In this document: in pieces, positions 1-64,000 of the stretch | Numbering within the stretch: position 1 is the stretch's first letter | How the letters are laid out: each line of letters starts with the position of its first letter | IMG/VR virus record: IMGVR_UViG_2571042445_000002 | From: a virus | Taxonomy: Duplodnaviria > Heunggongvirae > Uroviricota > Caudoviricetes | Strand: one strand, 5' to 3' | Length of the DNA: 64,000 bases | The notes under the pieces: generated by a model | Seen by the model: only the letters and a program-made list of their open reading frames with translations | Told to the model about the DNA's origin: nothing | Database searches by the model: none | Program-made: the position numbers and the translations under genes

Positions 1-41
1 GTGAGGACAGGGGCTTCTTTGGCTCGCTATTTGATTCAACT

Positions 42-593
42 GTGTCAGGGCTTAACCAGGTAGGCTCCGCCGTCCTCCCCGCCGTTGGAGATAACCTCTC
101 GCGACTTGTGGGCGGTATTGATAGCACCGGAATGTTAAATGACTTTGTATTGCAGTCCTCTGGACAGAATACCGATGTTGCTCGCGCTATTAGTCCGTTA
201 ACAAGGAGTGTTGGCGGTTGGCTGAATGGTGGCATACAGAAAACGGCGGATACGATCAGGGACACAACTGGCGCAATCAATCAAAGCCTGTTTGCTTCGG
301 GCGTGGCTGCTAAAGAACCGTTCCTTGCAATGCCTCCGCAGCTACCAATCGTCACGGACCTCGCACGAAGCGGAATAAGGCAGATGCTAACAACAGATAC
401 CGCAAATAACGATCCGGCTATGTTGAAAGCACTGGAGAACGTTTATTCCGTTCTTAAAGAGATTCTTGGCGTAAGCAAAGACAACCGCAAAGGCGATCAG
501 GACAAAGTTGTGAACACATCACAACCACAACCTCGTCAGCGTGCCAGCACGACTATCAATGACCCATCTCTTGACAAATTACTGGAGGATTAA
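42..593 (+). CDS. tail/baseplate-associated hypothetical protein; frame is open to the window edge so the gene may start upstream
   Basis: GTG-initiated 183-aa ORF, no in-frame stop between position 3 and 42; first gene of a co-oriented baseplate/tail-fibre block. Confidence 0.3.
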   Translation: MSGLNQVGSAVLPAVGDNLSRLVGGIDSTGMLNDFVLQSSGQNTDVARAISPLTRSVGGWLNGGIQKTADTIRDTTGAINQSLFASGVAAKEPFLAMPPQLPIVTDLARSGIRQMLTTDTANNDPAMLKALENVYSVLKEILGVSKDNRKGDQDKVVNTSQPQPRQRASTTINDPSLDKLLED

Positions 594-598
594 GACCG

Positions 599-973
599 AT
601 GCTTTATGAGATTGATGCCCGCCTTCAGACAAACGAGAGCGGGGTGGTGATCGCTGAAGGCGACACAAACGCCTGGATAGCCCGACTCGATGAATGGCTA
701 CGGACACCAAATGGCAGCGTTTACGGATTGCCGTCATGGGGGAATCCGATGGAGGAGTTCAAACACGAACCCTTCGGTTCTGATACGTCACACATTGTTG
801 AAGTGGCGATTGAAGCGCGAATGATGACGAAGCTACAGCAGGACTTACCAGGGCTTGGACTCCAGGCGATCCGCTGCGCGACTGTCTCTGAAGACCAGTT
901 ACTAATTAGCTTCCAGGCAAAAGGAGGCACCGTGAATGTTGTTATGCAGAAAGATAGCGGAGATACAGCGTGA
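599..973 (+). CDS. putative baseplate wedge protein (gp25/W-like size class)
   Basis: 124 aa, tightly packed before a baseplate J-like gene; assignment by size and synteny. Confidence 0.3.
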   Translation: MLYEIDARLQTNESGVVIAEGDTNAWIARLDEWLRTPNGSVYGLPSWGNPMEEFKHEPFGSDTSHIVEVAIEARMMTKLQQDLPGLGLQAIRCATVSEDQLLISFQAKGGTVNVVMQKDSGDTA

Positions 974-2400
974 GTATTACCGAATTACTGGACAAGTTTA
1001 ATGCCAAGCTGAACGAAAACCCCTGGTGGGCGCGATTTGTAAACAGCCAGTTTATTCAAATGCAGTCCGTTTTGGGCGCGCAGATTGTTTATATTGCGCG
1101 TACATTTGCAAGCCGTGCACTTACAGAAGGATTCATTTCCACCGCGACGCGTAGAGCAAGTATTCTCGCGGCAGCGGAAGACCGTGGCTATGTCGGTCGT
1201 TTGGTCGATGCGTCATACGGCACTGTTTCCATCACCAACAAAACCGACAGGGATATTACTCTACCCGGAGGGGCTGAATTACTGACAAGTGACCAGACAC
1301 CAATTGCAACCAGCAGTAGTGTTGTTATCCCTGCTGGTGAAACAGTACCCGGCATAGAAGTAAAACAGCATGAAGCAGTCAGCGTAACGTTCGACGTGGT
1401 GCAAGAAACACCATTCTTGACGCTGTTACTTTCCCGTGAGTTAACAGCAGAAGTCGCCAGCCTGGAAGTTGTCGTGATAACTAATGGTGTCGAGGAAAAA
1501 TGGACACATAACCCCCTGTTCCGCATGTCCAGGGATAACAGTAAACATTATGTGTTGGTTTATAAGCCGACAGAACAGATCGGCGTGCGCTTCGGTGATG
1601 GATCAATGGGGATGATGCCAGCGGCAGGGAGTCAGGTACGCATTGATATTATGGCAAGCCTCGGTGATTACACGCTGGCTGAAGGCCAGAAACTTGAACC
1701 AGCAGGGAACATCTCCGGGTATGTCGAATCACTGGAAGTAAAAACCGATTCGATCATTTCTGGCGGTGGTGGCATGGAAACTACCGAGGAAACCCGAAAC
1801 AGGGCGCAGTATTATGTGGCCTACGATGAGCAGGTTGTTTGGGGCGGTGATTACCGCCAGTTCATTCAGAACGTGGTCAGTGGCACGTCATGGCTTAACG
1901 TGTGGGGGGAGGCGCTACAGGAGAAAATCACGGGCTTTGATGTGCGTAATATCAACAAAATTTTCTTTTGTGGGCACAAGCCCGGCGTAACACAGGAAGC
2001 TCTGAAAACAGAGATATTATCAGCCCTTGAGAGTATCCCTAATGAGCTGAATAAGAAGTTCGAATACGTCGCCACCAATGAACAGCCGTTCAACATCAAA
2101 TTTACCGGTATCGTAAAAAAGAGTGTGCTGGTGGATGACGCGCTAACTGCAATTAAAGCGGCACTGGAGGAGAACTTCGGTAAAGACTCCATGTCATTTA
2201 GCCAGCTATTGCAGAGTGATGACGATTCACAGCAATGTTATGCACAGGTCAAAGTAAAAGATATCTGGCGAGTAATCGAATCGCTGGATATGTTCCTGTC
2301 TTATGACGTGGCTACGCAGAACATGAAAGAAGCTGTGTACTTTAATGATTTTGTTTATCTGGACGTGGAATCATCAACGTTCAGCATAACCTATCCGTAA
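970..2400 (+). CDS. baseplate J-like protein
   Basis: 476 aa; overlapping stop/start with flanking genes; position and size typical of J/gp47-type baseplate component. Confidence 0.4.
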   Translation: MSITELLDKFNAKLNENPWWARFVNSQFIQMQSVLGAQIVYIARTFASRALTEGFISTATRRASILAAAEDRGYVGRLVDASYGTVSITNKTDRDITLPGGAELLTSDQTPIATSSSVVIPAGETVPGIEVKQHEAVSVTFDVVQETPFLTLLLSRELTAEVASLEVVVITNGVEEKWTHNPLFRMSRDNSKHYVLVYKPTEQIGVRFGDGSMGMMPAAGSQVRIDIMASLGDYTLAEGQKLEPAGNISGYVESLEVKTDSIISGGGGMETTEETRNRAQYYVAYDEQVVWGGDYRQFIQNVVSGTSWLNVWGEALQEKITGFDVRNINKIFFCGHKPGVTQEALKTEILSALESIPNELNKKFEYVATNEQPFNIKFTGIVKKSVLVDDALTAIKAALEENFGKDSMSFSQLLQSDDDSQQCYAQVKVKDIWRVIESLDMFLSYDVATQNMKEAVYFNDFVYLDVESSTFSITYP

Positions 2401-2409
2401 GAGGTCACA

Positions 2410-3252
2410 ATGCAGAATAACTGGCTAAAAGAGCGTCTGACGCAATTTAAACAGGATTCTAAATTGTGGGCCGCCTTTGTTGATACGATTCAGGACGTGT
2501 GGAATGAATCGGTTGAACCTATTCTCACGCGAATAAGCAACCGTAAATCGTTTTTCACAATGGCAAGGGAGGATATGGACACTCGCATTGCTGAATATGG
2601 TCGTTTCTTTGTTATCACAGAAACGGACAAAACACGCAGGCCAATGCTATTAGCTCAACGACTGGATGAGGTGCACTTCAAAGGAACAGTAAGGCCGATA
2701 GAGCAAACGTTCTGGCGTGAATTTGGCACAATCCCCGTCTCATGGGAACCTTTGTATGCGCCTGTCGATACAGAAAAACATCCCTATGGTTCATTCTTCG
2801 CGACTGCAAATGAAATACCGACTGCTCAGGCACAATATGGTGAGTTTTTCCTGACATCCAGAGGGCTGGTTGTCGTCAACCAAAATAAGCTGTATCGAGC
2901 TTATGATAGCGATGACAGAGACGTTGCTGTACAGAAGCTACTTGCTGATTTTGATACGGTTATAGCGCCGCTATTGCCATTGCATATCGTGTTTGATGGT
3001 GTTTCTTTCCAGTTGAGCGCAACATTGCCGGAAATGGCGGAGATCCTGAATTGCTTATCTGCGGAAGTGTCCTTTATTGAGGGGGTGTACACGACGCAAG
3101 AGATGGTCGATGAACTATCTATTAGCGATACGATCATTCAATTAGACGGCATCCAGTTCGCAGGAAGGCCAGACCGGACGACGGAAAGAGTGCTTCATCT
3201 CGATGAACTCCCGCTCGACGCCTGGGCGCTGGATTATAATTTTGCACCTTAG
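2410..3252 (+). CDS. putative tail/baseplate protein
   Basis: 280 aa, follows baseplate J-like gene, followed by strong hairpin. Confidence 0.3.
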   Translation: MQNNWLKERLTQFKQDSKLWAAFVDTIQDVWNESVEPILTRISNRKSFFTMAREDMDTRIAEYGRFFVITETDKTRRPMLLAQRLDEVHFKGTVRPIEQTFWREFGTIPVSWEPLYAPVDTEKHPYGSFFATANEIPTAQAQYGEFFLTSRGLVVVNQNKLYRAYDSDDRDVAVQKLLADFDTVIAPLLPLHIVFDGVSFQLSATLPEMAEILNCLSAEVSFIEGVYTTQEMVDELSISDTIIQLDGIQFAGRPDRTTERVLHLDELPLDAWALDYNFAP

Positions 3253-3259
3253 CAAACCA

Positions 3260-3290
3260 GGCCCCACCAACCTGGGTGGGGCCATTTCTC
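3260..3290 (+). terminator. hairpin terminator candidate after baseplate genes
   Basis: 9-bp GC stem ggccccacc/ggtggggcc with 6-nt loop, then T-rich tract. Confidence 0.4.
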
Positions 3291-3308
3291 AAAACAAAAG
3301 ACCACTGG

Positions 3309-3324
3309 AAATCACAAACTGAAC
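3309..3324 (+). promoter_or_regulatory. candidate late-promoter element (AAATCACAAACTGAAC)
   Basis: one of four copies of a conserved 16-bp motif, 45 bp upstream of the tail-fibre operon start. Confidence 0.4.
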
Positions 3325-3368
3325 ATACTGCCCTTCGATTTATTGCTTGTTAAAGGGGCTATGTTCGT

Positions 3369-3815
3369 ATGGCTGAAACTTTAAAATCCCAAAGCGATTC
3401 AAGTATTTACAAGGCGCAACTCCTTTCTTACTACTACTCTCGCCGTGCAGAGTCTGCAATCGGCAGGGGTGAGCGTTTTGTTATGACAAAGGCTTATTGG
3501 TGCAAGTCCGATCTTGTGACGGTAAATAGTGCTGGTGGCTGGACTATTTCTGATATTCCGCTCGACTTCAAGTTAAGTGATGCACAGCATTTTGCTGAAT
3601 CCAATCTCATTCTTTCCAGCCTCGATGGTGTCATTACGATTAATGCCGCTTTTCCACAAGAAACGATGCCGGACGATACACCTTACGATTTCAATACGCT
3701 GGTTCTCGTAGATGCAGAGGATCAGGCTTTTGGGGTTGTTTGTACTCAACAGGACACCTTATTCAAAGGTAAGCGATACAGCTTGCTCATGACCATTGAA
3801 CAGGTCGAGGGATAA
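3369..3815 (+). CDS. tail-fibre operon protein (position equivalent to P1 R)
   Basis: 148 aa, immediately upstream of tail fibre gene. Confidence 0.3.
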   Translation: MAETLKSQSDSSIYKAQLLSYYYSRRAESAIGRGERFVMTKAYWCKSDLVTVNSAGGWTISDIPLDFKLSDAQHFAESNLILSSLDGVITINAAFPQETMPDDTPYDFNTLVLVDAEDQAFGVVCTQQDTLFKGKRYSLLMTIEQVEG

Positions 3816-3817
3816 TT

Positions 3818-6800
3818 ATGTGCGCAGATAAAGTAAAGAATATTGTCACCTTATCTTCGGACATTTCCGCTCCACTAATTGCAGACATGCAATACTTTGA
3901 GCTGTATAGCACCGAAGCTCTAAACAGGAAGATGAAAAATATCGTTCTGCCCGGAGTGTACTGTGGGTTTGAACCGGTGCCAGGGGATGGTCTGTTTGTG
4001 CGTATTACATCCGAGAAAACAGAGGGAAGAGGGGCGGCTTCAATTGACGTGGGTAAATGTCAGATATCCGTGCAGCAAGTCAGTGATGTTCTTGTTCCTG
4101 TAGAAGCTGGTGTAACGACAATCATCGTTCTTGAAGCTAATTACGAACATGGAGTGAAAACCAGCCAGGTAGATAGCTCATCGGATATTAGCGCAGCGAG
4201 AATTATTGCTCTCGTTGATGAGGAAATAGCATCTAACCAGATTGAGCTATGCCGCGTGATCGTGCCTGACAATGCTCAAGCCGTTACCGCAGATATGATT
4301 AGCACTGAATATCGTGCTAATCGTGCTGTTGGTGTTGAGTTTTCCAGTGCTTTGGATAGTGACGAAGAATATAAAGCCGCAACACCTCTTGCTATCAGCA
4401 CGTTAAACAAACTAAAAGCTCCGGTTGATAGCCCGGAGTTTATTGGTATACCTAAATCTCCAACTCCGGAACAAGGTACAAACAGTACACAAATCGCAAA
4501 CACTGCCTTTGTTCAGGCCGCAATAACCGCCCTTATTGATGGTTCTCCTTCGGCGTTGGATACGCTGAAAAAAATTGCAGATGCAATTAACAATGATCCT
4601 CAGTTTAGCCAGACGATTAATGCTGCTTTAGCTCTTAAAGCACCGTTATTAAGCCCGGCATTTACAGGGGTGCCAACAGCGCCTACAGCGTCACAAGGTA
4701 CGAACAACACTCAGATTGCAACAACCGCTTATGTTCGTGCCGCTATTTCTGCATTGGTCGGCTCATCACCAGAAGCTCTTGATACTCTTAATGAGCTTGC
4801 TGCGGCGCTGGGCAATGACCCGAACTTTGCGGCTACAATGACAAATGCCCTGGCAGGTAAGCAGCCTCTCGACGCAACCTTAACCGCGCTCGCTGACCTG
4901 GCGACGGGGGCAAATAAATTACCGTACTTTACCGGAACAGACACTGTAGCCCAGACTGATTTAACGTCAGTCGGTCGCGATATTCTTGCTAAAACAAGCA
5001 CACTGGCTGTTATCCAATACCTTGGTTTAAGAGAACTCGGAACCAGCGGAGAAAAGCTCCCCCTGTTGAGCACAGCTAATACCTGGAGTGCACGCCAGAC
5101 TTTCAGCGCGGGGATCACTGGTACGCTGACCGGGAACGCCGATACTGCGACGAAATTAAAAACAGCCAGAAAGATTAACGGTGTGGCATTTGATGGGTCG
5201 GCAGATATTACTCTGACCCCTGAAGATCTTGGCTTAACGGATATTGCTTCTCAAGCTGGTAACGCAGTTCAGCGTTCTGGCGACACAATGGGGGGGCAGC
5301 TAAAAATTGGCACAATAAATGCCCTTCGAATATTTAACCAGGACTTTGGCCTTATCTTCAGGAGATCCGAGGAATATCTTCATCTTATCCCGACAAATGA
5401 AGGGGAGGGTGAAAATGGTGACATCGGGCCATTAAGACCATTTTCTATAAACTTAAGAACTGGGTTGGTGTCCATCGGTAACGGCGTAAAAGTTGGCGGT
5501 GGTATTACTGGTAATTTGACGGGAAACGCAGATACTGCCACAAAGCTCAAGATAGCTCGAACGATCGGCGGAGTGTCATTTGATGGCAGCGCCAATATCG
5601 ACCTGCCTGGCGTGAATAAAACAGGTAATCAGAGCACTACCGGCAATGCTGCAACCGCAACGAAACTTCAGACGGCACGCACAATCGGCGGAGTGTCATT
5701 TGATGGCAGCGCCAATATCGACCTGCCTGGCGTGAATAAAACAGGTAATCAGAGCACTACCGGCAATGCTGCAACCGCAACGAAACTTCAGACGGCACGC
5801 ACAATCGGCGGAGTGTCATTTGATGGCAGCGCCAATATCGACCTGCCTGGCGTGAATAAAACGGGTAATCAGAGCACTACCGGCAATGCTGCAACCGCAA
5901 CGAAACTTCAGACGGCAAGAACAATCGGCGGGGTGGCATTTGATGGCACTGCCAATATCAACCTGCCGGGTGTGAACATTGCTGGTAACCAGAACACAAC
6001 AGGTAATGCTGCAACCGCTACAAAACTGCAAACAGCCCGCACAATCAACGGTGTTAAGTTTGATGGTTCTGCGAACATTTCGATACCAACAATTACGTCC
6101 AGAGGGCGTGTTACTGCGCTCACCAGTACAACGCAAGGTGCTACTACTGGATTGCAGATGTATGAGGCGTACAACAACGGCTATCCTTCTGCTTACGGGA
6201 ATGTGCTTCATCTTAAGGGCGCAACTGCCGCTGGTGAAGGCGAGTTGTTCATAGGTTGGAGCGGCACAAGTGGTGCTCATGCGCCTGTACATGTACGTTC
6301 GCGACGAGATACTGATACAGCCAGTTGGTCTGAGTGGGCGCAGGTCTACACATCGAAGGATTCCATCCCTGGTGTAAATACAACAGGCAACCAGAACACA
6401 ACCGGAAACGCGGCGTCTGCAACGAAATTACAAACGGCAAGAACTATTGGTGGTGTTTCATTTAATGGCACCGCAAACATCGACCTGCCGGGCGTGAATA
6501 AAACAGGTAATCAGAGCACTACCGGCAATGCTGCAACTGCAACGAAACTACAAACAGCGCGCACAATAGGCGGGGTTTCGTTTGATGGTACAGCAAACAT
6601 CAATCTTCCGGGCGTTAATATTGCCGGAAATCAAAATACAAGTGGTAATGCAGCTACAGCGACAAAGTTAAAAACTGCCAGAAAAATAAGTGGAGTGGCT
6701 TTTGATGGTTCTGCAGACATCACATTAACGGCAAGTCATGTTGGTGCGTTACCAACAACAGGTGGTACTGTTACCGGTGAAATTATATCCAGCAGCCAAA

Positions 6801-7327
6801 ATGCTATACGCCTAACTTATAATAATAACTATGGATTCCTAATAACTAATACTGGATATAGTTTCCAGATATCAACCACTGGGCAAAATGTTAATGGTGA
6901 TGTCGTTTACACTCCATTAAAGATAGATGGCGGTGATGGTCGCGTAGAATTAGGACGTGCTGATGGTCATGTAAGGGTTATGGGGAATTTATCTGCCGCT
7001 GGTCAGATTACCCCTGGTAACTATAGTAATTTCAACACGAAATATCAGGCTAAAAACACAGCATATGCCAACATTCATGGATGGCATAAGGATACATCAA
7101 CTAAGGTGATGATGCAGTGGGGGTTTATAACAAATTTAACTCCAGGAAGCGTGGTTAAATTTCCGACTACTTTTCCTGAGGCGTGTGCGGTAGTTGTGAT
7201 TTCGCCTCACAGCGGGAATGCTGTCAATTCAATTCTTTATACATACAACCACTCAGTCACTGGTTTTACAGTGAAAAGTAGCTCCACTGATAAAATATAT
7301 GCACAGTATGTTGCTTATGGTTATTAA
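3818..7327 (+). CDS. tail fibre protein with internal 40-aa shaft repeats
   Basis: 1169 aa; about 8 copies of the unit TGNQSTTGNAATATKLQTARTIGGVSFDGSANIDLPGVNK; followed directly by a Tfa gene. Confidence 0.8.
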   Translation: MCADKVKNIVTLSSDISAPLIADMQYFELYSTEALNRKMKNIVLPGVYCGFEPVPGDGLFVRITSEKTEGRGAASIDVGKCQISVQQVSDVLVPVEAGVTTIIVLEANYEHGVKTSQVDSSSDISAARIIALVDEEIASNQIELCRVIVPDNAQAVTADMISTEYRANRAVGVEFSSALDSDEEYKAATPLAISTLNKLKAPVDSPEFIGIPKSPTPEQGTNSTQIANTAFVQAAITALIDGSPSALDTLKKIADAINNDPQFSQTINAALALKAPLLSPAFTGVPTAPTASQGTNNTQIATTAYVRAAISALVGSSPEALDTLNELAAALGNDPNFAATMTNALAGKQPLDATLTALADLATGANKLPYFTGTDTVAQTDLTSVGRDILAKTSTLAVIQYLGLRELGTSGEKLPLLSTANTWSARQTFSAGITGTLTGNADTATKLKTARKINGVAFDGSADITLTPEDLGLTDIASQAGNAVQRSGDTMGGQLKIGTINALRIFNQDFGLIFRRSEEYLHLIPTNEGEGENGDIGPLRPFSINLRTGLVSIGNGVKVGGGITGNLTGNADTATKLKIARTIGGVSFDGSANIDLPGVNKTGNQSTTGNAATATKLQTARTIGGVSFDGSANIDLPGVNKTGNQSTTGNAATATKLQTARTIGGVSFDGSANIDLPGVNKTGNQSTTGNAATATKLQTARTIGGVAFDGTANINLPGVNIAGNQNTTGNAATATKLQTARTINGVKFDGSANISIPTITSRGRVTALTSTTQGATTGLQMYEAYNNGYPSAYGNVLHLKGATAAGEGELFIGWSGTSGAHAPVHVRSRRDTDTASWSEWAQVYTSKDSIPGVNTTGNQNTTGNAASATKLQTARTIGGVSFNGTANIDLPGVNKTGNQSTTGNAATATKLQTARTIGGVSFDGTANINLPGVNIAGNQNTSGNAATATKLKTARKISGVAFDGSADITLTASHVGALPTTGGTVTGEIISSSQNAIRLTYNNNYGFLITNTGYSFQISTTGQNVNGDVVYTPLKIDGGDGRVELGRADGHVRVMGNLSAAGQITPGNYSNFNTKYQAKNTAYANIHGWHKDTSTKVMMQWGFITNLTPGSVVKFPTTFPEACAVVVISPHSGNAVNSILYTYNHSVTGFTVKSSSTDKIYAQYVAYGY
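5564..5923 (+). repeat. three near-identical tandem 120-bp repeats inside the tail fibre gene
   Basis: period exactly 120 bp (5564, 5684, 5804); more diverged copies continue to about 6720. Confidence 0.9.
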
Positions 7328-7358
7328 AAATATAGTTAATTAGAATGAAGGTGCTTAA

Positions 7359-7781
7359 ATGGCAAAGTATTACAGCAAAGAGACTGGTGGTTTCTACGAC
7401 GACAGACTAAAAGAAGATTACGATAAAAACGGTTCATGGCCGTCCGATACTGTACATATACCTGATGACTTATATGATGAATTGTTATCAGGGTATGGCA
7501 ATGGGAAAATAATAATTGCAAATGGCGATGGTTATCCAATGTTATCTGACCCACAACCTATGAGCTTAGAGGATAGAGTCAGCATTGCTGAAAACACCAA
7601 AAGTAGTCTTATGAATGATGTGAGCATAAAAATATCAACGCTTCAGGATGCTGTTGATATGGATATTGCCACTGATGAGGAAATAGAAATGTTGACAAAG
7701 TTAAAGAGGTATAGAGTTCTTCTTAATAGAGTTGACACTTCTGTTGATGCAGATATCTCATGGCCTGAGATGCCTGTATAA
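7359..7781 (+). CDS. tfa: tail fibre assembly protein (Tfa / P1 U family)
   Basis: 140 aa; C-terminal RYRVLLNRVDTSVDADISWPEMP is the hallmark Tfa motif. Confidence 0.85.
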   Translation: MAKYYSKETGGFYDDRLKEDYDKNGSWPSDTVHIPDDLYDELLSGYGNGKIIIANGDGYPMLSDPQPMSLEDRVSIAENTKSSLMNDVSIKISTLQDAVDMDIATDEEIEMLTKLKRYRVLLNRVDTSVDADISWPEMPV

Positions 7782-8188
7782 ACAATCATAACAATCCAAT
7801 CAGCACTGCTTTTTTGATATTTCAAGCCCTCTTTTGTTGAGGGCTTTATTAGTGAGTGCTTTTGTGACCTTTTTTAGTAATACAATCCTTTGGTACAAAA
7901 AAGCCGCCGTCCAGTCAATGACGGCGGGCAAAATGAACACTCAGTTAGTGGTATCTGAGAGGGGGGCATTATATTCACTGAATGACGCTTGTGAAGACTC
8001 ACATGTCATCATTTTGTCCTCAAGAATCAGCTCACATCTTGCGCATTCAAGCGTATTTCTCTTTAAAGCCGTGTTTGGACCATTTTGTTGATACGCGAAT
8101 TTGGCATCCTCCACGCTCTGAGTGACGAGGTTTACGGACCACCGGGCCATCATATGCATCCATTTTGTGTGAATGGCATTTAGTCGGG

Positions 8189-8204
8189 AAATAACAAACT
8201 GGAT
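8189..8204 (+). promoter_or_regulatory. candidate late-promoter element (AAATAACAAACTGGAT)
   Basis: conserved 16-bp motif 38 bp upstream of the lysis/dar-like operon. Confidence 0.4.
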
Positions 8205-8241
8205 AAGTTGAAGCCGCGTTAAACGTCATTTCTGGAGGGGT

Positions 8242-8568
8242 ATGTTTGCAGATTATGAAAATCTGGCTGTAGCAGTCATAACATCCCTGCTGAGTGGAAC
8301 CGGCGTATTCCTTCTCGGAGTTAGAGACGGGCGCATTTCTGCGTCACTGCTCAACCTCGCGAGTGAATTGTTTACTGCGGTAACTGCCGGGCTTGCGGGG
8401 TTTTGGGTGGCTGATAGCTATGAATGGCCGGAAGGCATCATTTACTGCGTTGTTCTGATTGCCAGTAACAACGGAAGTGAAATTTTACAGGGCTTGAAGT
8501 CCAGAGCTAGTAACGTCTTGAATCTCTTAAGCGTAATAGCGAGTGGGGGAAAAGGTGGAGAGAAGTAA
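8242..8568 (+). CDS. holin-like small membrane protein (P1 LydA position)
   Basis: 108 aa with 2-3 hydrophobic helices and a charged C-terminus. Confidence 0.35.
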   Translation: MFADYENLAVAVITSLLSGTGVFLLGVRDGRISASLLNLASELFTAVTAGLAGFWVADSYEWPEGIIYCVVLIASNNGSEILQGLKSRASNVLNLLSVIASGGKGGEK

Positions 8569-9014
8569 TGGGTGACTTTGGAAATTATTTCATTTTTATC
8601 ATGGCATTTGTTGCCGTTATTGACCGTTTCTTATTTCGTCGCAAGAGTGTTGATATTTTGAGCATTGGCGAAGCTGTAGTGAAAGAGTCTGCTATAGCGT
8701 TTCCCGTGTCGCTTCGCGTTAAGCGAAGCTGGGTAAGCAATGCACAAATCGAATATTGGTTGCAGGACTTGAAAAATCCATCTGTGGTTATTTCGGGGAA
8801 AACAAGACCAGTTGACGCATCAAAACGCGGTGAGAGAGAAGAATATTTGCTCATCGACACGAAATATCTTGAGCCAGCGAAGTGGGATCTAAAGGTCACA
8901 TTGACTAACGGTAATTGCCGCCTGAATCCGCTTTATCGCATTTTCCCTATCAATGACTGCATAGAACGCCAGTTTATGATTGAAAAGTGTGAAGGAGACT
9001 GGAATGTCAAATAA
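8568..9014 (+). CDS. hypothetical protein (P1 LydB position, possible antiholin)
   Basis: 148 aa, stop/start coupled to the holin-like gene. Confidence 0.25.
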   Translation: MGDFGNYFIFIMAFVAVIDRFLFRRKSVDILSIGEAVVKESAIAFPVSLRVKRSWVSNAQIEYWLQDLKNPSVVISGKTRPVDASKRGEREEYLLIDTKYLEPAKWDLKVTLTNGNCRLNPLYRIFPINDCIERQFMIEKCEGDWNVK

Positions 9015-9621
9015 GTCTAATTATGTTCTTCTTAATTATGATGAGTTAAACGAAAAGGGGCTGGCAAAACTCGTCAAAGAAATCGGTAAAGGAGGCTACA
9101 AGATAGCGAGGGTGATCCCCGCCAGTAATGGCAGGAAGAAAGACGGGATCATGACGCGCACGTTTACCCTTATCGGAATCGATGAGCAGACGATGGACGT
9201 TCAGGTTAATGATACTGGTGATATTTCTGGTGTAAAACTGAACGGAAAAATTGTTCCTTTCAAGCCAGTTAAAACGCTGATGGCTTTAGGGCAATCACTG
9301 GCTGCTTTATTTAATAAAGGCGCATCATCATTTCAGAAATCATTGGCGCGTAAGTTAGCTCGTGCGGCGAAAGATATTGATGATGGGAATAAGAAAATAA
9401 AAGGCGTTAAGTCCAATGCGCAGAAACTAGCAGAGGCAAAGGAATCTCGCGATGCGATCCGCGAGGATATTGAAAGGGCCAAAGAAAAATTAAATCAGGT
9501 GCAAGGTAATTCAGACCGCGCAACAAGAGAAACTGAAATCATTAGAACCGAGATGGCGCAGGAACTGGCGAAAACTCGCGTATTGAAAGAAGAAATAGCG
9601 CGCCTGGAGGAAGATGCATGA
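9004..9621 (+). CDS. coiled-coil virion-associated protein (P1 Hdf-like position)
   Basis: ATG at 9004 six nt after AAGGAG; coiled-coil rich; overlaps next gene (ATGA). Confidence 0.3.
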   Translation: MSNKSNYVLLNYDELNEKGLAKLVKEIGKGGYKIARVIPASNGRKKDGIMTRTFTLIGIDEQTMDVQVNDTGDISGVKLNGKIVPFKPVKTLMALGQSLAALFNKGASSFQKSLARKLARAAKDIDDGNKKIKGVKSNAQKLAEAKESRDAIREDIERAKEKLNQVQGNSDRATRETEIIRTEMAQELAKTRVLKEEIARLEEDA

Positions 9622-11570
9622 TAAAGAAACCTATTCGAATAAATATCCAGTCCACTTTTGCAGATACGCTCACTGGATATACGCCTAATCGTTGGGTGGC
9701 GGAGGATATCACCGAGGATGATTTACTTATCGAGCCTGCGACGCTGGAAGATATCGAGCTGGCCTATATGGGCAACGAAATTTTGGTAACTACCAATGAG
9801 GCAATGTTCGAAGCTATAACCACAACAAAATTGCGGTTAGCGCAAACAATGCGAGCATTTGTCCGGGCGCTTAATCGCGGCCTGAATGGCACTGACATTG
9901 CTGCGGGTACGGATGAGGCAGGTGAATATGAAGACGGACGTAATAGTATCGGTGGGGCAATCATTGGGCGCGTGCGCCGGGTTGCTAATATCCCTGTTGT
10001 AACAGCACAAATACCTCTAACCGATGGACAAACGACAAGCATAATTTTCCATTCTCCAACCGCAGACGGCACAAGAATTAAAGGGGATGACGAGCTGGTT
10101 GCGTTTCAGTTTCTTCTTAACAAAAGAAACGTTACGCATGTTGTTGCGCCAATCGGTGGGCGTGATGTATCTCTGAGCCAGGTGTGTCAGGCGCTTTCTA
10201 ACCTCATTGAGCGTAACAGTGCAAAATTCAAAAAAGCAAAGGAGCGCCAGGACAAAATGAAGGCTGATATTGAGGGGTATCTCAATGAAGCCGACAAGCT
10301 GGCAGAAGAACGTTCTGTGCTGATTGAGCAGGTTGAAGACGCACAGCGGGGGCTGGCAGAGAAACGCTCAACACTCAATGATATGCAGAATAAATTAGAC
10401 GCACAAAAAGCCCTTAACGCGGAATTGCAGGCTAAGCGCGATAATTTATTGTCAGCTAAGAGCCAAGGAACTAAAGAGCGAGCCTTCAATGATCAACTGC
10501 GACACATAAAACATAATCTTGCTACAGAAGGCCAAACAACGCTGGATAATGGTGCTGTAGTTAAGTATGTCACGTCAGGCAGTGATAGCTTTGTCACGAT
10601 TGAGGCACCAGAAGGCAATTTCAGTATTGATGTCAGTGCTGTTAAAGGTGGGAGTTCAGCGGACGCTGCAACCAAATTACTTAAAGCCTATCGTGAACAT
10701 AATGCTGATCAATACAAAGTGGATGTGTTGCCGGGCCAGCCTGAGCCAACTGATCAGCCGCAGCCTGAACAGGAGCCACAACCAGCATCACATCCTGATC
10801 CCCTGGAGGTTGGTAAATATCGCTATGCGCTCCAATCTCGCCCGGCGGGTGTTGGTGCGGTTCCTGAAGGAAATAAAGCTGTACTTGACCGTCCTGATCA
10901 GGCTGATCCGTATTACGAATATGCTCGTCACGGAATCATTACGTATGACCGCAAACTGACAGATGAAGAAGTCAGTCAGTACGAGTTGCTATATCTCCCT
11001 GGTGACGATGAATTGAAAGAGATTGCAGGCGAATTGGTTGCGTCCAGTATGTCGAACCATATTGATGGCTACGTTGATCTGTTTGGAAGCGACTTGAAAA
11101 CCTTTAAGGCGCAGATAAAAATCCTCTTCCGCAAAGCATTTCCTAACGTCGCTTATCCACTTGGAGATGGGGAGAACCTTTTTATAATGGATATCTATAA
11201 CGCGCTTCAGAATCAATCAGAAGTAGTCGAAGCTGAACAGACATTAGATCAGGCGCCGGAAGCAGTACAAGAACCAGAACCTGAGTCTGAACCTGAATCC
11301 CCCCAAGAGTCTGATACAGGTTCAGATGGGCCAGTAGTTAGTGAGGCTGATCAGGAGGCGGACAGTGCGCTGGAATATCTGAAATCCGTGCCGTTGCAGT
11401 TTACGTCCCGTGATTTGACGGTGATTAGAGCGGAGTTTGATCGCATTCAGGAGGCAGCTAATGTTCTTATCAACGCAGGTCGATATGATGAGAACGAGTC
11501 ACTTGTTGGTGCGGCAGCCGATCACCTGATCAACATTCTGGCAGAGATACAACAAGGGGGCGTGTGGTGA
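9618..11570 (+). CDS. DarA-like head-associated antirestriction protein (putative)
   Basis: 650 aa (P1 DarA is about 639 aa as I recall) in the lysis-hdf-darA position; central coiled coil, acidic PEPE-rich linkers. Confidence 0.35.
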   Translation: MIKKPIRINIQSTFADTLTGYTPNRWVAEDITEDDLLIEPATLEDIELAYMGNEILVTTNEAMFEAITTTKLRLAQTMRAFVRALNRGLNGTDIAAGTDEAGEYEDGRNSIGGAIIGRVRRVANIPVVTAQIPLTDGQTTSIIFHSPTADGTRIKGDDELVAFQFLLNKRNVTHVVAPIGGRDVSLSQVCQALSNLIERNSAKFKKAKERQDKMKADIEGYLNEADKLAEERSVLIEQVEDAQRGLAEKRSTLNDMQNKLDAQKALNAELQAKRDNLLSAKSQGTKERAFNDQLRHIKHNLATEGQTTLDNGAVVKYVTSGSDSFVTIEAPEGNFSIDVSAVKGGSSADAATKLLKAYREHNADQYKVDVLPGQPEPTDQPQPEQEPQPASHPDPLEVGKYRYALQSRPAGVGAVPEGNKAVLDRPDQADPYYEYARHGIITYDRKLTDEEVSQYELLYLPGDDELKEIAGELVASSMSNHIDGYVDLFGSDLKTFKAQIKILFRKAFPNVAYPLGDGENLFIMDIYNALQNQSEVVEAEQTLDQAPEAVQEPEPESEPESPQESDTGSDGPVVSEADQEADSALEYLKSVPLQFTSRDLTVIRAEFDRIQEAANVLINAGRYDENESLVGAAADHLINILAEIQQGGVW

Positions 11571-11935
11571 AAATATCAGTAACGGAGCGCCTTAGCTTAG
11601 GCAAAGAACTGTCTGAGCTGATGTCTGCGCAAAAAAGCGCGACTGCGGTACAACGTGTCACTATTGGCGTGCGGATAGTTGAAGTGATGATGAAGCTGGG
11701 GCTTGGTTCATCGAATAATCCAGCACAACAGCAAGAAGAGGAAGTGCAACCGGCGGCACAAGAAACGCCTAAAATTGTTGCTGACTTCCTTAGTGGTGCA
11801 TTTACTAAATCATCACAAATGGAGTTCATCGATGCTTTGAGAGGCATATCTCAATATGTTGGTGAATTTTTGACACTCGACCAGGCCAAAGAACAGACCG
11901 TAAACTGGGTTTCAGCTAACGGGTATGCAGCGTAA
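11564..11935 (+). CDS. hypothetical protein (DdrA-like position)
   Basis: 123-aa ORF overlapping the upstream gene end. Confidence 0.25.
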   Translation: MVKISVTERLSLGKELSELMSAQKSATAVQRVTIGVRIVEVMMKLGLGSSNNPAQQQEEEVQPAAQETPKIVADFLSGAFTKSSQMEFIDALRGISQYVGEFLTLDQAKEQTVNWVSANGYAA

Positions 11936-12026
11936 AAGAGAGGGGCAGAATGCCCCTTTCTTCTTAAAATAGTCACCGAAATAACACACTTTTTACACTG
12001 CCTTTTTTACAGAAAGGTGGTTAATT

Positions 12027-13412
12027 GTGACTCAAAACGTAACATCAGCACTTCTGGCCGCAGCGAACATTGAGGGGGTTATCGCTGTGGTGTCATCTCT
12101 TGAAAAGCAAGAGACGAAGTTGGGGCGTAGCAGCTATGTCGTCACCAGCAAAGGCGACGAAGTTAAAACAGCGTTCAAGGTTATTGATGCCAAAAAGCTC
12201 ATCATTTCTAACAACCTGGACGGAAGTATAAATCCGTCATTTCCGGAGGAACTCCAGCCTCGCGATCGCACCCGACTGTCAAGTAAGCTCCAGGTTAACC
12301 GTATCGCCGCCAATTTACGCCCGGCACAACTCACTGATTCGGGTATGAGTAGTCATGGTTCCCCGATTGTTGGTCCGGATAATGTCGTTGAGTCTGGTAA
12401 TGGTCGAAGCATGGGAATCTGGCGTGCTTATGAACAAGGGCAGGCTGAAGATTACCGACAATATCTTATCGATCACGCTAAAGAGTTTGGCCTTAATCCC
12501 GAAGACGTCAGGGCAATGGTGATGCCTGTACTGGTTCGCGAGCGCCTCACTGACGTTGATCGTGCTCAATTTGCACGCGACTCAAACATCAGCGATCTGC
12601 AAGAGATGGCTGCAAGTGAGAAAGCGTATGCGGATGCGCAATTTCTCACTGAGAGCGTCATGGCGCTATTTAATCCTTCAGATGATGGAAATCTACTGGC
12701 GCGGTCCAATGATGCGTTTATTCGTGCGTTTTTGCACGAAATAGGTGATACCGCGACGGCAGGTTTGCTTACAGCCGATGGACGTCCAACGAAACAGCTT
12801 ATCGATCGCATTCAGAATGCGATTTTTGCCAAAGCCTATAAGGATGAGCGACTTGTTCGGCTTGTGGCGGAAGAACCGGATCCGGAAATGCGCAATATCC
12901 TGACCGCGCTTAATACAGCGGCCAGTGACTTTGCGCAAATGCAGTCGATTTCTGGCGATGCACATCATGATGCTGTAACTGGTCTGGTTGATGGTATAGA
13001 GCAGGTGAACGGTCTGGATAAACAGGCTATAGCAGCACTCCAGGACGCGATTAACCTTGTTCGTGAAGCCAAAGACAACGGTCAGGCAGTGGAAGAGGTG
13101 ATAGCCCAGCGCGGACTCTTCGGTGATAGCACGCCGGAAGCTGAGGCGTTGGCGCTATTCATCGTGGCAAATAATCGAAGCGCGAAGCGCATGGGGGCTG
13201 CATTCAAAAAAATGGCACAAAAAATCAACGACGAACTGATTCATAAACAGCAGGCGTTGGGCGATATGTTCGGCGGTGGAGATGTCGATCTACGTAGTAT
13301 TTTGACCGCTGTTTCTAATGAGATTGAACTGGAACATGGAGAGGGGAAAGGGCTTAACTTCACGATGTTCGAAGCCAAAACAGAACAAAGCGATTTTGGG
13401 CTGGAAACCTGA
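12027..13412 (+). CDS. hypothetical protein (DdrB-like position)
   Basis: 461 aa, GTG start with AAAGGTGG RBS; last gene of the operon before a terminator. Confidence 0.3.
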   Translation: MTQNVTSALLAAANIEGVIAVVSSLEKQETKLGRSSYVVTSKGDEVKTAFKVIDAKKLIISNNLDGSINPSFPEELQPRDRTRLSSKLQVNRIAANLRPAQLTDSGMSSHGSPIVGPDNVVESGNGRSMGIWRAYEQGQAEDYRQYLIDHAKEFGLNPEDVRAMVMPVLVRERLTDVDRAQFARDSNISDLQEMAASEKAYADAQFLTESVMALFNPSDDGNLLARSNDAFIRAFLHEIGDTATAGLLTADGRPTKQLIDRIQNAIFAKAYKDERLVRLVAEEPDPEMRNILTALNTAASDFAQMQSISGDAHHDAVTGLVDGIEQVNGLDKQAIAALQDAINLVREAKDNGQAVEEVIAQRGLFGDSTPEAEALALFIVANNRSAKRMGAAFKKMAQKINDELIHKQQALGDMFGGGDVDLRSILTAVSNEIELEHGEGKGLNFTMFEAKTEQSDFGLET

Positions 13413-13427
13413 CCTGGCGACCGGACA

Positions 13428-13465
13428 CCCCGGATAACCTCCGGGGGATTCGGTATTTCTTCTTT
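13428..13465 (+). terminator. terminator candidate after the dar-like operon
   Basis: ccccgga/tccgggg stem followed by T-rich tract. Confidence 0.4.
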
Positions 13466-13523
13466 GAATAGAGCGTTTTTAACAAATACCCCGTAAATCC
13501 TCGCCCAGCAGGGCGGGGAGCAG

Positions 13524-13955
13524 TCACCGCATTGGTGTGACAGATACGACGATATTTTTATTCAGTTGATGCAGTGCCAGCTCGACAGTTTCAACTTTCG
13601 ATGAATGTTCGACGTCGAGAAGCCGATCAATCTGAGTTCCATTTTTTCCGAGTTTGCGCGCCAACTCTGCTTTGCGTGTGCCGGTTTCTATCATCGCGTT
13701 GTGGAGTGCAGCCTTCATTGCTGGTAGCACTGGCAAAGAGACAACGTACTCACCTTCTTTTGGCTCGCTACCAGTGGGAACAGGTCGGCGTTCTTCAATC
13801 TCAATCGCAACCGCTGCGACCAATCCATAACCAGCCTCAAGCAACGCTTCTTCAACTGAGTCACCCACGGAATTAAACAATGGTAGGTCGCGGCATGATA
13901 CGACATACGCGCCGGTTTTGTCGTCGCGCTCCAGTTTTACCGGATAGTTAAACAT
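13524..13955 (-). CDS. hicB: HicB-family antitoxin
   Basis: 143 aa, N-terminal HicB fold-like region plus C-terminal HTH; directly downstream of hicA. Confidence 0.8.
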   Translation of the reverse strand: MFNYPVKLERDDKTGAYVVSCRDLPLFNSVGDSVEEALLEAGYGLVAAVAIEIEERRPVPTGSEPKEGEYVVSLPVLPAMKAALHNAMIETGTRKAELARKLGKNGTQIDRLLDVEHSSKVETVELALHQLNKNIVVSVTPMR

Positions 13956-13985
13956 AGAGAAGCTCCTAGTGAAAAAGGCTGGGGC

Positions 13986-14168
13986 TTAAAGCCCCAGGTC
14001 CTTCATTATTTTCTTGCGTAGCGGTTCAGGCATTTCCTTTGAACCGTGGTCCGGGAAAACCGACCGCTTTCCGTTCAGGTTCACTTTCTGATGACTGCCG
14101 CCACCAGGCGCTTTCCTGAACTCTGCCCCTTGCTGGATTAACCAGCGTTTGAACTCTGAATACTTCAC
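13986..14168 (-). CDS. hicA: HicA-family mRNA interferase toxin
   Basis: 60 aa, GGGSHQK motif typical of HicA. Confidence 0.8.
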   Translation of the reverse strand: MKYSEFKRWLIQQGAEFRKAPGGGSHQKVNLNGKRSVFPDHGSKEMPEPLRKKIMKDLGL

Positions 14169-14347
14169 AAGTTTCCTTATGCAATTTATCCATCATGGGC
14201 GATAAGAATAGTAACACAAAAGATATAAAACACAACAAAAATGTTTATAAACATAACTTCCTTGTTTGGTGGTTGCGTTTTTGGAAAAGCATTTCCGCAT
14301 ATGGAAAAACATCAGCATATGGTGAAAACAACGAAAAATTACTGATG

Positions 14348-14363
14348 AAATCACACACTGGAT
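14348..14363 (+). promoter_or_regulatory. candidate late-promoter element (AAATCACACACTGGAT)
   Basis: conserved 16-bp motif 38 bp upstream of the portal-like gene. Confidence 0.4.
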
Positions 14364-14400
14364 AAGCTGCCACGAAATCGGAAACCTTTTGCGGTGAATC

Positions 14401-16086
14401 ATGGCAACGAAAGACAAAAACAAGGGCTTTCTGTCGGCATTGAAGAAAGCCTTCAGCGGTGGTGATGTTACGCCTGCCGATCCGGTCGTATTTGCGAGCG
14501 GGCATAGCGTCGTTGCTCGTTCTGGCCTGTCCGCCTTGCGTCCTGGCATCCTGGGGAGCAATAGCGATGGCATGACAAGCGCGGCGGATACTGTATCTAT
14601 ATCGGCAGAATTACCGAGTGACCGCCTGCAAAAATACAACATACTGGAGACGATGGCGAAAAGTCCGACTATCTCCACAGCATTAAACATTCACATTGCG
14701 CATTCTCTGGCTCCATCAAAAAAAACAGGCCTCGCATTTATTCTCTCTCCGAAAAATGGGGCGGATAAGGAGGCTGTAAGTCGATGTGAGGAATTGACCG
14801 CTGATTTAAGCTCAATGATTAATGATGGCCTGCCATCGTGGGCCATGATCATGGCTATTTTCGGTGTGTCGTATATCCGTCCATATGCAGAGCAAGGGAA
14901 GGGGATAACTGGAATTGAGTCGAGCTATTACACGCTCCCTCATTTCGTTCAGGAGTTTTATCGCGGTAGCCAACTTGTCGGATTCAGCGGTGATTATATT
15001 CTGGATACGCATACTTTGCGCAGAGTTATAACCGAACCGTGGAATCTGGTTTCCATGAAAAACCCGTACTGGACGCCTCAGCATAAAGTAATGCCAGTAA
15101 CTTACGGCACTAAAGGCTATTCCTTGCTTAGTGAACAGCAGGACAAGCCGTTAATGGAGACGCAGAACTACGGTACGTCGTTTCTTGAATACAGTTATGA
15201 ACCCTACCTGAATTTATGTGCCGCGCTTGCTGCGCTGAAAGCAACGCGAAACAACGCTGCAAAAATTGATCGCCTGATTGCACTCACAACGAACACGATA
15301 GATCCGGTAAACGCGGCGAATTATACGCGCGGGATCAGCCAGGCACTGAAGCGTCATAGCGACCTCGTAGCGCAACGGTCGATTAATTCTAATGCTCTCC
15401 CATCTGTACTTAACCATCTGATACCCGTCATGGGGGATGGGAAGAACGGGATCACCATTGATACGCAATCTATACCCGCAGATATCAGTGGTATCGAAGA
15501 CGTTATGTTTCATCTCCGACAGCTCGCGGCAAGCCTCGGTATTGACGCAACAATGCTTGGCTGGGCTGATCAGATGAGTGGTGGACTTGGAGAAGGCGGT
15601 TGGCAGCAAACAGCTATCCAGGCCGCCTTACGCGCGAACTGGATCAGGCAGGCCGCCCAGCGGACTATTTATCGGCTTCATGACATTCACCTCGCTTATA
15701 AATACGGGAAGGTTTACACCGAAAAAAACCGTCCTTATGACGTGCAATTCAACTCAATGAACACAGCTATCCAGGAAGAGGAAAACCGAGAGCTGGATGC
15801 GCGCGCCAACTTCGTAGCTGTCATCTCGCAAATAATGGACCAGATCCAGAACAACCCGAAACTGGCGGGTAGCGACGCGTTTATGCGTTATCTGTTCACC
15901 GAACAGCTTCGTATCGACGATGACACTCTCAACGTAATGATCCAAGAGTTTAAGGCGAATGAATCAGAGCAAAACAACGAGCATGGTATGTACGAATCCG
16001 CGCCGTTGTCGTCCGGTGACGATCCGGAAAACTGGACGCAAGAACAATTAATCAACTTTGCAAAATTTGTGATGAGCAATAATTAA
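14401..16086 (+). CDS. portal-like head protein (putative)
   Basis: 561 aa acidic protein heading a late operon, followed by a protease/scaffold-like gene. Confidence 0.35.
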   Translation: MATKDKNKGFLSALKKAFSGGDVTPADPVVFASGHSVVARSGLSALRPGILGSNSDGMTSAADTVSISAELPSDRLQKYNILETMAKSPTISTALNIHIAHSLAPSKKTGLAFILSPKNGADKEAVSRCEELTADLSSMINDGLPSWAMIMAIFGVSYIRPYAEQGKGITGIESSYYTLPHFVQEFYRGSQLVGFSGDYILDTHTLRRVITEPWNLVSMKNPYWTPQHKVMPVTYGTKGYSLLSEQQDKPLMETQNYGTSFLEYSYEPYLNLCAALAALKATRNNAAKIDRLIALTTNTIDPVNAANYTRGISQALKRHSDLVAQRSINSNALPSVLNHLIPVMGDGKNGITIDTQSIPADISGIEDVMFHLRQLAASLGIDATMLGWADQMSGGLGEGGWQQTAIQAALRANWIRQAAQRTIYRLHDIHLAYKYGKVYTEKNRPYDVQFNSMNTAIQEEENRELDARANFVAVISQIMDQIQNNPKLAGSDAFMRYLFTEQLRIDDDTLNVMIQEFKANESEQNNEHGMYESAPLSSGDDPENWTQEQLINFAKFVMSNN

Positions 16087-16099
16087 CCGGAGGGAAATA

Positions 16100-17098
16100 A
16101 TGCAATCACTGAATACCGTTACGGATCGCTTCTCCCTGGTAGAGAAAATCCGCAAACACACACCTCAGAACAATCGCAATTACGTTATCCAGTCGGTACG
16201 AGACACATTCAACTCGCCAGAAACAAAAGAGCGTATCGCACTGGGTGAGATGTATGGTTATTACGGTCATGGTCGCCGGGCGATGCACTATAACAAAACG
16301 AAAAGCCTGGACTTGCCGGAAGTCTCTGTTGTGATGGTAGATGGGAAGCCTGTTGTATTGGAGAACGTGCCGTCAAACAGGACTATCGACATTTCAATTG
16401 ACGACAACGGCATTGTTACCCATACACAGGAAATACTGGATACGGACACCGGACGTATTGTTCAGGGTATGATTAATTCTGGCGCAGGTGGTTGGTCATG
16501 GGCTACATCTGGTCCAGATTACTCTGTATCCCTGGTAAAGTCTTTTCACGGTTTTGATTACGTAACTGTGCCTAACTATATCAGCCTCGACAAGAAAAGC
16601 CTGATGCTTGAATCAGCAGAAGAACGCGACGCGGCGATTCATGCGGCACTTATCGAACAAGGTTTTACCGATAATGCTGCTACGGATCTGGTTCACCACT
16701 TTTCAGCAATGAAGAGTCAGCAAGCCATATTCGAATCAGCACAACGTGAAGTTCTGGAGTCGGAACTGATACATCTTGAAGTGGAAAATATGCAGCTTCG
16801 CGACAAACTACGCGACCAGGCCGCGATGATGGAAAGCCAGGGGGAGAACGCGAAGAAATGCCGCCGTATTTTGCGTGATGCTATCCAGGAAATGCCTGTT
16901 TTTATCAGCGCAGAACAGCGCCGGGCGCTCTGCCGTATGCAGTCAGAGGATGATGCACGCATTGTCGCAGCGATGCTTGAATCCCTGGGGGCTAATGCCA
17001 CTTATGGTCTGCCAATATCAGCCAATAAACAACAAGAAATACCGGTGAAAGAGAACAAGACGGTGACTCCGCTGATCTTTGTGTCTAAGAGGATGTGA
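16100..17098 (+). CDS. head maturation protease/scaffold-like protein (putative)
   Basis: 332 aa, globular N-terminal part plus C-terminal coiled coil (Mu I-like architecture). Confidence 0.3.
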   Translation: MQSLNTVTDRFSLVEKIRKHTPQNNRNYVIQSVRDTFNSPETKERIALGEMYGYYGHGRRAMHYNKTKSLDLPEVSVVMVDGKPVVLENVPSNRTIDISIDDNGIVTHTQEILDTDTGRIVQGMINSGAGGWSWATSGPDYSVSLVKSFHGFDYVTVPNYISLDKKSLMLESAEERDAAIHAALIEQGFTDNAATDLVHHFSAMKSQQAIFESAQREVLESELIHLEVENMQLRDKLRDQAAMMESQGENAKKCRRILRDAIQEMPVFISAEQRRALCRMQSEDDARIVAAMLESLGANATYGLPISANKQQEIPVKENKTVTPLIFVSKRM

Positions 17099-17111
17099 GC
17101 TAAAAGCTAGC

Positions 17112-17128
17112 TTAATTTTCTAACACAG
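17112..17128. promoter_or_regulatory. operator-like motif TTAATTTTCTAACA
   Basis: member of the dispersed 14-bp motif family. Confidence 0.5.
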
Positions 17129-17215
17129 TGTGTTTTTATACACTGTTGATCCGACGGCACGTGATCGAGTAGGATCGCGGTCACTGCTCCGGTAGCGACT
17201 GCCAAAAAAAGCAAA

Positions 17216-17237
17216 AGCCGCTGAGTAGCGGCTTTTG
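17216..17237 (+). terminator. rho-independent terminator candidate
   Basis: agccgct-gagt-agcggct then TTTTGGG. Confidence 0.5.
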
Positions 17238-17297
17238 GGTGTATAAATCCACTGGCATAGATTTATACGGTAGATAGATTTTTCACGGAACTATCTG

Positions 17298-17930
17298 GTG
17301 AGTATTTTAAATTCAGTTTCAGTTACTTTCAACACTTCTGAGTATAAAAACAACACTGAATACCACAAAAAAATCAAAGGTCATCAGTTGAGTTTTTTTG
17401 CTCGTCATAGCGGTTTTCTTTCCCCTTCACATAGCGCCATTATTGCCGAGTTCGCCAACCTGGCAGGAGCTACCGATGAATACATGATCCGTCGCTCATA
17501 TGCGGATATGTCCGAGATTACAGGACGCAGTATTTCTACTGTGCGCCGGGCATTTGCCGAAGCGACGAAGTGCGGAATGCTTGTTAAGCAGCATCAGGTA
17601 GCGAATAACAATGCTCAGGTGTGTAACGTGTACCGGTTTACAACACAATTTCTCCACTTCATTCATGTAGCAATGGAGATAGGGAGTAAGCAGGGCATCA
17701 AATTTGCCAACGCCACAAAACTGGTTAAGCAGTTGATTTCAAAGGTTCGTTATTTTTTTGAAACTGGGAACCCCCTGTTCAAATTGAACAAGTCCCCCCA
17801 TGTTCAAAATGAACAGCCAATAGAAAATAAGAGTCACTCTATAGCCAAAAGAAGAGAAAGATCATGCGCGGTTCAGCCAAAGGCTTCACCAGCAGATAGT
17901 TCTCAAGCGGATAATGGGGGGGCTGGATAA
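17298..17930 (+). CDS. HTH protein, possible RepL-like lytic replication protein
   Basis: 210 aa, GTG start; winged-helix-like segment ITGRSISTVRRAFAEATKCGML; downstream of an operator motif as P1 kilA-repL is. Confidence 0.3.
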   Translation: MSILNSVSVTFNTSEYKNNTEYHKKIKGHQLSFFARHSGFLSPSHSAIIAEFANLAGATDEYMIRRSYADMSEITGRSISTVRRAFAEATKCGMLVKQHQVANNNAQVCNVYRFTTQFLHFIHVAMEIGSKQGIKFANATKLVKQLISKVRYFFETGNPLFKLNKSPHVQNEQPIENKSHSIAKRRERSCAVQPKASPADSSQADNGGAG

Positions 17931-18261
17931 AAAACCAGTAATCAGGGAAGAACATACCAACCACTGCCTGGCGGCGGCAAAAGCGAGAGCTGCAAAGCGT
18001 CGTTCAGATGAGGGGCACGCAAAACGGCAGGCTCTGTATCGTACCGCTGAAAAGCTGGCAAAAAAATTTGCATGGATACGTAGTGCCGCTACAGCAGTGA
18101 ATAAGCCTAAACAATCCAGTGCCCTGGATTTCTCAATGGATTATTCTGGCTCCCAGGGGTGTGCAACCATTGGTGAAGCCTTTGACCTGATGAAACAGCG
18201 TGGCTATCGGTCTGAATTTGACCGGGAAGACTGGTCAATTCCGGAGGGCTTTCGGGGATGA
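17914..18261 (+). CDS. basic hypothetical protein
   Basis: 115 aa, overlaps upstream gene. Confidence 0.25.
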   Translation: MGGLDKKPVIREEHTNHCLAAAKARAAKRRSDEGHAKRQALYRTAEKLAKKFAWIRSAATAVNKPKQSSALDFSMDYSGSQGCATIGEAFDLMKQRGYRSEFDREDWSIPEGFRG

Positions 18262-18317
18262 TGTTGCGATTGACTGTACAATAACCGTGCGGCGGGAATT
18301 TCATCGCTCGAAAATGT

Positions 18318-18350
18318 ATGTTAGAAAATTAAATTGATGTTTCTAATCAA
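18318..18350. promoter_or_regulatory. operator-like motif pair
   Basis: ATGTTAGAAAATTAAA plus partial inverted copy TTTCTAA. Confidence 0.45.
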
Positions 18351-18539
18351 GAATGTATGATTTATATCGTCACTAAAAAACAGCATCTGATAAAAATTCT
18401 GTTGATCTTTCTAATGTTCAGGCTTATATTCATGCCGTCGTAGCAAATTCTGCGACCGGGTTTAGCAGCCTGAATGTTAGTGCGGACAACCGCAGATATC
18501 CGATATTGCGGTATTTTTGTGTCCGTAAAACCGCGTTAC

Positions 18540-18677
18540 GCCCAAATTATGGTGGGGCGTGATGGGGAGGCTTCGGCCTGCTGGTTTCACTAACGCCAGT
18601 CTGCTAACCCCGTCACGTCCTGCCACCTGTTTAGCAGCGGGTAGCAGGTTGTTAAACCTGTTAGTGAGGCCGTAACT
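18540..18677 (+). ncRNA. candidate c4-like antisense RNA / structured leader
   Basis: hairpins (e.g. gaggc-UUCG-gcctg) in the leader just upstream of icd-like gene. Confidence 0.25.
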
Positions 18678-18902
18678 ATGGTTAATGCCAATCCTTGCTC
18701 ACGTCCAGAATTCATCTGGCGTTTTCACTCCCTGCAAAAACACTGCGATCACTTCGCAATTGCCGCAACTGAAAAAGAAGCCCGTTCTCTGATCCCTGAT
18801 CAGTATGGCGTTCTCACTGGTCGTTTCTCTACTTCCCCACAACCAAACACCAATCCCTGGTATCGCAATATTACCAATCCCGGCATTGCGGAGGCTCACT
18901 GA
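18678..18902 (+). CDS. Icd-like small protein
   Basis: 74 aa, stop overlaps the ant start (TGATG); paralogue at 59521. Confidence 0.4.
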   Translation: MVNANPCSRPEFIWRFHSLQKHCDHFAIAATEKEARSLIPDQYGVLTGRFSTSPQPNTNPWYRNITNPGIAEAH

Positions 18903-19609
18903 TGGATATCTGCATTCTCGAAAAGCCATCAATGACCAGCATTGAGATCGCGGAGCTGGTGGGAAAACGTCATGACAATGTGAAACGCACTATTGAGACA
19001 TTAGACAAAGGTGGCGTTATTGTTCGTCCTCAAATTGAGGTTTTCGAAAAAATCAATAACTTAGGACTACGACGTAGTGTTGAGGCTTACGTCTTCGAAG
19101 GCGAGCAAGGCAAGCGCGATAGCATTATCGTCGTCGCGCAGCTCTCTCCCGAATTCACCGCCCGGCTGGTGGACCGCTGGCGCGAACTGGAAGAACAAGT
19201 ACGCCAGCCGTTGACCGAAATAGAGATGATCGCTGCAATGGCTGCAAATGCAGTTCAGCAGCAAAAGCGGCTTCATGTTGTTGAGTCAAAGGTTAGCCAG
19301 GTTGCTGAAACCGTCGAGCAGATCAAGAAGGGCAACATGCCAGAAGGTTACATTGGCTATCGTCAGTTAGCGGCGAAATGTGGCCTGACTGAAGCCAAAT
19401 GCCGTAACCTGGTCAACGCTAACCGGATTCCCACAGATACGCATGAGTTTTTGACGCCAGAGGGGGTATTGTCGCGTCGTACTATTGTGGCCTTATCTCC
19501 CTTCATGAATGCCTTTACCCTGATGATGTCGGAGGCTGAACACCGAGGAAAACGCTGGTATCACCCAAGGATGGGACAATTCCAGGTGATCGGTTGGGGA
19601 GGCGAGTGA
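18902..19609 (+). CDS. ant: antirepressor, Rha-family N-terminal domain protein (split form)
   Basis: MTSIEIAELVGKRHDNVKRTIE matches the Rha/antirepressor N-terminal signature. Confidence 0.55.
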   Translation: MDICILEKPSMTSIEIAELVGKRHDNVKRTIETLDKGGVIVRPQIEVFEKINNLGLRRSVEAYVFEGEQGKRDSIIVVAQLSPEFTARLVDRWRELEEQVRQPLTEIEMIAAMAANAVQQQKRLHVVESKVSQVAETVEQIKKGNMPEGYIGYRQLAAKCGLTEAKCRNLVNANRIPTDTHEFLTPEGVLSRRTIVALSPFMNAFTLMMSEAEHRGKRWYHPRMGQFQVIGWGGE

Positions 19610-19806
19610 TGGACATCATGCAGGCGGTAAAAAAAATCAGGGAAGGACAGGCTGAAGTGTGCCGCCGTAAAGCATGGAGTGTTGGTATATGGATCTGGCC
19701 TGATAATTGCTCTACTACCGGATGGTTTTGTATTAATGGATGCCAGATCCGGGAAGTCGATTTATCGACGGCGGATGCAGTCGGTAATGATTGGATCGTA
19801 ACTTGA
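19609..19806 (+). CDS. antirepressor C-terminal domain as a separate coupled ORF
   Basis: ATG at 19609 overlaps upstream stop (TGATG), GGAGG seven nt upstream; product aligns to the C-terminus of the fused Ant at 59736-60662. Confidence 0.4.
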   Translation: MDIMQAVKKIREGQAEVCRRKAWSVGIWIWPDNCSTTGWFCINGCQIREVDLSTADAVGNDWIVT

Positions 19807-19814
19807 AGTGTGAT

Positions 19815-19840
19815 GCCCCGGCCTGGCCGGGGCTTTTTCA
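19815..19840. terminator. bidirectional terminator candidate
   Basis: gccccgg-cctgg-ccggggc followed by TTTTT, between convergent genes. Confidence 0.55.
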
Positions 19841-20329
19841 TGCCTCATTAGTTGAGGTTGCTGCGTCGCCGACAGGTAACAGAACTGTATTGCGTGGTTC
19901 GCCAGCAGGCCAGCGATAGCCAGACACTCTTGATGTTGGGAATGCGCGAATATTAACAGCATCCCCCTGGTTCCCACCCAAGACAAGCAGATCGCCATTG
20001 GCGCGGCGTCCGACAACAAAGCCTACATGCCCACCGCCTGCGCGAGTAAATACAACGATACATCCGTATGCCGGTGTATCTAATTTCTCGCCCCAATCCA
20101 GATAGGATTTTGCCGACTCAAATCTTGTTGAGCGGATGCCTACACGTTCCAGCATTGCACCGACAAATGCTGCGCACCACGGCGTTTCATCGTCTTTAAT
20201 TCCACCGCGCTTAATATCCCGCCAGAACTGGACGATCTCAGGATTGTGTTTCGCTCCTTTTATTTCGGTGACTCCAATATTTTTACGGGCTTCAATAAGC
20301 CAGCGAGGTTCATTATTGATCATAATCAT
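19838..20329 (-). CDS. NlpC/P60- or CHAP-like cell-wall peptidase family protein (TIGR02594-like)
   Basis: 163 aa with conserved Cys (PWCAAFV) and His (GGHVGFV) spaced as in papain-like amidases. Confidence 0.45.
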   Translation of the reverse strand: MIMINNEPRWLIEARKNIGVTEIKGAKHNPEIVQFWRDIKRGGIKDDETPWCAAFVGAMLERVGIRSTRFESAKSYLDWGEKLDTPAYGCIVVFTRAGGGHVGFVVGRRANGDLLVLGGNQGDAVNIRAFPTSRVSGYRWPAGEPRNTVLLPVGDAATSTNEA

Positions 20330-20516
20330 GCTCCGAATGAAAAAAGAGCAATAACTATGTTGAGAATGTGATTTCTATTACACCAAACATTATTAAACGG
20401 CATTCATCTTTAACTTTATTCAATGTATTATCTAACAGAAAAGTTAAGTTGCGCTAAGTTAATGATAACACTGGTTATTATTGGTTTGCGTTATTTATTT
20501 GAGAAAAGAGAAAGTT

Positions 20517-21014
20517 ATGAAAAAAGCAATATTAGCGACTATTGTTTGTGCATTTGCATTATCAGGATGCGCTCCGGTTCAGACATACAACAAGCCTCAG
20601 CAAGTAAAACAGTTTGTTAAACGCCCAGCATTCCCTGTAGAGGAATATCAGGCATTGCCGAAAAAAGGCACAGGTAAGGTTAAGGGGGAATTATTTGGAG
20701 TAACTCGCGGAGGGGATGTGAAGATTGGTGCTGGCTCCAATATCATACTGCGTCCGTATACTTCATATATCAAAAATACCCCCAAAATTGATTACGACAC
20801 TCAGACCTTAGAAATAATCGACGGCAGGGTTGCGGAATATGACAGAACTGTCCTGACTGATGCTCAAGGCAAATTTGAGTTCGAAAACGTACCACCAGGC
20901 CAGTATGAAGTGATTGGTTCGTTCAGTTGGTATGCTGGAAATTTCCCGCAAATCGTTCTTCTGAACAAAATCATTACCGTTAAGAACGGTGATGTTATCC
21001 AGGTTCAACCATGA
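20517..21014 (+). CDS. lipoprotein with carboxypeptidase-regulatory-like beta domain
   Basis: MKKAILATIVCAFALSGC signal peptide and lipobox; DAQGKFEFENVPPGQYEV motif. Confidence 0.55.
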   Translation: MKKAILATIVCAFALSGCAPVQTYNKPQQVKQFVKRPAFPVEEYQALPKKGTGKVKGELFGVTRGGDVKIGAGSNIILRPYTSYIKNTPKIDYDTQTLEIIDGRVAEYDRTVLTDAQGKFEFENVPPGQYEVIGSFSWYAGNFPQIVLLNKIITVKNGDVIQVQP

Positions 21015-21126
21015 TCCCCTTTTGAGTAAGAACCTTCGGGGTGTGATTCTGCGAAATTAACACACTCCATACCCTCTCAAACCGTACCGCTTAAGGCGGA
21101 TTTAACGGTTTTGAGGGGGGCTTCCT

Positions 21127-24100
21127 TTGGACAAAATAATTGATTCAATTAGCCAGGCCACCAGCATTGGGGCGCTGATTGAAATTGTTAGTCGGTTGCA
21201 TAAACCGCGAGCTGTAGTGACCTTTGGCGTTAAGAAAGTCGATGGCGTCAGTATTCAGAAAACACGCCGGGCAGCAAACAACGCCGCAGTAAATCTTCTT
21301 AATTCCCTTCCGCCTGGCTTCGATGGGGCGAAATTAACTGACGAACAGCGCCAGATTCTTGCCGGGTATACCGGTGAAGGCGGCCTGACAGATGGTGAGG
21401 GCAGCCAATACGAATACTATACGCCACAGTTTATGGCAGAAGGTATATGGGATCTCTTCGGCGACTACGGTATTGATAGCGGTCACGTACTGGAACCGTC
21501 AGCAGGCACAGGTATTTTCCAGGAGACAAAACGGCAGGGCATGATAATGACCAGTGCCGAACTGTCTCCGATCTCCGGTCGAATAAACCAGCTTTTGCAC
21601 CCGGAAGATGATGTGAATATCGGGGCGTTTGAGGCGCTGGCGGCGAAAGATGCAATGTATGACCACGCAGTTGGTAACGTACCGTTTGGCGAAGGGCGTT
21701 CCGGCGTCGCCGGGCTTGATCCGGCATATGCAAACGAGAAGAACGTTGGCAATTATTTTGTGCTGCGCACGATCGACAAGGTTAAGCCTGGTGGACTAAT
21801 TGTATTGGTGGTGCCGAATGGCATGACCGATGGTACGAAATACAAAAAATTGCGCGATAAAGTCAGCCGTAAAGCGGAATTTTTGGGCGCGCATCGTATG
21901 CCTTCTGGTACGTTCAGCGAATCCGGTACAGATACCGTGGTGGACGTATGGGTATTGCGTAAACACCCGGAAACCTTCCTGGAGATGATCCCCGACACGG
22001 ATGATGCAACGCTCAAATCGGCAAACGTCCTTTGGGATACCTTCCTCAAAGGGAAATGGTTTACAACCGAAGGGAAGCGATTTGTTTACGGCGACATGGA
22101 ACGCACCAGCTTCCGCAATACCCTGGTGGTGAAAAAGGACGGTCGTGTATCCAATGAGTCGATGAAAACCGCGTTATCATGCCGCTTTGAAAGCCGTATT
22201 AATTGGGATTTGCTCGGAGTAACTACCCAGGCATGGCAGGGCGCAAAAGTAGGGGATAAGCGTCTTGTAGGCGGTATCTGGCATGAGTTTGATGGCCTGA
22301 AATGGGTTAAGGACACGACAACCAAATCCTCCGCGCTTGATGTAAGTCGATATGGTGTTTCGACGTTTGGCGATCTGCAGATCGCGTTCCAGTCAACAAA
22401 CGGGATTCTGGCTTTGTCATGGGACCAGATATCGGCGATCGCGTCCGACTATCCATCGGTTGTCAGTGATGAAGTGGCAGCAATGATTCGCTTTGCTGGC
22501 AAACAGCGAGAAAAAGACAGGGAGCGCGTTATGCGCGGTGCGTTGATAGGGCAGTTGATCAACAAGGCACTTGATTTGCGTAACCTGGGGGTGAACGTTG
22601 ATGACAAACTGGCAGATGCATCCCGCCTGGCGGCAGCAGAAGTTGCGAAGTATGGACCACCGCACGCGATTAAGCTGAATGGGCTTGCTGAAGCTGGCGC
22701 TAAAAACTGGATGACGTTCACTGGCAATGTGAAACAGGATGGTTCCACTTCTGACCTTCTGGCAGGGCGACTTGATGTAACGGATGGTGCTGCCGGTATT
22801 GACTTTACACGTCCGGAACAAGTGATAGCACATCTTTTCAGTGATGTAGCCCTTAATCCTATAACGCTGGGCGACTTTCGTGAGGCGTTTGCTGGTGAAC
22901 TGCCAGAGGACGACGACGCGGCCCTTGAATACCTGGCGAAATTTGATGATATCGCTATTGATGGGTATGGCTGCCTGCTGCCGATGGACCGCGCCACCAG
23001 CGGCGATATTGTAACCAAAACAGCATTGCTGGTGGGCTGGCGTGATGCATCAACAGGTGAGCAGAAAGCGAACTTTGAGCGTCAGTTGGCGAAAATCGAA
23101 GAGAAACGCATTTTCACGCCACTAAATAAAGTCACCGTTAATCTGAACGCCCGCTGGCTGGATCGCCGCTTGATAAAAGAGTTCCTGGCAGAGCAGGGCT
23201 ATGACGAGTTTAAGTACACTGAACCTGATCTGAAGGTCGTCGATGGCATTCTGGTATCTCCGGACGATTACGAAGGTAAGGACGGGGTATTTACCGGCTA
23301 TCAGCTACGAACCGTAAACGGCAAAAACGGGAATGAGTTCAAGAAGGCCAACAATAAAGACGGCTTCCTGAACCAGTTAGAAAACTACCTGAACGGTGTT
23401 AAACCGCGTGGGCAGAACGCTAACGAGTACCTGGATAAAATTGCTCAACTGGAAGTTAGCTTTAACGACTGGTTACGCACCCACCCGCAGGCGGATCAGA
23501 TAGCCCGTGACTATAACGACGCATTCAATGGCTTCATTCCGTTCACGCACTCTAACGCACCGCTTGGCCTGGAAGGGATTAGTGGAAAGCGCATTCCTCT
23601 GACTTATCAGAATGAAGAAGTTCGTCGCTTGTCAGAAGATGGGCGCGGCATCATGGGATTTGGTACCGGGCTGGGTAAAACCACGACCGCGCTTGCGCTT
23701 GAGGCGTATAACTTCGAAACAGGTCGTACTAAACGCACGTGTATTGTTGTTCCGAAGGCGGTTTATCAGAACTGGTATCACGAGGCACAGAGCTTCTACA
23801 GTGCTGATGCCTTCGCCAATATGATGTTTATCGGTCTGGATGAAGTTCGTGATGACAGCGGAAATATTCTGACCGCTCCGGTGCTTGATGAAAATGGCGA
23901 ACCCCGCCTCGACAGTAACGGGCAGCCTCTTACCAGAAATGTTGTGAAAGAGTCCGCCAGCGCCGTTATCGTTCAGCGCATGAACATGATCCCGTCGTCA
24001 AATTGGCGAACGGTCATCATGACAAAAGAACAATTCGCGTCTATCCCGCTACGAGAAAAAACCATCGAGGAGAACTCACAGCAAGCTGTCTTTAATGCTG

Positions 24101-27100
24101 TGGAAATGGGGCGTCTTGACCTGGCGTCTGGTAAACACCGTGATGCGCAGAAGAAGAACAAGATTAAGGATCAGGCCGCGAATACCGGTACAACGAAGAA
24201 GCAGAATATCCCGTACTTTGAGGATATGAACTTCGATAGCGTGATAGCCGACGAGGGGCATAACTACCGCAACTCCTTTAATGCCGGGCGTGAAGCGGGA
24301 CAACTGGCATATTTGCCTAACCCGGCAGTATCCAAGATGGCCCGCGACATGGCTGTAAAAGCTGCGTACATGATGAAACGCAACAACGGGCGTGGTGTAG
24401 TCATGCTGACGGCAACACCGCTGGTGAACAGTCCGATTGATGCCTTCAACATGCTGTCTACTGTCATTCCGCAGGAAGAGTGGATGCGCATGGGCATCAT
24501 TACGCCTGATGATTTCGTTCGTGTGTTTGGTAAAACAGCCACAGTTCAGGTCCAGAAAATTTCCGGGGAAGTGGAAGAGAAGCAGGGGCTGGTTGGCTTC
24601 CAGAACCTTGATGGCCTGCGTGGTATTTTCCATCGCTGGACTACTCTGAAGACTGCTGCGGACGTCGGGGCGACGGTTAAAATCCCTGATATTGTCGAGA
24701 ATACCTTGCAGATCCCGATGACAGGGGAGCAGGAGGCTGCTTATGAAGAGCTTCGTAAGCGTGCACAGGAGTTAAGTAGTAAAGATGCGCTGACGGTTGA
24801 TGAAAACGGGCATATCACAAACGAAAAACCGGATGATTTCATCTTCTCCATCATCCGCGACATGGATAAGGTTGCTATAGATCCGGATCTGTATGCCAGT
24901 GCGATTACATTCCAGTTCCCCGTTGAGCTTGCAGACAAGGTAAAAGCTATTGCTGATGCCCTGCCAAAAGTAGCTGGCGGTAAAGTGGCAGATGATGCAG
25001 ACGAGGCCGAAGAAGACGGCGCTGGTGGGCTGGTTAGTACGCGCACCAGTAAGGTAGTGAAGACCACCTTTAGTGAACATCCGGCGCATGTTGAAATACG
25101 TGCCAGCATTGAACTGGAAGCTGAAATACTGAAGGCCATTGCTGCCGCCGGGATTGATATGCAGCAGGTATCACACCCAATCCCGCCGAAGTATGCCGCG
25201 CTGATCGAAAACCTTCGTGAAGGTCTGAAGAACGGTAAACAAATTGTCTTCATTGATGAAAAAGCCCAGCACCAGAAGCTGCGCCGTATTATCGCCAGTG
25301 CACTGCAAATGCCGGAGCAGGAGATAGGCATTATCAATGCGACGACCGTTAGCCAGGCTGGCGGCATCAAGCTGAAGAAGGTGAATAAGCCGACTGAACC
25401 TACTCCGAATAAAAATGGTGAATACAAAGAAGGGGCATGGGAAACCTACTACAGCAAACTTGCCCAATATGAGGATTATCTCTCAGCTAAAAATGATGCT
25501 GGCCTTGAGGGTATGGAAGGCATTGCCGCCGACTATAACGAAGGGCGCACGCGCATAATTATCTGTAACAAGAAGGCTGAAGTAGGTATTAACCTGCATA
25601 TCGGGACAACCGATATCCACCACCTGACACTACCCTGGACACCAGCCAGTATCGACCAACGAAATGGGCGCGGTGCGCGCGTAGGTTCACCGCAAGAGAA
25701 GGTCAATGTTCACTACTATTGTGGCAAAGGCACATTCGACGACTTCCGTCTGGATACGCTGAAACGTAAGAAAGACTGGATCAAGATGGTGATGACCTCC
25801 GACATGTCAGAGATCGCCAATGGTGATGCGGATGATGCTGATGAACGCGCCATTATGCTGGCGGCAAACCCGGAAGAACGCCGCGCAATCATGGCTCGCC
25901 AGGCGCAAGAGCGTGAAGAACGTCTGAAACTGAAAGCACAGCGCGAGGCCAACAATGCTCTCGATATCTACCTGAAAGCGGCAAACGCCGCTGGAAAAGA
26001 TATCGGCATGATGGAGACAGAACTGAAAAGCGCGATGGAACAGATAGAGTATTACCAGCGAAATCTTGACGACCTGATAAAAGCGGGTACGAACAGGAAT
26101 GGGCAAAAATTCGCGCTTGAGCAGTTGAGTAGCTACAGAAAACGTGCGCGGGTGCTGCGGTTTGCGATCACCAGGGCAAAAGACGCGGATACCATAATGA
26201 AACGCTCTCGTGGTGATGTGGAGCGCGCTATTAAGTCTGGTGTGCTGGATATCAGTATCGATGTTATTCAGAACCCACAGGAATATATGCGCACTGACAA
26301 GAATATCCTGTTGCATAAAGGTAGTTATTACCGTGCAGTCATTGATGATCGCGAAACAACAGCGATTGTCCGGGTGGAAAAAATTGACGGTGAAAAAGCA
26401 CAATACCTCTGCCGTATCGCCTGGCTGGATAGAGCAAGTCGTTACGCTCGAGCACCGGGGTCAATCGTTACATTGCCGTTTGACTCTGTGATTGAAGCGG
26501 TAACTTTTGAAGAGGGGGTAGCTGAATCGCGCGCAACGGCTGCGCGTGGTGTTCAGTGCCACCAGCTATCAACAATACTTACTCGCGATCAGTTCTATGA
26601 TGCTATTCGCAATGGGGTAATGAATGTTATTGCTGGTAAACCTGGTAATGCATGGGGCGGTGGGTCAGCTATTAAATACTGGGCATATCGCACAGATGAT
26701 GGTCAGATCGCGCTGTCATCGGCCTATGATGGCGTGATAGGCCAAAAAATCGGGCGAGCATCGGATATAGCACCTGAACGATGGATATATCCAGATGGCA
26801 ACGATGAGGCGCTGAAGCGTGAAGTGGCAAAAATACAAGCCAGTGATAACCCGCTGAATATCGTGGACGGCGAGGGATTCCTCCAGGCATTGTATGGGTA
26901 TGATTACATCCAGGGAATGCAGGCATGGGGCGCACAGGCAACGATGGATGATGTTGTCCAGGAGTTCGAAAACTGGATGGCTGGGCGTGGTCTGTCAGGT
27001 CGTTCGCTTAATAAAGTCACTTCTGAAGATATTCTTAGCTTGTTCCGCAAACCGTCCGGAGAAGGTCTGGAATCATTCTGGAGGACCGTGCTGGCATACC

Positions 27101-27963
27101 GTTTATTCAAGGGCAGAATGAAAGCCTTTAGCAATATCGATGATATTGAACGGATGTTTAATCAGGTCAAGATCGCCAAAATTAAGACGAAGATCGAAAA
27201 AACACGTTCTGCGCTGGTGGCCTGGCGCGATGCATTGTTTGAGCAATATAAATCACTCAGTGATGCAGATGGATGGGCGGCATTGGAACAGTTGGCGAAT
27301 AATGGGGTAGATGGAGCGAAACTCGCCATAGTCCAGGCTGATAACCCCCTGGAATCACCGGCAGCACAGTGGATTAAGGTGGGGGCTGTCATCAATGCAT
27401 TTGATGAAAAACACATTAGTAAGGACGATTTTGCTGATGCTGTTTCTGTTAATCGCCTGGTAGAAATGGCTACCCGCCGCGCCCGTGAGTTGAAAGACGG
27501 TGACTATGTGAATGAGTTGCCGGATGCGCTCAAATCAGCAACGTGGCAAGACTATGTATCGCTGAAAAACGGCGGGGCCACCGAATCAGAGATCGCGGAA
27601 AGGCTTGAACAGGCTGAAAGCAAAAGAGAAGAGCAGGCGGCAGTGGCTGAAGCCAGAGCTGATGAAGCGGCGAATGATGACTATATCATTGTGGTTAATG
27701 ATAAGCCGATTCGCGCTAAGGCGCGTGTTCGCGGGCGCTGGTGGAGTGTCAGCGAGGACGTCGGTGCGGTTTATCTCATTGCCGACCAACCAGGTTCCTC
27801 GACAATACGGAACGCCAAAGACGCGATTAAGAAGATTGGCGGGCGTTTCTGGAATTTTGAAGCAAACCCGGTTGCTGATGTGAACTTTGACCGTCCTGCA
27901 TGGATGGTATCTACGCGTTACTCGGTAGATGAACTGCGTAAAATAATCGCCGATGCGGCCTAA
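21127..27963 (+). CDS. darB: DarB-like giant methyltransferase-helicase, putative antirestriction protein
   Basis: 2278 aa, TTG start after GAGGGGGG; MTase-like motifs LEPSAGTGIF and VGNVPFG; SF2 helicase motifs GFGTGLGKTTT, DEGHNYRN, QRNGRGARVG; size near P1 DarB. Confidence 0.65.
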   Translation: MDKIIDSISQATSIGALIEIVSRLHKPRAVVTFGVKKVDGVSIQKTRRAANNAAVNLLNSLPPGFDGAKLTDEQRQILAGYTGEGGLTDGEGSQYEYYTPQFMAEGIWDLFGDYGIDSGHVLEPSAGTGIFQETKRQGMIMTSAELSPISGRINQLLHPEDDVNIGAFEALAAKDAMYDHAVGNVPFGEGRSGVAGLDPAYANEKNVGNYFVLRTIDKVKPGGLIVLVVPNGMTDGTKYKKLRDKVSRKAEFLGAHRMPSGTFSESGTDTVVDVWVLRKHPETFLEMIPDTDDATLKSANVLWDTFLKGKWFTTEGKRFVYGDMERTSFRNTLVVKKDGRVSNESMKTALSCRFESRINWDLLGVTTQAWQGAKVGDKRLVGGIWHEFDGLKWVKDTTTKSSALDVSRYGVSTFGDLQIAFQSTNGILALSWDQISAIASDYPSVVSDEVAAMIRFAGKQREKDRERVMRGALIGQLINKALDLRNLGVNVDDKLADASRLAAAEVAKYGPPHAIKLNGLAEAGAKNWMTFTGNVKQDGSTSDLLAGRLDVTDGAAGIDFTRPEQVIAHLFSDVALNPITLGDFREAFAGELPEDDDAALEYLAKFDDIAIDGYGCLLPMDRATSGDIVTKTALLVGWRDASTGEQKANFERQLAKIEEKRIFTPLNKVTVNLNARWLDRRLIKEFLAEQGYDEFKYTEPDLKVVDGILVSPDDYEGKDGVFTGYQLRTVNGKNGNEFKKANNKDGFLNQLENYLNGVKPRGQNANEYLDKIAQLEVSFNDWLRTHPQADQIARDYNDAFNGFIPFTHSNAPLGLEGISGKRIPLTYQNEEVRRLSEDGRGIMGFGTGLGKTTTALALEAYNFETGRTKRTCIVVPKAVYQNWYHEAQSFYSADAFANMMFIGLDEVRDDSGNILTAPVLDENGEPRLDSNGQPLTRNVVKESASAVIVQRMNMIPSSNWRTVIMTKEQFASIPLREKTIEENSQQAVFNAVEMGRLDLASGKHRDAQKKNKIKDQAANTGTTKKQNIPYFEDMNFDSVIADEGHNYRNSFNAGREAGQLAYLPNPAVSKMARDMAVKAAYMMKRNNGRGVVMLTATPLVNSPIDAFNMLSTVIPQEEWMRMGIITPDDFVRVFGKTATVQVQKISGEVEEKQGLVGFQNLDGLRGIFHRWTTLKTAADVGATVKIPDIVENTLQIPMTGEQEAAYEELRKRAQELSSKDALTVDENGHITNEKPDDFIFSIIRDMDKVAIDPDLYASAITFQFPVELADKVKAIADALPKVAGGKVADDADEAEEDGAGGLVSTRTSKVVKTTFSEHPAHVEIRASIELEAEILKAIAAAGIDMQQVSHPIPPKYAALIENLREGLKNGKQIVFIDEKAQHQKLRRIIASALQMPEQEIGIINATTVSQAGGIKLKKVNKPTEPTPNKNGEYKEGAWETYYSKLAQYEDYLSAKNDAGLEGMEGIAADYNEGRTRIIICNKKAEVGINLHIGTTDIHHLTLPWTPASIDQRNGRGARVGSPQEKVNVHYYCGKGTFDDFRLDTLKRKKDWIKMVMTSDMSEIANGDADDADERAIMLAANPEERRAIMARQAQEREERLKLKAQREANNALDIYLKAANAAGKDIGMMETELKSAMEQIEYYQRNLDDLIKAGTNRNGQKFALEQLSSYRKRARVLRFAITRAKDADTIMKRSRGDVERAIKSGVLDISIDVIQNPQEYMRTDKNILLHKGSYYRAVIDDRETTAIVRVEKIDGEKAQYLCRIAWLDRASRYARAPGSIVTLPFDSVIEAVTFEEGVAESRATAARGVQCHQLSTILTRDQFYDAIRNGVMNVIAGKPGNAWGGGSAIKYWAYRTDDGQIALSSAYDGVIGQKIGRASDIAPERWIYPDGNDEALKREVAKIQASDNPLNIVDGEGFLQALYGYDYIQGMQAWGAQATMDDVVQEFENWMAGRGLSGRSLNKVTSEDILSLFRKPSGEGLESFWRTVLAYRLFKGRMKAFSNIDDIERMFNQVKIAKIKTKIEKTRSALVAWRDALFEQYKSLSDADGWAALEQLANNGVDGAKLAIVQADNPLESPAAQWIKVGAVINAFDEKHISKDDFADAVSVNRLVEMATRRARELKDGDYVNELPDALKSATWQDYVSLKNGGATESEIAERLEQAESKREEQAAVAEARADEAANDDYIIVVNDKPIRAKARVRGRWWSVSEDVGAVYLIADQPGSSTIRNAKDAIKKIGGRFWNFEANPVADVNFDRPAWMVSTRYSVDELRKIIADAA

Positions 27964-27999
27964 CAGATAAGGAGCGGCCCCAACCGGGGCCGAATTTGA

Positions 28000-28434
28000 A
28001 TGACGACATTAATTGACACTGTAAAACCGACGGAATCCTACCTTGAGGACATTTTGCCGCAGGCGCTCAATGGCAGGAGTGAAGAGGCGTTTCTGGATGC
28101 ATATCTGGATGGCATGGCGGAAAGGCTGAAAAGAGATCCACAGCTTTATCATCTTTATGGGCCGTGGTGGCCTGCGCTTAAAACGTTATTGCTGGAGCGT
28201 GGCGACATATCATTTGGACAAGTTGTAGATAGTGATGTGGCAGAAATCTACAAAATGAGTCGCCCGGCGCTTACGGTTTTAGCCGGGCATCTGTATTCGA
28301 GCGATCGCCTGGAAAATGACGCGGTATACAATCCCGTTCATGCTCTGGAAGTCGCGCCTTATGCTGATGATACAGAGCCATACGTATACACAAGTTACGA
28401 CGAGTCTATAGAGAAATATCGAATCGTGGGGTAG
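28000..28434 (+). CDS. hypothetical protein
   Basis: 144-aa ORF 36 bp after darB-like stop. Confidence 0.35.
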   Translation: MTTLIDTVKPTESYLEDILPQALNGRSEEAFLDAYLDGMAERLKRDPQLYHLYGPWWPALKTLLLERGDISFGQVVDSDVAEIYKMSRPALTVLAGHLYSSDRLENDAVYNPVHALEVAPYADDTEPYVYTSYDESIEKYRIVG

Positions 28435-28436
28435 CC

Positions 28437-28697
28437 ATGCGGAAGAATCGTAGGTTTACGATCGACGACTTAAAAGCGTACTCACAAGGGAAGGGATACG
28501 CCCTTGAATACCACCGTTATAAGCGGGTATTTACCCTGCGGCATATAGAAAACCCTTCGAAATGGGGATGGATTTATTTTCCGCACACTGACGATAAGCT
28601 GGTGGGACTTGTTGATGATTTATCCTATGAAGGATGGATGATTGCTATCGACAAGGCGGTTACGGAAATTAACGAACCTGATAAAATAAACCATTAA
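28437..28697 (+). CDS. hypothetical protein
   Basis: 86 aa, 2-bp spacing from upstream ORF. Confidence 0.3.
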   Translation: MRKNRRFTIDDLKAYSQGKGYALEYHRYKRVFTLRHIENPSKWGWIYFPHTDDKLVGLVDDLSYEGWMIAIDKAVTEINEPDKINH

Positions 28698-28872
28698 AAA
28701 TAACAAGTTGGGTAAATGACATACAATTTACCCGGCTTGTTGACCCGCATCACCATTTACTCTAAAAACAAGTCCGACCTGTTGCATCCGCCTATCTCTT
28801 CAGTAGTATTCCCCTCGGTTTTGATAAAACTAACGCTCTTGTTATTATCGTGTTCATGATTTCAGGAAGTTT

Positions 28873-28888
28873 GTGTTAGAAATTTGAT
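28873..28888. promoter_or_regulatory. operator-like motif TGTGTTAGAAATTTGA overlapping a start codon
   Basis: motif family member overlapping the VRR-NUC gene start. Confidence 0.5.
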
Positions 28889-29330
28889 GCGAAGACGCAG
28901 GCATCATAGTGCGTATTCTGAAATATCCCCGCACGCTGCTGCACTGAGAGAGTTAGAAAGAAATCCTGACTTATTAAAACGGAATTACGAACATTACGAA
29001 CAGGTTCGCGTTCTGGATTGGCTGTATCGCAACATGCGATACGTGTATGAGCACACACACTCAACACCGAACGGCGGCCTGAGAGGCAAAAGGACAGCCA
29101 TTAAGATGGTGGCAGAAGGTCAGAAGAAGGGCTATCCGGACCTTTCTATTGACCTTGCTCGTGGTGGGTATCACGGAATGCGCATTGAGATGAAGCACGG
29201 GAGAAACCGTCTGACTCCCGAACAGCTCGTCTGGATGACTCGCCTCACGGAAGCAGGCTATTACTGCTTTGAGGCGCGCAGTGCCGATGAAGCCATAAAA
29301 GCTATCACTGAATATGTAAATCTTGATTAA
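28887..29330 (+). CDS. VRR-NUC domain nuclease
   Basis: TPNGGLRGKR...GYPDLSIDL...RIEMKHGRNRLTPEQLVWMTRLTEAGYYC fits the VRR-NUC pattern. Confidence 0.5.
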   Translation: MRRRRHHSAYSEISPHAAALRELERNPDLLKRNYEHYEQVRVLDWLYRNMRYVYEHTHSTPNGGLRGKRTAIKMVAEGQKKGYPDLSIDLARGGYHGMRIEMKHGRNRLTPEQLVWMTRLTEAGYYCFEARSADEAIKAITEYVNLD

Positions 29331-29344
29331 ACGGAGAAATCGTT

Positions 29345-29545
29345 TTGCGTTTACTTAACGTGGCTGAACTTATCCCTGCCAGTGCTAACGTTGTTGCTCG
29401 TCGCTGCTCATGGCCTCATTCTTTCTGTATAGAGCTTAAAAAGATGGATGATGGGGCATTAGAAGCCCGAAACATAGTTACCGGCGACAAGGTATGCATT
29501 ACCCCGGAAAGCGCGAAAGCCAATGATTGGGAGTTTGTTCATTGA
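29345..29545 (+). CDS. hypothetical small protein
   Basis: 66-aa ORF within the same operon. Confidence 0.25.
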   Translation: MRLLNVAELIPASANVVARRCSWPHSFCIELKKMDDGALEARNIVTGDKVCITPESAKANDWEFVH

Positions 29546-29853
29546 GCAGAAAACACCACGTAAATCTGACGTTTGCTGATGACGCCGGAAGAACCAGAAG
29601 CATAACCATGAAAGTTGCTTCCAGGAAAGTAACCGCGCCACTTATACGAGAGGCCGTAAGTGAACTTGATATGAGTGAGAATGCAGCTCTGTTATCGGTA
29701 AGCTGGCTGGGGAAAATGACGGATCAGGAATACTCGGATGGTATACCCCACGGTGAGCGGCAGATAGTAAAGCGCGCGTTTAGAATTTCAGAGGTAGTTG
29801 TCGTACTGATAGCTTTGATTTATATGGCATACATGCTACTCCAACACGTCTAA
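29527..29853 (+). CDS. membrane-anchored hypothetical protein
   Basis: 108 aa with C-terminal hydrophobic helix VVVLIALIYMAYMLL; followed by strong terminator. Confidence 0.3.
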   Translation: MGVCSLSRKHHVNLTFADDAGRTRSITMKVASRKVTAPLIREAVSELDMSENAALLSVSWLGKMTDQEYSDGIPHGERQIVKRAFRISEVVVVLIALIYMAYMLLQHV

Positions 29854-29862
29854 ACGGTCATA

Positions 29863-29888
29863 AACCCGCCAGTTGGCGGGTTTTTTGT
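29863..29888 (+). terminator. rho-independent terminator
   Basis: aacccgcc-agtt-ggcgggtt followed by TTTTTTG. Confidence 0.7.
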
Positions 29889-29926
29889 TGCCTGAGTCTT
29901 TTTATTGAAATTGCATACTAATAAAA

Positions 29927-29942
29927 TATGTTAGAAAACTAA
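29927..29942. promoter_or_regulatory. operator-like motif TATGTTAGAAAACTAA
   Basis: motif family member about 20 bp upstream of the 402-aa gene. Confidence 0.5.
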
Positions 29943-29962
29943 TTTCAAGAAAGGGAACAAAC

Positions 29963-31171
29963 ATGAGTCAGCAAGTAGAATCATCAAGCCTGGAGATCAT
30001 CTCAACCGCAATTGAAACGCTGCGGACACAAATCGCGCTTATACAGAAACGAAATCCGGGCGATGACCTGTCAAAGCGACTGCATGAGAGCGTCATTGCC
30101 ACTACAGATAACCTGGTGGCGGAAATCAACCAGCTCCTTGATGATGGGGCAGTTGATTACAATAAGCTGGTGGATCAGTTTGAGGAATATCAGCAAGCCG
30201 TTAATGATGGCTTGATCCGTTTTTCTCAAGTCACTGGTGTATCAGCGACAGTTGAAAGCCTGGGGGATGCAGTTAATCAATTTGCCGCGAATATGCGTAA
30301 TGAGATCGGCAATCTGGAGGCGCGTCTTGAGCAGGCAAATACACTGCGCAAATCTGCTGAAGTCGATTTGAGTCGTTACAAAAAAGACTATCCGCCAAGC
30401 CTGACAAAACGACTGGATGTTGCGGAGAAAGATAACCGCACGCTGAAAAGAGAGCGTCGGGAACTAAAAGAGCGTTTAACCAAGCTAAATCAGCAATGCG
30501 TTGAGTATCAAGGCGAACTCGTCACACTGCGTAAAAAGTTAGCAGCGGCGCAGAGCATTATTGAAACATTGAAACGAGAGTGCTCAGAGCTTGGTCATGA
30601 TCTGAATCGCGCCTGTGGCATGGGGCAAAGGCCAGAGACATTCCCGCTAATGTATGACGGAAGAGAAGCTATTGCCTATATCCATGAGTTTCCGCATGGT
30701 CTGGTCGCGGAGACTGGGCAACGTGGCGAAGCGTTGCTGACGGCAAATTACCATCAGCAAATCAGAACCAGCCGCCTGCTGACGATGGATGTGATCCCGT
30801 CAGTATGGGGAACGCCGCTTTACTACCGAATTCCTGGCTTCGAAACTGACTGGAATACCGACATAGACGAATGTCTGGCAGATAAAATTATGGCGTACCT
30901 TGAAACGGATTTTCCACGCTTGCATCGCCGGATTATGGACTCTAAGGATGCACCGATCGACGAATTGAAAATGCGTCCAGAGACGTTGGAGGCAATCAAG
31001 CAGACTGAGTTTGATACAGTGTTCAGTGTGGCCTGCATTCCAAGCAGCTTTCATGAAAGCATTCCGTTCATGCAGGGCGATCGCCGTCAGGAAATAATTG
31101 ATGCTTGCCGGGTATGGGCGAACGAGTGGGATAAGAAGAACGGTGGAGTTGAAAATCTTTACGGGAAATAA
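29963..31171 (+). CDS. coiled-coil hypothetical protein
   Basis: 402 aa; N-terminal half strongly coiled-coil; good RBS AAGGGAAC. Confidence 0.45.
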   Translation: MSQQVESSSLEIISTAIETLRTQIALIQKRNPGDDLSKRLHESVIATTDNLVAEINQLLDDGAVDYNKLVDQFEEYQQAVNDGLIRFSQVTGVSATVESLGDAVNQFAANMRNEIGNLEARLEQANTLRKSAEVDLSRYKKDYPPSLTKRLDVAEKDNRTLKRERRELKERLTKLNQQCVEYQGELVTLRKKLAAAQSIIETLKRECSELGHDLNRACGMGQRPETFPLMYDGREAIAYIHEFPHGLVAETGQRGEALLTANYHQQIRTSRLLTMDVIPSVWGTPLYYRIPGFETDWNTDIDECLADKIMAYLETDFPRLHRRIMDSKDAPIDELKMRPETLEAIKQTEFDTVFSVACIPSSFHESIPFMQGDRRQEIIDACRVWANEWDKKNGGVENLYGK

Positions 31172-31172
31172 T

Positions 31173-31206
31173 GTATTAGAAAATTAAAATTGTTTTTCTA
31201 ACATAT
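31173..31206. promoter_or_regulatory. operator-like inverted pair
   Basis: TGTATTAGAAAATTAA and inverted TTTTTCTAACATA at the entry to the ncRNA/tRNA island. Confidence 0.5.
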
Positions 31207-31322
31207 TGATTATGTAGTTAACTTAACATAGAATTTTTCGTGCTGGTGGGGAGCTTCCCATGTCGCTTGCGGGTTTGATAGTCACTTCATTGTCTTTCCC
31301 CACCAGCATCAAACAATTTTAA

Positions 31323-31336
31323 GTGTTAGAAAGTAA
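31323..31336. promoter_or_regulatory. operator-like motif GTGTTAGAAAGTAA
   Basis: motif family member. Confidence 0.4.
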
Positions 31337-32515
31337 ATTTTAAGGTAAGGGAAAGCTCCGGCACCGTGCAAATACATGCCCGGCAGGTTTAGTGCGTAAA
31401 GTGGTTTCAGCGAGAGCATTTTACGGAGTAAACGACAGTGACTTGAGCCACGGAAGGTCTTTTTATGGTGTTCATTGATGATGATCTGGCAGTGAGTATG
31501 TTAAGTGGGCCAGGCTGCATCGGGTCATCATCAGTGCACATCCTCAACGTTAAGGAGGCGCAGAGTTGGGTTTTCCTCTTATTTTGCTGACTCTGAGTCT
31601 CCTTAACGTTGCGGTAATGCACCTATGCGGATGTGGCCTTGCATTGTGTCTTGAAAGAATGGGGTAAGGCCGGGGATATCCTCAGGGGGAGGCACCCCCG
31701 CTGCAACGAACAGCCACAGACGGCAGTCGAGTGATGGAAACGTGCAAAGACTTTAAACCTCGTTACGGCTGGCGTGGCAAACGCGACAACCGAGACAGAG
31801 CGGTGACGGGCGGAGAGAGAGCCGCTTCAAGATAAAAGCCGACTATGGATTCCTTTCTGCGGGCCTTTGAAAGTGAATCTTGCTCAGGCAGTCGGCTTTT
31901 ATGTTGATACGTAGCGATAACCGCGACAGGCGCGGCGGTAAGTATGGCGGGGTTATTCCTTCCCCGTTGAGGACACCGAGTTGCCAGGTTGACCATACGC
32001 CTAAGTGGCAATACCGCGAGTGGGATATTTGCCCACCTTCGGGTGGGTGTTTTTTCAGTGTTTTCGTCATGGTTAGCGACTTTGCGGCGGTTTAGAACCC
32101 GACCATTAAAGTAAATGCAAACGATGATCTGATGATGGTAGCGGCCTAAGAAGCCTGACGCCACGGGGTATGAGTCGTCCCCCGTCAAAAAATCGACCGC
32201 AGAGTGTCCCCGTCTGTGTATTAGGGAACGGGGAGGCATAACAGGCAAGGGCGCTGGTGTGATTAACCAGATGAATGAGAAGGGTCAGGTCTTTCTGGTC
32301 AGCGCCCTTACCTGTTACGTCCCTCCCGCGTAACAGCCATTGGTTAATGGCTTTCTGGGATAATGTCTTGTAACGGGTATATCCCGTCATGCTGAAGGCG
32401 CTAATCACGCTGGAAGCCAGGGTTATGCATCCCCTGTTACCGAATTGCAGCCAGGGCGCGGTGCGCCGAAAAGCATACGGAGGTGGAAGCCCTCGCCGGA
32501 GACGTACCCGGCAAG

Positions 32516-32591
32516 TGATGGTGTAGCTCAGTGGTAGAGCAGTTGGCTGTTAACCAACTGGTCGGTGGTTCGAATCCACTCACCATCGCCA
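32516..32591 (+). tRNA. tRNA-Asn (anticodon GTT)
   Basis: 76 nt; acceptor gatggtg/caccatc, anticodon loop CTGTTAA, T-loop TTCGAAT, 3' CCA encoded. Confidence 0.85.
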
Positions 32592-32593
32592 AT

Positions 32594-32669
32594 GCCGGTT
32601 TAGCTCAGTTGGTAGAGCGCCTGCCTTGTAAGCAGGATGTCAGCGGTTCGAGTCCGTTAACCGGCACCA
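32594..32669 (+). tRNA. tRNA-Thr (anticodon TGT)
   Basis: 76 nt, 2 nt after tRNA-Asn; anticodon loop CTTGTAA; T-loop TTCGAGT; CCA encoded. Confidence 0.85.
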
Positions 32670-32671
32670 AC

Positions 32672-32760
32672 ACAACAGGTAAGGGTATTTTGCGACGTCG
32701 GAGATCGCCGAGCTTGGCAGAGGGTTCGAATCCCTACGAAGTACCCTTACCGTTGTGATG
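32672..32760 (+). ncRNA. tRNA-like hairpin element or pseudo-tRNA
   Basis: 15-bp stem acaacaggtaagggta/tacccttaccgttgt enclosing a T-arm-like GGTTCGAATCC; no full cloverleaf. Confidence 0.3.
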
Positions 32761-32857
32761 AATGCACAGGCTGATGTGCCGCAACTACAGTAGTGCGCGC
32801 TTTGCGGGGCTTGCTACAACCCTGTGTCGGAGTTCAGCACCGACCATCACAATCACT

Positions 32858-32944
32858 GGAGAGTAGGGAGCATGGTGCTCAAGCGGTCTTGAAAACCGTC
32901 CCATTGCGCAAGCGATGATGGTTCGATTCCATTACTCTCCGCCA
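32858..32944 (+). tRNA. tRNA-Ser-like (anticodon TGA), long variable arm, atypical D-arm
   Basis: acceptor ggagagt/actctcc, anticodon loop CTTGAAA, long variable arm, T-loop TTCGATT, CCA encoded. Confidence 0.5.
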
Positions 32945-33200
32945 GCGCAACGTTAAGAGTATTTGGCTAATTAAGCGAATGCCGGAAGCAGAACCGGATC
33001 ACCAAATGCTCTTACCATTGCGGTGAATGCGGCTAAGCGCACGCGGAACAGTTAAAACAGTAAAGGTGGTCTTTTTACTGGCGTAACGAGAATCCATAAG
33101 TGATCCGGCGTTAATTGTTAACTGGTTAACGTCACCGGGAGGCACCCGGCACCGCAACCTAACAGCAATGGCGTTTTGTCTTAAAAGGTGGCTGCAAGTG

Positions 33201-33329
33201 ATGGATTTTTGGGCGTTTGCCGATAAAAACCCGGAGTGGACATTATTGTTTCTGCTGGTGGTTGCATACGGGGTAGAGCAAGCGGCAAAAGCCTTACGCG
33301 GTTCTGGCAAAAAGCGTAAGCGTAATTAA
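33201..33329 (+). CDS. small membrane peptide (42 aa)
   Basis: ATG ORF MDFWAFADKNPEWTLLFLLVVAYGVEQAAKALRGSGKKRKRN, one TM helix plus basic tail; below the ORF-track size cutoff. Confidence 0.25.
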   Translation: MDFWAFADKNPEWTLLFLLVVAYGVEQAAKALRGSGKKRKRN

Positions 33330-33338
33330 CAGTAATCT

Positions 33339-33414
33339 GGCCCTTTAGCTCAGTGGTTAGAGCGGGCGACTCATAATCGCACGGTCACCGGTTCAAGTCC
33401 GGTAGGGGCCACCA
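33339..33414 (+). tRNA. tRNA-Ile2 (anticodon CAT, lysidine type)
   Basis: 76 nt, nearly identical over D-arm and anticodon arm to E. coli tRNA-Ile2 as I recall it; CCA encoded. Confidence 0.8.
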
Positions 33415-33866
33415 CATTTGGTTGTAACACGGCGTATGGCACATGCGTCGTTAGCGGTCTGGTGTAGCTGTTAGGTACCTTTTACTAACACTGCATGGGC
33501 ACACCAGGTAGCCGGAATGTGCAAGCCCCGTTCATAGCGTCGGACTGCGGATTCACCATCCTGGCGATTCGGTGTGACAGCCGGAAGAGCACGGCGTACA
33601 ACAGGAAAAGGCGTTTAATTAGCGTGAGCGCCGTTTCCGTTGTGGTAATTGCGGCTATGCGCTCGTGACGAAGCCATTTTCATTCACTACGTTCTGATAA
33701 GTGTCGTCGCCGGGCGTGGCTAACCTGGCAGGTGGAGGCACCACCGCCACAACTCCTTTCAATTCATCATATAGCCGCTCAGGCTGTAACCCTTAATTAA
33801 TACGAAGTTACGACGTCACTACCGGTTCAGCCGGGGGATAGTCGCGCGTGTAAAAAAGGAGACGTT

Positions 33867-34442
33867 ATGTTAACGGCGAACGATAACGCGTATTCAGAAG
33901 ATGATCTCGTTTTGAGTGACTTTATAGGGCGACGAGAATGCTGGACGCAAAAGCGCGAGGAGCTTTATGCAGCGTTAGTTCGTAAAGGCGTCAACATCGA
34001 AACCGCACAGAACGGTGATATGACAGTGGTAAGTGTTGGACTGCACGGCGTAAGTGTGTCAGCAATCAATCATGAGCCGTACATTGCGTTATCCGAGTCG
34101 ATGGTAAGGTTAGTTAAGTTCCTGAAGTACACAGAAGCGAATAACGTGATCATCGCCAAAAAGAACATCCCGTTCTCATCGGCCTTTTACTGGATGATGA
34201 AGGGGCTTGATGCCCGGCGAACATCATGGCCTAAAGGGAGCTATATATCGATGCTCCGTGGCAGTGTTGGTAGCAAAGAAAAGCTCGTCGAATTCCTGCC
34301 GGAAGAGGCATTCGATATTGTTGAAGGTTGTGATGTGATGGTTATGCCTCGCCTGGTAATGATGAATGGGGATTTACAGGCGCAGACAGACTGGTTTGCA
34401 ACTGGAGTTGATATTATCGCTACTGACTGGGAGGTTTTTTGA
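33867..34442 (+). CDS. DUF2829 (Tad2-like) domain protein with N-terminal extension
   Basis: 191 aa; C-terminal region has the W-x3-G-x3-RR-x2-W-x-G signature (FYWMMKGLDARRTSWPKG) and the DIIATDWEVF end. Confidence 0.4.
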   Translation: MLTANDNAYSEDDLVLSDFIGRRECWTQKREELYAALVRKGVNIETAQNGDMTVVSVGLHGVSVSAINHEPYIALSESMVRLVKFLKYTEANNVIIAKKNIPFSSAFYWMMKGLDARRTSWPKGSYISMLRGSVGSKEKLVEFLPEEAFDIVEGCDVMVMPRLVMMNGDLQAQTDWFATGVDIIATDWEVF

Positions 34443-34822
34443 TGTACGAGGCTACTAAATTACGCACTGAGGATGCGATGCACATTGGTTGGGACATCAT
34501 CACCTGCAAGATAACATCATGCAAGGCTACACGCACAGACGCCGGACACAAGAGCACAATATCAGGTTATGTCGTGATGTCAGTCAGGAGTGTGCGCATA
34601 CGCTTCAGATGGAAAGCCTGCCAGGTTACATCATCAATGCCGCTTACCGTCGAGCAGGATTATTTATGCTTACCCGAAATAGACGGAGCGTTGCTGGTGG
34701 GCAATAGTGGTCGAAAAGCCGATTTTGAAGCCAGTCTGAAGATGGCGCAGGCGGTGATCAACAAACATAAAGGGAAGTGGGAGGCAAAAGTTAAGCATGT
34801 TGTTCGTTTATCCCGCTGGTAG
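34439..34822 (+). CDS. hypothetical protein
   Basis: 127-aa ORF coupled to the upstream gene; an alternative-frame ORF overlaps it. Confidence 0.3.
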   Translation: MMYEATKLRTEDAMHIGWDIITCKITSCKATRTDAGHKSTISGYVVMSVRSVRIRFRWKACQVTSSMPLTVEQDYLCLPEIDGALLVGNSGRKADFEASLKMAQAVINKHKGKWEAKVKHVVRLSRW

Positions 34823-34855
34823 TGTTAGCAAATTGATATTAATTTTCTAATACAT
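34823..34855. promoter_or_regulatory. operator-like inverted pair upstream of the Lpa-like gene
   Basis: GTGTTAGCAAATTG and inverted TAATTTTCTAATACA. Confidence 0.5.
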
Positions 34856-34929
34856 CATGTTTTTGACAGTCTTCTCAGTATTAACAAGCTGATTATCATC
34901 CCCTCGGTCTTTTTCTATCCGGGGGATAA

Positions 34930-35322
34930 ATGGAGCAAATCAGTAGCGCCGAAATAGCGGATATCATGATCAGGGCTAACTGCTATCTGACGGTCACCGA
35001 AATCACCAGCCGTGCAAAAGCACAATATCCTCACCTTCATGTGTCGCGCGTAAACGTAAATAACATCATACGTTTTTTTGTTCGTTCCAGTCGTGCCATT
35101 TGCGAAATAGACGACCGCGTATACCCCCGGAAATATTGGTTACATGGCCTGAATGGATACCAGTTCAAGGTGCGCGGGCGCACTCCTGAATTCGGTCGGC
35201 TGTTGGTGAAAAACACCAACCGAAAGATAGAAGCTCAATTACGAAAGGAGCAGCGTCAGTTGGTGGCGATGACTAACCAGCTATGGAACGCCGCTGTGAA
35301 AAAACGTGAGGCTTCCCTATGA
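34930..35322 (+). CDS. Lpa-like late promoter activator (putative)
   Basis: 130 aa basic protein upstream of pacA-pacB (P1 order lpa-pacA-pacB-c1) and preceded by an operator pair. Confidence 0.4.
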   Translation: MEQISSAEIADIMIRANCYLTVTEITSRAKAQYPHLHVSRVNVNNIIRFFVRSSRAICEIDDRVYPRKYWLHGLNGYQFKVRGRTPEFGRLLVKNTNRKIEAQLRKEQRQLVAMTNQLWNAAVKKREASL

Positions 35323-36683
35323 CGTTAATTAACTGGGAAGCGCATCGAGCTAAGTTCCTGGAGTTAAGAGAAGAAACCGGGATCACCATAAAAGAATATT
35401 GCGAGCAGCATGACCTCAGCTTTAACACCGCCAGAAAGCATCTCAATATGAAAAAAAATGAGGTTAAGGCGAAAGCTAAGGCTACCGGGAAAAGTACAAA
35501 ACAGCGCGCAAAAAGCAGTGCCACCGGCTCAAAAAAAGAGCAAAAAAAGGCTAATAAAAGCACAGAATTTACAAAAACTGACAAATCGTTGGCTGGTGGA
35601 CGGTTCCGCGCCATGCCGCAAAAACAAAATGCGGATCACAAAGAAAAGCCAAGTAATAACAACAAGATACACAAGGATGTGAAGGGATCATTTTGTGATG
35701 AAATGGGAGAAATGATCCCTAAAAGCAGCGATAAAGCCCAACGAAACAAGGGATCATTGCAAATGATCCCTGATTCATCAGCTCAAAGCACCACTTTGCC
35801 TGCCACCAACGTCGCCCGTGAGATGATGAAGAACGGCGCGACTGAACATTTACGACTTGCGATACAGATGGCGCAGGAACGAGCAATTCAGTATCAGGCT
35901 ATCGTTGACCAGGAAGCGGAGCGACTACAGGAAGAGATTGACGCTCTCGGTGATACACAGCCAGAGGGGATGCACCCAGGGCAGCGTCTTCTCGGACTGA
36001 TCAGCGATGCGGCCTACTACATGAATGACTTTATCACCAGGCTGGCAGCCATCTATCAGAACGAGCAGAAGCTACGCCAGGGGGATGAAAAACTTGCGCA
36101 GGGCGCGCGTCAGCAGGCATTCAGGGAGGCTGAGGCCAGAGAAAAACTGGCGATTGCCCGCCTACAAGCCGAGCAGCGTGGCAAGGAGATTGAGTATCGC
36201 ATTGGCGCTGACGCACGCGCCGCCAGGGTTATCGCCGCCGCTATACGTATGCGTGAGCGCGAGGAGCTGGATGATATAGGTGTTGCTGAATATATCGAGC
36301 GGCAGGGCGTCAGTGTCCCGGCTATCCTGGCGGCACGAGCGGCAAAAGCGATCTCACTTCTGGAGCCTCCGGTTTCTGACGTTAACGATGTTGATGATGA
36401 GCAACTGGATAAAGAGGCGAAGCAGTTTGCCGAGCAACAAGCTGGACTCCCACAATGGCTTGCACAACGCCGGGCTGAAGTAGCGAAAATCGTTGATAGG
36501 CTTGGGATGGGGGATTACGACCGGAACGGAGAACGTAAAGCCGGTGAATTTGAGGCCAATGATGAAGACCTGAATATAGACCCTTCCGCCACGGCTGATA
36601 TCTACGGTGATTATGACGCGGGGGATACCGGTTTTGATGCTGTAGATGACGAGATTGCGATAGACCAGCCGGAGGATGACTAA
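35319..36683 (+). CDS. pacA: PacA-like terminase small subunit
   Basis: 454 aa; basic Lys-rich N-terminal region, acidic C-terminus; contains the GATC-rich candidate pac site; precedes the terminase ATPase. Confidence 0.5.
   Translation: MTLINWEAHRAKFLELREETGITIKEYCEQHDLSFNTARKHLNMKKNEVKAKAKATGKSTKQRAKSSATGSKKEQKKANKSTEFTKTDKSLAGGRFRAMPQKQNADHKEKPSNNNKIHKDVKGSFCDEMGEMIPKSSDKAQRNKGSLQMIPDSSAQSTTLPATNVAREMMKNGATEHLRLAIQMAQERAIQYQAIVDQEAERLQEEIDALGDTQPEGMHPGQRLLGLISDAAYYMNDFITRLAAIYQNEQKLRQGDEKLAQGARQQAFREAEAREKLAIARLQAEQRGKEIEYRIGADARAARVIAAAIRMREREELDDIGVAEYIERQGVSVPAILAARAAKAISLLEPPVSDVNDVDDEQLDKEAKQFAEQQAGLPQWLAQRRAEVAKIVDRLGMGDYDRNGERKAGEFEANDEDLNIDPSATADIYGDYDAGDTGFDAVDDEIAIDQPEDD
35680..35772. 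promoter_or_regulatory. candidate pac packaging site (four AGGGATCATT elements)
   Basis: GATC at 35686, 35714, 35752, 35765 as two inverted pairs within pacA; P1 pac is a cluster of Dam-site hexamers inside pacA. Confidence 0.4.
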
Positions 36684-38191
36684 TGGCTGGTGGTCGTAAG
36701 ATTAAGTGCGTCACCAGTGATCCACGTTGGCGCGATATGGTTATCAGGTATCGATACAACTTTACCCAGGCGGTTGTCGATATTTTTGGGATGTTCCCCT
36801 CCCACCAGCAGCAGCAGATCATTCAGTCAGTGCAGGAGACGGGGAGCAGGACGACCGTTACGTCCGGACACGGAACGGGTAAGTCGTCCCTTACCGCGAT
36901 GTTGCTACTAATTTTCATGATCCTGTTCCCCGACGCCCGCGTCATTATTGTTGCGAACAAAATAGGCCAGGTAAAAACAGGCGTATTCAAATACGTGAAA
37001 CAGTTTTGGGCGAATGCTGTTAAGCGTCACGGCTGGTTACAGACCTATTTTGTCCTGTCTGACACCATGTTTTATGAGCGTTCCCGTAAAGGGATATGGG
37101 AAGTGCTCTGTAAAGGTTATCGACTCGGTAACGAAGAGGCACTGGCGGGGGAGCACGCTGAGCATTTACTGCTAATCCTTGATGAAGCATCGGGCATATC
37201 CGATAAGGCGATTAACGTCATGACGGGGGCGTTAACGCAGAAAGATAACCGTATGCTCATGCTTTCCCAGCCTACGCGTCCAAGCGGTTACTTTTATGAA
37301 TCTCACCATTCAAGGGCAAAGGCAGAAGGCAATCCGGAAGGTGTCTGGACGGCAATAGTCCTTAACTCTGAAGAATCACCATTCGTTGAACCGAGCTTTA
37401 TTCGTGAGAAATTGCTGGAGTACGGCGGCAGGGATTCGCTGGAGTACATGGTTAAGGTGCTGGGCCAGTTCCCGCGTGCAATTAACGGGTATTTGCTTGG
37501 TCGTGATGAGTGCGACCGCGCCGCACGGCGTAAAGTGTTGCTGGAGAAAGATTGGGGCTGGGTAGCGACCGCTGACGTCGGTAATGGTCGCGACAAATCG
37601 GTGCTCAATATATGCAAAGTATCCGGTTATCGTGAGAAACGACGCGTTGTGAACTTTAAGATACTGGAGATGCCAGGCACTATGGACCCGTTGGCTTTTG
37701 CCGACTTTATCTATAACGAATGCACTCCTGATAAATACCCGAACATCACCATTGCTGTGGATGCTGATGGCTTTGGTTCAGATACGTGTGCGCAGCTTGT
37801 CCGCCGTGGTGCTAATCCCGTTCGCATCCGTTGGGGTAAGCCTATGTTTGCGCTGAGAGACAGAGAACGCTTTGTCAATCAGCGTGCTTACGCCAATATT
37901 ATGGCAGGGGATGCCATTAAATCCGGGCGTATGCGTATCGATAGTGACCCCAAAACCGCAGATCAGGCATCAAAAATCCCGTATATGCTTAACGAAGAAG
38001 GGAAGGTAGCGATGATGCGCAAGGAGCACATGCGGCAGAAGTTAAACATCAAGTCACCGGACAGATGGGATACCTACTGCTTCACTATGCTGGTGGATTA
38101 CGTGCCTGCTAATGAAGACATTGGCGCAGAACTCGCAACATTCCGCGATCAGGTGTTGGCAGAAGTGGATATTCCTGATATTGACATTTAA
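36683..38191 (+). CDS. pacB: PacB-like terminase large subunit
   Basis: 502 aa; Walker A-like SGHGTGKSSL; ATGA overlap with pacA. Confidence 0.55.
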   Translation: MAGGRKIKCVTSDPRWRDMVIRYRYNFTQAVVDIFGMFPSHQQQQIIQSVQETGSRTTVTSGHGTGKSSLTAMLLLIFMILFPDARVIIVANKIGQVKTGVFKYVKQFWANAVKRHGWLQTYFVLSDTMFYERSRKGIWEVLCKGYRLGNEEALAGEHAEHLLLILDEASGISDKAINVMTGALTQKDNRMLMLSQPTRPSGYFYESHHSRAKAEGNPEGVWTAIVLNSEESPFVEPSFIREKLLEYGGRDSLEYMVKVLGQFPRAINGYLLGRDECDRAARRKVLLEKDWGWVATADVGNGRDKSVLNICKVSGYREKRRVVNFKILEMPGTMDPLAFADFIYNECTPDKYPNITIAVDADGFGSDTCAQLVRRGANPVRIRWGKPMFALRDRERFVNQRAYANIMAGDAIKSGRMRIDSDPKTADQASKIPYMLNEEGKVAMMRKEHMRQKLNIKSPDRWDTYCFTMLVDYVPANEDIGAELATFRDQVLAEVDIPDIDI

Positions 38192-38192
38192 A

Positions 38193-38212
38193 AGCCCCGG
38201 CGATTCGGGGCT
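38193..38212. terminator. bidirectional hairpin between convergent genes
   Basis: agcccc-ggcgattc-ggggct. Confidence 0.4.
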
Positions 38213-38228
38213 TGTGGGTGGCTTGCGA

Positions 38229-39266
38229 TTACCAGAGTTTTGCCGCGTACATCGTTTGTGTGAATGTGTACCCATAGCGTTCTTCAACGCTTTTACCGTA
38301 TTTTTTCCTGGCTTCAGTAAGGCGGATGCCTGTCAGGTCATCGCCGGAGGCAATCATAACTTCCAGTAGTTCCAGGTCCATTTTATCCAGCCTTGCCATT
38401 GCATCTTTAGCCTCTTGAATTTTCCGGCTAACGATCTGGTGTATGGCTGGATCGGCTTCGGCCAGCATTTTATCTGATTTGTTTTTTAAACTCTGATTGC
38501 GGATATCAATGTTTCTCAGGATATATGACTTCACGACGTAGCTTGGCTGCTGCTTTTCCAGATCACGAACCCGATAAAGGTCAAATTCGCCGAGAAGTCC
38601 GCACGGAAGCGGTTTAATGCCAGTGTAAATGGTAAGGGTGCGGCGCTCACCAACGTTGTTAACAACGGGAATCTCTGTGTTTGCTTTTTTTGCAAAGATC
38701 AGCGCACCGTGCGTACCCACTCTGAAGCGTGAAAGTCCATTGTTGCCCTCAATATTGGTGGTAATCACCACATCGGTATAACCTTCTTTTCTTGCGCGGT
38801 ATACCTCGCCCTCACGTTCAGCGGCGAAGAATCTGCGTTCTTCTTCAAGCGCACCGACAACCTGTGAAAATATCCTGTTTTTCATGCTTTTCTTTATAGT
38901 TTTATCGTATTTTTTCAACAGGTCTTCGCGCGTAAATGTTCTCGTTGTGGTTGCGCTTTGCATAACGATATGCGTACTCTGATTAGTATCCTCAACAATG
39001 AATGGGATCGGTAAATAAACCGACTCAACAATGTTTGAGGCTTTGTCATCATCCTTGCGACACAGATCAACAAAGGCTTTCCATTCGGCTATGCATTTTT
39101 CAGCTTCTTCTAATACAGCCGGATCATGTGTTAATGCAACATGGCGAAATTCCTCGCCAACATAACTGGTATCATGGAAAACAGAGTTTGCGACCACCAG
39201 CTCTTTCCACCGTTCAGCGGTTTGCAGGAACCGTTTGTACTCATTCTCGATCGACTTCTTACTCAT
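38229..39266 (-). CDS. candidate master repressor (C1 position); function unproven
   Basis: 345 aa from the internal Met (MSKKSIENEY); convergent with pacB as P1 c1 is; operator motifs in its own 5' region. Confidence 0.3.
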   Translation of the reverse strand: MSKKSIENEYKRFLQTAERWKELVVANSVFHDTSYVGEEFRHVALTHDPAVLEEAEKCIAEWKAFVDLCRKDDDKASNIVESVYLPIPFIVEDTNQSTHIVMQSATTTRTFTREDLLKKYDKTIKKSMKNRIFSQVVGALEEERRFFAAEREGEVYRARKEGYTDVVITTNIEGNNGLSRFRVGTHGALIFAKKANTEIPVVNNVGERRTLTIYTGIKPLPCGLLGEFDLYRVRDLEKQQPSYVVKSYILRNIDIRNQSLKNKSDKMLAEADPAIHQIVSRKIQEAKDAMARLDKMDLELLEVMIASGDDLTGIRLTEARKKYGKSVEERYGYTFTQTMYAAKLW

Positions 39267-39279
39267 TATTCCTACTCGA

Positions 39280-39296
39280 TTTAGTTTTCTAACATA
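39280..39296. promoter_or_regulatory. operator-like motif in the candidate repressor promoter
   Basis: TTTAGTTTTCTAACATA about 15 bp upstream of the proposed start. Confidence 0.5.
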
Positions 39297-39366
39297 AAAG
39301 TCCTGTGACAAATTTATGCCGAATAACAAGGTGAGTAAAGGATAAAACCGCTTTTTTTTGATTGTT

Positions 39367-39383
39367 CCTATTAGAAAATGTAA
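39367..39383. promoter_or_regulatory. operator-like motif
   Basis: CCTATTAGAAAATGTAA. Confidence 0.45.
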
Positions 39384-39462
39384 CCAGGAGCGGCTACCGC
39401 ATGGCTGACGGATTTGCGAAGTGATCTGGTCGGTGTTTTTTTTTGGGAAAAAGTCCCGATTT

Positions 39463-39496
39463 CTAACTTTAAATAATTGGCATTATTTAAAGTTAG
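39463..39496. other. lox-like recombination site (13-8-13)
   Basis: CTAACTTTAAATA-ATTGGCAT-TATTTAAAGTTAG; perfect 13-bp inverted arms, asymmetric 8-bp spacer, 150 bp upstream of the Cre-like gene. Confidence 0.65.
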
Positions 39497-39647
39497 GCTA
39501 TAATCTCCAGTAAACAGGCAGTATTGACAAGGATGAAAAATCATGCCTCGAATCAAAGGCTTGAATTTTGAAAATTAACTTATAACTACCCTGTCAGTTT
39601 TCTATTTTTCACGTAGCGTTATCTGTATATAGAGGTTTAATAGTTTC

Positions 39648-40676
39648 ATGGGTGAACTAGTTATCTCCGGCGGTTCTGGTGGTTTTCTGCGCGATATTGG
39701 CACCGAATACCAGGAAGCTGCAAAAAACTTTATGCAGTTCATGAACGACCAGGGAGCTTATGCCCCAAATACACTTCGTGATCTCCGTCTGGTGTTTCAT
39801 TCCTGGGCGCGGTGGTGTAACTCGCGCCAGCGCCCCTGGTTCCCGATTACGCCGGAAATGGCCCGCGAGTATCTTCTCCAGTTGCATGAGGCCGATCTGG
39901 CTTCGACCACCATTGATAAGCACTATGCCATGCTTAACATGCTGCTTTCGCAATGTGGCCTCCCGCCGCTGTCGGACGATAAAAGTGTGTCTCTGGCCAT
40001 GCGGCGCATCCGGCGCGAAGCGGCAACGGAAAAAGGCGAGCGAACAGGCCAGGCTATACCGTTGCGGTGGGATGATCTGAAATTGCTCGACGTGTTGCTG
40101 TCCCGTTCCGAGCGGCTGGTGGACCTGCGCAATCGGGCGTTTCTCTTCGTGGCATACAATACCCTGATGCGTATGTCAGAAATCTCGCGCATCCGCGTCG
40201 GAGATCTGGACCAAACAGGTGACACTGTAACGCTGCATATTTCACACACGAAGACCATCACGACCGCCGCCGGACTTGATAAGGTGCTTTCTCGTTACAC
40301 TACCGCCGTACTGAACGACTGGCTGGAGGTGTCCGGACTTCGAGAACATCCGGACGCGGTGCTATTCCCGCCAATACACCGCAGTAATAAGGCCAGAATC
40401 ACGACAACGCCCCTTACTGCACCTGCAATGGAGAAAATATTCAGCGATGCCTGGGGGTTGCTGAACAAACGAGATGCCACGCCGAACAAGGGAAGATACC
40501 GGACGTGGACAGGCCATAGTGCGCGTGTTGGTGCGGCAATTGATATGGCTGAGAAACAGGTGTCAATGGTCGAGATCATGCAGGAAGGCACATGGAAAAA
40601 GCCCGAAACACTTATGCGATATTTGCGCCGTAGCGGGGCATCCGTTGGTGCAAATAGTCGCCTGATGGATTCATAA
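39648..40676 (+). CDS. cre: Cre-family tyrosine recombinase
   Basis: 342 aa; aligns along its length to P1 Cre as I recall it, including NTLMRMSEISRIRVGDL, WTGHSARVGAAIDMA, GTW and MRYLR (catalytic Arg, His-x-x-Arg, Trp, Tyr). Confidence 0.8.
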   Translation: MGELVISGGSGGFLRDIGTEYQEAAKNFMQFMNDQGAYAPNTLRDLRLVFHSWARWCNSRQRPWFPITPEMAREYLLQLHEADLASTTIDKHYAMLNMLLSQCGLPPLSDDKSVSLAMRRIRREAATEKGERTGQAIPLRWDDLKLLDVLLSRSERLVDLRNRAFLFVAYNTLMRMSEISRIRVGDLDQTGDTVTLHISHTKTITTAAGLDKVLSRYTTAVLNDWLEVSGLREHPDAVLFPPIHRSNKARITTTPLTAPAMEKIFSDAWGLLNKRDATPNKGRYRTWTGHSARVGAAIDMAEKQVSMVEIMQEGTWKKPETLMRYLRRSGASVGANSRLMDS

Positions 40677-40694
40677 ATTAATTTTCTAACAATC
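40675..40694. promoter_or_regulatory. operator-like motif
   Basis: AAATTAATTTTCTAACAATC after cre, upstream of the next operon. Confidence 0.5.
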
Positions 40695-40748
40695 TTTTTA
40701 GACAGTGCATTTTAATGTAAAGTACCCTCGCCTATTGCGGAGGGTACT

Positions 40749-41093
40749 TTGCACAATCGTATTACGGAATCAAAACGCTTCACTGTTGACGGTTACACCA
40801 TAACCTTCACTGCGGGCGTTAAGCGCGACCAGGCGGTCGTGGTGTTCGGTGTTATGACCGGACTTGATGCCGTTCCCGTATTTACCCTCGAAAAAAACTG
40901 GCGAAATCTGGAGGAAGCTGAACGCTACGTCCGGAAAGTAACCGTCATTGCTGCTGAAAAACTCCTGGCCCACTATCAGGAAAATTATCGCGCTATGACC
41001 GAGAAAATTAACCATGTTTTCACTCGCCCCACCAGCGGCTTCATTGCCCCTGATGCGAATGCCGGGCGCTATCCGGCAAGGGGGCGCAAATGA
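40749..41093 (+). CDS. hypothetical protein
   Basis: 114-aa ORF, first of an operator-controlled operon. Confidence 0.3.
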   Translation: MHNRITESKRFTVDGYTITFTAGVKRDQAVVVFGVMTGLDAVPVFTLEKNWRNLEEAERYVRKVTVIAAEKLLAHYQENYRAMTEKINHVFTRPTSGFIAPDANAGRYPARGRK

Positions 41094-41578
41094 AAACTTA
41101 CTACCCATCCCTGAACTGTTATCCAACCACTAATCCTGAGCTGTCAGGGAAACTTCTGTCCCTCCTGGCTGATAGTCCTGATGAATGGCATAAGCCTGGT
41201 GATATCAACACACAGTTCCCTGAGTACGGGTGTATCCGCACCAGAAATGAGCTGAAGAACCTCATTGCTCACGGTTTTGTTCGTCACCGTAGCGGGAAAG
41301 GCTATCAGTTGGCTATCCCACAAGGAGAGGCAAGAGAACTCTTTGGCTATCGAGAAAGCCAGACGCAAGCGCGGGTGATCGCAGAAATTATCCGTAATGG
41401 CAGCGTCTATGCCCGCAAATTCTGGCTGTCTGGCGGTGGTGATGCATCACAGTTCTTGCGTGCTGTGCGATCGCTGGAGGAACAAGGTGTTATCGAGAAT
41501 ACCTGCGTCTCCGTTCCGACCGCTCCGCATATCAAACGCCGGATTTATACATTTACCCGGAGAGCTAAAAAGCAATGA
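41090..41578 (+). CDS. hypothetical protein
   Basis: 162 aa, ATGA overlap on both sides. Confidence 0.3.
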   Translation: MKTYYPSLNCYPTTNPELSGKLLSLLADSPDEWHKPGDINTQFPEYGCIRTRNELKNLIAHGFVRHRSGKGYQLAIPQGEARELFGYRESQTQARVIAEIIRNGSVYARKFWLSGGGDASQFLRAVRSLEEQGVIENTCVSVPTAPHIKRRIYTFTRRAKKQ

Positions 41579-42069
41579 TTAACGTGAAAGTGAAACGCCT
41601 TCATCCGGCGGCAAAACTCCCCGTTTACGCCACCGCCGGATCGGCGGCGATGGATTTTGTTGCTGTTGAAATAACGCCGGGTATCGATAGCAACGGCGCT
41701 ATTTCCTCAAGCTGGTGGGTGCATACCGGCCTCGCTATGGCGATCCCTCCTGGCTGGTGTCTGAAACTTTATCCTCGTTCCGGATTGGGCTGTAAAAAGC
41801 ATACGCGCCTGGCTAACTGCGTAGGAATTATCGACTCCGATTATCGCGGTGAAATCATGGCAAAACTGATTACAGATCCCGGTGGTGAAGGCGTTTGCCT
41901 CAAGCCAGGAATGGCGGTCATGCAAGGCATTTTTGAGCGTGTTGAACCGGTATCGCTGGTAGAAGTTGATGAACTCGATGAAACAGAGCGAGGCGCTGGT
42001 GGCTTTGGTAGCACATCGGAAGACCGCGTTGAAATCAAGCGTACACCGCTTCAGTACGCAAAGTTTTAA
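41575..42069 (+). CDS. dut: dUTP diphosphatase (dUTPase)
   Basis: 164 aa; motifs AGSAAMDF, RSGLG, GIIDSDYRGE, C-terminal FGSTS. Confidence 0.7.
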   Translation: MINVKVKRLHPAAKLPVYATAGSAAMDFVAVEITPGIDSNGAISSSWWVHTGLAMAIPPGWCLKLYPRSGLGCKKHTRLANCVGIIDSDYRGEIMAKLITDPGGEGVCLKPGMAVMQGIFERVEPVSLVEVDELDETERGAGGFGSTSEDRVEIKRTPLQYAKF

Positions 42070-42083
42070 GTAGAGGAAGGATT

Positions 42084-42746
42084 ATGGTCAGCACTTTTCA
42101 GGTGTTCCCCAAATACAAATGCCACAGCATCATTCGGGCATCGAAAATCAAAGATATTGTTATTGTCGGCGAAGCTTATGCGCCCATTTTTGGCAGTATC
42201 GAAGTCGTTGAGCCAAAAGGAATGACGCTTCGTGTTGATGGTGTGTTCTTGGAAAAATTCCGACCGCAAATAGGAGGATATCTCGTCACTGCTGAAAATG
42301 GCTATCTGGTCTATGTGCCAGAGAAAGCATTTGAAAAATGCTATAGCCGGGTTAACGACGCCTCCGAAAATGGGGTATCGCTCAGCATTGAAGGTCACAA
42401 TGGGGTGACATTCATTACAGCCAGGGACGTAACTATTTCTGCTGGCGGTATCGCTACTCTACAAGAAGAAATCGACCTTGAAGCAGCCGACTTTTCTGAC
42501 GCGCTGATGTGGCTGAAGGATGGCAAGAAAGTTGCCCGACGTGGGTGGAACGGCGAAAACCAATTCTGCTGGCTGGTTCCTGAAGGACAGTACCCGGCAC
42601 GAATGGAAGCCATTAAGGGATATTTTCCCGGCGACCTCGTTCCGTATGGTGCTTATTTCGCCTTAAAAAATGCACAAGGTGTAGTTGTTCCGTGGGTGCC
42701 TTCAGTTGGCGACCTGCTGGCCTGTGACTGGTTTGTTGTGGAGTGA
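42084..42746 (+). CDS. DUF2829 (Tad2-like) domain protein with N-terminal extension
   Basis: 220 aa; C-terminal ALMWLKDGKKVARRGWNGENQFCWLVPEG...VVPWVPSVGDLLACDWFVVE matches the DUF2829 signature. Confidence 0.5.
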   Translation: MVSTFQVFPKYKCHSIIRASKIKDIVIVGEAYAPIFGSIEVVEPKGMTLRVDGVFLEKFRPQIGGYLVTAENGYLVYVPEKAFEKCYSRVNDASENGVSLSIEGHNGVTFITARDVTISAGGIATLQEEIDLEAADFSDALMWLKDGKKVARRGWNGENQFCWLVPEGQYPARMEAIKGYFPGDLVPYGAYFALKNAQGVVVPWVPSVGDLLACDWFVVE

Positions 42747-42752
42747 TTTAAC

Positions 42753-43550
42753 GTGGAAAATACCAAGAACATTCAATATCGCCTGCGTAACGGCCTGCTG
42801 GTGGATGTAAACGATGATATGTCCCTGCCCTTTGCCACCATTGAGCGAACCATCCTTACATACCTGGGTTTAGACGAAGAGTTAGATAGTGAGAATGGCA
42901 TTGCTATCTGGCGTGACGGAAAAACGGGAGTCAGACGTTTTATTACGGCAAGAGGCATTCAGTGCACACAGGAAGAATTGTTTGAACTGGCGCAGTCTTA
43001 TGGATGCATCGCGTTAGATCCCCTGCATGACCCAGCCATAGCGCAACAACTCATTCGAGAGCTGTCGCTTTCGGTCACGCCAATAATCTTCCGCCAGGGA
43101 ACCTTAACCGGCACATGGCGTGTAGAACGCATCTCTAAATATCAGCCATATAATATCCATTTGAACGGCACTATTACTGGTGTGGATCAACCAGTAGCAG
43201 GTGAAAACAAAGACCTGGAACTTGCAGTAATGATGGCTGCTTGTCGCGTGCTTGGCCTGGGCAAGCAGATGTTTATCCATTTCCCAAACGGCGCGGAAGG
43301 CGAAGTAGAGCTGATTTCCTGCGACTTTTCCTTAACCTGGATGCTTGATGAATTCCTGGACAAAACAGTATTCCGTGCTGAAGAACTGGATATGTATGTC
43401 ACCTCAAGTATTCCTAATGACGTGAAAGTTGAGGCCATCGCTACAGCCAGGGCGAAATGCCGTGCGGCGATTGCAGAACAGGCCAAAGAAGAACAGTCCG
43501 ATGAAGTCGCGGCAGATGTGGAAGCAGAGGATGCTGATGCTGACGCCTAA
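42753..43550 (+). CDS. hypothetical protein with acidic tail
   Basis: 265 aa, C-terminus EEQSDEVAADVEAEDADADA. Confidence 0.35.
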   Translation: MENTKNIQYRLRNGLLVDVNDDMSLPFATIERTILTYLGLDEELDSENGIAIWRDGKTGVRRFITARGIQCTQEELFELAQSYGCIALDPLHDPAIAQQLIRELSLSVTPIIFRQGTLTGTWRVERISKYQPYNIHLNGTITGVDQPVAGENKDLELAVMMAACRVLGLGKQMFIHFPNGAEGEVELISCDFSLTWMLDEFLDKTVFRAEELDMYVTSSIPNDVKVEAIATARAKCRAAIAEQAKEEQSDEVAADVEAEDADADA

Positions 43551-43630
43551 AAGCAAGAAATTAGCTGGCTGACAGCAGAAAAAATCATTGAGTGATAGTA
43601 GGAAGGCCGCTTGGTTGAGCGGGCTTCTTT

Positions 43631-44011
43631 TCAAATATTGGAACCATATAGTTCACGTAGTTTTTCCGCTACTGAAGATACGGGGATTTCACCAGTTGCA
43701 GCCCCCACCGCAAGTTCCACCAGCACGGGAGAATCATATACCTGTATACCGTTACGGCGTAGAAATAGCAGCGCACTGTTTAGCGCGGTACGCTTATTGG
43801 CATCATTGAATATATGCCCTCTCGCTGTAGCCACCAGGTAGGTGGCGGAGACTTCGAAAAGGTCGGTGATCTCTTCGTAGGCAACTCTGGCCTGAACTCT
43901 CCCGATAATGGCCTCTGCCCTACCCGGATCTGACATTCCCGGCAGGCCGCCGTAGCGGTTTATATTCGCATCATGAAGCGCAATAAGTTCTTCCGGTGAT
44001 ATATGCCTCAT
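43631..44011 (-). CDS. doc: Doc toxin (Fic-family)
   Basis: 126 aa, near-identical to P1 Doc as I recall it ([17 protein letters not shown]...[19 protein letters not shown]). Confidence 0.9.
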
Positions 44012-44232
44012 TATCGGTTAACCAGTTCCTTGTTGGTGGAGTCCAGGGTGTCAAACAGGGATGCAAATTCAGCATCCAGCGCCGCTTTTTTGTAGGCTTC
44101 GAAAGTAGCCTTGCTGACAATTACTGCTGGCTCACGGCCTCTGCGGGTGATTTCAACCTCTTCCCCAGCTTCAACATTGTTGAGCACTTCAGAAAGGTTG
44201 CCGCGCGCGGTACGGAAGTTAATGGATTGCAT
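44011..44232 (-). CDS. phd: Phd antitoxin
   Basis: 73 aa from [41 protein letters not shown]; overlaps doc by 1 nt. Confidence 0.9.
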
Positions 44233-44408
44233 AAACACCTCGTGTACTCGTTATGTGTACACAATTATAAACCTCACAGGCATAAAGCACCAGCACTTTG
44301 CGGCTTAACAAACCTCTAGGCAGGTCATTCGTTGCCTAATGTCCGAACTGCTAAAGCATCCAAGTTGCTGTAGAATCACCGCCAATTACTTAAACCTGAA
44401 ATAAGTGG

Positions 44409-45971
44409 ATGAAAATGACAAGTATTCAACAACGTGCAGAGCTTCATCGCCAGATCTGGCAAATTGCTAACGATGTCAGGGGGTCAGTCGATGGATGGGA
44501 TTTTAAGCAATACGTTCTGGGCGCACTTTTCTACCGTTTTATCAGCGAAAATTTTTCCAGCTATATTGAAGCCGGTGATGACAGTATCTGTTATGCGAAA
44601 CTGGATGACAGCGTAATTACTGATGACATTAAAGACGATGCCATCAAAACTAAAGGCTACTTCATCTACCCCAGTCAGCTTTTCTGCAACGTAGCTGCGA
44701 AAGCAAATACCAATGACAGACTGAATGCGGATTTAAACAGCATCTTCGTTGCTATCGAAAGTTCTGCTTACGGTTACCCTTCAGAAGCTGACATCAAAGG
44801 TTTGTTTGCTGATTTCGATACTACCAGTAACCGCCTGGGTAACACCGTTAAAGATAAAAATGCCCGCCTGGCTGCGGTTCTGAAAGGGGTTGAAGGGCTA
44901 AAACTTGGTGACTTCCACGAACATCAGATTGACCTGTTCGGTGACGCCTATGAGTTCCTGATTTCTAACTATGCGGCGAATGCTGGTAAGTCAGGCGGCG
45001 AGTTCTTTACACCGCAGCACGTCTCTAAGCTGATTGCACAACTGGCTATGCACGGGCAGACCCACGTTAACAAAATCTACGACCCGGCAGCAGGTTCCGG
45101 TTCGCTGTTGTTGCAAGCTAAAAAACAGTTTGATGACCATATCATCGAAGAAGGTTTTTTTGGTCAGGAAATCAACCATACGACCTATAACCTGGCGCGT
45201 ATGAACATGTTTTTGCACAACATCAACTACGACAAGTTTGATATCAAGCTGGGCAATACGCTGACTGAACCGCACTTCAGAGATGAAAAACCGTTTGATG
45301 CCATCGTTTCTAACCCGCCGTATTCGGTGAAATGGATTGGCAGCGATGACCCGACGCTGATTAACGATGAACGTTTTGCCCCGGCTGGCGTTCTGGCCCC
45401 CAAATCCAAAGCTGACTTTGCGTTTGTATTACATGCACTGAACTATCTTTCTGCCAAAGGTCGTGCTGCGATTGTCTGCTTCCCAGGCATTTTTTACCGT
45501 GGCGGCGCGGAGCAGAAAATCCGTCAGTATCTGGTTGATAATAACTATGTCGAAACCGTGATTTCACTGGCACCGAACCTGTTCTTTGGCACCACCATTG
45601 CCGTAAACATTCTGGTGTTGTCTAAACATAAAACAGATACAAAAGTTCAGTTTATTGATGCCAGCGAACTGTTCAAAAAAGAGACTAACAACAATATCCT
45701 GACCGATGCCCATATCGAACAGATTATGCAGGTATTTGCCAGCAAGGAAGATGTTGCTCATCTGGCGAAATCTGTTGCGTTTGAGACTGTTGTCGCGAAT
45801 GACTATAACCTGTCGGTGAGCAGCTATGTGGAAGCGAAAGATAATCGCGAAATTATCGATATCGCTGAGCTGAATGCGGAACTGAAAACCACGGTCAGCA
45901 AAATCGACCAGTTGCGCAAAGATATTGATGCGATTGTGGCTGAAATTGAAGGCTGCGAGGTGCAGAAATGA
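44409..45971 (+). CDS. hsdM: Type I restriction-modification methyltransferase subunit
   Basis: 520 aa; SAM motif [10 protein letters not shown] and catalytic SNPPYSVKW. Confidence 0.85.
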
Positions 45972-47254
45972 GCGAGTTGAGTTATCTGGAAAAATTGCTG
46001 GATGGGGTTGAGGTTAAGTGGTTGCCATTGGGGAACGTCGCTGAAATTTATGGTGGCCTAACAGGAAAGAGTAAATCTGATTTTGAGAACGGTAATGCCA
46101 GATATGTTTCATACAAAAAAATATTTGGTTATTTAGATGTGAATGATTACCCTACTGATTATGTATATATTAGTGAGGGAGAAAGACAAAATAAAGTAAG
46201 ATATGGGGATGTTTTATTTACTGGCTCATCTGAAATTGCTGATGAAGCAGGCATGTCCTCCGCCGTTACAGTACACTTCGATGAATCAGTGTATTTAAAC
46301 AGCTTTTCTTTTGGTATCAGATTCAGTAACAGCATAAAAATCAAACCGGAGTTCGCAAAATACCTTTTTCGAACCCATTTCATGCGCTCTGAAATAGCAA
46401 AAACAGCTAGTGGTGTAACACGCTTTAATATTTCAAAATCAAGATTTAAAAAAATACTGGTTCCTATCATTTGTCCTAATGATCCAGAAAAATCCCTTGC
46501 CATCCAGTCTGAAATCGTTCGGATTCTGGATAAATTTACTGAGCTTACAGCTGAGCTTACAGCTGAGCTTACAGCTGAGCTTACCATGCGTAAAAAACAG
46601 TACAACTACTATCTTGACCAGTCGCTAAGTTTTAAAGAGGGTGAGGTCGAGTTGAAAACGTTGGGAGAGATGGGGACACTTATAAGAGGCAAACGCTTTG
46701 TGAAATCCGACATAATTCCCAAGGGAGTACCGTGTATTCACTACGGTGAAATGTATACCCATTACCGCATCTGGGCGGATAAAGCAAAATCGTATATCTC
46801 TGTTGAATTAGCGTCCAAGTTAAGAAAAGCCTCATGCGGAGATGTTGTTTTTGTCTCTGCGGGTGAAACAATTGCAGATATTGGTCGTGGAACAGCCTGG
46901 TTAGGCGATGAAGATGTTGTTATTCATGACGCATGTTTTTTCTATAAAAGTTCATTGAACCCCAAGTATGTGGCCTACTTCTCAAGAACAAATTTCTTCC
47001 ACGATCAGATTAAAAAATCGATCTCTTCGGGGAAAATTTCTGCCATCAATGCCAAAGGCTTTGAAAAAGTGATTATTCCAGTTCCTTCACCAGAAGAACA
47101 AGCACGCATCGTTGCTTTCTTGGACAAATTCGACACATTGACAAGCTCCATCACCGAAGGCTTACCCCGTGAAATAGAACTACGCCAGAAGCAGTACGAG
47201 TACTATCGTGATTTACTGTTCAGTTTCCCAAAACCTGAAACTGTCAGTAATTAA
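45968..47254 (+). CDS. hsdS: Type I restriction-modification specificity subunit
   Basis: 428 aa; two AT-rich target-recognition domains around a central conserved region with TAEL repeats; ATGA overlap with hsdM. Confidence 0.8.
46541..46585 (+). repeat. 12-bp tandem repeat (gagcttacagct, 3.75 copies) encoding (TAEL)n in HsdS
   Basis: direct read of the sequence; protein [22 protein letters not shown]. Confidence 0.9.
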
Positions 47255-47375
47255 TTGACCATTGCTACCGACCGGGCCACCTTAACACCCGGTCAGTATA
47301 TAGACTATTTTTTACACGCTGGAAGTCACCATTAACGCCCTTCCGGCCCTTGCCAGACGGCACAAAGGATGCGCT

Positions 47376-50300
47376 ATGACTCATCAAACACACACCATTG
47401 CTGAATCCAATAACTTTATCGTTCTTGATAAATACATCAAAGCTGAGCAAACAGGCGACAGCTATCAGAGCGAATCGGACCTGGAACGTGAACTGATTCA
47501 GGACCTGCAAAATCAGGGCTATGAATTTATATCCGTAAAATCACAGTCAGCGATGCTGGCCAACGTTCGGGAACAGCTTCAGAGCCTCAATGGTGTGATG
47601 TTTAATGACAGAGAGTGGCGGCGTTTCACGGAGCAGTATCTGGACAACCCGAGCGATGGCATTCTGGATAAGACCCGTAAAATCCATATCGACTATATTT
47701 GCGACTTTATTTTTGATGACGGGCGTCTTGAAAATATCTATCTGATAGATAAAAAGAATCTCATGCGCAATAAGGTGCAGATTATCCAGCAGTTTGAACA
47801 GACGGGTTCTCATGCTAACCGTTATGACGTCACGATCCTGGTTAATGGTTTACCGCTGGTGCAAATCGAACTAAAAAAACGCGGGGTGGCGATTCGTGAG
47901 GCTTTCAACCAGATACATCGTTACAGTAAAGAGAGTTTTAACAGCGAAAATTCCCTGTTTAAGTATCTGCAACTGTTTGTCATTTCTAACGGCACCGATA
48001 CCCGTTACTTTGCCAACACCACAAAGCGCGATAAAAACAGTTTTGACTTCACAATGAACTGGGCGAAATCAGACAACACGCTGATTAAAGACCTCAAAGA
48101 CTTTACCGCTACCTTTTTCCAGAAACATACTCTGCTGAATGTTCTGGTGAACTACAGCGTTTTTGACAGTAGTCAGACGCTACTGGTGATGCGACCGTAC
48201 CAGATTGCAGCTACCGAACGAATTTTATGGAAAATCAACAGTTCCTATAAAGCGAAAAACTGGTCCACTCCCGAAAGTGGTGGCTTTATCTGGCACACCA
48301 CCGGTTCCGGTAAAACACTGACCAGCTTTAAAGCCGCGCGTCTGGCAACAGAACTGGACTTTATTGATAAAGTCTTCTTCGTGGTCGACAGAAAAGACCT
48401 CGATTACCAGACGATGAAGGAATATCAGCGTTTTTCGCCAGACAGCGTCAACGGCTCGGAAAATACCGCAGGACTTAAACGAAATCTGGATAAGGACGAT
48501 AACAAAATTATCGTCACCACTATTCAGAAACTTAATAACCTGATGAAAGCAGAAAGCGACCTGCCTGTATACAATCAGCAAGTGGTGTTTATATTTGATG
48601 AATGTCACCGCAGCCAGTTTGGAGAAGCACAGAAAAACCTGAAGAAGAAATTCAAACGCTATTATCAGTTTGGTTTTACCGGCACACCTATTTTCCCGGA
48701 AAACGCCTTAGGCTCAGAAACAACCGCCAGCGTATTTGGCCGTGAATTGCATTCATATGTTATTACCGATGCGATTCGTGACGAAAAAGTGCTCAAATTC
48801 AAGGTGGACTACAACGATGTGCGGCCACAGTTTAAGTCTTTAGAGACAGAAACTGACGAGAAAAAACTGAGTGCGGCTGAAAATCAGCAGGCGTTTCTTC
48901 ATCCCATGCGTATTCAGGAAATCACGCAATATATCCTGAACAACTTCCGCCAGAAAACCCACCGTACTTTCCCTGGTTCCAAAGGTTTTAATGCCATGCT
49001 GGCAGTAAGCAGCGTGGATGCTGCAAAAGCCTATTATGCGACGTTTAAACGGTTACAAGAGGAAGCCGCTAATAAATCGGCTACCTATAAACCGCTGCGT
49101 ATTGCGACAATCTTCTCCTTTGCCGCCAATGAAGAACAAAATGCCATTGGTGAAATTTCCGATGAAACTTTTGATACCAGCGCAATGGACAGCAGTGCTA
49201 AAGAGTTTCTGGACGCTGCAATTCGTGAATATAACAGCCATTTTAAAACTAACTTTAGCACCGACAGTAACGGTTTTCAGAACTACTATCGTGATTTAGC
49301 CCAGCGGGTTAAAAATCAGGATATCGATCTGCTAATTGTCGTGGGGATGTTCTTAACCGGCTTCGATGCTCCAACATTGAACACGCTATTCGTCGATAAA
49401 AACTTACGTTATCACGGCCTGATGCAGGCATTTTCCCGCACTAACCGCATTTATGACGCCACTAAAACCTTCGGTAATATCGTCACTTTCCGGGATCTGG
49501 AACGCTCAACTATTGATGCCATAACGCTGTTTGGTGACAAAAACACCAAAAATGTGGTGTTAGAAAAGAGTTATACAGAGTATATGGAAGGCTTTACTGA
49601 TGCTGCTACAGGTGAAGCTAAACGCGGCTTCATGACAGTAGTTTCAGAACTGGAACAACGGTTCCCTGACCCTACCAGTATTGAAAGTGAAAAAGAGAAG
49701 AAAGACTTCGTTAAACTGTTTGGCGAATACCTGCGTGCCGAGAACATCCTGCAAAACTATGATGAATTTGCCACGCTAAAAGCCCTGCAACAAATCGATC
49801 TTAGCGATCCTGTTGCGGTAGAAAAATTCAAAGCAGAACATTATGTGGATGATGAAAAGTTCGCTGAATTGCAAACAATTCGTCTCCCTGCTGATCGCAA
49901 GATTCAGGATTATCGTTCTGCCTATAACGATATTCGCGACTGGCAGCGCCGTGAGAAAGAAGCTGAGAAAAAAGAGAAATCAACCACTGACTGGGATGAC
50001 GTAGTTTTTGAGGTCGATTTGCTGAAGTCTCAGGAAATAAACCTGGATTATATCCTTGGACTGATTTTCGAACACAACAGACAAAATAAAGGCAAGGGCG
50101 AAATGATCGAAGAGGTCAAACGCTTAATTCGTTCAAGTCTAGGGAACCGTGCTAAAGAGGGCCTGGTGGTCGATTTTATTCAGCAAACGAACCTGGATGA
50201 TTTACCGGACAAAGCCAGCATCATTGACGCATTCTTTACGTTTGCTCAACGCGAACAGAAACGTGAAGCAGAAGCATTGATAAAAGAAGAAAATCTCAAT

Positions 50301-50492
50301 GAAGAGGCGGCGAAACGCTATATTCGCACATCTTTAAAACGCGAATACGCCACCGAAAATGGTACAGGATTAAATGATACATTACCAAAACTTAGTCCGT
50401 TAAATCCGCAATATAAAACGAAAAAACAGACGGTTTTCCAGAAAATCGTCTCGTTTATTGAGAAGTTTAAAGGCGTAGGCGGAAAAATATAG
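47376..50492 (+). CDS. hsdR: Type I restriction-modification endonuclease subunit
   Basis: 1038 aa; Walker [15 protein letters not shown]-box [12 protein letters not shown]2 helicase layout. Confidence 0.85.
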
Positions 50493-50523
50493 CCCAATTC
50501 GTGTTTTTCTTGCGGGTTCTTAA

Positions 50524-50907
50524 TTAAACCCGCAAGAGATCGTGGGATTCTAAATAGCTAATATACTCCCCTTCCCCATCCGAGATAACACCTTCGTAAT
50601 ACTCGCGCTGCTCGTTGAGTCTGGATTTTGCAGCTTCCAGTTGTTTTGTTAGCTCTGCAATACGGCAAACATCGTTGATACGCCTTTCCTCTAATGCGTT
50701 GTTCTCATTCAGTAGTGCCAAAGCAACCTTTGGATTAAAGGCAGCAATAAATTCAGCGTTGTTTTTCAGAACGTGTTGCGCAATGGCCTGACTACTTAGT
50801 CGGACCTCATAACCACGTGCGCCACGGTGTGGTTTATATGAGTCCCAGTCTCCCCACGTTGCTTTCACTGCCGCCTCACGCAGTACCTGATAGTCAATCT
50901 TGCTCAC
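50524..50907 (-). CDS. Ead/Ea22-like prophage early protein (paralogue family)
   Basis: 127 aa; N-terminal 65 aa near-identical to the gene at 55782-56273; GTG start after GGAGGCAACCA. Confidence 0.4.
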   Translation of the reverse strand: MSKIDYQVLREAAVKATWGDWDSYKPHRGARGYEVRLSSQAIAQHVLKNNAEFIAAFNPKVALALLNENNALEERRINDVCRIAELTKQLEAAKSRLNEQREYYEGVISDGEGEYISYLESHDLLRV

Positions 50908-51352
50908 TGGTTGCCTCCTTATTAATCAGTTTATACAGGTGCACCACAGTCACAGAGAGTGCATCCATCGCTCGTTTATCCAGGCGCGGGGCCAGAGCAA
51001 CCAGTTCATTTATTGCAATCTGAATACGCTGCTCCGCCGCCAGCGTCGCGCGATTGCTCTCCAGTTCTGCAATTCGGCACATGGCATCAATATTTGTGTC
51101 TTCCAGGCGCTTAATTTCGCCCAGGAGTGCCAGCGCAACTTTTGGTGGGATAGCCGCGATATAACGGGCATTAGCACCAGCATTCCTTTGCCCATCAATG
51201 CCAGGCCAGTCAATAAAGTATCCGCAATGCCTACCCTCAGACGTGCGCGCAGGATAAATGCCGTTATGACCCGGCAAAATATATGCTACCCATTCATCTT
51301 GCGTTGCCTGTTCCGCCGCCTCGCGCAGTTCTTGATAGTTAATTTTGCTCAC
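50894..51352 (-). CDS. Ead/Ea22-like prophage early protein (paralogue family)
   Basis: 152 aa; MSKINYQELREAAE N-terminus related to neighbours. Confidence 0.4.
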   Translation of the reverse strand: MSKINYQELREAAEQATQDEWVAYILPGHNGIYPARTSEGRHCGYFIDWPGIDGQRNAGANARYIAAIPPKVALALLGEIKRLEDTNIDAMCRIAELESNRATLAAEQRIQIAINELVALAPRLDKRAMDALSVTVVHLYKLINKEATSEQD

Positions 51353-51605
51353 TGGTTGCCTCCGCTTCCCACGTTTTCAGACTTTCACCACAGAACGGGC
51401 AAAATGAAACTCGAATAGGCGATTTAGAAAATTCACCAGACCGCAGCATGATCAGGTCTTGTGAATTAATTAATGCATGGTTATAAATTCTGTATTTCAG
51501 AAGCCCTTTTCGCGTCGTGTATTCAGCGTCATACTCCAGCGATTGTGCCAAAGCCGCGCACGGTTCTATCTTGTTGCCATTAATTTGGCATTTTGACTCA
51601 CTCAC
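51339..51605 (-). CDS. hypothetical protein with C-terminal Cys motif
   Basis: 88 aa, CPFCG motif; same conserved initiation region. Confidence 0.3.
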   Translation of the reverse strand: MSESKCQINGNKIEPCAALAQSLEYDAEYTTRKGLLKYRIYNHALINSQDLIMLRSGEFSKSPIRVSFCPFCGESLKTWEAEATSEQN

Positions 51606-52188
51606 TGGTTGCCCCCTGAATACGCTTAAACTCGATTACCCATACCCACGGGTTAGATAGCCAGTTATCCTGCCCGTAAATACTGCGCCAGATATCACCA
51701 AAACCAACGCGATAAACAGCTTCAGGTGGCGTAATCTTGTACGTCGCCGGAGTTGCGCCTTCTGCTTTAGCATCTGCCTCGCTCATGTCATGCAGCCGTT
51801 CCACACGCACGTCGGTAATTTCCAGAAGAATGCGCGATGCCCAGCGCGGCATGTGAATTGATGGCGTCCACTTTTCTGATACTGGTTTATTACAAACATC
51901 GACCGGAACCCGGTGCGTTTGTTCTGTCCAGGAGTTACGCACGCTTGCGCGATAAACCAGCGTTGCGACGTCCGTCGCTTTGCCATGTACCCGGTAGGTT
52001 TCGCGAACCCAAATACGATCGCCCGGTTGACCATATGGACAATGCTTGGCAAGCAACTCTGCGGCAACTGCTCGTCCATAGAATTTTTCTTCAACAATCC
52101 TGCGAGTCTGTGTTTTATTCCCGCCAAGAATTGCCCGGACCATCTCATCGTTAAAAATCATCCCGCGTTCTTTCATTTTTTGATCCAC
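51598..52188 (-). CDS. ASCH-like domain prophage protein (putative)
   Basis: 196 aa; N-terminal MIFNDEMVRAILGGNKTQTRR...GDRIWVRE resembles ASCH/PUA-like domains. Confidence 0.35.
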   Translation of the reverse strand: MDQKMKERGMIFNDEMVRAILGGNKTQTRRIVEEKFYGRAVAAELLAKHCPYGQPGDRIWVRETYRVHGKATDVATLVYRASVRNSWTEQTHRVPVDVCNKPVSEKWTPSIHMPRWASRILLEITDVRVERLHDMSEADAKAEGATPATYKITPPEAVYRVGFGDIWRSIYGQDNWLSNPWVWVIEFKRIQGATSE

Positions 52189-52192
52189 TCCA

Positions 52193-53188
52193 TCAGTTAT
52201 TGAACGTGATCACTCCGCGCTCGATGGCGAAGTCGAAAAGCTGGTTGGCGGCTACGTAAAGGCGTATGCCATGTGCTTTTTCCCATGCCCGGACATCGTT
52301 TTCTGCGCTTCTGGCGCATTCATCGCAAAGAGGAACGGCCCAGCGATCGTGTTCGTTTAACGAGCGGGCGCGGTACATGAACGGGTGATTAACTTTGCCT
52401 CCGCATCCGATGCACGGACGAGAAATCACAAACCGGAGATAAGCCGGGCTTTTACCGAGAACCGCTTTTGGTCGGCGCATATACAGCAGGCCGGAATCCT
52501 CATCTACAGACAGGTTGACGATCTGCTCTGCGGTTATGTCCACCAGCTCACGGGTGCTGTGCTCCCAGGTGATATCCGATTCTTTCAGTGTGCCGGTAGG
52601 GATTTCCTGTTTTGGCTGACAAAATGCAATGCGACCGGCTTCATCTGGCAGCTCGTCTTTCAGATTCCGGCGAATGGCCCAAAAAGTGAGTTCAACCATG
52701 CTCAGATCGCGTTCTGGCGGTAGTTTTAACTCGCTCGCAGCCCAGTTCATAACCCAGTTGGCACGATTCAGGGATAACTGGTCGTCCAGCTTGCTGTACC
52801 CCTTCATCATGTATTCCGCATCATGCTTCCAGCACAGGCGAACGGCAGAGCCGTTATAGAAATGAGTGGTTAGCTGGTGGCTGCAATCGCGCTTATCGTG
52901 CGCCTGGCAATCGTGGATATTGGAACTTACCCAATGAACAAGCGAATCTTCACCGCCTAATGCGTTAAATACGCGCTCGCTTTGAAAAAATGCTTTCAGA
53001 GACTGGTTGGCAACCAGCGAATAGTTCAGATCCACTACGCCATCTGGCGTGTTTTCAGCCTGTTCGCGCGGAAGTGGAGAGATAATGAAACGGCGACCTG
53101 CGCCAATGTAGTTGCTGGTGGGCTTGTCTACCGGAAAGACAGCCACACCAGCTCCGTTTACGAAATGAGGTGTGATTATTGCACTCAT
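52193..53188 (-). CDS. DUF968-like Cys-rich prophage protein (putative)
   Basis: 331 aa; paired Cys motifs CIGCGG...CDECA near the C-terminus. Confidence 0.35.
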   Translation of the reverse strand: MSAIITPHFVNGAGVAVFPVDKPTSNYIGAGRRFIISPLPREQAENTPDGVVDLNYSLVANQSLKAFFQSERVFNALGGEDSLVHWVSSNIHDCQAHDKRDCSHQLTTHFYNGSAVRLCWKHDAEYMMKGYSKLDDQLSLNRANWVMNWAASELKLPPERDLSMVELTFWAIRRNLKDELPDEAGRIAFCQPKQEIPTGTLKESDITWEHSTRELVDITAEQIVNLSVDEDSGLLYMRRPKAVLGKSPAYLRFVISRPCIGCGGKVNHPFMYRARSLNEHDRWAVPLCDECARSAENDVRAWEKAHGIRLYVAANQLFDFAIERGVITFNN

Positions 53189-53230
53189 AATGTATACCGA
53201 CTCTGTTTTGTTCCGAGCGGTAAAATAATC

Positions 53231-53263
53231 TGTTAGAAAATTAAAATCAATATTCTAATATCA
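53231..53263. promoter_or_regulatory. operator-like inverted pair
   Basis: TGTTAGAAAATTAAAA and TATTCTAATATCA upstream of the minus-strand DUF968 gene. Confidence 0.5.
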
Positions 53264-53292
53264 TTTTGAGTGCATAAACGATGTGTTCAGGA

Positions 53293-54009
53293 TTACGACT
53301 GCCCTCCCTTCACCTGCTTTAGCGTCAGATTTCCGCAAAAAACCGCACCAGTGTCTATGTAGTGCTGGTTCCAGAAAGATTTCGGGCTGCTTACTGGCGT
53401 ATGCCCGAAAATAAAGCTATCTGCACCAGTGATCATTCCACCAACACCATCAACCGCGTCATAAAATCGCTCACGCCGCCAGGTAACATTGAGATCGCTA
53501 ACAGGTTTACCAAACTGGTATTCGTTATCAGGATAGTCGGCATGGGCTATAACGATAGTTTCATGCCCGGTGTTCAACTCAATGATATAGGGCAAACGTC
53601 TTACCAGCTCCACCAGCGCCCTGGCTAATATTTCCCGATCAGCGTCCAGCATGAAGAACCATTGACCACCATTCATTAGCCAGTTATTCACGTTGCCTGC
53701 GGGACTTAACGCATCGATCATTAATCGCTCGTGGTTTCCCATAACCGACCGAAACCAGGGCATCTGCAATAGCTCCAGGCATTCAACATTTTCGGTGCCG
53801 CGATCGATAAGGTCGCCAACCGATATCAGTAAATCCTGTGTCGGGTCAAAGTCCACACGATGAAGTTCAGACATCAATCTGGTGTAGCAACCATGCAGAT
53901 CACCAACAACCCATATGTTTCTGTAGCCTGAACCATCAATACGGGTATATAAATTCACTTCATGCAGCGCCTGGGTCATGCGGCAACCTTCTCCCGCAGC
54001 CAGATACAA
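53293..54009 (-). CDS. Ser/Thr protein phosphatase (PPP-family metallophosphatase)
   Basis: 238 aa; motifs [20 protein letters not shown]. Confidence 0.7.
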
Positions 54010-54287
54010 ACCGGGCCATCTTCAGTGTCATGAATAGAGCCAACAAACCATCCTTCGCCCTCTGGTCGCTCTGGTTCCCAGGCGGCAATATCGGGACCAT
54101 CTGCGTCCAGATTAAAATGATCTTCATCCATACTGCGAATAGTCCACTGAAGATTATTTTCCTTCATCCAGGCGTCAAATTCCTCAGTGGATATATATTC
54201 ACGACCTGCGCAAAACTTTTCATACTCCGGATGTGTCCAGCAGCCATATTCATCACGTTCTACCGGCATTTCTTTAATGATGCTCAC
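53976..54287 (-). CDS. hypothetical protein
   Basis: 103-aa acidic ORF. Confidence 0.3.
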
Positions 54288-54508
54288 TCTTCATCCTCCA
54301 AGTCGGCAACGGCCTCCATCACATCAGAACCGCGAATAACCTCAAAAGCACGGCAGGCCATTTCAAACACCTGTTGTTCTTGCGGATGCGGTGACTCCCA
54401 ATACTTAAAACCAGGTCGATGCTCGTAACCCAACATGGAATAAAAATCGCCAGCAAGTTCAATCGCGGCATCAACAAGTTCGCGATTTGTCATCGTCTGT
54501 TCTGTCAT
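54284..54508 (-). CDS. hypothetical protein
   Basis: 74-aa acidic ORF, coupled. Confidence 0.3.
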   Translation of the reverse strand: MTEQTMTNRELVDAAIELAGDFYSMLGYEHRPGFKYWESPHPQEQQVFEMACRAFEVIRGSDVMEAVADLEDEE

Positions 54509-54780
54509 TTTGTTTTCTCCTGTCTGAACATCACTATCATCAGGTCGCCTTTTGTCGCTATCCTGGCTGTTGTACCTGGTTCAATGCGGCTAAGCTCAAA
54601 TGCGTCATAGAACGCTTCTAATGCCTTCTGGCGTAGTTCCTGTTTGCGCCGTTTTTTCCACTGTTTCAGGAAAATGGAACCCAGCCAACGCCATGTACGG
54701 GACATGATGTAAAGCCAACCGAGAAGTGCCAGACCGGTATTTAGGAGCGTATCGATCGTTATTGTCGTGTCGATATTCAC
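54505..54780 (-). CDS. small membrane protein
   Basis: 91 aa, N-terminal TM helix then basic region. Confidence 0.3.
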   Translation of the reverse strand: MNIDTTITIDTLLNTGLALLGWLYIMSRTWRWLGSIFLKQWKKRRKQELRQKALEAFYDAFELSRIEPGTTARIATKGDLMIVMFRQEKTK

Positions 54781-55460
54781 TGGCTGCCTCCTTTGCGAAG
54801 CTGTTCAGCAATACTTACGCATATCTCTGCGCCTCTAATCAGCCCCGGAACGTTCTTGTTTGGCCCAACTTCACCATCGACAAAATCAATCATCGCGTTA
54901 CGAGCCATATCCACGCCCTGCGCACGTACTTCAGCCAGGAAAGCATCGGTGGCTGGCGTTTCCCGTGAACGGTAAGACCAAACAATGTCGTCTGTTTCAC
55001 TGGGTTCTTCATGAGAGCAATTTGGGCAGACAGCAGTACAACCAGCATGATCTTCTATGAGCATCTTCAGCCACGAGTTCTCCTCCGCCAGCGTCACGCG
55101 ACTGGCCTCCAGTTCTGCTACGCGCTGTTTTGCAGCATCCAGTTCAATCGACAATTTTTCCAACTGCTCTTTATGCTTTTTATATTCCTGATATGCGTGC
55201 CAAGACTGACCTTTGCGCACACTATCCGTGATATCAGTAATCTGTTCTGGTGTTAGCGTGGTCAGTGGCTGTGCTGGGAAAATCAGCACTTTCCCGGCAT
55301 CCCAATCAAAACCCACCTGAATTGACTGAACCTCAACTGATGGTGTTGAACCGATGCGACCAGGCGAATGAACAACGATCGTTACATCCATATCGCGACG
55401 ATGGCTGTGGTTGTTGGACAAAATACGATTCACCAACTCCGAGAATTTGGAAAATTTCAT
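54777..55460 (-). CDS. Ea22-like coiled-coil protein
   Basis: start at internal Met (MKFSKFSEL) overlapping upstream stop (ATGA); C-terminal half aligns with the paralogue at 56270-56944. Confidence 0.4.
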
Positions 55461-55813
55461 GCTGATTCCCTTTGCTCTTCCTGGATAATGTTGTTGCAAT
55501 CTTTCACGCACTCGTTGCAGATGAAAACGTTGTCCCCGGCAATTAACTTTTTAACGGTGTGCTGGGATTTGTTGCAGAAGCTGCAATAAAGCGTTGGACT
55601 GGCTGATACGGATGGTGCGCCAGATGTCAGCCGCGCGATGTCGTTCTTGCGACGCAATATCACACGGCTGCACTCGACCAGCATCTCCGGGGATATATCC
55701 TCCTCCGTGGCGAGCGCCTCCAGACGTTCGAGCAAGCGAAATACTTTTTCCTGGGTGATTGCAGAATGCGATGTGGTCATCTCACTCTCCTTTGAGGCGA
55801 ATGCCTGTTGCAA
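55457..55813 (-). CDS. small protein with C-terminal ClpX-type zinc-binding domain
   Basis: 118 aa; [39 protein letters not shown] closely matches the ClpX N-terminal C4 zinc-binding domain as I recall it. Confidence 0.55.
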
Positions 55814-56273
55814 TGCTGTTTATGATGCTGTCAGTGCATGGGGTAGAAAGCTGGGCATCTCCAGCAATTTTCATGACCTCAACATCTGCATATCGAATAC
55901 CGAGGTGTATCAGACCGGCTATGCCTGACTTAAGCCGAGCATTTTCCATAAATAGAACCTTTGCCCGCTGTTTTTCTGCTTCAAGCTCAACACGCAGTTT
56001 CCCTACCGTAAGCGCAATATCCTCGTTCTCCTGGTCGCGGCGTTTTATGTATTGCTGGTTTCTTTCCCGTTCATCCAGTAGTGCCAAAGCAACCTTTGGA
56101 TTAAAGGCAGCAATAAATTCAGCGTTGTTTTTCAGAACGTGTTGCGCAATGGCCTGACTACTTAGTCGGACCTCATAACCACGTGTGCCACGGTGTGGTT
56201 TATATGAGTCCCAGTCTCCCCACGTTGCTTTTTCTGCCGCTTCACGCAGTGCCTGATAGTCAATCTTGCTCAC
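55782..56273 (-). CDS. Ead/Ea22-like prophage early protein (paralogue family)
   Basis: 163 aa; 5' about 200 nt near-identical to 50700-50907. Confidence 0.4.
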
Positions 56274-56944
56274 TGGTTGCCTCCTTTGCGAAGCTGGGCA
56301 GCGAACCTATCAGCTGCATCCGCGCAAGCAGAAGCAACGGAATCAAAAAATGGATCATCTCCTGTATCGCGCATCGTCAAAGCGAATGCCTCCACCCCTT
56401 GTGCCTGTATTTCTACAAGGGATGCCTTAGATGTAGTGCTTTTCGCCTCGCCTAATTCGTTATGAGCGATGTTCGCTATACATGCGATGTCTATATCTGG
56501 ATGATTAATTGGGCAATGGCTAAGAATTGCCTCAAGTGCTGCTTTTTTGCTTTGGCATTCCGCCACCAGCGCCCCGCAATTGCTTTCCAGCTCTGCAATA
56601 CACTTTTTAGCGGCCTCCAGCTCAACACGCAGATTCTCAAGCGTTAGAGCCTTCTCCACGTTCTCGTCCAGCAGTTCAATCACATCAGGATCGCTACCAT
56701 CAACTACTGATATGCGCGAATTTTTGTAATGCTCGTCAGCATAAGTTCGTCCAGTTTTGAAGCATCCGTCATCCTCCATGCCGGAACAGGCATAAACAAC
56801 ATGTGATCCAGATATGCGCTGCATTGACATTTCCTCGCCACAAACAGGGCATTTAGGCGCTGGTTTCGGTGAATAACGTTCACGTAACGGATAGTAAAGC
56901 TCGATCTCCGCCAGTTGCTCTGGCGTTAAACCTTCAGACTTCAT
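56270..56944 (-). CDS. Ea22-like coiled-coil protein
   Basis: 224 aa; C-terminus ends with the same AEQLRKGG(S/N)Q motif as the 54777 gene. Confidence 0.4.
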   Translation of the reverse strand: MKSEGLTPEQLAEIELYYPLRERYSPKPAPKCPVCGEEMSMQRISGSHVVYACSGMEDDGCFKTGRTYADEHYKNSRISVVDGSDPDVIELLDENVEKALTLENLRVELEAAKKCIAELESNCGALVAECQSKKAALEAILSHCPINHPDIDIACIANIAHNELGEAKSTTSKASLVEIQAQGVEAFALTMRDTGDDPFFDSVASACADAADRFAAQLRKGGNQ

Positions 56945-57251
56945 GTACTCTCCTTTCGAAATAAACGTACTGATTAATCATTCCCAGGGGCATTTCGAGT
57001 TTTTCTGCGATCTCACGGCGGGGAACACCACACTGATGAAGCTGCCGCGCCAGTTCTATATCGCTCTGCCGGTATTTGGCTGACTGGTGAAAGTCTCCTT
57101 TCAGAATCATGCTGATCCGCAGTTGCCGCGCTTTAGTCCTGACAGCACCACCGGTACGCCCGATCAGTCTCCCAATACCCTCGACTGTCATAGTCCCGGC
57201 GCACTGGCGGAGTATCATGATTTCTGCCCTTCCCCATCCCCGCCAGCTCAC
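56934..57251 (-). CDS. HTH-containing small regulatory protein (putative)
   Basis: 105 aa with HTH-like segment GVPRREIAEKLEMP. Confidence 0.3.
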   Translation of the reverse strand: MSWRGWGRAEIMILRQCAGTMTVEGIGRLIGRTGGAVRTKARQLRISMILKGDFHQSAKYRQSDIELARQLHQCGVPRREIAEKLEMPLGMINQYVYFERRVHEV

Positions 57252-57886
57252 GCAGAACTCCTTCTAACCAAAAGAACGCCATCTTCAGAAACAATGTTGC
57301 AGGACTTCAGGTAATTCATTGCCACTTTCGGTAATGGATTCTTTGGATCGGCGTTTGCCAGGGATTTCGATAACCTCAAGATAAATTTGATCATTACCTT
57401 CTGACGGAGCTTGTGCTCATGAGATGCAGACAGGTAATAGGAAATGGTATGGGCTAAACGCTCACGAAGCTGTTCTGTGCCGTGATATACAGCAGCGATA
57501 TCACGCAGTGCATTGACCAGTTCCCGGTAAATATGCGGAGCAACCTGGCATTCAATGTTGGTTGGTGACTCATAAATTACATTCAGCCCCAGCTTTTGAG
57601 CCAGCTCGTGCTCTGCACGAGCGCCAACTGATTCCTCCCACCCCTTGAGCAAATAGACCGCATTAGCCGAACGCAACATTGCAAGGCAAATATCCATGTA
57701 TTCACTCTGGCAGAGGCCAGCAGGTAACAGCGCCGGATTCAGAACAATATGCCCTACCTCCATCAGCTCTTTTGCTTTCGAAAAAAACGCTGTGCGGTTG
57801 TAGTCGGGATAACCAGTCATCGGACCCGCGATGTAAATTTTCATAATGCGTTTTGACATCAAAGTTTCCCCAGGAACGTTACGCAA
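57248..57886 (-). CDS. DUF4406-like (nucleoside deoxyribosyltransferase-fold) protein
   Basis: 212 aa; N-terminal YIAGPMTG...VLNP...LKGWEESVGARAEHE matches the DUF4406 pattern. Confidence 0.4.
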   Translation of the reverse strand: MRNVPGETLMSKRIMKIYIAGPMTGYPDYNRTAFFSKAKELMEVGHIVLNPALLPAGLCQSEYMDICLAMLRSANAVYLLKGWEESVGARAEHELAQKLGLNVIYESPTNIECQVAPHIYRELVNALRDIAAVYHGTEQLRERLAHTISYYLSASHEHKLRQKVMIKFILRLSKSLANADPKNPLPKVAMNYLKSCNIVSEDGVLLVRRSSA

Positions 57887-58053
57887 AAGTTGATGAGAGC
57901 AAAGAGTTCAATGCCCAGCTCAAACAACGCCAGGACAGTGAAAAACAGGGCATATAGCAACCCAATTTCTGTACCGGATTGCTGGTGGATTGCACTTATT
58001 GCGACAAGCATCATGACCTCCTGATATAGCGTCTGAAAAAAAAGTATCTTCAT
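57859..58053 (-). CDS. small membrane protein
   Basis: 64 aa, two hydrophobic helices. Confidence 0.25.
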   Translation of the reverse strand: MKILFFQTLYQEVMMLVAISAIHQQSGTEIGLLYALFFTVLALFELGIELFALINFCVTFLGKL

Positions 58054-58055
58054 TT

Positions 58056-58089
58056 TGTGTTAGAAAATCAATTTTGATTTTCTAACACA
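58056..58089. promoter_or_regulatory. perfect palindromic operator
   Basis: TGTGTTAGAAAATCAATTTTGATTTTCTAACACA between divergent genes. Confidence 0.6.
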
Positions 58090-58132
58090 TTTGATCAACC
58101 ATAGCGGCGATGTAGACAAACCGGGTATTTCT

Positions 58133-58708
58133 ATGAAGCAAAGCTATTGGGAGAAACAGACACAAAAAGCCCTGCAAAAACTGGCTGATCCGAAATGGCG
58201 GGAGGAACAAAGGGCAAAGCGTCTTCAGCAAGCTCAACGCCAGCAGCAGCGTGCGCGAGAAAAAGCCGCATCGCCTGAATATCGGCAAAAGAAAATTGAA
58301 AAAGCGAAGCAATATGAACAGCGAAGAAAAGAGAAGGCCGCTTCTGCTCCTGTCAAAAAAACTCGCGCGTCACGCGGCCTGAAAGGCAGAACACTCACAG
58401 CAGATGAGCGCCGGATACAAACTGCCATCGGTGCTCTCCCCTGCATTGCCTGCCATATGCACGGACAGCATAGCCCTGTGGTATCCCTGCACCACATCTT
58501 CGGGAGAACAGCAGAGAACGCGCATAAATACGTCCTCCCTTTGTGTAAATGGCACCATCAACACGCAGCGCCAGCAGAGATCCGCGAGCAATACCCCTGG
58601 TTGGTTCCTGTTCATGCTGATGGAAAAATAGGCGGCAAAGCAGATTTCAGGCGGCACAATGCTGATGAAATGACGTTGTATCAGATGGTGACTGAATTAA
58701 TAAATTAA
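58133..58708 (+). CDS. HNH-type nuclease, Ref-like (putative)
   Basis: basic Q/R/K-rich N-terminus then Cys/His core LPCIACHMHG...LHHIFGR...CKWHHQH; ATG at 58133 chosen because the upstream TTG abuts the operator. Confidence 0.4.
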   Translation: MKQSYWEKQTQKALQKLADPKWREEQRAKRLQQAQRQQQRAREKAASPEYRQKKIEKAKQYEQRRKEKAASAPVKKTRASRGLKGRTLTADERRIQTAIGALPCIACHMHGQHSPVVSLHHIFGRTAENAHKYVLPLCKWHHQHAAPAEIREQYPWLVPVHADGKIGGKADFRRHNADEMTLYQMVTELIN

Positions 58709-58720
58709 TTTTCTAACATT
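58703..58720. promoter_or_regulatory. operator-like motif
   Basis: AATTAATTTTCTAACATT overlapping the ref-like stop. Confidence 0.5.
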
Positions 58721-59369
58721 TTAAGTTGAATTGTGAGATTCGCCGTTGTACATTCACAACCGATTGGTACACCGGTCAACTTTTTGAGACAAACCGTTTG
58801 GTTTTTCGTATGATTGCCGCCGCCATACCAATGGCGGTGCAATATAGGTGGCTGAAAAGCCCCCGTTGACTCACGGTGTTCCAACCTTTATTGCGCCGCC
58901 ACCAGACCGTGGAACAGTCGATGGCGGCTCCGAAAGCAAGGAGTCACTACACTATGAACAGCTACTGTCTTTTCCCATCACTCGTTGTCCGCCACTCACG
59001 CGATAATCTGCATTCTTTACTCGCGCTGGGGGTGTCAAAATGACCGTTCGCTACCTCAACTTTCAAATCCAGAACATCACTGGCGGTTGCTATGACTGGT
59101 TTGTCACTCTCGGAAAAGAAGTGATCACCGGAAAGCTGGATGAAGTGAAAGCTAAAGCAATGGCCTACGCCTGCAAGCAAGCCCAAAAGAAGAAAAGAAA
59201 AGCATAAGAAAACACACAGTTGCGCCCTGGCATTATCGTGGGGTATATTTCTACGGCACCTTAGAAAAACGGGTGCCGGGATTGGAACCCCGGATAATGT
59301 CAAAGGCGACACAGACGCCGAACGCGTCTTTTTTTGTGTCATGCCATCGCACAGCCATACTTAGCGTTT

Positions 59370-59520
59370 AGCTCAGAGATCAATGGTAGTGCTGGCTGGG
59401 CTGCCGAAAGGCAGGCCGGTTCCCTTTGACGCCGGTAGTTCCAACCCAGTCAGTGCTACCGCCATTGAGATTGGAACCTCACGCGGTAGCTCCTTAACTT
59501 AGTCAAAGGAGGCTGCCAAT
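59370..59520 (+). ncRNA. candidate c4-like antisense RNA / structured leader (copy 2)
   Basis: hairpins (ctgcc-GAAA-ggcag) upstream of the second icd-like gene. Confidence 0.25.
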
Positions 59521-59736
59521 ATGGCTACTATCCCTACCCCAACTCATTCTGAATTTATCTGGCGTTTCTATTCCTGCCAAAAACACCTGTATATCTGCGT
59601 CATGGCTGCAACCGAAGCAGAAGCGCGCTCATACCTTCCCGAAGAACCCTGCATTTTTGCTGCTCGCTTCACTCTTGATGCGATGGAGATCCTCAATTAC
59701 TGGAATCTGCCAATGAACTGCGTGGAGGTGCACTGA
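59521..59736 (+). CDS. Icd-like small protein (copy 2)
   Basis: 71 aa, shares SEFIWRF...CQKH...AATEAEAR with the copy at 18678; stop overlaps ant start. Confidence 0.4.
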   Translation: MATIPTPTHSEFIWRFYSCQKHLYICVMAATEAEARSYLPEEPCIFAARFTLDAMEILNYWNLPMNCVEVH

Positions 59737-60662
59737 TGAATCTGTCCATCTCTCAAAAAGCGACAATGACCAGTATTGAGATCGCGGAGCTGGTGGGTAA
59801 GCGTCCTGACAACGTTAAACGCACCATTGAACACCTGGCGGAACGGGGCGTAATAACTTTTCCTCAAATTGAGGAAAAGCCCACTGCAGGCCGCCCGGCG
59901 AGCTATTACGTCTTCGAAGGCGAACAAGGCAAGCGCGATAGTATTATCGTCGTCGCGCAGCTCTCTCCCGAATTCACCGCCCGGCTGGTGGACCGCTGGC
60001 GCGAACTGGAGAATGCCAGAGGACCGTTAAAATCAAAAGCCGAAATTCTGGCCGAAATGGCGCAAATGCATCTTGAGCATGAACGCCGGATCAACGCCGT
60101 TAATACCCAGGTAGCCGAAGTATCGGCACAAGTGACCAAAGTCGCTGAAACCGTCGAGCAAATAAAGAAAGGCAATATTCCGGAAGGCTACATTGGCTAT
60201 CGCCAGTTAGCGGCGAAATGCGGCCTGACTGAAGCCAAATGCCGCAACCTGGTCAACGCTTACCGGATCCCCACAGATACGCATGAGTTTTTAACTCCCG
60301 ATGGTTTGCTTGCGAGACGCTCCATTGTGGCCCTGGCCCCCTTCCGGAAAGCCTTTAAGCAGGTTATGTCGGAGGCTGAACCACGCAACAAACGCTGGTA
60401 TCATCCCAGGATGGGGCTATTTCAGGCCATTCACCATCCTGTGCCTGAAAGTCCAAAGGCAAACCTGTCGTTGCATACCGCCAGAGAGAAGATTAAAACA
60501 GGGTATGCAACCGTATGCCGTCGAGCATCCTGGCCTGAAAGTGTCTGGGTATGGCCCGAAAGAGGCTCACGGAAAAACTGGCGCACCTTTCGCGACGGCA
60601 AGATCTGTGCGATTGATTTACAGCCAGAAGATGTAGCAGCGACCGACTGGATTGTTAGTTAA
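59736..60662 (+). CDS. ant: antirepressor, Rha-family (fused form)
   Basis: 308 aa; N-terminal MTSIEIAELVGKRPDNVKRTIE; about 100-bp stretches identical to copy 1. Confidence 0.6.
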   Translation: MNLSISQKATMTSIEIAELVGKRPDNVKRTIEHLAERGVITFPQIEEKPTAGRPASYYVFEGEQGKRDSIIVVAQLSPEFTARLVDRWRELENARGPLKSKAEILAEMAQMHLEHERRINAVNTQVAEVSAQVTKVAETVEQIKKGNIPEGYIGYRQLAAKCGLTEAKCRNLVNAYRIPTDTHEFLTPDGLLARRSIVALAPFRKAFKQVMSEAEPRNKRWYHPRMGLFQAIHHPVPESPKANLSLHTAREKIKTGYATVCRRASWPESVWVWPERGSRKNWRTFRDGKICAIDLQPEDVAATDWIVS

Positions 60663-60669
60663 TAGATTT

Positions 60670-60692
60670 GCCCCGGTCATGCCGGGGCTTTA
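60670..60692 (+). terminator. terminator candidate after ant
   Basis: ccccgg-tcatg-ccgggg followed by CTTT. Confidence 0.4.
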
Positions 60693-60700
60693 ACTACTAA

Positions 60701-61039
60701 GTGACCGGACACAGCAAAATGTATGTCACGAAAAAAATTGATTTCACTTATTCTTCCGCCACAATTGAGCGGCGCTTCACCCTCATTAGAGAGTTGGAAC
60801 TGTCAAAAGTCTGGTATCAAATTCTACTGGATGAAGAGTTCTCACTGATGATAATGGCTGAAAAAGAAGCAATGCCGAATGACCGGCATAAAGTCATTGC
60901 CAGCCTTGACCTGGTGACAAACAGATACTGGGAGACAGAGGAACTGCGTGAAGCGGGAGTAATTCGTGACCTGATGGAGAGTTCCGTTCCCCGCCGCTAT
61001 CGTGCGGGAAACGAAATCTCCGTGATTAAAGGGGCTTAA
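60701..61039 (+). CDS. hypothetical protein
   Basis: 112-aa ORF. Confidence 0.3.
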   Translation: MTGHSKMYVTKKIDFTYSSATIERRFTLIRELELSKVWYQILLDEEFSLMIMAEKEAMPNDRHKVIASLDLVTNRYWETEELREAGVIRDLMESSVPRRYRAGNEISVIKGA

Positions 61040-61515
61040 AGCTCACCAGCACGCTGTTTTTCAAGCGTAGATTTAACATTGGGCGCTTTCCCTTTAAAAG
61101 AATGGAAAGTGCCACATTTTTCTGTTTTAACCTCGCGCAGAGCTTCGCCATCGGCGTTCTGCCATTGATGAGATAACGTCATATCACCGCGAGAAGGAAC
61201 ATCCAGCGAGTACAACGTGTAAGTTCCCCCCATCTCGGCATACTCCTGGAACACATAGCTCATTACGTCAGATTCAGTTTTCCGGTGCGCGTTATCAACC
61301 TTATTCCCATTCAGAAATATGGCGTTCGGATAGATTTTTATATCAAACCTACCGCACTTTACCTGCAAATTCCCAGCATTAGCAATCAAAGGAAAAAACA
61401 TTAATGCCGCTATAGCCAGCTTATTCAAGTTTGATGTCTTTGTTGAAGAAAATGGTTTCTCTTTTTTTATGCGTATCATTTCATTAACTCCAGACATTGT
61501 TGTCTTTTCATCCAA
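61036..61515 (-). CDS. secreted/periplasmic hypothetical protein
   Basis: 159 aa with internal signal-peptide-like segment KLAIAALMFFPLIANA. Confidence 0.35.
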   Translation of the reverse strand: MDEKTTMSGVNEMIRIKKEKPFSSTKTSNLNKLAIAALMFFPLIANAGNLQVKCGRFDIKIYPNAIFLNGNKVDNAHRKTESDVMSYVFQEYAEMGGTYTLYSLDVPSRGDMTLSHQWQNADGEALREVKTEKCGTFHSFKGKAPNVKSTLEKQRAGEL

Positions 61516-61522
61516 TTTGAGG

Positions 61523-62152
61523 TTAATTAGTACAATTCATTTTTGCAGCGACTTCGGCTACCCCACGATCAATGTAAGGCTGCTCACTTAATATCTTTTG
61601 GATCTCACTACGAATGCATTCCGCTGTAGGTTGCTTAGGTGCTTGTTTTTGCTTCGCGGATCGTTCAAGTTCCATCATGTTATTGAATCCTGCCACATCA
61701 CTTTGCCGAAGCATCCCTTTCCGGATAAGAAACTGCTGCCCTTCAGGCACCCAAGCCAGCATATACAAAGGCTGCAATAGATCTCCCATTCCTTGCTGAC
61801 GATAAAGCTCAAACTGCAACACGCCGTTACTTAACACCGACATTGTGTCTTTGGTGGAATACCCTGTCTTTTGTATGGCTTTGCCTGTTTCATCTGCTGC
61901 ATATGCAAATACACAGAACTCAATGTTGCTTTTAAAGAATGGCTCTACAGGTTTCAGCGGGATATTTTCTTTCTGGCAATAGTTTGAAACTTCATCAGGC
62001 GTATAGTTTGTTTTGGCGTTTCGCAACACCTTCAGCCCAGCCTCATACTTTGCAGGTAACGCGCCTGCATAGGCAGCATTAAGAGAAACTCCCCCCAATA
62101 TAACCGCGAGCACTGCTCCCAAAACCCTTAACTTCACAAAACCATCCTTCAT
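61523..62152 (-). CDS. secreted hypothetical protein
   Basis: start at internal Met giving signal peptide MKDGFVKLRVLGAVLAVILGGVSLNAAYAG. Confidence 0.35.
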   Translation of the reverse strand: MKDGFVKLRVLGAVLAVILGGVSLNAAYAGALPAKYEAGLKVLRNAKTNYTPDEVSNYCQKENIPLKPVEPFFKSNIEFCVFAYAADETGKAIQKTGYSTKDTMSVLSNGVLQFELYRQQGMGDLLQPLYMLAWVPEGQQFLIRKGMLRQSDVAGFNNMMELERSAKQKQAPKQPTAECIRSEIQKILSEQPYIDRGVAEVAAKMNCTN

Positions 62153-62260
62153 GTAAAAAAACTGAAGTTTTATGTTACAAAAGCAAACATCTACGCCAAA
62201 ATGACCTAGGCCAAATTCAGCGCGAATAAAAAATTCAAAAAAATTGTTGACACTATTCTG

Positions 62261-62276
62261 GAAATCACAATCTGGA
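62261..62276 (+). promoter_or_regulatory. candidate late-promoter element (AAATCACAATCTGGAC)
   Basis: conserved 16-bp motif next to a TTGACA hexamer. Confidence 0.35.
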
Positions 62277-62366
62277 CAAAATCCATTGCGCAAACGGCTC
62301 CCGTTGAAGGTTCTTTTGACGACTAACTTTCAGCCGATGCGCGGTAGGGAGTCATAACGCCAAAGC

Positions 62367-62392
62367 AGGCCGCCATGTGCGGCCTTTTTTTG
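62367..62392 (+). terminator. rho-independent terminator or attenuator candidate
   Basis: aggccgc-catgt-gcggcct followed by TTTTTTT, in the leader of the 62418 gene. Confidence 0.5.
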
Positions 62393-62417
62393 TGCCTGCT
62401 ATCGTGGAGTAAAAGCC

Positions 62418-63071
62418 ATGCAAAAGATCGCAATATTCAGTCTTTCTACTAACAAGCCGCTGATGGCTACGGCAGTCCTGAAAGACGGCGCGCTTGTAAT
62501 TGACAAAGTAAAGCCGCTCCCTGCATCTGCTATTGAACAAAAACGAAAAATTCCACCAGCAATTGCCGAGCTGCGTAAAAGTGAATTTAAGGTGCTGGTT
62601 GACGAAATCACGCCAACCATTTCAGCCGGTACAGGTGCCAGCCAGGTAACATTAAAAACACGGCACGCCGACGGCAGAGCAGCGATCATTGTCGGCATGG
62701 AGAGATACCGGGAGCTGAAACTACAAAGGCTGCTATCCCTGCCTGACAAGAACAAAGGGGCATTTGAGATCCCCGACTCTATCGTCGATACCGAATACAA
62801 CGGCAACGGTGAAGAGGTTTATCGAGTTAACTGGCAAGATATCCGACCAGAGCACATCCTGATGATTCTGTGCTGCTATGCAACGGTATACCATAATGTT
62901 GCCAGCGCGGATTACCTGAAACAAATGACAGGAGCGGTAGAGAAAGAAAACAAAGCAGGGATAATGGCCTCGTTCCTGTCCATTATCAGCGATCAAAAAG
63001 CTAAAGCAGGAAATACCCAACCAAAATCGCTGGCCGGGCAAGTAATTGATGAAGATACGGTGATACTTTAA
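62418..63071 (+). CDS. hypothetical protein
   Basis: 217-aa ORF. Confidence 0.35.
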   Translation: MQKIAIFSLSTNKPLMATAVLKDGALVIDKVKPLPASAIEQKRKIPPAIAELRKSEFKVLVDEITPTISAGTGASQVTLKTRHADGRAAIIVGMERYRELKLQRLLSLPDKNKGAFEIPDSIVDTEYNGNGEEVYRVNWQDIRPEHILMILCCYATVYHNVASADYLKQMTGAVEKENKAGIMASFLSIISDQKAKAGNTQPKSLAGQVIDEDTVIL

Positions 63072-63402
63072 TCAACTCAGTAGTTTTGTTAACTCCCTTA
63101 ATACCAGGTAGAAGAGTAACAAAAATACTAACGCCAGTATTTGCGTGGTCAACGAGGCGTTCATAAACAGAACAATTAGCTTTAACAATTCGAGAATAAC
63201 GTCCATGTCATTCACACTATTTAATTTTTAATCTACAGCCAGCAAACAATGAAGCTGGCCCCCGCATAAAGATTAATGAAAGTCACTTGTCACCAGTGAG
63301 GGGATTTATGAACCACATCCCCCTGAACTGGTGGCCTGTCTGTTTCTCGCATTTCACACCCTGCATACAGTTCCCCCCAGGTTATGACTGTGAGGAACTG
63401 TT

Positions 63403-63732
63403 ATGAGTTACAGCAGGCTCGACGATCGATGCATTGAAGACGATGTGCTGCGCGCACTATTCCATCAGGAGATGATCAAGCGGGTATCGGAGTATCACTC
63501 CGATAATTTCCAGTACACGATAAAAATTGATGAGGTTTATCGCTCAGACCTGGCGGCCTATCGCGCCTATGGCAACGCTGATTTGCGCTGGGTATTTCGC
63601 GTGCTGGTGGGCCATGAGTCAGAAATGGAAGAAATGCCGGTAGGGACAACGTTAACTCTTCCTGACGCAGCATGGCTAAGAAACAAGATTCGCGATTACG
63701 CTGGCTCGGCACCGGAGATAGAAAATGCCTGA
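63403..63732 (+). CDS. hypothetical protein
   Basis: 109-aa ORF. Confidence 0.3.
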   Translation: MSYSRLDDRCIEDDVLRALFHQEMIKRVSEYHSDNFQYTIKIDEVYRSDLAAYRAYGNADLRWVFRVLVGHESEMEEMPVGTTLTLPDAAWLRNKIRDYAGSAPEIENA

Positions 63733-64000
63733 CTTCCTGAAAAATCAGGACGGGCGATATATCACTGACGGCCTGTCCTCTAAGGATTTCACACGCGTAT
63801 TTGAACTCATCAGGAAAGAGCAAAACCGCAAACGCCGCCAGGCGAACAGGACACTCACGCCGGGCAGGCTTAGGAATAAATCAGCCGAAGACATTCTTAA
63901 GCTGGGGAAAAAGAAAGGCGGCACGTTCTTTACGCGTGACGATCTGAAAGGCTTCGAAAAGCTGCGAAGCAAAGCTCGCGAAAAATACGACAGCAAGACG
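63725..64000 (+). CDS. hypothetical basic protein, 3'-truncated at window end
   Basis: ATG at 63725 overlapping the upstream stop; frame open for 92 codons to the window edge. Confidence 0.3.
   Translation, partial: MPDFLKNQDGRYITDGLSSKDFTRVFELIRKEQNRKRRQANRTLTPGRLRNKSAEDILKLGKKKGGTFFTRDDLKGFEKLRSKAREKYDSKT

Follow-up and report, generated by a model that had tools for sequence, protein, structure and literature searches.

A Ref-family nuclease gene in a D6-like plasmid prophage, with a putative bivalent C1-type operator between it and a divergent operon

The 64-kb stretch of DNA analysed here (hereafter, the window) carries ref, a gene for a Ref-family nuclease. It is an ordinary copy of the phage P1-type Ref gene, of a kind already known and already annotated. 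We consider it very probable that this is a D6-like ref gene preceded by a bivalent operator of the D6-type C1 repressor, through which both ref and a divergent leftward operon are controlled. The sole mildly new points are the sequence and geometry of the D6-type operator and the two alleles in which it occurs at ref. The principal features, in coordinates of the window, are the following.

58133 to 58708, plus strand: ref, encoding a 191-aa Ref-family HNH nuclease, presumed RecA-dependent, assigned from Pfam, PDB and alignment with the D6 and P1 proteins
58056 to 58089, no strand: putative bivalent operator, two inverted motif copies (TGTGTTAGAAAATCAA) with a 2-nt gap, in the interval that separates ref from the divergent leftward operon
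58074 to 58102, plus strand: candidate ref promoter, found by eye, with a -35 TTGATT at 58074-58079 (right arm of the operator), a 17-nt spacer and a weak -10 AACCAT at 58097-58102
58043 to 58071, minus strand: candidate leftward promoter, found by eye, with a -35 TTGATT at 58071-58066 (left arm), a 17-nt spacer and a -10 GATACT at 58048-58043
58705 to 58718, minus strand: putative single operator site, TGTTAGAAAATTAA with 0 mismatches, overlapping the ref stop codon at 58706-58708
57859 to 58014, minus strand: first gene of the divergent operon, preceded by an AGGAGG ribosome-binding site at 58022-58017 and encoding a small, hydrophobic product of about 51 aa; the D6 counterpart is orf88
53293 to 57886, minus strand: rest of the leftward cluster, lambdoid-like accessory genes identified from open reading frames, Pfam, and D6 and plasmid annotations
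53231 to 53244: motif site after the leftward cluster
38232 to 39266, minus strand: c1, whose product presumably acts in trans on the motif as a repressor; the D6 record annotates c1 (immC)
39281 to 39294: putative operator site, 15 nt upstream of the c1 start

The window is, on alignment, a D6-like plasmid prophage of E. coli. Escherichia phage D6 (NC_050154) is 90.4% identical to it over positions 57000-60000 and collinear with the entire window in reversed orientation. D6 is a P1-related plasmid prophage, and the element in the window is a distant relative of P1. The ref region matches 456 plasmid records, chiefly from E. coli and Salmonella, with a top match at 98.9% identity, and in the matching plasmid records the gene is labelled "Ref family recombination enhancement nuclease." Three tRNA genes also lie in the window at 32517-33411 on the plus strand (Rfam tRNA, 67-75 bits), in a region corresponding to the D6 tRNA cluster.

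The neighbours of ref differ from those in P1, where the gene lies between c8 and mat; here it is flanked by a lambdoid-like accessory operon and an immI-like region. The leftward gene string starts at about 58014 and extends to 53293. A family search with the product of its first gene, 57859-58014, returned no match. The remainder of the cluster encodes a DUF4406 protein (Pfam E = 9e-35), a small HTH protein, ead/Ea22-like proteins, a ClpX-type zinc-finger protein and others, and ends in a ppp-like metallophosphoesterase gene. The D6 record describes the counterparts of these genes as similar to genes of N15, ES18, mEp213, phiV10 and 933W, which bears out the claim, made in a sequence-only reading of this DNA, that the palindrome upstream of ref faces a divergent lambdoid-like cluster.

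An inverted-repeat search resolved that palindrome into two arms, 58056-58071 and 58074-58089, each of 16 nt and 100% complementary to the other, around a central TT of 2 nt. It is the longest palindrome within the 64-kb window. Among 100 first-order Markov sequences of window composition, searched with a gap of at most 4, the longest arm reached 11 nt, against 16 nt here. The element had been described as a perfect 34-bp palindrome; the 34-bp span and the perfect 16-nt arms stand, but the central TT is not self-complementary, and the palindrome (16+2+16) is thus near-perfect rather than perfect. The second-longest palindrome in the window, 39463-39496 (CTAACTTTAAATAATTGGCATTATTTAAAGTTAG), has 15-nt arms and a 4-nt spacer, is flanked by c1 and the gene for a Cre-like recombinase (39648-40676), and corresponds to the rox site of the Dre recombinase in the D6 annotation.

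Both arms of the palindrome upstream of ref are copies of TGTTAGAAAATTAA, a dispersed motif whose consensus with flanks reads TRTGTTAGAAAATTAAWWT. The motif occurs at 15 sites in the window at up to 2 mismatches, compared with 0.55 expected (about 27-fold enrichment), a count that 0 of 100 shuffles reach, and the earlier proposal that the palindrome is built of an operator motif agrees with this distribution. Most of the sites are single and asymmetric. Further inverted pairs occur at 31174/31190 and 34823/34839, where the 14-mer cores stand 16 nt apart, as they do at ref. In D6 the motif has 16 sites, of which 14 fall between annotated genes; these intergenic sites include the following, given by D6 position.

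Upstream of a gene: c1 (199, at a distance of 15 nt), lpa (4632), pmgS (10318), repL (22467), ref (76633), pdcB (80725) and, as an inverted pair, hrdC-dmt (64116/64132)
Flanked on both sides: 21263, by repL and the second icd/ant module; 72198, by mat and simB
After dre: 89948

Motif statistics and placement together make the reading of the palindrome as an operator well supported. Its centre reads AATCAA TT TTGATT, which places two TTGATT hexamers back to back, each a plausible -35 box, and from these hexamers we infer both promoters. The candidate ref promoter scores 7/12 and has a poor -10 (3/6) that reads AATCAT in D6-type relatives. The candidate leftward promoter scores 8/12, and its AGTATC is kept in all seven of the window-type IMG/VR loci described below. 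A sigma-70 promoter scan with a threshold of 9/12 reported nothing at the palindrome. Elsewhere in the window, at a second immI module, a good promoter (TTGATG-16-TATGAT) lies directly next to the motif site at 18319, and this lends support to the operator/promoter arrangement proposed at ref.

The overall pattern resembles that of the C1 operators of P1, in that sites of about 17 bp are scattered at early promoters and at c1, either singly or as inverted pairs. Of the C1 operators in the P1 record, Oref is monovalent and sits within promoter P2ref, with the -35 on one side and the -10 on the other, and Omat extends over the stop codon of ref; in P1 and in the window alike, a repressor operator precedes ref and another overlaps its stop codon. 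The operator sequences themselves differ: the P1 consensus ATTGCTCTAATAAATTT and the window motif TRTGTTAGAAAATTAAW agree at about 9 of 15 aligned positions at best, and the window motif, when tested for fit to the P1 consensus, did not fit. As far as these alignments tell, the window motif is of a different specificity class from the P1 operator, which fits a divergent repressor. The bivalent geometry also differs, since the 17-mers at ref abut over 34 bp, whereas P1 Oc1ab, the bivalent operator at c1 in the P1 record, spans 28 bp with two 17-mers overlapping by 6. The pairs at 31174/31190 and 34823/34839 share the 34-bp abutting geometry, not the P1 overlap.

The C1 protein of the window is 80% identical to D6 C1 and 21% identical to P1 C1 (E = 1e-7). 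Against the NCBIfam model phage_rep_C1 it scores 24 bits (E = 1.8e-5) where the equivalog cut-off is 500, and we thus regard it as a distant relative of that family rather than an equivalog. Because of the low identity to P1 C1 and the departure of the motif from the P1 consensus, it is the placement of the sites that connects C1 with the motif; from this placement, and by analogy with P1, we infer that the D6-type C1 repressor uses the motif as its operator. A full-text literature search, whose reach did not extend to the D6 genome paper (Gilcrease & Casjens 2018), found no description of D6 operators.

The placement-based nature of this link leaves some room for a regulator other than C1, for example the small HTH protein encoded at 56934-57251 on the minus strand, acting as a Cro-like or early-gene regulator on the motif and the palindrome. 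The 105-aa product of that open reading frame has a weak sigma-70 region 4/HTH match. P1 C1 is reported to bind asymmetric 17-bp sites, and a symmetric palindrome would fit a dimeric HTH protein better than it fits P1 C1. However, most motif sites are single and asymmetric, and one of them lies 15 nt from the c1 start codon. Other sites lie upstream of homologs of c1, ref, lpa and repL; in P1, the genes c1, ref, lpa and kilA-repL are reportedly C1-controlled. The motif can, moreover, be aligned to the P1 operator in the partial manner described above. We therefore regard control by a non-C1 regulator as unlikely.

Under the preferred reading, control by C1, the palindrome at 58056-58089 would comprise two inverted 17-bp sites for the D6-type repressor encoded at 38232-39266. 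In a lysogen, C1 bound to the palindrome would cover both back-to-back -35 hexamers, and ref on the right and the lambdoid-like accessory operon on the left would both be off. Upon inactivation of C1, both would be transcribed: the rightward TTGATT-17-AACCAT would drive ref, and the leftward TTGATT-17-GATACT would drive the open reading frame at 57859-58014 and the accessory genes down to 53293. C1 binding, the promoter positions and the timing of expression are all predicted in this model, as is the repression of ref and of the divergent leftward operon. The expression of ref is probably tied to the prophage repressor.

The protein that this operator would control passes every available sequence test for a Ref-family nuclease. 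Its reading frame is open on the plus strand from 58091 (TTG) to 58708. The ATG at 58133 is the likely start and agrees with the annotated starts in D6 and related plasmids; the start coordinate given in the sequence-only reading, 58056, marks the left end of the palindrome rather than of the gene. Residues 89-190 match Pfam PF16786 (RecA_dep_nuc) with 123.3 bits (E = 5e-36; gathering cut-off, 26.9 bits) over positions 2-102 of the 103-position profile, and residues 27-189 align with residues 10-181 of PDB chain 3PLW_A, which is P1 Ref (E = 3e-52). An NCBIfam search with the protein returned no match, though RefSeq names the protein, and its identity is settled by Pfam and PDB. D6 orf87 (YP_009914764), annotated as "Ref-like RecA filament endonuclease," is 92% identical and is the ortholog of the window gene; the two share their neighbours, the upstream left half-site and the stop-codon site. 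Identity to P1 Ref, the alignment suggested as a check, is 56% overall and, by P1 domain, 71/107 (66%) in the nuclease domain and 26/67 (about 39%) in the N-terminal region.

P1 Ref and the window protein have the same layout, with a basic N-terminal DNA-binding tail followed by an HNH/Zn nuclease domain. The active-site Zn of P1 Ref is coordinated by three histidines, H134 and H153 among them, and the double change H134A/H153A destroys nuclease activity (PMC4713147). H134 and H153 align with H142 and H161 of the window protein. The remaining seven His of the P1 nuclease domain are all kept there as well, together with three of its four Cys, C122 alone being lost; among the residues retained are C96, C99, H102, H112, H113, H123, C130, H133 and H136. 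The DNA-binding part of P1 Ref is its N-terminal 76 aa, with 25 K/R (PMC4330346). The corresponding region of the window protein is about 81 aa, roughly 5 residues longer than that of P1, and contains 26 K/R and 9 D/E, followed by a Cys/His-rich C-terminal core. P1 C11, which lies in this region and accounts for incidental dimerisation, is not kept (A28 instead). The Ref-like HNH nuclease, the highly basic N terminus and the Cys/His core that had been proposed from the letters of this DNA are thus all borne out, through the profile and structure matches, the retained active-site histidines, the annotation of the D6 ortholog and the residue counts.

Homology with P1 Ref suggests DNA binding by the basic N-terminal tail, and nicking by the C-terminal HNH/Zn domain only where RecA filaments are bound; the RecA dependence of the window protein is predicted on the same analogy. 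Such nicking would boost the SOS response and recombination following DNA damage or in the course of lytic growth. In P1, C1 represses ref, and the gene is induced and expressed in the lytic cycle; it lowers lysogenisation 40-fold and enhances the SOS response and ciprofloxacin killing, with lethality raised in lysogens (PMC4713147). Our best guess is that the window protein has the same role as P1 Ref in SOS and recombination, including the ciprofloxacin effect. Gp16 of Staphylococcus phage PhiNM1 is likewise a phage-encoded, early-expressed nuclease reported to be RecA-dependent (PMC12817073), from a different host and phage group.

A Ref homolog by descent whose function has drifted, toward mainly DNA binding, inhibition of cell division or RecA-independent nuclease activity, is very unlikely. 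The modest N-terminal identity to P1 Ref would be compatible with such drift, and the SOS induction and filamentation caused by P1 Ref are partly independent of its nuclease activity (PMC4713147). However, the nuclease domain is far better conserved, with all metal-binding residues kept, and we retain the reading of the window protein as a Ref nuclease.

We assessed the conservation of the palindrome upstream of ref in D6, in three related plasmids and across IMG/VR. In D6 and the three plasmids, the left arm is invariant and the right arm reads TTGAATATCTAAY; the D6 ref upstream region thus carries another allele, with a degenerate right arm (TTGAATATCTAAT) and different flanks. The start codon context differs as well (MQKQ... 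in D6, MKQ... in the window). Our IMG/VR scan used a pattern anchored on the left arm and on TTGATCAA, with the 19 nt between them unconstrained, and these two anchors are consequently conserved by construction in the loci recovered. The scan identified 24 phage loci, of which 7 have the window-type right arm (TTGATTTTCTAAC), 15 the D6 type and 2 an intermediate form. Within the right arm, TTTTGA and TCTAA are invariant in 24/24 loci. The flanks of the palindrome differ between the two alleles while the core is conserved. The palindrome element is therefore conserved, and its full symmetry is not universal. The D6-type right arm, the allele of most relatives, has 4 mismatches to the 14-mer, and because it is degenerate in most relatives, bivalency may not be essential. 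As a tentative and rather doubtful extension, the D6 lineage may have a C1 operator with a specificity and bivalent geometry other than those of P1, and the ref alleles could set different levels of repression of ref and the leftward operon.

A scan of genome contigs with the ref-upstream pattern returned five matches, and four of them were rejected as chance matches in unrelated bacteria. The fifth, JAFAFN010000164.1 (3228 bp, "MAG: Actinomycetes bacterium"), contains a D6-type ref upstream region identical to other D6-type loci over the extracted 130 nt, and very probably reflects contamination by an E. coli phage-plasmid or an error of binning.

We give next to no credence to the palindrome being a product of chance or a purely structural element, such as a hairpin, without a regulatory role: in favour of this stand the AT-richness of the region and the lack of a consensus promoter at the palindrome, but its arms exceed those of the random sequences, its motif is strongly enriched in the window, and its core is conserved between alleles with different flanks. 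It was likewise rejected as a terminator, since it has neither a G+C-rich stem nor a T-run and sits between two divergent gene starts rather than gene ends, and as a recombination site, since it is unlike the rox site at 39463-39496 and lies between gene starts.

The reading of the palindrome as an operator extends to the site at the other end of ref. This third site, over the ref stop codon, is kept in D6 and the three plasmids, and it probably governs the next unit downstream, the immI-like region. That region comprises a C4 RNA at 59379-59466, then icd, then a gene (ant) for a Rha-type antirepressor.

Several further elements were observed in and around the immI-like regions. A terminator-like hairpin with a T-run, kept in relatives, lies at 58762-58777 on the plus strand, 54 nt past the ref stop codon and between an operator plus candidate promoter (58705-58754) and the next promoter-like site; it is a candidate ref terminator or immI-leader attenuator. 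The promoter-like sequence GAGACA-17-TATGAT (58786-58814) precedes a second element resembling C4 antisense RNA at 58827-58906 on the plus strand, between ref and the canonical a1b1/C4, which scores 42.3 bits (E = 1.4e-6), just under the Rfam gathering score of 45. This element is identical in D6 and the three plasmids save for one position, and a 281-nt stretch aligned around it is 96% conserved, above neighbouring coding DNA. Just upstream of the C4 RNA at 59379-59466, a 61.3-bit match to isrK, an Hfq-binding sRNA, at 59243-59334 on the plus strand overlaps with a weak match to c4-a1b1 targets; the isrK match may simply be the immI leader/target region of the D6-like phage group. A second complete immI-like module occupies 18319-18630 on the plus strand: after its putative operator site (18319-18332) come c4-a1b1 targets (18424-18476) and a C4 RNA (18545-18630, 70 bits), and beyond the module lies another icd/ant pair, like orf19/orf18 of D6.

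An intact Ref nuclease gene is thus present in D6-like phage-plasmids, elements common to many isolates listed under E. coli and Salmonella. Beyond the correct annotation of this gene, the finding is of little consequence, but the catalogue of operator sites could aid the prediction of the early regulon and of immunity groups in D6-like plasmids.

Follow-up and report, generated by a model that had tools for sequence, protein, structure and literature searches.

Results

The stretch of DNA analysed here (64,000 nucleotides, in the following called the window) is a D6-like phage-plasmid that carries two icd-ant modules on the plus strand about 40.8 kb apart, with homologous positions offset by 40,819-40,834 nt in the alignment (Table 1). 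An earlier note on this DNA had proposed such a second module some 41 kb from the first. The existence of both modules is confirmed, as each contains a C4 RNA gene, an icd gene and a Rha-family ant gene, and module 2 is an intact second C4-controlled icd-ant operon with its own RNA specificity. It starts with an IsrK-type leader at about 59220, and thus upstream of position 59370, from which it had been described.

Table 1. Coordinates of the features of modules 1 and 2 in the window.
Module	Feature	Position	Strand	Basis and remarks
1	Tandem promoter-like sites	18334-18361 and 18402-18430	+	Promoter scan
1	a1b1 leader	18424-18519	+	Rfam c4-a1b1, 53.9 bits
1	a1 TTAGCAG	18462-18468	+	
1	b1 GTTAGTG(C)	18476-18483	+	
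1	Terminator-like hairpin, then TATTTTTG	18490-18511	+	In leader
1	C4-1 antisense RNA	18545-18630	+	Rfam, 70 bits; z=-5.3
1	b' TCACTAAC	18587-18594	+	In C4-1
1	a' CTGCTAA	18601-18607	+	In C4-1
1	Targets a2; b2	18631-18637; 18660-18667 (region 18631-18669)	+	b2 overlaps icd1 Shine-Dalgarno
1	icd1, 74 aa	18678-18902	+	
1	ant1, 235 aa	18902-19609	+	Rha family; 1-nt TGATG overlap with icd1
1	65-aa ORF	19609-19806	+	Translationally coupled to ant1 (TGATG overlap); homologous to ant2 C-terminus
1	Intrinsic terminator	19815-19833	+	Terminator scan; 8 GC pairs, then TTTTT
1 and 2	Near-identical tract, 105 nt	19087-19191 = 59906-60010	+ (both)	Direct orientation; 2 mismatches
2	Promoter-like site TTGCGC-18 nt-TATATT	59220-59249	+	Read from sequence
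2	IsrK-type leader (a1b1 element)	59256-59336	+	Rfam isrK RF01394 (about 59256-59334), 61.3 bits, gathering score 50
2	a1 TTGGAAC	59282-59288	+	In hairpin loop
2	b1 GTCAAAGG	59299-59306	+	
2	Intrinsic terminator hairpin, then T7 run	59313-59329	+	Terminator scan, fold; in leader
2	C4-2 antisense RNA	59379-59466	+	Rfam RF01695, 77.1 bits (gathering score 45), E=2e-13
2	b' CCTTTGAC	59423-59430	+	In C4-2, hairpin loop
2	a' GTTCCAA	59438-59444	+	In C4-2, unpaired junction
2	Targets a2; b2	59471-59477; 59502-59509 (region 59471-59512)	+	Exact complements of a' and b' (7 and 8 nt)
2	icd2, 71 aa, Icd-like leader ORF	59521-59736	+	ORF list
2	ant2, 308 aa	59736-60662	+	Shares 1 nt with icd2 (TGATG overlap)
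2	DUF2829/Tad2-like part of ant2	about 60474-60656	+	
2	GC-rich hairpin GCCCCGG-tcatg-CCGGGGC	60670-60688	+	Sequence, alignment; homologous to module 1 terminator

In both modules an Icd-like reading frame overlaps the start of ant, as had been described. The icd2 product matches PHROG 1426 (E=4e-41), and both Icd proteins share 54-56% of their residues with P1 Icd (56% in the case of icd2). The assignment of both ant genes to the Rha family likewise stands, the two Ant proteins scoring 36.6 and 30.6 bits (the latter Ant2) against a cut-off of 29.9 for Pfam Phage_pRha (PF09669). Ant1 and Ant2 are 68% identical, and winged-helix/HTH signatures are present in both. From N- to C-terminus, Ant2 comprises a Rha domain (aa 11-93), a middle region in common with ant1 and a DUF2829/Tad2-like domain (aa 247-307); it matches PHROG 63 ('anti-repressor Ant') at 6e-62 and, over aa 247-307, PHROG 7385. 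The hairpin 3' of ant2 has a weak T-run and was not called by the terminator scan.

Comparison of the two modules suggests that the DUF2829/Tad2-like domain has a reading frame of its own in module 1 and forms part of the Ant protein in module 2. The match with PF11195 covers the full length of the profile at a score below the cut-off (16.9 bits against 25, E=0.0095), and sequence searches of the PDB returned no match. For the 65-aa ORF a word-indexed protein search yielded 3 close matches and an exhaustive profile search 8 proteins; because the family is this small, the structure model of the ORF, whose fold is possibly DUF2829/Tad2-like, is based on a shallow alignment. The split into ant1 and the 65-aa ORF is arranged identically in phage D6 and in NZ_CP085065.1, and since D6 is organized alike, we reject the possibility that it reflects decay of module 1.

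The structured leaders described in the earlier note are present in both modules, in the form of canonical C4 folds (z about -5; a' and b' unpaired) with matches to Rfam RF01695. They have also diverged, as had been stated, in that the leader of module 2 belongs to the isrK lineage and is 35-55% identical to that of module 1. In module 2 the isrK match exceeds the gathering score and an intrinsic terminator is present, two of the features expected of an IsrK locus. The two leader models furthermore give reciprocal sub-threshold matches, isrK narrowly missing its gathering score of 50 on module 1 (18437-18518; 46.0 bits, E=5e-9) and c4-a1b1 matching module 2 with 22.4 bits (E=0.0014). The promoter-like sites of module 1 align with the annotated P1 promoters P2c4 and P1c4. 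The promoter of module 2 is putative because the site scores below the threshold of the consensus scan and is weak by consensus; its hexamers keep their positions in D6 and RCS47, and it ends 7 nt before the Rfam isrK match starts. Open reading frames are annotated over the C4 RNA gene in genome records, under the names 'ash family protein' and orf84.

C4-2 folds with a minimum free energy of -46.5 kcal/mol (z=-5.0). The cognate duplexes of module 2 have energies of -8.8 kcal/mol at a2 and -12.7 kcal/mol at b2, the latter site overlapping the icd2 Shine-Dalgarno sequence GGAGG (59508-59512). Module 2 shows several of the features by which a P1-type immI operon is recognized, namely a C4 RNA of the right family and structure, complementarity of a' and b' to a2 and b2 over the icd ribosome-binding site, upstream a1 and b1 sites and a coupled Icd homologue.

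Complementarity within the leaders had been named beforehand as the test of the proposal; it is present, and it covaries across 192 related leaders. The a1, a' and a2 sites correspond exactly, as do b1, b' and b2, in the window, D6, RCS47, P1 and P7, and the alleles differ in each of them. Among IMG/VR leaders collected with exact 36-37-nt C4 cores as seeds, which are for this reason close relatives only and in many cases related by descent, 190 of 192 (118 type-1 and 74 type-2) switch their a and b sites concordantly in all three copies. The type-1 leaders are concordant throughout (118/118; 2 a alleles and 6 b alleles), and so are 72 of the 74 type-2 leaders, whose 2 x 2 alleles occur in all four combinations. 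Variation within the transcribed leaders clusters in the a and b sites. Moreover, reshuffling takes place between a and b alleles separated by just 8-22 nt, whereas the copies of each site remain concordant over 140-190 nt, a pattern that requires selection for pairing.

The two modules differ from one another at 3 of 7 positions in the a sites and at 4 of 8 positions in the b sites. RNAcofold with full-length C4 and target RNAs does not discriminate between them, all pairs lying at -1 to -3 kcal/mol, since the loop-loop pairing is a pseudoknot; site-level duplex energies were therefore used. These amount to -9 to -13 kcal/mol per site for cognate and -4 to -7.5 kcal/mol for cross pairs. The specificities of modules 1 and 2 are thus orthogonal at the RNA level. 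The dual immunity specificity put forward in the earlier note holds to this extent; that either Rha-type protein inactivates a C1-like repressor is unsupported. Type-1 modules that reside together carry distinct b alleles in all 5 multi-module contigs (P=0.053 for a random draw), suggesting that they may be orthogonal as well.

The stretches of about 100 bp once described as identical in both modules correspond to a real but not strictly identical tract (98% identity) whose longest exact run is 68 nt (19124-19191). Further blocks of high identity are located at about 18930-18975 and 19300-19450. Chi sites are found at 18955 and 19165 in the icd1-ant1 region and at 59789 and 59984 in ant2, so that each copy of the tract contains one (19165-19172 and 59984-59991, respectively). 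The main significance of the arrangement could accordingly be structural, the Chi-bearing direct repeats serving as RecBCD/RecA substrates for deletion or resolution of the 41-kb interval, and a variable divergence of the tract among elements (1 to 16 differences) as well as evidence of sequence exchange between the paralogues (synonymous polymorphisms common to both, one chimeric ant) fit such a view. We nevertheless regard it as very improbable. Inversion, which had been suggested, is excluded because both copies are direct repeats on the plus strand. Deletion, duplication or gene conversion would be possible, yet no deletion derivative was found, the shorter 74-kb plasmids keep both copies, and loss of 41 kb would take out essential phage genes. 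With 38 sites, Chi is enriched over the window as a whole rather than specifically in the tract. In-situ gene conversion was rejected, as similarity within elements is not significantly above that between elements (on average 7.0 versus 8.8 tract differences; P=0.09, 7 pairs).

Discussion

Is module 2 a functional unit of its own, or a mere copy of module 1 that is redundant or in decay? The two sets of genes are paralogous, with 68% amino acid identity between the Ants and near-identical tracts in common, and of 110 plasmids in which module 1 is complete, about 19 have no full-length match to module 2, all of which would suit a duplicate on its way out. However, every reading frame is intact, both C4 RNAs score well over the gathering threshold, and module 2 has a leader from another lineage, whose a and b sites are distinct, concordant and found to covary in the population. 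Both modules also occur in phage D6 and in at least 91 plasmids of PLSDB. Decay of one copy, the other finding that had been named as speaking against the proposal, is thus not observed in either module, and we disfavour this explanation as having hardly any probability. The two-module arrangement is a conserved trait of the D6-like phage family and not special to the replicon in the window, and a second c4/icd region was already noted in 2019 in the D6-like plasmid pYU39_89 (PMC6799933). In itself, then, the second module is an ordinary, conserved feature of D6-like phage-plasmids. Taken together, we consider it probable that an intact P1 immI-type operon spans 59220-60690 and is under the control of its own C4-class antisense RNA.

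How would such an operon work? Transcription may start near 59256, and part of the transcripts would end at the intrinsic terminator (59313-59336), giving an IsrK-like RNA of about 80 nt that contains a1 and b1. Read-through transcripts would include C4-2, the a2/b2 targets, icd2 and ant2. Excision of C4-2 from these transcripts would leave a' and b' exposed for pairing with a2 and b2, the ribosome-binding site of icd2 would be masked, and without translation of icd2 the coupled ant2 would not be produced. In P1, ant is shut off through translational coupling together with Rho-dependent polarity (PMC8198154, P1 annotation), and termination polarity may contribute here too. The a1/b1 leader can be expected to pair with the same segments of C4 and might thus act as a competitor that relieves repression in cis or in trans. 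Since the recognition sequences of module 2 are unlike those of module 1, the two locks would be independent, and a superinfecting relative would be silenced only if the resident provides a matching C4 for each of the relative's modules.

Ant2, with its Rha-family domain and DUF2829-like tail, may then antagonize a C1-like repressor or otherwise favour lytic development. This antirepressor role, and with it an immunity function of the modules, is suggested by analogy only, because the Ants are unrelated to P1 Ant1/2 (a tblastn search of the window with P1 Ant1 gave no match) and the C1-like protein of the window (38556-39248) is only 22% identical to P1-type C1. The P1-consensus C1 operator has no match in the window at up to 3 mismatches. 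The repeat TTGATNTTTCTAAT, which is present at both module 1 promoters, was considered as a C1 operator, but its 6 matches at up to 2 mismatches (2.9 expected in the window) were equalled in 10 of 100 shuffles, so that the repeat is not enriched and gives no evidence for an operator.

Module 2 could, on the other hand, be a real C4/IsrK-controlled operon and yet no immunity determinant, that is, a lambdoid-type cassette like IsrK-AnrP with another role early in infection. Briefly expressed before C4 accumulates, it might activate another phage promoter, arrest the host through Icd or counter a host defence. Its leader belongs to the isrK+C4 lineage of Stx phages, phiP27 and Gifsy-1, and the known output of the Rha-like AnrP of Gifsy-1 is activation of antQ rather than action on the prophage repressor (PMC4825925). 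The winged-helix/HTH signatures of both Ants would be compatible with such a role, as would the resemblance of the C-terminal domain to Tad2 and AcrIIA7, a sub-threshold likeness together with a structure model from a shallow alignment, and the finding that C4-icd leaders are joined to at least four unrelated or diverged cargo genes. But the DUF2829 evidence is sub-threshold in every method used, and no promoter emerged as a target. PHROG 63, like its related families, carries an anti-repressor annotation, and Ant2 is 68% identical to Ant1, which is in the canonical position beside the repL-like gene. We therefore judge a role outside immunity to be unlikely, if clearly worth keeping in mind, and retain the immI-type operon as the preferred reading.

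The C4-class recognition sites behave as a small combinatorial code, with 2 x 6 alleles in type-1 and 2 x 2 alleles in type-2 leaders. An element can in this way hold several locks without cross-reaction, and the code offers a route, from sequence alone, to sorting P1-like and D6-like plasmids, which often carry resistance genes, into predicted heteroimmunity groups. More tentatively, and with rather less than even confidence, we propose that C4-icd leaders are portable, 'bar-coded' translational locks made up of an IsrK-type decoy, C4 and target, in which a few nucleotides, the a and b alleles, determine specificity and undergo reshuffling driven by diversifying selection. Two to four such mutually orthogonal locks might be stacked in phage-plasmids before different anti-immunity cargoes, and immunity between relatives would so be decided combinatorially. 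IsrK would be the a1b1 decoy, and the cargo may include a DUF2829 (Tad2/AcrIIA7-like) anti-defence domain that is expressed only before C4 accumulates.

Comparison with known systems

The orthologous locus of module 2 is orf83/orf82 of phage D6. At the nucleotide level the module is 92% identical there, the genes are ordered alike (ref, small ORFs, leader, icd, ant, pmgF-like gene), and Ant is a fused protein of 308-313 aa in both. The recognition alleles nevertheless differ between the window and D6 at all four determinants (TTAGCAG/GTTAGTG versus TTGACAG/ACTTACG in module 1 and TTGGAAC/GTCAAAGG versus TTGAGAC/GCAAAAGG in module 2). In the D6 record neither RNA is annotated, and a minus-strand orf84 is annotated across the leader instead. 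P1 and P7 immI share with the window the layout a1 b1 - C4 - a2 b2 - icd - ant, and the leader of module 1 and C4-1 are each about 90% identical to their P1 and P7 counterparts. In P1 and P7, C4 blocks the icd ribosome-binding site, and specificity resides in a few nucleotides of a and b, the sites of the two phages differing by 2+2 nt. The window differs from them in its Rha-family Ants, which are unlike P1 Ant1/2, in having no P1-type C1 operator, and in the number of its modules, which is two, while the module 1 query found a single match in either of the reference genomes of P1 and P7.

The P1-like phage RCS47 has, like the window, a second module in a replicon that already possesses a P1-type immI. 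This module is located between pacB and c1 and has a type-2 (isrK+C4) leader 95% identical to that of the window, but it differs in its 371-aa P1-Ant-like cargo, in its a allele (TTGAGAC) and in its genomic position. The C4-2 half of the module 2 leader shows 72% identity to the P4 cI region. The CI RNA of P4 and the CA RNA of N15 are C4-class processed RNAs that regulate anti-immunity genes through base-pairing to repeated targets; to our knowledge these two systems act mainly through transcription termination and have no icd-ant coupling of the P1 immI form.

The IsrK locus of Gifsy-1 resembles module 2 in that it combines an IsrK-type leader and terminator with a C4-class RNA and a Rha-like gene, and directly upstream of anrP the Rfam models isrK, c4-a1b1 and C4 score 79, 48 and 69 bits, respectively. 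There b2 covers the ribosome-binding site of the Rha-like gene itself. Gifsy-1 lacks icd, and its orf45, which overlaps the C4 structure, is coupled to anrP with no gene in between, whereas icd is interposed in the window. The 39-codon 'ash family' ORF annotated by PGAP over C4 in the D6-like plasmid family is the equivalent of orf45. The published Gifsy-1 model makes no mention of C4, P1 or icd, Rfam places isrK outside the C4 clan, and P1 c4/a1b1 and Salmonella IsrK have apparently been treated separately in the searchable literature. In Gifsy-1, IsrK supplied in trans increases translation more than 100-fold, and the published compensatory pairs G28-C162 and G31-C159 map onto a1 and a' (PMC4825925, Table 1D). 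These features of Gifsy-1 speak for the competitor role proposed above for the a1/b1 leader. If IsrK is indeed the a1b1 decoy, this would give a function to the long-unexplained a1 and b1 sites of P1.

Results

The second icd-ant module announced in the earlier note is real. An Rfam scan of the window at gathering thresholds places a C4 antisense RNA in the leader of each module, and both C4 RNAs take the canonical fold (z of about -5 against shuffles). Each C4 is followed on its 3' side by an Icd homologue and a Rha-family gene. The former, previously described as ORFs of roughly 72 aa overlapping the start of ant, comprise 74 aa in module 1 and 71 aa in module 2, are 54-56% identical to P1 Icd, and in both modules overlap the Rha-family gene by one base between stop and start. 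Module 2 begins further upstream than had been noted, as shown by the isrK match ahead of its C4. The two Rha-family proteins are 68% identical to each other; the final 65 codons form a separate coupled ORF in module 1 and are fused to ant in module 2. Since this arrangement is identical in phage D6 and in plasmid NZ_CP085065.1, neither copy is decayed. The shared stretches of about 100 bp proved to be near-identical rather than identical, namely a tract of 105 nt with two mismatches and a longest exact run of 68 nt; the module pair contains two more high-identity blocks and is otherwise diverged.

Features of the window discussed in the text
Feature	Position	Strand	Basis or remark
repL-like gene	17298-18261		split
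G7 run in repL-like gene	17916-17922
c4-a1b1 motif, module 1	18424-18476	+	Rfam
C4 antisense RNA, module 1	18545-18630	+	Rfam, 70 bits
Chi sites in ant, module 1	18955, 19165
tRNA gene	32517-32588	+	Rfam tRNA, 67-75 bits (range of the three)
tRNA gene	32594-32666	+	as above
tRNA gene	33339-33411	+	as above
C1-like gene	38556-39248	-
isrK family, upstream of C4-2	59256-59334	+	Rfam
Intrinsic terminator, module 2 leader	59313-59329	+	followed by T7 run
C4 antisense RNA, module 2 (C4-2)	59379-59466	+	Rfam, 77.1 bits
Region over C4-2 annotated as protein gene in public records	59384-59503
Chi sites in ant, module 2	59789, 59984

The double module is an already known trait of the D6-like family. 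Against Escherichia phage D6 (MF356679), module 2 aligns over 91% of the query at 92% identity and module 1 over 100% at 90%; at each of the two loci the D6 record annotates genes as icd-like and as 'putative anti-repressor' (orf83/82 and orf19/18/17). Full-length copies of module 2 occur in 91 and of module 1 in 110 PLSDB plasmids, mostly non-mobilizable plasmids of 89-96 kb from E. coli and Salmonella, and in the nearest relative, NZ_CP085065.1, the modules lie about 41 kb apart, as in the window. These matches and the common spacing show that the window is of the D6-like phage-plasmid kind and that carrying two modules is a trait of this family.

Directly upstream of module 1, a homopolymer with one additional G splits the repL-like lytic replication gene into ORFs of 210 and 115 aa, whereas the ORF is intact, at 320 aa, in D6 as well as in NZ_CP085065.1. 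The split reflects either a sequencing error or a truly defective lytic replicon.

Antisense-target complementarity, the lack of which the earlier note named, alongside decay of one copy, as refuting the reading, is retained in the leaders of both modules, with differing sequences. In module 1 the C4 segments a' (CTGCTAA) and b' (TCACTAAC) are exactly complementary to the upstream leader sites a1 and b1 and to the targets a2 and b2 ahead of icd, as are a' (GTTCCAA) and b' (CCTTTGAC) of module 2 to its own a and b sites, and in both modules b2 overlaps the Shine-Dalgarno sequence of icd. Module 1 thus carries the a allele of P7 together with the b allele of P1. Cognate sites form duplexes of -8.7 to -13.4 kcal/mol, compared with -4.3 to -7.5 kcal/mol for the best pairings across modules, which are out of register.

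Alleles of the a and b sites; the three copies of each site are concordant in every module listed
Module	a	b
Window module 1	TTAGCAG	GTTAGTG
Window module 2	TTGGAAC	GTCAAAGG
P1	TTGACAG	GTTAGTG
P7	TTAGCAG	GATTGTG
D6 module 1	TTGACAG	ACTTACG
D6 module 2	TTGAGAC	GCAAAAGG
RCS47 second module	TTGAGAC	GTCAAAGG

In two IMG/VR scans seeded with the exact conserved 5' half of each C4, a design that samples close relatives only, holds part of C4 constant from the outset and returns phylogenetically non-independent rows, all 118 type-1 leaders (P1-like, as in module 1) were concordant, with two a alleles and six b alleles in 11 combinations, and 72 of the 74 type-2 leaders (isrK plus C4, as in module 2) were fully concordant, with two alleles per site in all four combinations. 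Within the transcribed leaders it is at the a and b sites that variation concentrates. These sites are just 8-22 nt apart and yet occur in nearly all combinations, whereas copies of a site 140-190 nt apart agree, bar the a1 site of two type-2 leaders. Judged by this pattern of reshuffled neighbours and agreeing distant copies, selection for pairing must act, and both modules must be functional antisense systems. In the two exceptions, which are among loci L006-L076, a1 alone disagrees with a' and a2, and all else is concordant; this points either to weaker constraint on a1 or to a recombination breakpoint separating the IsrK-like leader from C4.

Two or more C4 modules are present in 28 of 160 IMG/VR contigs, one of the 28 being a single module read at both contig ends. 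Three type-1 modules occur together on some P1-like contigs (loci L057/L139/L193, IMGVR_UViG_2713896909_000009; L088/L149/L175; L125/L171/L192), one of which has a type-2 module in addition. In RCS47 a type-2 module, located between pacB and c1, accompanies immI. Co-resident type-1 modules always differ in their b alleles, which is only suggestive (five contigs, P=0.053). Leaders and cargo are shuffled among elements: P1-type, RCS47-type or D6 Rha-type Ant follows type-1 leaders, and RCS47-type or 308-aa Rha-type cargo follows type-2 leaders.

Of the rearrangements proposed earlier, inversion is excluded because the modules are direct repeats, and no deletion derivative between the two copies was found. 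Each ant gene contains two Chi sites inside the highest-identity blocks. Chi (GCTGGTGG) occurs 38 times in the window, 26 times on the + strand, against 1.9 expected from shuffles, a 20-fold excess that none of 100 shuffles came close to; the P1 genome is reportedly of comparable Chi richness. Locus L078 (IMGVR_UViG_3300013958_000038, from 4648 onward), in which a type-1 P1-like leader precedes a 313-aa ant that shares 86% identity with Ant2 and 84% with Ant1, is a natural chimera of both module types. This chimera, the synonymous polymorphisms common to both ant paralogues and the range of 1 to 16 differences in the shared tract among elements argue for occasional sequence exchange between the paralogues. 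The within-element excess of tract similarity is not significant (P=0.09).

Discussion

The C4-type regulatory architecture of these operons is well supported. To what extent are they immunity modules? PHROG families label the Rha-family proteins anti-repressors. These Ant proteins are unrelated to P1 Ant1/2, and no homologues of P1 Ant, KilA or Coi and no P1-type C1 operator consensus were found in the window. Its sole C1-like gene, roughly midway between the modules, is 22% identical to RCS47 C1 over 241 aa, and the Rha-like AnrP of Gifsy-1 activates antQ (PMC4825925). The label is thus a plausible analogy only.

PHROG 7385 takes in both the 65-aa ORF and the C-terminus of Ant2, and these may plausibly adopt a Tad2-like/DUF2829 fold, as three weak signals agree: a full-length, sub-threshold Pfam match to that family (E=0.0095), an AlphaFold model (pLDDT 78.5), and a Foldseek search of the PDB in which the best nine matches were all Tad2 (E=0.18-0.6). 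AcrIIA7 is another member of the DUF2829 family.

Public records have protein genes annotated over the C4-2 RNA (window 59384-59503; L200, 1384-1503; L001, 3966-4265, minus strand), as a 39-codon 'ash family protein' (PGAP) or, in D6, as minus-strand orf84. Positionally the 39-codon ORF corresponds to Gifsy-1 orf45 and the old P4 'ash/cI' ORF. Such annotations probably mistake an RNA gene for a coding sequence, although Gifsy-1 orf45 has been reported as translated.

In lambdoid Stx phages, as seen in Stx2 phage F039 (L196, 1800-2060), the isrK-C4 leader lies directly 5' of a 215-aa CDS that starts MATIP..., as Icd2 does, with no separate icd. Its alleles form a further set (a TTAGGAC, b CAATCAAGG); b1 and b2 differ at one position, which still allows G-U wobble with b'.

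The present analysis adds a specificity code that is orthogonal and covarying, revised module boundaries and the connection between IsrK and a1b1. The isrK-type leader of module 2 and the a1b1 element of P1 type are homologous. This leader consists of two hairpins, the second of which holds a1 in the loop, followed by b1 and the intrinsic terminator; the isrK model scores 46 bits (gathering score 50) on the a1b1 region of module 1 with its terminator-like hairpin, and the c4-a1b1 model 22 bits on the module 2 leader. In Gifsy-1 (NC_010392, 34076-34329, minus strand) an isrK match of 79 bits overlaps a c4-a1b1 match of 48 bits, above gathering, and a full C4 RNA (69 bits), overlain by the published 'orf45' (PMC4825925), lies between isrK and the Rha-like anrP. 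The sites there (a TTGGCGT, b ATCACCG) are each concordant in three copies. The terms 'phage P1' and 'icd' are absent from the IsrK paper (PMC4825925), a 2025 review gives IsrK and c4 as separate entries, and Rfam has isrK outside the C4 clan. When placed on the Gifsy-1 sequence, the base pairs G28-C162 and G31-C159, which the authors of the IsrK study proved with compensatory mutations (PMC4825925), fall at a1 and a'. Taken together, the C4 and a1b1 matches in Gifsy-1 and the more than 100-fold activation of downstream translation by IsrK in trans (PMC4825925) suggest a role of a1b1 leaders as C4 decoys, which they would by extension also play in the present element.
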